14,925 bases of DNA from Wallemia ichthyophaga EXF-994 (taxonomy: Eukaryota > Fungi > Basidiomycota). The DNA is taken from positions 1-14,925 of the forward strand of contig NW_008806308.1 in assembly GCF_000400465.1 (NCBI RefSeq), written 5' to 3'. Below, in pieces: positions 1-14,925 of the stretch. The translations under genes and the position numbers were made by a program. Below the pieces are notes generated by a model that was not told the DNA's origin, did no database searches, and saw only the letters and a program-made list of their open reading frames with translations. The number at the start of each line of letters is the position of its first letter. The stretch's first letter is position 1.

Positions 1-1083
1 TCGCACACGCTGCTAGAGAGATATGAACTCAATGAGATATTAAAGGTACACATTCAATAGTATCGGTAGTGAAACAGACGCAGAATATGAGGTGGAAGAG
101 AAAGTAAAATCTCTGGCGCTTGTGGTTGTTGATGCACCAAAGTCCTTGAAATGAAAATTCTTCCACATACAGTGCGTAACAGCTTCGGTGCGCACTATAC
201 TTTCTGTAAAAGTATAACCAGCATGTGTAAGAGCTTGTATGCTGATATCCCAAAGTTGACTGGGTTTAATGTCAATATCAGCCAGTCTGTTTATACAAGT
301 TGCAAAGTTCCTTCAATAATAACGTACAATTACATTGATACTGTTCAAACAACTTAATCATGTACTACATACTTATTCTTGTTTTAGAAGTATCCGAAGC
401 TAAGAGACCACTTCGAAATTACCATTGATGAAACCGCTTGATTTGTCAATTCATTTGTGTCATGTAATTTAGCCACTTCTCGTCAAGCACTGAAAACAAA
501 TCAACGTCAAAACAGAGCATTGTCAGAGAAGAAAATTAAGATAACAAATTACCACTTGTACAAATCACATCAGTTTCGTTAGCATACAATCCCTTTAATT
601 TCTTGAAGCCGCCTGGACTGACTATCAGTCTTGCACAGTAACCTCTAGATAACCTTCACTTCTTGAGATTGGGAAGTTGGGCCAGGAGAAAGGCAATATA
701 GCGCCTGTGAGACAAATTATCCGTGGAAAAATTGAGATTGAAAGATCTGAGACAAATCAGTGCTATCCTTGAGGTCAGACAAACAACTCACGTGACTCTG
801 TTTGCCAATTCAGGTATTCACATGATATTCTTCAGCATCTTTATAATATACTAGCTTGTAATGTTAGAGATTATATTCTGCGAATTGGCTCGTGAACCGT
901 TGAAGTGGAAATCGTCATTCAATGAGATGAGATTGTAAAACCCACGGCAAGTGAGTTTCAACGAGCCTTAATTCCAGTCAAAACTACGCTCAGTGATTTC
1001 TGCTAAAGGTTCTAGATAAAATATATATAACTACCCATCACAGTTGATAAGAGGAAGTTGCACCGTTGAGGGCCGAAGATGAG

Positions 1084-1100
1084 TTTATTTAAAGTATATA
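1084..1100 (-). terminator. Putative 3'-end formation signals of LAG1 (TATATA followed by AATAAA)
   Basis: The minus strand reads TATATA (1100-1095) then AATAAA (1089-1084), 40-56 nt after the stop codon. Confidence 0.45.
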
Positions 1101-1139
1101 ATGTATTAGGTGTTCTATTAACATCGCGAGCATTCTATT

Positions 1140-2534
1140 TCACTCCTTCTTCACCTCATCACCTTCATCTTCCTCATCATCCGATCTCTCGTCGGCGAGG
1201 TGGTTGTACACCAAAGCGCGAATCAAGATTCTCCAAATAAGGAAGTACCAGAAGAGGTTGAGCAGCTGAAGGGCGAGAATAGGGAGGAAGATCTGCCACT
1301 GCATCCACCCGACCATCCACACACCGTCGGGGGTCCACCACCGCCTGTTCTCCAGTGGAATAAGGGTAAATTGTGTGTAAACTGAGTAGAGAATGCGCAA
1401 GTTGAGCCAGTGACGCATGTACCTGTGTGAGGAGATTAGATGTGACTCTCACTAACCATTTCTACTCACGTCCACACTATAATGAAAAAGCCAAAGATAA
1501 CGTTACCGAGCCAGTGGCCAGGTTTGACGTAGTTGTAGCACTTGGCGAGCGCGAGGAAGATGTCTGAGACATCCATTGTCACGAAGATGGCATTTCCAAT
1601 CATGGAGAGGTTGATAAGGTAGGACCAGAGAATGAGCCAGAGGGTGACAATGTGCTGTGTTGGAGTTCAGCATTGCCATAATCGCAAAGCTGCACGCACA
1701 TGCATCACCAACTCGTTGAAATCCTTGCGCGGTTTCTCGAGACGCAAAATCAAAACCAACATCTGTTGGAGCCAGTAGCTGGTTTGAAGGAGGTAATACA
1801 GCTTAATGTGGTACTTCATGTCCCAGTGCGGGTATTCGAGCCAGAAGTGCTCGGTACGATACCACCACGTAGGCTCCTGATACATGACCCATACGCCTAT
1901 GCTGCCAGCGGATAAGAAGTAGAGAAACGTATAAGCTTGTTCCAAAAACCGCGGAATTTTAGCAGGCTTTGTGCCTATTTTGACGGCAAATGGATGGAGG
2001 ATGTAGAGGGTAATGAATTGCCGGAGGAAGGAAAAGACGATGACGTAGAAGAGAACGAACAAAATATCGTAGTATGATTTTGCATAGCGAGTGGTGCTGA
2101 GAGGGTCATCGGCGTGCCTTGGTACGGGGTTAGAGAGGAAGAGTAGCGGTGAGAGCGGGTTAGGAGCGTCGGGAGTAAACACGCGCCAGTTAAGCCAAGC
2201 CACCAGAGTAATTACGATCATCTTGAGAGATGTTACTGGAGCTTGTGAGTGTGTGCTAGAGTAGAAGAAACTTTTGCTAACAAGGGTGGATCATCCACTG
2301 CATAGTGAATAGGTCTATGAGAAACCCTCTAGAGGGTGGTAGGCGGTCCTGTGACTTTCTTTTGCGTTTGCTGGCAGGGTTAGTATGTATTTGGCCAGGC
2401 TGGGGAATATCGCTGGGAGATGTGAGAATGGCTGCTAGACGCGTTAAATACGCGCACCTGATATCTTGTATGGCATTTGAGATTGAAATTGAGGAAGAAG
2501 ACCTCTGCCGCGTTGTCGGCCTCGGTGCGGACAT
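1140..2534 (-). CDS. LAG1: Ceramide synthase (sphingosine N-acyltransferase), Lag1/Lac1 clade, TLC domain; about 403 aa, 5 exons
   Basis: Exons 2534-2458, 2412-2282, 2235-1700, 1654-1470, 1422-1140 total 1212 nt. GT-AG introns are 45, 46, 45 and 47 nt. The spliced product has the Lag1p motif LEKPRKDFNELVMH|HIVTLWLILWSY...GNAIFVTMDVSDIFL, with the His-His pair split by intron 1655-1699, and an acidic C-tail DERSDDEEDE. LAG1 versus LAC1 orthology cannot be resolved from sequence alone. Confidence 0.95.
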
Positions 2535-2611
2535 TGATGATGGAAGTAACGAAGGAATAAGGAGTGGGAAACAAAATAAAATAAAGATATTGGATATAAA
2601 GTTAAGACAAT

Positions 2612-3181
2612 CTATCTAGATTTTATAGAGGTGATGCTTTCTTGAGATTCTTCAGTATCTTGTATGGCGTCAGCTTGAGAGACCTAAAAGAGATGAGAAA
2701 GGAGTACACGATAGAGACGCCCACTGACATTCCTAAGCACATTTTTCTTGGAAGATTCTTGCAGCTCTCCAGCTATAATCAGCTCATCAAGTATCGAGAA
2801 GGCCTTTTGGAAGTTGAAAATCAAATCCAACTCGCAAACGTTACCAAAGTATCTGTCTAATATTTCAACGTATCTGTGGATAACTTCAAGTGCAATCAAC
2901 TCGTTATCATTATGGCTGACCCCGCAGATAAAGAATAAACTGGCGTATCTCCTGTAAACGATCTTTGAATCTTTGTATTCCAAGAAATTGCACATTTTAG
3001 TCCTTCTACTGAGTACGAGCTGTGTGACGTCCTTGATCAGCTTGGACTTGATTTTCGGTTGAGTCATTATGAACCATTTTGATAGCCTGACTTTTCCTTG
3101 CCTTGAGACTAGAAGGAGCTAGGAGTGGAATATTTATATGTGTTATTCGATACAGCCGCCCAGACTCACATACTCAATCAT
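2612..3181 (-). CDS. APS1: AP-1 clathrin adaptor complex small (sigma-1) subunit; about 157 aa, 3 exons
   Basis: Exons 3181-3170 (MIEY), 3118-2729, 2683-2612; introns 3119-3169 (51 nt) and 2684-2728 (45 nt). Product [20 protein letters not shown]...[12 protein letters not shown]...[19 protein letters not shown]...[18 protein letters not shown] is typical of sigma-1 adaptins. Confidence 0.95.
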
Positions 3182-3195
3182 GGTTCAATTCAACA

Positions 3196-4830
3196 ATGAA
3201 TACGCTCAACAGATCTCTATATTTACTAGGAAATTACTTTAATTTTGTTGAATTTTTAGTCTTGGATAGTGTTTTGAATGGGTGTAGATCATTATCACTC
3301 TATTTGGATATATCAAATTACTCTTTTAGATTGATTTACGCGGGAAATCAATCTATTGATGAGAATTTATTGGATCTAATCAGACAGTTGTCCTCTGTAG
3401 AGCTCAGTGATTCAAACAATGTACTTGTTTCACAGATTTTCTACTCTTTCCCCCTTAGAAGGAAGTTAATCAATTTTAGCTACGAGTTTAATAGAATAGT
3501 TGAGATTTTACAACATATAAGCATATATAGTCACTCGTTAGATATTAAGCTTCATTCTGATAGCAGTAAACTTACTTTACCACCTTCATTCGATACTCTA
3601 TCTGCATTCAATCAGGTACATAGTACCAACATCCATCAAGTACATGAACTATCTCATCACTCTCATCAACTCAGCATAGAAGGATTTATAGCCCTCGATC
3701 GTCATTTTACTTCAGCATATCAGCATTTGTACATCAATCATCATCATTTGGATAGACAACATAGCATAAGCATCTCACTCAATAACGCACTCAATAAAGC
3801 AATCACAGAAAAGAACAAGCACGCCATCTTCGTCATCAAGATACATCTCCCGCTCTCAAAATTAGACTGTTTCAATAACACACTGCATATCGATAACGAC
3901 AAACACATCATATCAATCCTGAACCAAATTATCCAAGATTTTATTACTAAGTATGGCTATAACGACAGTAGCAGGCATCTGCATTCCCTCTCAAATGCAG
4001 CGAGAAAGAGCACACGCAAGACGATCAAACGTAACTCAGTCAGCAGCAATCAGCAATCGAAATGGCTAGAGGGGATATTAGGCGTGAGTGTAATGCTTCC
4101 ATACAAGCACTCTACTAACTCCCGCTAGAAATGGCAGAATCCAGTCTATGAACGAAGCAGGACGCTATCGACTAGACGTTCCCTCACACGCACAACTTCT
4201 ATGCAACCTACACCTTCACCTGCTCCTGGCGAGACTGCGACGCACACGCGCAAAATTACCCGTAAAGACCTCGAGAAAACCCAGGTAATAGGGCAAGTCG
4301 ATAGCAAGTTTATAGTTGCACTATCGACCAATACGCTGCTCATCTTCGATCAGCATGCTGCCGATGAGCGTGTGAAGCTAGAGAGGTATATGAACCAATT
4401 ACTCAGTCGAGAGAACGTATTGCTCGTTTCGCCTAGTATTCGGGTGCGACTGACAGCGATAGAAGTTTACACCCTCCTCTCCAACACTGCAATAGTTGAG
4501 ATGTGGGGGCTATTGCTGCGTCCCCATGACGAACAAGAGGTATGCATCAACACGCTGCCCAACGTTATACACGACAGACTACTCAAAGACCATTCACTCC
4601 TCAGAGATATACTCAGAGAGTGTGTTGATGCACACAACCAACACACTTCTCACACACCTCCCACCTTGCTCAACCTGATTAATTCAAAGGCATGTCGAAA
4701 CGCTTTCAAGTTTGGCGATGTGCTGTCCAATACACAGTCCCAAGCACTTATCAGCGCGCTCTCACAAACTAAAAACCCATACCAATGCGCACATGGCCGT
4801 CCTACGCTATACCCTTTGTTAGAATGTTAA
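3196..4830 (+). CDS. MLH3: MutL homolog MLH3 (MutL-gamma endonuclease subunit) with a highly diverged, shortened N-terminal domain; about 529 aa, 2 exons
   Basis: Exons 3196-4083 and 4129-4830; intron 4084-4128 (GTGAGT...TACTAAC...TAG, 45 nt). The endonuclease motif DQHAADERVKLE (4348-4383), SKACRNAFKFGD and QCAHGRPT are present. The MLH3-type motifs KWQNPVY and QVIGQVDSKFI and the N-terminal remnant FYSFPLRRK are also present. ATG 3196 is in good context (ACAATG). The track's TTG start at 3103 overlaps APS1 and is unlikely. Confidence 0.87.
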
Positions 4831-4879
4831 TGTTAGTATCTGTTTATGATTTATATCGATTTCTTATGCTACACGGACT

Positions 4880-6078
4880 CTAAGCTGTTGCAGCAAATGC
4901 CTTGTTCCACTTCTCCAGCATAGCCTGCTGATCAGCCTCATCCTCCTCTTGTTTCTGTTTCCTGTAAGCGGTAAGATCCCATTCGTCCTCCTCCTCGTCG
5001 CTCTCGTCTTCAAACCAGTCTGCGTTGTAGGTGAAGAGATCACGTCCAGACATACCAACCTGGCGACCAGCCGAGTGGGACGCTTCTTTGACTTTCTTCA
5101 CAGCCTCAGTCTCAGCCTCCTTCTTGTTAACACGGTCTCTCTTCCACTTGTCGAAGTTCTCTTTAGTGACTGGGGTAAGATTCGTGCCGAGCTTGTGTCT
5201 CTCTGTCTCAAGGAAGGCCTCTATCGTAATTTCCTTAGTCTTGTTTGCATTCTCCTCCTTCTCGCGCTTAAGCTGACTCTTGAGAACGAAGCCCTGTGGA
5301 AGTGCGTGTCTGTAGTGACATTCCTTCTTTGTGTCTGGGTCTTCATTTGGACAAGTCCAAAACCAACCGTACTTGTTATCCTCAATGGCCTGGATGAAAA
5401 ATTTGCACACGATCTCAGTTGTACTCTTAGGATTACCGTGTTTGGAGAGAACAACCTGCCTGAGCTTCTCGTCGTCCCACTTATCCATAGTGTCCTGTGG
5501 TGTACTCTCGTCGTCACGTGCATCCGAGTAGATGTCCTTCTTCTCAACCTTTGGCTTTCCATCAGAGTGCGCGAACTTGCATTTCTTTCCTTTCTCGCAG
5601 TAACCTGCTTTGAAGTACTGGCAAACGATTGTCTTAGGATCAACGCCGAACGGTATCTGTGAGTGAGTGTGAGTGAGTTTCTGTGTATGTGCCTATTCTC
5701 TCACTCTCTGCGGTGGTTGCGCACCTGCCAGTAGTTTGGCTTCTTCCGCCGCTTTCTTCTCCGCCAGACGCTTCTGCTGCGTTTCTATATTTTGCTGGCG
5801 CTCTTTGTCACTAGCAACCTTGCTCTTGCCAGACTGCGACTGTTCTTGTGAGATACGTGTAACTTCTCTCTGTCCCTTTCCACCCCTATTCCTGTGAGTC
5901 GATGGCCAATAAACACGCAGAAAAACTCACTTCTTGTTCTTCATACCAAAAGTCTGCTCATCCCGTTAGCCTATTTCCACCGCACTCAATCCTTACTCAC
6001 GTTGTCCACCTTTGGCGTCTTGGACTTCTCCGTCTTTTGCTGCTTCTTCTTGTTGTCCGCCTTGGCTTTGTCTGGCAT
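4880..6078 (-). CDS. TMA46: Translation machinery-associated protein 46 (ZC3H15/DFRP1; two CCCH zinc fingers plus a DRG/Rbg1-binding DFRP domain); about 354 aa, 4 coding exons
   Basis: Exons 6078-6001, 5953-5931 (23 nt), 5891-5705, 5656-4880 total 1065 nt; introns 47, 39 and 48 nt. Motifs: TFGMKNKK, IPFGVDPKTIVCQYFKAGYCEKGKKCKFAH, VCKFFIQAIEDNKYGWFWTCPN...CHYRHALP, ITIEAFLETER, GMSGRDLF. Confidence 0.93.
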
Positions 6079-6089
6079 ATCTGTGTGTG

Positions 6090-6143
6090 CTGTTTTGTGT
6101 ACTGTTAGCTGTGTCCATCGTCCAAGCCTTTTCCGCGCCTCAC
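6090..6143 (-). other. Putative 5'-UTR intron of TMA46 (boundaries uncertain)
   Basis: On the minus strand there are three GT donors (6154 GTGACG, 6149 GTGAGA, 6143 GTGAGG), a branch site GCTAAC (6109-6104) and CAG acceptors ending at 6102, 6090 and 6081. The last acceptor is 2 nt before the ATG at 6078. Confidence 0.5.
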
Positions 6144-6208
6144 TCTCACGTCACTTGTTGAGAAGGCTCAATTTTGAATCGCACGAATAATGTCATAATA
6201 CGTTAAAT

Positions 6209-6247
6209 TTTATTTGTTTTGTCTCTACATCTACATCTACTTCTACA
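6209..6247 (-). terminator. Putative poly(A) signal of the NAK kinase: (T/A)GTAGA x4 followed by AATAAA
   Basis: Downstream of the stop at 6258, the minus strand reads TGTAGA AGTAGA TGTAGA TGTAGA (6247-6224) and then AATAAA (6214-6209). Confidence 0.5.
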
Positions 6248-6257
6248 CTCGTGATAA

Positions 6258-9200
6258 CTACACTTTATTCCACTGCTCTATCCTCGCTGCGACGCCTGGA
6301 AATCTTCCCTCGTCCTTCTCATCAGAGCTTTTCTGACTGGGGCTTGCATCAGCATACATTGACACAGGTCGTGCGTTTGAGTGTTTGTTTGGGATTCGTT
6401 TCGGTGAAATGTGCTGTTTTTCTGGACTCTTAGGTATGATCGGTGTCGCAGGTGTTGTCAATGTCGCAGGTGCTTTGGACGTTTTTTGTCCCGCCATAGA
6501 CTCTGGTTTGGGTTTAGGTTTGACATGCGACAGTGGAGCTTTATCCCCCTTAACTTCCATCTCCTGTACGTCCATTGTCATGGTCTCATAACGATCTACC
6601 ATAGATGCAGCACGGGCGTGTGTGCGTGGGCGTGAATGCAATATGTGTCTGCGTCCTGAATTTTGCGTGGTGTTGGCGGTGGTATTTGAGTTTTGCGATA
6701 GTGAATGTGTCTGCTCTTCATTGTCATTCTCCTTCCTACTACTACTTTCTGATGATTTGGTACTTGTGAGTTTAGGTTTGGGTTTGACGGACGGCTTTGC
6801 GTCTGCTTGGGATGACACGCGAGACTGCTGAGACTGCTGAGACTGAGACTTTGATGGGTAGTCTACATCTACGTCTATCAGCTGTGAAGTTGCTGGAGCT
6901 GTAATATGTCAGTTGCCATCTTCTAATTTGCACAGACGTACATGTATCGGCTGTCACTGTTGAGGTTTGCGTGTTTGTCTGTGTACCAGTGCCACCAGAA
7001 TCAGGATCTGGGTATATATCGACAAGCATTCCGGTGTGTACTGCCTTTTGACCTCTATCTCTATCGCTATCTCTTTCTCCCTTTCTTTCTCTATCTCTCT
7101 GCCATGTGTTCTCTGGTTGGACCGAATGCACCGATGGATCGCTGTCAAGTAGCGCTTTTTGCGCACTTTGCACAGCCTGTGCACTTTCCGTACTCCGTAC
7201 ACCCTCTTCTTTCACTGGCGATATCAGCGGGTATGCATTCTTGTCGTATCCTTTATCGAGCACATCGTGCACGTCGCGCTCCGACTGCGCTTTGGTGCGT
7301 TCGGCGTCCTTCTCAATCAATATCTGGAGGTTACTCTTTTTCTTAGAAGGTGGTGGTGATGAGTGTGGTAGTGTGCTTGTTTTGTGTGTTGTGTGTGGTG
7401 TTGCCGAAGTGCTGAATTTATCGAGCTCGTGCTGCTCACCAACTCCGCTTACAAGAGGGGAAGGTGGACGTTGAGAAGAAGGCGGATTAGACGGTGTCTG
7501 ACCAAGCTCTGTAGACGGCGCTTGCACGGTGTTGTCGACCTCCTGGCGCAACTCCTGTGGCTTTTTCTCTTCTTCACTTTTTTGCTTCTCTTCTTTCTCT
7601 TTCACCACCTGCTTCTCTTGCTCCTCTTCCTCCAAATTTTTCTCGTTGGTCGTGGATGATATGGCATAGTTCCTACTCAGCGGATACTCAATATCTTCCG
7701 CATCGTCGTCGGAGGATGACAGGGAATGTGAGTGTGAGTGTGGGCGAGGGTGAGTATCAGACAATGTATTTGAATTGCTGTCAATTCTTCCACCAATTTC
7801 CTCTTCATCTTTACCACGCGCATCTGGCACATTCAAGTTTTGCACGCTCTGCAAATCTTGCATGTGTTCTGACGGTATGAGCGGCGAAGGTGAGCGCACT
7901 TCAACCTTATTCGACAGGTGAGGGGGGAGTGCGCCGTTTTTGTGCTCGTAGATGTCGTGTTGGTCACTTTCCACTTTCCACTTCTCCCTTCCACTACCAC
8001 TACCAGCCCCGGTGACATCCATCAAATCCTCCATCTGCACACTCTTCCCACTGCCAGGGCTAGAAGATGACAGTTGGCGAGGGACGCGTAGATGACGTGG
8101 GAGTATCTCCTCGATCACTAGCTCGTCTGGACTATCTGGACTGTCTGGGGTGTATGGGCTTTGTGCATCTTTCACGCCATCTACGCGCACAGTTGTGCGT
8201 GATAGAGTATCAAATTGATCGCCAAACGCTTCCAGATCTGGGAAACGCGATTCAGGGTCGTCATTGATATTGACATCGTTAGTGGGAGTGATAGTCGGAG
8301 TAGAGCTAGTTGTACTTGTAGCTGTAGGGGTATCAACAGCGGTATTAGCCGGCATGGTGGGTGGATTGCGCGTGGATGCTGGTGATTGTCTTTGATTGCC
8401 TTGGTTCAACTTGTTAGGGAGGGATTTGGATGTGTGTGGAGTGGGAGTGGGGGTCTTTGCAGACGTCGTTGATGTCGTTTGTATTGTCTTAAGTGGCTGG
8501 AGTGGTTGGGAGGGGGTGTCTGAATGGCTTGCTTGAACACCTCTAACAGCTCCGCCTGTGCGGTGATCACCACTCTCACCTGACTTCACACGTCCTCTAC
8601 GCAGTGGCGGCGTATCGGAGGGGGAAAGCAGGTTTTGCTTGTAAATGGCGGGCTGCTGTGGGGGAGTTGGAAGCGGGCGGCTTTTACCTTTCACAGGAAT
8701 AGGTGAGGGTTGTTTGGGTTGCTTGGGTTGTGGAGGATGGAATAAATGTAGCGTTCCGCGCATCTGGTGGACGCGTCTGAGTATATCCACAGCAGCTGGT
8801 CTCTCGCGTGGGACCTGCCTCAACATTGAGCTGATAAGTGTGTTGAGCGTGGAGGAGTAGAGTGGTGAAGTGGGTATAGTGTATTGTGCGTGCAGAATAG
8901 CCAGACTATCCACGCCCCCTTGCCCATTCTCGAATGGAGTGGTATAATAGCATAGCTTGTACAGCAGCACGCCAAGTGCCCAGATATCGCTCTTCTCGTC
9001 AATGTACCGTGATTGGGGAAGGTTTATCATTTCTGGTGATCTGTATTGCAGCGTTGTAACTCGGTTTATTTCCTCTTCTAGCCGTTTTATATCGTCGACG
9101 GATGACAGCTGTTGTGGATGCACTGGGAGCAGAGTTGCGCTGCCAAAATCGCACAGCTTGTACACGCTCCCTGAGGATTTGAGAATGTTTTCTATTTTAA

Positions 9201-9724
9201 GGTCGCGGTGGAGGATTCTGAGAGAGTGCATGTGTGCGAGTGCATCACTCACGCCCACAAAGACATCGAGTATCTGCTGCTCGGATAAGCGCGTTTTTAG
9301 GTGCTGGTTCATAACGTCAATCAAACCACCACCGGGGCACAGCTCCATCAGTATAAACACCTCGTGACCGCCCTGCGGAAGTTTATACGCAGCGGCGTCG
9401 ATGAGGTTGACAATGTGAGGCGAGTTGCGCACCAGCTTCATCATCTCCACTTCGTTGCCGACTTCTTGGAGAGAGGCGAGTGAGGCTACGGCTACACGCT
9501 TGAGCACGTGGCTGTAGGCGTTGTAGATGGGCAGCTGGGAGGTGCAGATGTAGACGTGGGCATATCCGCCTGAGATGGGAGATGAAAGATGTGCTACGTG
9601 AGCGAGATGGAGATGAAATATAACGTATATGCTCACCGGCGCTGAGATATCTGTCGATAAACAGCGTGTGCACCCCAACTTTGATCTTTGTGCCGCGCGA
9701 GAGTAAGCCGGGAGATGAGTTCAT
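6258..9724 (-). CDS. NAK-family (Ark1/Prk1/Akl1, AAK1-like) Ser/Thr kinase regulating endocytosis and actin patches, with a long disordered C-tail; about 1118 aa, 3 exons
   Basis: Exons 9724-9637, 9569-6942, 6898-6258 total 3357 nt; introns 9570-9636 (67 nt) and 6899-6941 (43 nt). Spliced Gly-loop DRYLSAG|GYAHVY, then VLKR, HRDLKIENIL, LCDFGSA, TTLQYRSPEMI and KSDIWALGVLLYKLCYYTTPFE, which are diagnostic of fungal NAK kinases. Confidence 0.93.
6821..6850 (-). repeat. In-frame coding tandem repeat (SQSQQSQQS) in the kinase tail
   Basis: Plus strand reads gagactgct gagactgct gagact gagact. Confidence 0.7.
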
Positions 9725-9788
9725 GGAGGTACGGGAACAAGAAGGATATTCAGTGATAAAAAGAGATTGCAGGAGATGATAAGAGATG

Positions 9789-10085
9789 TCAATCTAATAT
9801 CTGGAAGGTATTGCGCTCAAGCTCCTTCTCAACTTCAAATTTAATAGTCTGTACGCTGTCAGGGCTGACGAGGATGTGCTGGAGATCTAAATCCTGGATA
9901 ATGAATCTCTTCCTGTCGTTGAGATTGAGGATAATCTGCTTCACGGCGGGATCGCTGTGGGTGGTGAGAAGGAGCCTATGAAAACAGTGCGAGCACACCA
10001 ACTAATAAGAATTCCTGGATTTAATTTAAATTTTGAATAATTTATGTTTCCCGTGATTACACTCACCTTTGCTGGCTTTGACCAT
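9789..10085 (-). CDS. TFB5: TFIIH subunit Tfb5 (p8/TTD-A); 66 aa, 3 exons
   Basis: Exons 10085-10067 (19 nt), 10014-9999 (16 nt), 9954-9789 total 201 nt; introns 52 and 44 nt. Product: MVKASKGILISCDPAVKQIILNLNDRKRFIIQDLDLQHILVSPDSVQTIKFEVEKELERNTFQILD. Confidence 0.92.
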
Positions 10086-10178
10086 TACAGTGAGGATTGT
10101 GGAGATATGAGGAAATTATCAGCGTCAAAAGCCGATAAATCTTTAGACTGGCGCTGTGTCCGGGGCTCTGGGAACTCA

Positions 10179-11759
10179 ATGGAAGATGAAATTATGGATC
10201 TGTACAAGTCAACTCTCCCCTCCGCTGCTGTTATAAACAAGCGTAACGATCTAATCACCAGAGTTTCATCCACAATTTCCAACAAATACGGGTCCAATTA
10301 TGCCGTTCAATGTTTCGGCTCCACTTGCTACCAAGTTGATTCCGCCTCTTCCGATCTCGATCTCGTCATGACCGATAGACACCGCCCAAACGGCTTTGAT
10401 CCTTCTGTTGACATGGATACACTCCCATCCGCGTACAACCCCAACAACGTCGCTAAAACCCTCCTCAACCACAATTTCAATCAAGTCCAGCCAATCTTCG
10501 CCGCCGTGCCTATTGTCAAATTCTCTGACTCAAAATCCAATCTCCAGTGCGACTTGAACGCTAACAACCTCTTTGGCATACGCAACTCCCTCCTTATCAA
10601 AGCCTACCTCGATCTCAGTCCGATAGCCAGGCCAGTCGTGCTCGCTGTGAAGAATTGGGCTAAATTGCGTGGTTTGAACGACAGCGCTGGTCAATATGGC
10701 CCTACAACCCTCTCATCCTACACGCTTATCCTTATGGTCATCTCATTCCTCCAGGTCGTGGGCCACCTACCCAACCTCCAAGACCCTGACCAGATCCGTG
10801 CAGCAGGCCTGCAAGAGCAGCGTCTCTGGGTGCGTCCCCCCACCAAGCGTCCAAAGGATCTCAAGAAGGAGCGCTCAAGATCTGACAATTCAAATACAAA
10901 TACAAATTCTCAGTCTGTCTCACCACCTACGAGCAACGTTCGCGTCTCATTCGACACTACTTTCGTTGAAGCACCCCTGCGCAACTTTGTCCCTTCCCCG
11001 CTCTCCCTCTCCACCGCTCTCAGCGGTTTCTTCTACTACTACTCGACGCGTTCCAACAAAATCGACAACGATTACTGGCGGGTGAGTGGGCCATTCAACT
11101 ACGAGACGAGCATTATATCGATAAAGCATGGTGGGTTTTTACCACGCGACGATCTTTTTGTGGATCCATATAGTGGGAGTGTGAGTGGAGGTGGAGGTGA
11201 GAGCGAGAGTGGTGCGAATAAAGACAAGAACACCAACAATATCCAACCAAGTCAGCCCTTGCAGTGGCGTGAACAACTCCTTGTCACCCAGGATCCATTT
11301 ATCGTTACTCGAAACACTTCCACCAATGTCCGCTCAGGAACGAGCAGCCATATCATAGAGGAGTTTGCGCGGGCTTATGAGCTCGTTAGCTGTGGCAAGA
11401 GCTATTCGGAACTATGCGAGAAACGCACGACGGCATTCCAAGGCGAGCCTGGGCCTGGTAGCTTCAGACGCCCGCTGAGGAAGATGGTGAGCAGACGGAA
11501 AAAGAGCGGCGGGAAGCAGCCTGCGGATGGTCAAGAGAGCAAGGAGAGCGAGGGGAGCAGGGATGCTAAGGTTACTAAGGATGCCACGGAGAAGGACAGC
11601 AAGGCGGATAAAGATAAAGACAAGGTAGACAAGGAAAAAAGAGAAGCTGCGATCAAACGCAAAAGGAATGCTCGAAAGAAGGCTCTTAGTAAGAGTAAAA
11701 GTGCGAGTGGGAATACTGGTGCCGATACTGGTGCTACTCCCGCCAAAATCTCCACATAG
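10179..11759 (+). CDS. Cid1-family non-canonical poly(A)/poly(U) polymerase (terminal nucleotidyltransferase, Pol-beta fold plus PAP-associated domain) with a basic C-tail
   Basis: Uninterrupted ORF. Motifs: FGSTCYQVDSASSDLDLV (GS plus DxD, 10314-10361), third Asp in QCDLNANNLFGIRNS, VKNWAKLRGLND...TLSSYTLILMVISFLQ, and nucleotide-recognition motif QDPFIVTRN (11289-11315). The start is uncertain: in-frame ATGs lie at 10044 (inside the TFB5 intron, antisense), 10107, 10179 and 10194. Confidence 0.9.
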   Translation: MEDEIMDLYKSTLPSAAVINKRNDLITRVSSTISNKYGSNYAVQCFGSTCYQVDSASSDLDLVMTDRHRPNGFDPSVDMDTLPSAYNPNNVAKTLLNHNFNQVQPIFAAVPIVKFSDSKSNLQCDLNANNLFGIRNSLLIKAYLDLSPIARPVVLAVKNWAKLRGLNDSAGQYGPTTLSSYTLILMVISFLQVVGHLPNLQDPDQIRAAGLQEQRLWVRPPTKRPKDLKKERSRSDNSNTNTNSQSVSPPTSNVRVSFDTTFVEAPLRNFVPSPLSLSTALSGFFYYYSTRSNKIDNDYWRVSGPFNYETSIISIKHGGFLPRDDLFVDPYSGSVSGGGGESESGANKDKNTNNIQPSQPLQWREQLLVTQDPFIVTRNTSTNVRSGTSSHIIEEFARAYELVSCGKSYSELCEKRTTAFQGEPGPGSFRRPLRKMVSRRKKSGGKQPADGQESKESEGSRDAKVTKDATEKDSKADKDKDKVDKEKREAAIKRKRNARKKALSKSKSASGNTGADTGATPAKIST

Positions 11760-11896
11760 ACACCAGCCATCTCGCAAAAATTTTCATTTCTTAATTTCCC
11801 GCTCACCTATACTTGCCAGCAGTACAAACATTATATTTATTAAGTCATAAGTCATGCATATCCATGTACAATTCACACATACATCTTGATAACATC

Positions 11897-14770
11897 ATGC
11901 CATCATCGACGTCAGATACCGCTGACGGTGCGCCACCAACGATAAAACGACTACGGTTGTCACGCGCATGTGATCGCTGCCGGAAGCGCAAAGTGAAGTG
12001 CGATGAAGGACATCCCTGCCAGGCCTGTCAGTTAGCGCACACGGCGTGTACGTTTGTCGAGGAAGCACCAGCGCCCAAACCGCGCAAGAATCAGAATGAG
12101 AAGAACGTCGCTGAGCTGGAGGCGCGTATGGGTGCGCTCGAGAGGGTGCTCGGTGCGATACCGCCGTCTATCGCCCAGGCTGCGCTGTCCAAACTGGATA
12201 CGGCGCTGAGTGATGCAGACACAGACACTATCACGCACGACACACACGATAAACACGATAAACACGATAGTCTCGCTGATCAGCTCGCCGCTCTCTCTCT
12301 GTCTCCCAGCTATCTGTATCTCGATCACCAGGGGAATCCAGCTTGGGCTGGCCCGACGTCTGGATTGCCCCTGATTGACATGCTAAACAGTCGTGAGCGT
12401 GGCAGCGACTCAAGCGAGGGGGAGATTGAGCAGCGTCAGCGGGATCAGCAGGATCAGCGGGATCAGCGCAATCAGGAGCATCACCACCACCAACCACACC
12501 ACCTACAAGACTGCTTACCCGGCCGCAAGCCAAAGCATACTGGCATCGAACCTGTCCTTGTCTGGACGCAAGTCTCCTCGCACATCCCCATAGATCTCAT
12601 AAACACCCTTATACGCACGTACATGGCCACCACCCATCTTCTCTGGCCCTTTCTGCATATCCCCACATTCCTCCAGGTGTGTCAGGTTAGTCTCGAGAAG
12701 TTTTTCATTGATTCTGACGCGGTTGCTTAGGATTACGCCACTCCCTCAGCATGGGGTGAGCCGGGCTTCGCGTCGCTAGTAGTGGCGATCTGCACGATAG
12801 CATCGCGGCACATCGACGATGTGCGCGTCCGTTCCGACGCTGCTGACCCGGCGTCGAGTGGGCGGTCGTACCTAGTTCTTTATGAGCGGCTCCGCGAGAT
12901 CCAGAACGCGCATGGGGGAACTGGCAGCGGGAATGTGTACTACATACAGTCCACCTTCCTCATAGCTATTTATCTCATTGGGTCAGGTAAGCTCGGGAGG
13001 GCGTTCGCCACACTCGCTAAGTCTATCACGCTATCTATCGATTCTGGGCTTCATCGCTCGCTCGAACATTACGACCTCGGTACCGATATGGGCGTCTGGA
13101 TGGAGGTTCGTAAGCGCACGTTCTGGAGCGTCTTTTGCTGGGATAAGCAAGCTGCTGCTGCCTTTGGTAGGCCACCTATGATCCGTCTCCGTGACTGCGA
13201 TCTCGATGAACCACTCGATGTCGACGACGAGCACCTAGCATCTGTCTTGAGTGGAGGTCAGTCCACTTCTACGTCCACGTCCACGTCCACCTCGCGAATC
13301 AGACCATTCATACACATGATACGGCTGCATGTCGTACTAGAGCGAGTGCTCGACGGGGTAAATACGCCACCCGTCTTCTCTAGCAGCCCCTTTCTCACGA
13401 AAGCAGCGTCAGTAGGACAAAATGGTGCGCTCGCGGCGGCCGAGGGGCTGCTGGAGGAGTGGCGGAGACAACTGCCCAGCGACCTCCTCTACAACGACGC
13501 TACTATCGCCAGTAACGACGCCTACCGCCTCACGCAGGCTGAACGCATTCACTGTCTAGAACAGCTCACGCGCATGCTCGTCTACCGCCACCGCTTCTCT
13601 GCCGGTGCCGCGGGTGCCGCGGGTGCCGCAGGTGCTGGTAAGATGGAGGGGCAGTCGCAGTCGCAGTCTCACCACTACGATAATTACGCTCACGCCGCTC
13701 AGCAGGCGGCACTCACTATCATCGCCGCCCATTCCCATATCTCCCGCAGAGGCCTGCTGACGCACTACGGTGTGCATGTCATACACCAGCTCACGCAAGC
13801 GGGGCGCACCCTTGTTGCCGTTGTGCTCCAGTCGCGACGCAGTGCAAGTAGCGCAGGTAGCGGCAGTGACGGCGAAGGTGGGAGTGCAAGTGGCAGCAAA
13901 AATAGAAGCTCTCCCAACACCCATATCGCCGTCTCCCTCGAAGCGCTCCGCGTCGCCGTCGGACTCCTCCGTCAATTCGCTATTAGGTATGGGTGCGGCG
14001 CGCGCAGTGTTGATGTTCTCGTCGAGTTTTGCAGAGTTTGCCACATTCCCGTGCATGAATGCGACCAGGAGCAAGAGCAGGAGCAGTCGCAGTCTCTTGC
14101 GTCGAATAGTAGCGGTAACGCTTGGCTCCGTCCTGTGCCTCTCAAACGTGACGGCAGGGAGGTTAGGTGGGATGGTAAAGGTGAGGTGCGCGAGCAATAC
14201 CAAGCACAGGAACCCAGTCGGCAGCGGAAGCAGGAGCAGGAGCTGAAACAGAATCAGAATCAGAATCAAAAACGTCCTTGGAAACCACCTAAAGAGGAGC
14301 ATTACGAGAACACCCACGGCACAAATCCCCCTCCCTTTTTCCCTGGTCTGGACATGCAGTGGGATCCTAGTGCTGGGAGTAGCAACTCACTCAATTTCTT
14401 CCCAGAAAGTTCAAGCACTGGAGCATTGGTGAATGATTTCAGGGAAATGAGTGAGATGAATGATATGAATGATATGGATGATCTGAGGGACTTAGGTACA
14501 CACCCTAACCTGTCACATTCACACCCAAAGCAGCCTCCTCCCCCTCCCACTAACAACACCTCCTCGGCAGCTGACATACTTAATCTCCTCAATACGGGCA
14601 GATTCGACGTCGATGCTCTGCTCGATGGCACTTCGCAGCCGGCGCGCGCTCTCGACACTGACGATCTCGAGATGCTCGGCGTCGGTGATCTCATTCACCC
14701 CTCCCATCTTATACGCAATATGGAAATAGAAGAGGAGCATGCCTTGTCTCAGTGGTCGCATACCACTTAA
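11897..14770 (+). CDS. Zn(II)2Cys6 (Gal4-type) transcription factor with a fungal-specific TF middle homology region; about 939 aa, 2 exons
   Basis: Zinc cluster CDRCRKRKVKCDEGHPCQACQLAHTAC (11969-12049, C-2-C-6-C-5-C-2-C-6-C). Exons 11897-12676 and 12731-14770; intron 12677-12730 with a CTGAC branch. Middle region has GLHRSL...EVRKRTFWSVFCWDK...AAFGRPPMIRLRDCD, followed by an acidic-hydrophobic C-tail. An alternative in-frame ATG lies at 11864. Confidence 0.93.
12437..12475 (+). repeat. 9-nt coding tandem repeat (QRD/QQD) x4 in the Zn2Cys6 factor
   Basis: CAGCGGGAT CAGCAGGAT CAGCGGGAT CAGCGCAAT CAG. Confidence 0.75.
13601..13636 (+). repeat. 9-nt coding tandem repeat (GAA)n in the Zn2Cys6 factor
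   Basis: GCC GGTGCCGCG GGTGCCGCG GGTGCCGCA GGTGCT. Confidence 0.75.
14447..14482 (+). repeat. 9-nt coding tandem repeat (MSE MND MND MDD) in the putative activation region
   Basis: ATGAGTGAG ATGAATGAT ATGAATGAT ATGGATGAT. Confidence 0.7.
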
Positions 14771-14925
14771 TTTGGTGTAATATACTACATCTGCTTTATT
14801 TGCTTTGCATTATTTGCTGTGTTTCGGTGTGTTGTTGTGCCACCTCTATCCGTCCACTTTCGACAGACACGTTAGCATAAGCACTGCTTCTAACAGTCAT
14901 TAATCCGGTTGCACCTCCAAAACGC

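What the first reader, a model, noticed from the sequence alone, without database searches (positions are those of the whole stretch)
3196..4830. MLH3 with an intact endonuclease but an apparently dismantled GHKL ATPase
Seen in sequence: the C-terminal DQHA(X)2E(X)4E, ACR and CAHGRP metal-binding motifs are perfect. By manual alignment, N-terminal motif I (MutL VKELVENSLDAG; MLH3 VEELALNSIDA) reads VEFLVLDSVLNG. That changes the catalytic Glu (E29 in E. coli MutL) to Phe and the Mg/ATP-binding Asn (N33) to Asp. Motif II DNGxG reads YAGNQ. The ATP lid including GFRGEAL is absent: only about 34 residues separate motif II from FYSFPLRRK, versus about 90 in MutL. The gamma-phosphate-sensing DVxxxPxK loop (K307) reads LDCFNNT (3862-3882). 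The protein is about 529 aa versus 715 aa for yeast Mlh3. Established: MutL-gamma (Mlh1-Mlh3) resolves class I meiotic crossovers and uses ATP-driven N-terminal dimerisation. Inference: this is a naturally ATPase-dead MutL nuclease that relies only on Mlh1's ATPase or acts in a rewired pathway. The unbroken frame and preserved nuclease argue against a pseudogene.
Basis: partly seen in the sequence, partly recalled or inferred. Interest (0 to 1): 0.78.

Follow-up and report, generated by a model that had tools for sequence, protein, structure and literature searches.

The report
MLH3 nuclease with gutted ATPase domain
This is the MLH3 gene of the salt-loving fungus Wallemia ichthyophaga; it keeps an intact DNA-cutting domain but has lost every element of its ATP-binding pocket, is still under purifying selection, and is annotated in public databases only as its C-terminal fragment.

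Summary
The window is Wallemia ichthyophaga (Basidiomycota). At 3196-4830 lies a two-exon gene, with a 45-nt intron at 4084-4128 that contains an in-frame TAG. It encodes a 529-aa MLH3 orthologue.

- **C-terminal domain:** it is closest to the yeast Mlh3 C-terminal domain and keeps DQHAADERVKLE, ACR and CAHGRP.
- **N-terminal domain:** it is homologous to MLH3 N-terminal domains (hhalign probability 99.3%). Only about 74 residues stand where canonical proteins have about 145.
- **ATP-site residues:** catalytic Glu is Phe20, Mg-Asn is Asp24, motif II Asp is Tyr48, the GFRGEAL lid is deleted, GT(T)V reads NNV, and the sensor Lys lies in a 4-residue deletion.

A syntenic orthologue in a second Wallemia-like species has the same architecture. 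dN/dS is 0.13 overall, 0.29 for residues 1-80 and 0.09 for the C-terminal domain. Four independent W. ichthyophaga assemblies keep the frame open, and the C-terminal exon is transcribed in vegetative culture. This rules out a pseudogene or an assembly artefact.

Public annotation (EOQ98664.1, 235 aa) covers only the C-terminal domain, and its start codon and splice acceptor are not conserved.

Loss of ATP binding, nuclease activity and partnership with MLH1 are inferred, not tested. I rate it a new variant of a known kind, of moderate to high interest.

The parts
3196..4083 (+). Exon 1, residues 1-296. It holds the degenerate GHKL remnant (about 1-80), the transducer-like domain (about 81-250) and the first part of the disordered linker.
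   Evidence: An open frame runs from the first in-frame ATG. Protein conservation with the L001 orthologue starts exactly at Met1. An MLH3 N-terminal-domain profile matches residues 75-193 (9e-17) and 201-287 (1.9e-10). NCBI annotates nothing here.
4084..4128 (+). 45-nt spliceosomal intron (GTGAGT ... TACTAAC ... TAG) that contains the in-frame stop at 4126-4128.
   Evidence: The orthologous intron in L001 is 46 nt, so splicing is required there to keep the frame. The intron is 61% identical between the species. In the eight codons after it, all five nucleotide differences are synonymous (sequences).
4129..4830 (+). Exon 2, residues 297-529 plus the stop. It holds the rest of the linker and the MutL C-terminal dimerisation and endonuclease domain.
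   Evidence: Pfam MutL_C scores 2.7e-15 over residues 350-493. The best PDB sequence hit is the yeast Mlh3 C-terminal domain, 6rmn_B, at 1.6e-18. Foldseek gives 6shx_B at E 5e-13 and TM 0.67-0.71. dN/dS is 0.09.
3247..3282 (+). Former GHKL motif I: VEFLVLDSVLNG, where the MLH3 consensus is VSELLQNSLDAG. Catalytic Glu -> Phe20, Mg/ATP Asn -> Asp24, Asp -> Leu27.
   Evidence: MAFFT and hhalign give the same mapping. The L001 orthologue reads VEYLLFDRLISG. AlphaFold2 places a helix at residues 14-27.
3337..3351 (+). Former motif II (DxGxG): YAGNQ. The adenine-contacting Asp is Tyr48 and the second Gly is Gln52.
   Evidence: L001 reads YGGNH.
3352..3414 (+). Site of the lid deletion. Twenty-one residues (53-73) replace the roughly 90 canonical residues that carry the ATP lid (GFRGEAL) and part of the beta-sheet.
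   Evidence: In one search, hits begin at query residue about 73 against about residue 143 in canonical MutL and MLH proteins.
3415..3465 (+). NNVLVSQIFYSFPLRRK. The former motif IV, GT(T)V, reads NNV. It is followed by the conserved LFYN.PVRRK element, which marks the first significant match to MLH3 profiles.
   Evidence: See (tblastn best hit at 3379-3474).
3862..3882 (+). Transducer loop LDCFNNT. A 4-residue deletion removes the 'EPsK' Lys, the equivalent of E. coli MutL K307 (the gamma-phosphate sensor).
   Evidence: L001 reads LDSFNNT.
4057..4149 (+). Linker motif SKWLEGILG|KWQNPVY, split by the intron. It matches the MLH3-family linker motif W(I/L)..(I/L)L..W.NP(V/I)(F/Y).
   Evidence: Compare P0004 'SWIKSILTDWENPIF', P0005 'LWAESLLKNWKNPVF' and P0083 'EWKNPVF'. 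AlphaFold2 gives a helix at residues 287-297. This motif is the main evidence that the two exons make one protein.
4348..4383 (+). Endonuclease motif DQHA(X)2E(X)4E: DQHAADERVKLE.
   Evidence: It aligns to yeast Mlh3 DQHACDERIRLE. L001 reads DQHAVDERVKLE.
4690..4698 (+). ACR metal-binding motif, within NSKACRNAFKFGD.
   Evidence: The motif is identical in L001.
4786..4803 (+). CAHGRP metal-binding motif (the MLH3-type variant of CPHGRP).
   Evidence: The motif is identical in L001.

Best explanation
The locus is the MLH3 orthologue of Wallemia ichthyophaga, a two-exon gene that encodes one 529-aa protein.

**C-terminal half.** It is a standard MutL-gamma-type endonuclease and dimerisation domain. 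[quoted passage not shown]

**N-terminal half.** It descends from the GHKL-plus-transducer module, but the nucleotide pocket has been dismantled. The catalytic Glu, the Mg-binding Asn, the adenine Asp, the Gly-rich lid, the GT motif, the sensor Lys and the N-terminal strap are all substituted or deleted. This subunit almost certainly cannot bind or hydrolyse ATP, and cannot take part in canonical ATP-driven dimerisation of the N-terminal domains.

**What remains.** There is a half-size Bergerat remnant, an intact-looking transducer fold and a conserved linker motif. All of these are under purifying selection. I therefore infer a structural role: DNA or partner binding, or docking on the MLH1 N-terminal domain. 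Any ATP control of the heterodimer would come from MLH1 alone. That would be an extreme form of the asymmetry already known in Mlh1-Pms1.

**Shown here:** gene structure, homology, loss of the motifs, selection, transcription of exon 2.

**Inferred:** absence of ATP binding, nuclease activity, MLH1 partnership, and whether the cellular role is crossover resolution, mitotic or parasexual recombination, or Msh2-Msh3-type mismatch repair.
For: - **Organism.** The neighbouring gene is 100% identical to W. ichthyophaga E3P91_04094. The C-terminal ORF equals TIA68395.1 and EOQ98664.1, 'DNA mismatch repair protein MLH3'.
- **One spliced gene.**
  - The MLH3 linker motif spans the junction.
  - The L001 intron is 46 nt, so splicing is obligatory there.
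  - The eight codons after the acceptor differ from L001 by five synonymous and no non-synonymous changes.
  - The start codon (4062) and acceptor (4144) of the reference 235-aa model, and the Met321 start of the 209-aa models, are not conserved in L001.
- **Homology of the N-terminal domain.**
  - hmmsearch gives 9e-17 and 1.9e-10.
  - hhalign gives probability 99.3%.
  - Foldseek matches MutL, PMS2, MLH1 and Pms1 N-terminal domains at E 1e-9 to 6e-13.
- **Loss of the ATP site.**
- **No hidden exons.** tblastn finds none. The divergent AP-sigma start codon lies 14 nt upstream.
- **Selection.**
  - omega is 0.13 overall, 0.29 for residues 1-80, 0.14 for 81-250 and 0.09 for the C-terminal domain.
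  - The bootstrap upper bound of pN/pS for residues 1-80 is 0.68.
- **Open frame.** It is open in the window, L002 and L004, over the part held in L003, and in L001.
- **Expression.** GME4831_g has RPKM 24.0 and 11.3 (333 and 160 reads) in the two culture conditions of PMC3849046, supplementary file 7.
- **Background.** Mlh1 binds ATP much more tightly than Pms1, and pms1-E61A is mild compared with mlh1-E31A (as reviewed in PMC3538346). MutL-gamma nicking in vitro shows no ATP dependence (PMC5448812).
Against: - In S. cerevisiae, mlh3-N35A (ATP binding) is null for both mismatch repair and crossing over. E31A is defective in SK1 (PMC3538346). A working MLH3 without ATP binding therefore contradicts the only direct genetic data.
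- No biochemical test was made.
- The MLH1 of this genome was not examined.
- Transcription of exon 1 and use of the 4128 acceptor rest on conservation, not on reads.
- Within W. ichthyophaga, 4 of 5 SNPs are non-synonymous. Recent relaxation cannot be excluded, although the numbers are tiny.
- The AlphaFold2 model used canonical MLH3 sequences in its alignment. Its N-terminal fold is therefore not independent evidence.
- The comparison species (L001) is unidentified.
Confidence: 0.72

Rival explanations
1. Only the C-terminal domain is the gene, as publicly annotated (209 or 235 aa). On this view the upstream 296-codon ORF is an untranslated relic or a separate product, so Wallemia has a C-terminal-domain-only MLH3.
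For: NCBI and the original genome paper annotate only the C-terminal domain. The expression data were counted on that model alone. Exon 1 has a very different base composition: GC3 is 0.31-0.39 against 0.49-0.58 for exon 2.
Against: - The annotated start codons (4062 and 4201) and the 4144 acceptor are absent in L001.
- The conserved MLH3 linker motif is split by the 4084-4128 intron. The annotated model would delete KWQNPV.
- Exon 1 is homologous to MLH3 N-terminal domains.
- Exon 1 is under purifying selection, with omega 0.18 and an open frame in two species.
Confidence: 0.08
2. The gene is a decaying relic of MLH3 in a lineage that is losing meiosis. It would be still open by chance and on its way to becoming a pseudogene.
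For: W. ichthyophaga was reported to keep only 3 of 8 meiosis-specific genes and has no observed sexual stage (PMC3849046). The N-terminal domain is AT-rich and fast-evolving compared with its neighbours: protein identity is 75% against 90-93%, and omega is 0.13 against 0.03. Within the species, 4 of 5 SNPs are non-synonymous.
Against: - omega is well below 1 in every segment, at dS of about 1.
- All nuclease metal ligands are intact in both species.
- The splice signals are conserved.
- The gene is transcribed.
- Population data show recombination and a MAT locus (PMC6738226).
Confidence: 0.05
3. The N-terminal domain still binds nucleotide in a non-canonical way, or is a pseudo-ATPase that senses another ligand. 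The protein would then not be truly nucleotide-independent.
For: The remnant is conserved (omega 0.29) and is predicted to fold with pLDDT 80-90. Asp24 could still ligate a metal, and Gly50 of motif II is kept.
Against: The whole lid, the adenine Asp, the GT motif and the sensor Lys are gone, and roughly half of the Bergerat sheet is deleted. I know of no GHKL protein that binds ATP without the lid (own knowledge).
Confidence: 0.05
4. The protein is functional but does not act as MutL-gamma in meiosis. It would work in vegetative cells, for example in Msh2-Msh3-dependent repair of insertion/deletion loops or in mitotic or parasexual recombination. It might even act without MLH1.
For: It is transcribed in vegetative cultures and differs about two-fold between the two culture conditions compared. 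The meiotic toolkit is reduced. PMC6738226 itself raises parasexuality as an alternative. Yeast and human MutL-gamma have mismatch-repair and repeat-expansion roles (PMC3538346, PMC7035508).
Against: MSH4, a class I crossover factor, is also present and expressed. LD decays over about 1.3 kb and two MAT alleles exist. This rival concerns the cellular role, not the molecular anatomy, and overlaps with the best explanation.
Confidence: 0.3

Closest known systems
Mlh3 / MLH3, the endonuclease subunit of MutL-gamma (S. cerevisiae Mlh1-Mlh3; PDB 6RMN, 6SHX)
   Same: - The C-terminal domain fold and all metal-binding motifs match, including the MLH3-type CAHGRP.
- The linker motif W..L..W.NPV(F/Y) is present.
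- The transducer-domain homology and the order of domains are the same.
   Different: - The protein is 529 aa, against 715 aa in yeast and about 800-900 aa in other basidiomycetes.
- GHKL motifs I, II and IV, the lid and the sensor Lys are all lost.
- The N-terminal strap is 16 residues shorter.
- Every one of the 112 other hits scanned whose sequence starts at the canonical N-terminus keeps at least motif II. Sixty-seven keep motifs I and II and the lid under my strict patterns.
Asymmetric ATPase use in MutL-alpha (Mlh1-Pms1 / MLH1-PMS2)
   Same: One subunit (Mlh1) dominates ATP binding and hydrolysis. Loss of hydrolysis in the partner is better tolerated (as reviewed in PMC3538346).
   Different: In MutL-alpha the partner still has a complete, functional pocket. 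Here the pocket is physically removed.
Yeast Mlh2 / human PMS1 (MutL-beta)
   Same: It is also a MutL paralogue that has lost one of the family's two catalytic activities and still works as an MLH1 partner (own knowledge; PMC12733681 for the complexes).
   Different: It is the mirror image: MutL-beta lacks the endonuclease motif and keeps the N-terminal domain. Here the nuclease is kept and the ATPase is lost.
TopoVIB-like meiotic proteins with a reduced GHKL module (for example yeast Rec102)
   Same: It is a GHKL-plus-transducer protein of recombination in which the ATP-binding part has degenerated or been lost, while the transducer part is retained as a structural partner (own knowledge, not tested here).
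   Different: It is an unrelated subfamily with a different partner (Spo11) and no nuclease domain of its own.
Exophiala MLH3 proteins (P0082, P0098; also the unnamed Logan protein P0102)
   Same: They are natural MLH3 sequences with Gly at the catalytic-Glu position and a non-canonical lid. This suggests that the MLH3 ATPase is evolutionarily labile.
   Different: They keep the Asn, DxGxG and a full-length N-terminal domain, so ATP binding is probably retained.

Membership tests
MutL / MLH family | C-terminal MutL dimerisation domain (PF08676) | tested here: met
   Pfam scores 56.7 bits against a cut-off of 25, E 2.7e-15, over residues 350-493. Foldseek matches MutL and Mlh3 C-terminal domains.
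MutL / MLH family | N-terminal GHKL (Bergerat) ATP-binding motifs: E..N..D (I), DxGxG (II), the GFRGEAL lid (III) and GT (IV) | tested here: not met
   Pfam finds no HATPase_c. The aligned positions read F20, D24, L27, Y48, G50 and Q52. The lid is deleted and NN replaces GT. Nothing in 1.84 billion representatives matches residues 1-70.
MutL / MLH family | Transducer (DNA_mis_repair, PF01119) domain with the gamma-phosphate sensor Lys | tested here: inconclusive
   The fold and homology are present. Pfam scores 20.4 bits, below the cut-off of 26. The MLH3-specific profile gives 9e-17 and 1.9e-10, and Foldseek matches MutL N-terminal domains. The Lys itself lies in a 4-residue deletion.
Endonuclease-type MutL (PMS2 / Pms1 / MLH3 / B. 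subtilis MutL) | DQHA(X)2E(X)4E, ACR and C(P/A)HGRP metal-binding motifs | tested here: met
   DQHAADERVKLE, ACR and CAHGRP are all intact and conserved in L001. Catalytic activity was not tested.
MLH3 orthologue group | C-terminal domain closer to Mlh3 than to Pms1/PMS2, with CAHGRP rather than CPHGRP | tested here: met
   Yeast Mlh3 C-terminal domain scores 70 bits, E 1.6e-18. Pms1 scores 50 bits, E 1.5e-12. The top database hits are named MLH3 in Cryptococcus.
MLH3 orthologue group | Conserved linker motif W..(I/L)L..W.NP(V/I)(F/Y) upstream of the C-terminal domain | tested here: met
   SKWLEGILGKWQNPVY occupies residues 288-303. Compare P0004, P0005 and P0083.
MLH3 orthologue group | Heterodimerises with MLH1 (MutL-gamma) | not testable with these tools
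   The MLH1 of this genome could not be retrieved, and no complex prediction was available.
MLH3 orthologue group | It is the only MLH3-type gene of the genome (orthologue, not a degenerate extra copy) | tested here: inconclusive
   No other Wallemia protein appeared among the 114 hits. However, Wallemia proteomes other than W. ichthyophaga seem poorly represented in the collection: searches show none.

The most novel reading that the evidence does not exclude
Wallemia runs a working MutL-gamma-type nuclease whose MLH3 subunit is structurally unable to bind ATP. It would be a natural separation-of-function allele, showing that ATP binding by MLH3 is dispensable when the N-terminal domain is remodelled, with MLH1 as the only nucleotide switch. 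The retained half-Bergerat-plus-transducer module would have become a dedicated DNA- or partner-binding domain. Together with the reduced meiotic toolkit of a fungus that nevertheless recombines, this would point to a rewired, minimal crossover-resolution pathway.
Probability: 0.35. Interest if true: 0.75.

Novelty: new variant of a known kind. Interest (0 to 1): 0.6.

Why it matters
- **The role of ATP in MutL-gamma.** This is an open question. In yeast the Mlh3 ATP-binding mutant is null, yet no ATP dependence of DNA binding or nicking has been reconstituted in vitro. A naturally selected MLH3 with no nucleotide pocket is a ready-made test case for what the MLH3 N-terminal domain does apart from ATP.
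- **Sexuality of W. ichthyophaga.** The species recombines despite an apparently incomplete meiotic gene set.
- **Annotation.** Public annotation has cut this gene to its C-terminal domain. Inventories of 'missing' meiotic genes in this genome, made by BLAST on predicted proteins, should be re-examined.

Tried and rejected
- **Hidden canonical N-terminal exons or frameshifted motifs.** I ran tblastn of seven canonical MLH3 N-termini against the window and L001-L003 in all frames. It found only the FY..P.RR element. Rejected.
- **More upstream coding sequence.** The in-frame stretch 3103-3195 has no ATG and is not conserved with L001. The AP-sigma start codon sits at 3181-3179 on the other strand.
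- **The reference 235-aa and 209-aa gene models.** Rejected on conservation grounds.
- **PMS1/PMS2 identity.** Rejected.
- **Identifying the L001 species.**
  - Two homologue searches with neighbouring genes returned no named Wallemia other than W. ichthyophaga.
  - L001 therefore stays 'a related Wallemia-like species from SRR25399871'.
- **Checking MLH1 of this genome.**
  - This was not feasible.
  - The tool lists only the best 120 rows, so a Wallemia MLH1 would not surface from a yeast or human query.
  - The supplement of PMC3849046 lists only differentially expressed genes. It gives 23 genes in KEGG 'mismatch repair', which is compatible with a full set but is not proof.
- **Padamsee et al. 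2012 (W. sebi meiotic genes).** The paper is not held in the library.
- **Literature on natural ATPase-less MLH3.** Two searches and a 2025 review of MutL GHKL ATPases found none.
- **tRNA and tandem-repeat scans of the window.** Nothing relevant.
Full report
**Origin and gene model**

The window comes from Wallemia ichthyophaga, an obligately halophilic basidiomycete with a compact 9.6-Mb genome. The neighbouring nucleotidyl-transferase gene (10044-11759) is 100% identical to W. ichthyophaga E3P91_04094. The ORF at 4201-4830 is exactly TIA68395.1, and it clusters with EOQ98664.1, 'DNA mismatch repair protein MLH3 [W. ichthyophaga EXF-994]'.

The region 3196-4830 is not one open frame. ORF 3103-4128 ends at a TAG (4126-4128), and a second ORF runs from 4201 to 4830. 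Between them lies a canonical 45-nt fungal intron, 4084-4128 (GTGAGT ... TACTAAC ... TAG).

**Is the two-exon model right?**

Public annotation says otherwise. The reference genome has a 235-aa model: ATG at 4062 in another frame, donor at 4084, acceptor at 4144. The population genomes have 209-aa models starting at Met321 (4201). Nothing is annotated over exon 1. Four observations favour the 529-aa model.

1. **A second species has the same arrangement.**
   - A syntenic contig from a related species was found: L001, the Logan assembly of SRR25399871. Its gene order is AP-sigma, MLH3, TMA46, kinase, Cid1-like, then a Zn-cluster transcription factor.
   - It carries the same two-exon arrangement, but its intron is 46 nt. 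The C-terminal domain there is in frame only after splicing.
2. **A family motif spans the junction.** SKWLEGILG|KWQNPVY matches a motif conserved across MLH3 proteins (SWIKSILTDWENPIF in P0004, LWAESLLKNWKNPVF in P0005, EWKNPVF in P0083). The reference model would delete KWQNPV.
3. **The codons after my acceptor evolve like coding sequence.** The eight codons differ from L001 by five synonymous and no non-synonymous changes.
4. **The annotated signals are not conserved.** In L001 the reference ATG is GTG, the 4144 acceptor AG is absent and Met321 is Leu.

**The 5' end is tightly bounded**

The divergent clathrin-adaptor sigma gene has a 12-nt first exon (MIEY, 3181-3170 on the minus strand). 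Its start codon lies 14 nt from the MLH3 ATG, and NCBI's own model in GCA_004917865.1 agrees. Protein conservation with L001 begins at Met1. A tblastn of seven canonical MLH3 N-termini found no hidden GHKL exon in any frame of the window or of L001-L003.

**C-terminal half**

- Pfam MutL_C scores 2.7e-15.
- The best solved relative by sequence is the yeast Mlh3 C-terminal domain (6rmn_B, 1.6e-18), ahead of yeast Pms1 (1.5e-12).
- Foldseek ranks 6shx_B, 6rmn_B and 6sns_B first for this domain (E about 5e-13, TM 0.67-0.71).
- DQHAADERVKLE, ACR and CAHGRP are intact and conserved in L001.

This is an MLH3-type endonuclease domain. Activity itself was not tested.

**N-terminal half**

Pfam sees no HATPase_c, and DNA_mis_repair is below threshold. 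A profile of 31 fungal and plant MLH3 N-terminal domains matches residues 75-193 (9e-17) and 201-287 (1.9e-10). That span runs from the LFYN.PVRRK element through the transducer domain. Profile-profile alignment covers residues 3-298 against profile columns 18-417, with probability 99.3%.

| Canonical element | In this protein |
|---|---|
| Motif I, VSELLQNSLDAG | VEFLVLDSVLNG (Glu -> Phe20, Asn -> Asp24, Asp -> Leu27) |
| Motif II, DDGxG | YAGNQ (YGGNH in L001) |
| ATP lid, GFRGEAL | inside an approximately 70-residue deletion |
| Motif IV, GT(T)V | NNV |
| Transducer loop, 'EPsK' | deleted, leaving LDCFNNT |
| N-terminal strap | 16 residues shorter |

An exhaustive HMMER search of 1.84 billion cluster representatives with the Wallemia N-terminal profile found only its own cluster as a close relative. 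All 143 other hits begin at query residue about 73, aligned to their own residue about 143. Nothing matched residues 1-70.

AlphaFold2 gives mean pLDDT 84 and pTM 0.73. It predicts a helix at 14-27 and four short strands where the canonical fold has an eight-stranded sheet plus lid. It then predicts a confident transducer domain, a disordered linker (261-287 and 298-332) and the C-terminal domain. Foldseek matches the N-terminal part to MutL, MLH1, PMS2 and Pms1 N-terminal structures. Canonical MLH3 sequences were in the alignment used for the model, so I treat it as consistent with the reading rather than as independent proof.

I also scanned the 112 other hits from the first search. Every sequence that begins at the canonical N-terminus keeps at least motif II. 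Sixty-seven keep all three strict patterns. The 28 with none all start inside or after the domain, which is what truncated models would look like.

**Not a pseudogene and not an artefact**

Nei-Gojobori estimates between the window and L001, at dS of about 1:

| Segment | omega | Note |
|---|---|---|
| Whole gene | 0.13 | |
| Residues 1-80 | 0.29 | pN/pS 0.42, bootstrap 95% 0.26-0.68 |
| Residues 81-250 | 0.14 | |
| Linker | about 0.08 | |
| C-terminal domain | 0.09 | |

The neighbouring TMA46 gene has omega 0.03. MLH3 is therefore a fast but clearly constrained gene, and its most degenerate part is the least constrained.

The frame is open in four independent W. ichthyophaga assemblies: the window, two Logan runs and GCA_004917865.1. 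They differ at five sites, of which four are conservative replacements.

Supplementary file 7 of PMC3849046 lists the 235-aa model (GME4831_g) with RPKM 24.0 and 11.3 (333 and 160 reads) in the two culture conditions. At least exon 2 is therefore transcribed in vegetative cells.

**Biological context**

- In S. cerevisiae, mlh3-N35A (ATP binding) is null for mismatch repair and crossing over, and mlh3-E31A is defective in SK1 (PMC3538346).
- A 2025 review describes every MutL homologue as having a globular N-terminal GHKL domain (PMC12733681). I found no report of a natural MLH3 without one.
- MutL-gamma nicking and DNA binding show no ATP dependence in vitro (PMC5448812). In Mlh1-Pms1 the Mlh1 subunit dominates ATP use.
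- W. ichthyophaga was first judged asexual, with only Dmc1, Mer3 and Msh4 found among eight meiosis-specific genes (PMC3849046).
- Population genomics later found LD decay over about 1.3 kb and a MAT locus. Its authors suggested that 'its meiotic machinery possibly differs' (PMC6738226).

**Interpretation**

The most economical reading has three parts.

- **Nuclease subunit retained.** Wallemia keeps MLH3 as a nuclease subunit, probably paired with MLH1.
- **N-terminal domain repurposed.** That domain no longer binds nucleotide. It survives as a structural, DNA-binding or partner-binding module.
- **MLH1 as the only switch.** MLH1 would supply the only ATP switch.

The steps shown are the gene structure, homology, loss of every ATP-site element, purifying selection and transcription of exon 2. 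The steps inferred are absence of ATP binding, nuclease activity, the MLH1 partnership and the cellular pathway (meiotic crossover resolution, or vegetative repair or recombination).

**Verdict**

The gene is a new variant of a known kind. It belongs to the MLH3 orthologue group by its C-terminal domain, linker and transducer. It fails the GHKL criterion of the MutL family. Interest is moderate to high. The case is unusual for a specialist and gives a natural handle on the unresolved role of ATP in MutL-gamma, but it rests on one small lineage and nothing has been tested functionally.

Noticed in passing
window 3196-4083; L004 1496-2383: Public annotation of W. ichthyophaga covers only the C-terminal exon of this gene. 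EOQ98664.1 is 235 aa and the population strains have 209- or 235-aa models. The 296-codon N-terminal exon is unannotated. The reference model's ATG (4062) and acceptor (4144) are not conserved in the sister species. Inventories of 'missing' meiotic genes built on these proteomes may suffer from similar truncations.
   Followed up: yes
window 3170-3196 (AP-sigma mini-exon 3181-3170 on the minus strand, intron 3169-3119, exon 2 3118-2684): The clathrin-adaptor sigma gene and MLH3 lie head to head, with start codons only 14 nt apart (18 nt in L001). The MLH3 5' UTR and promoter must therefore overlap the first exon and intron of AP-sigma on the other strand. The arrangement is conserved in both species.
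   Followed up: partly
window 3196-3945 against 4129-4830; L001 9157-9906 against 10106-10783: There is a sharp base-composition break inside the gene, shared by both species. The N-terminal coding part has GC3 of 0.31-0.38 (0.23-0.34 in L001). The C-terminal part has about 0.5 (about 0.6 in L001), and neighbouring genes have 0.50-0.61. Exon 1 encodes a protein segment rich in Ile, Asn, Ser, Leu and His (7% His, for example INHHHLDRQH). This may be a trace of an older phase of relaxed, AT-biased evolution, but I have no firm explanation.
   Followed up: partly
proteins P0082, P0098 (Exophiala bonariae, E. mesophila) and P0102 (Logan): These full-length MLH3 homologues have Gly at the catalytic-Glu position of motif I (VGLLENALDA, GLVENALDA, VGLAKNSLDA) and a non-canonical lid (GRYGRFL and similar). 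They keep the Asn and DxGxG. The MLH3 ATPase may be evolutionarily labile in other fungi as well.
   Followed up: no
proteins P0018 (Rhizoclosmatium hyalinum) and P0114 (Chytriomyces sp. MP71): These chytrid MLH3 models keep motifs I and II but seem to lack the GFRGEAL lid, with a shortened stretch between motif II and GTTV. This could be real or a skipped exon in the gene models. I did not check it against genomic DNA.
   Followed up: no
window 3381, 3432, 3823, 3907, 4417: Five SNPs separate the four W. ichthyophaga copies of the gene. They are I62M, one synonymous change, A210T, I238V and V393I. That gives four replacements to one silent change, against a between-species omega of 0.13. The sample is too small to test.
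   Followed up: partly
window 6258-9678 (-): A long Ser/Thr kinase gene has its kinase domain near the N-terminus, followed by about 650 low-complexity residues rich in Ser, Pro and Thr. The 186-aa ORF at 6258-6818 overlaps its 3' end and matches the C-terminus of the single 719-aa ORF in L001 (…GRFPGVAARI(E/Q)QWNKV). This suggests an intron, or a frame change, in the window copy.
   Followed up: no
PMC3849046, supplementary file 7: MSH4 (916 aa) is listed as transcribed in vegetative culture (RPKM 30.8 and 14.8) and is down about two-fold in the same direction as the MLH3 model (24.0 and 11.3). Two class-I-crossover-type genes are thus co-regulated outside any known sexual stage.
   Followed up: no
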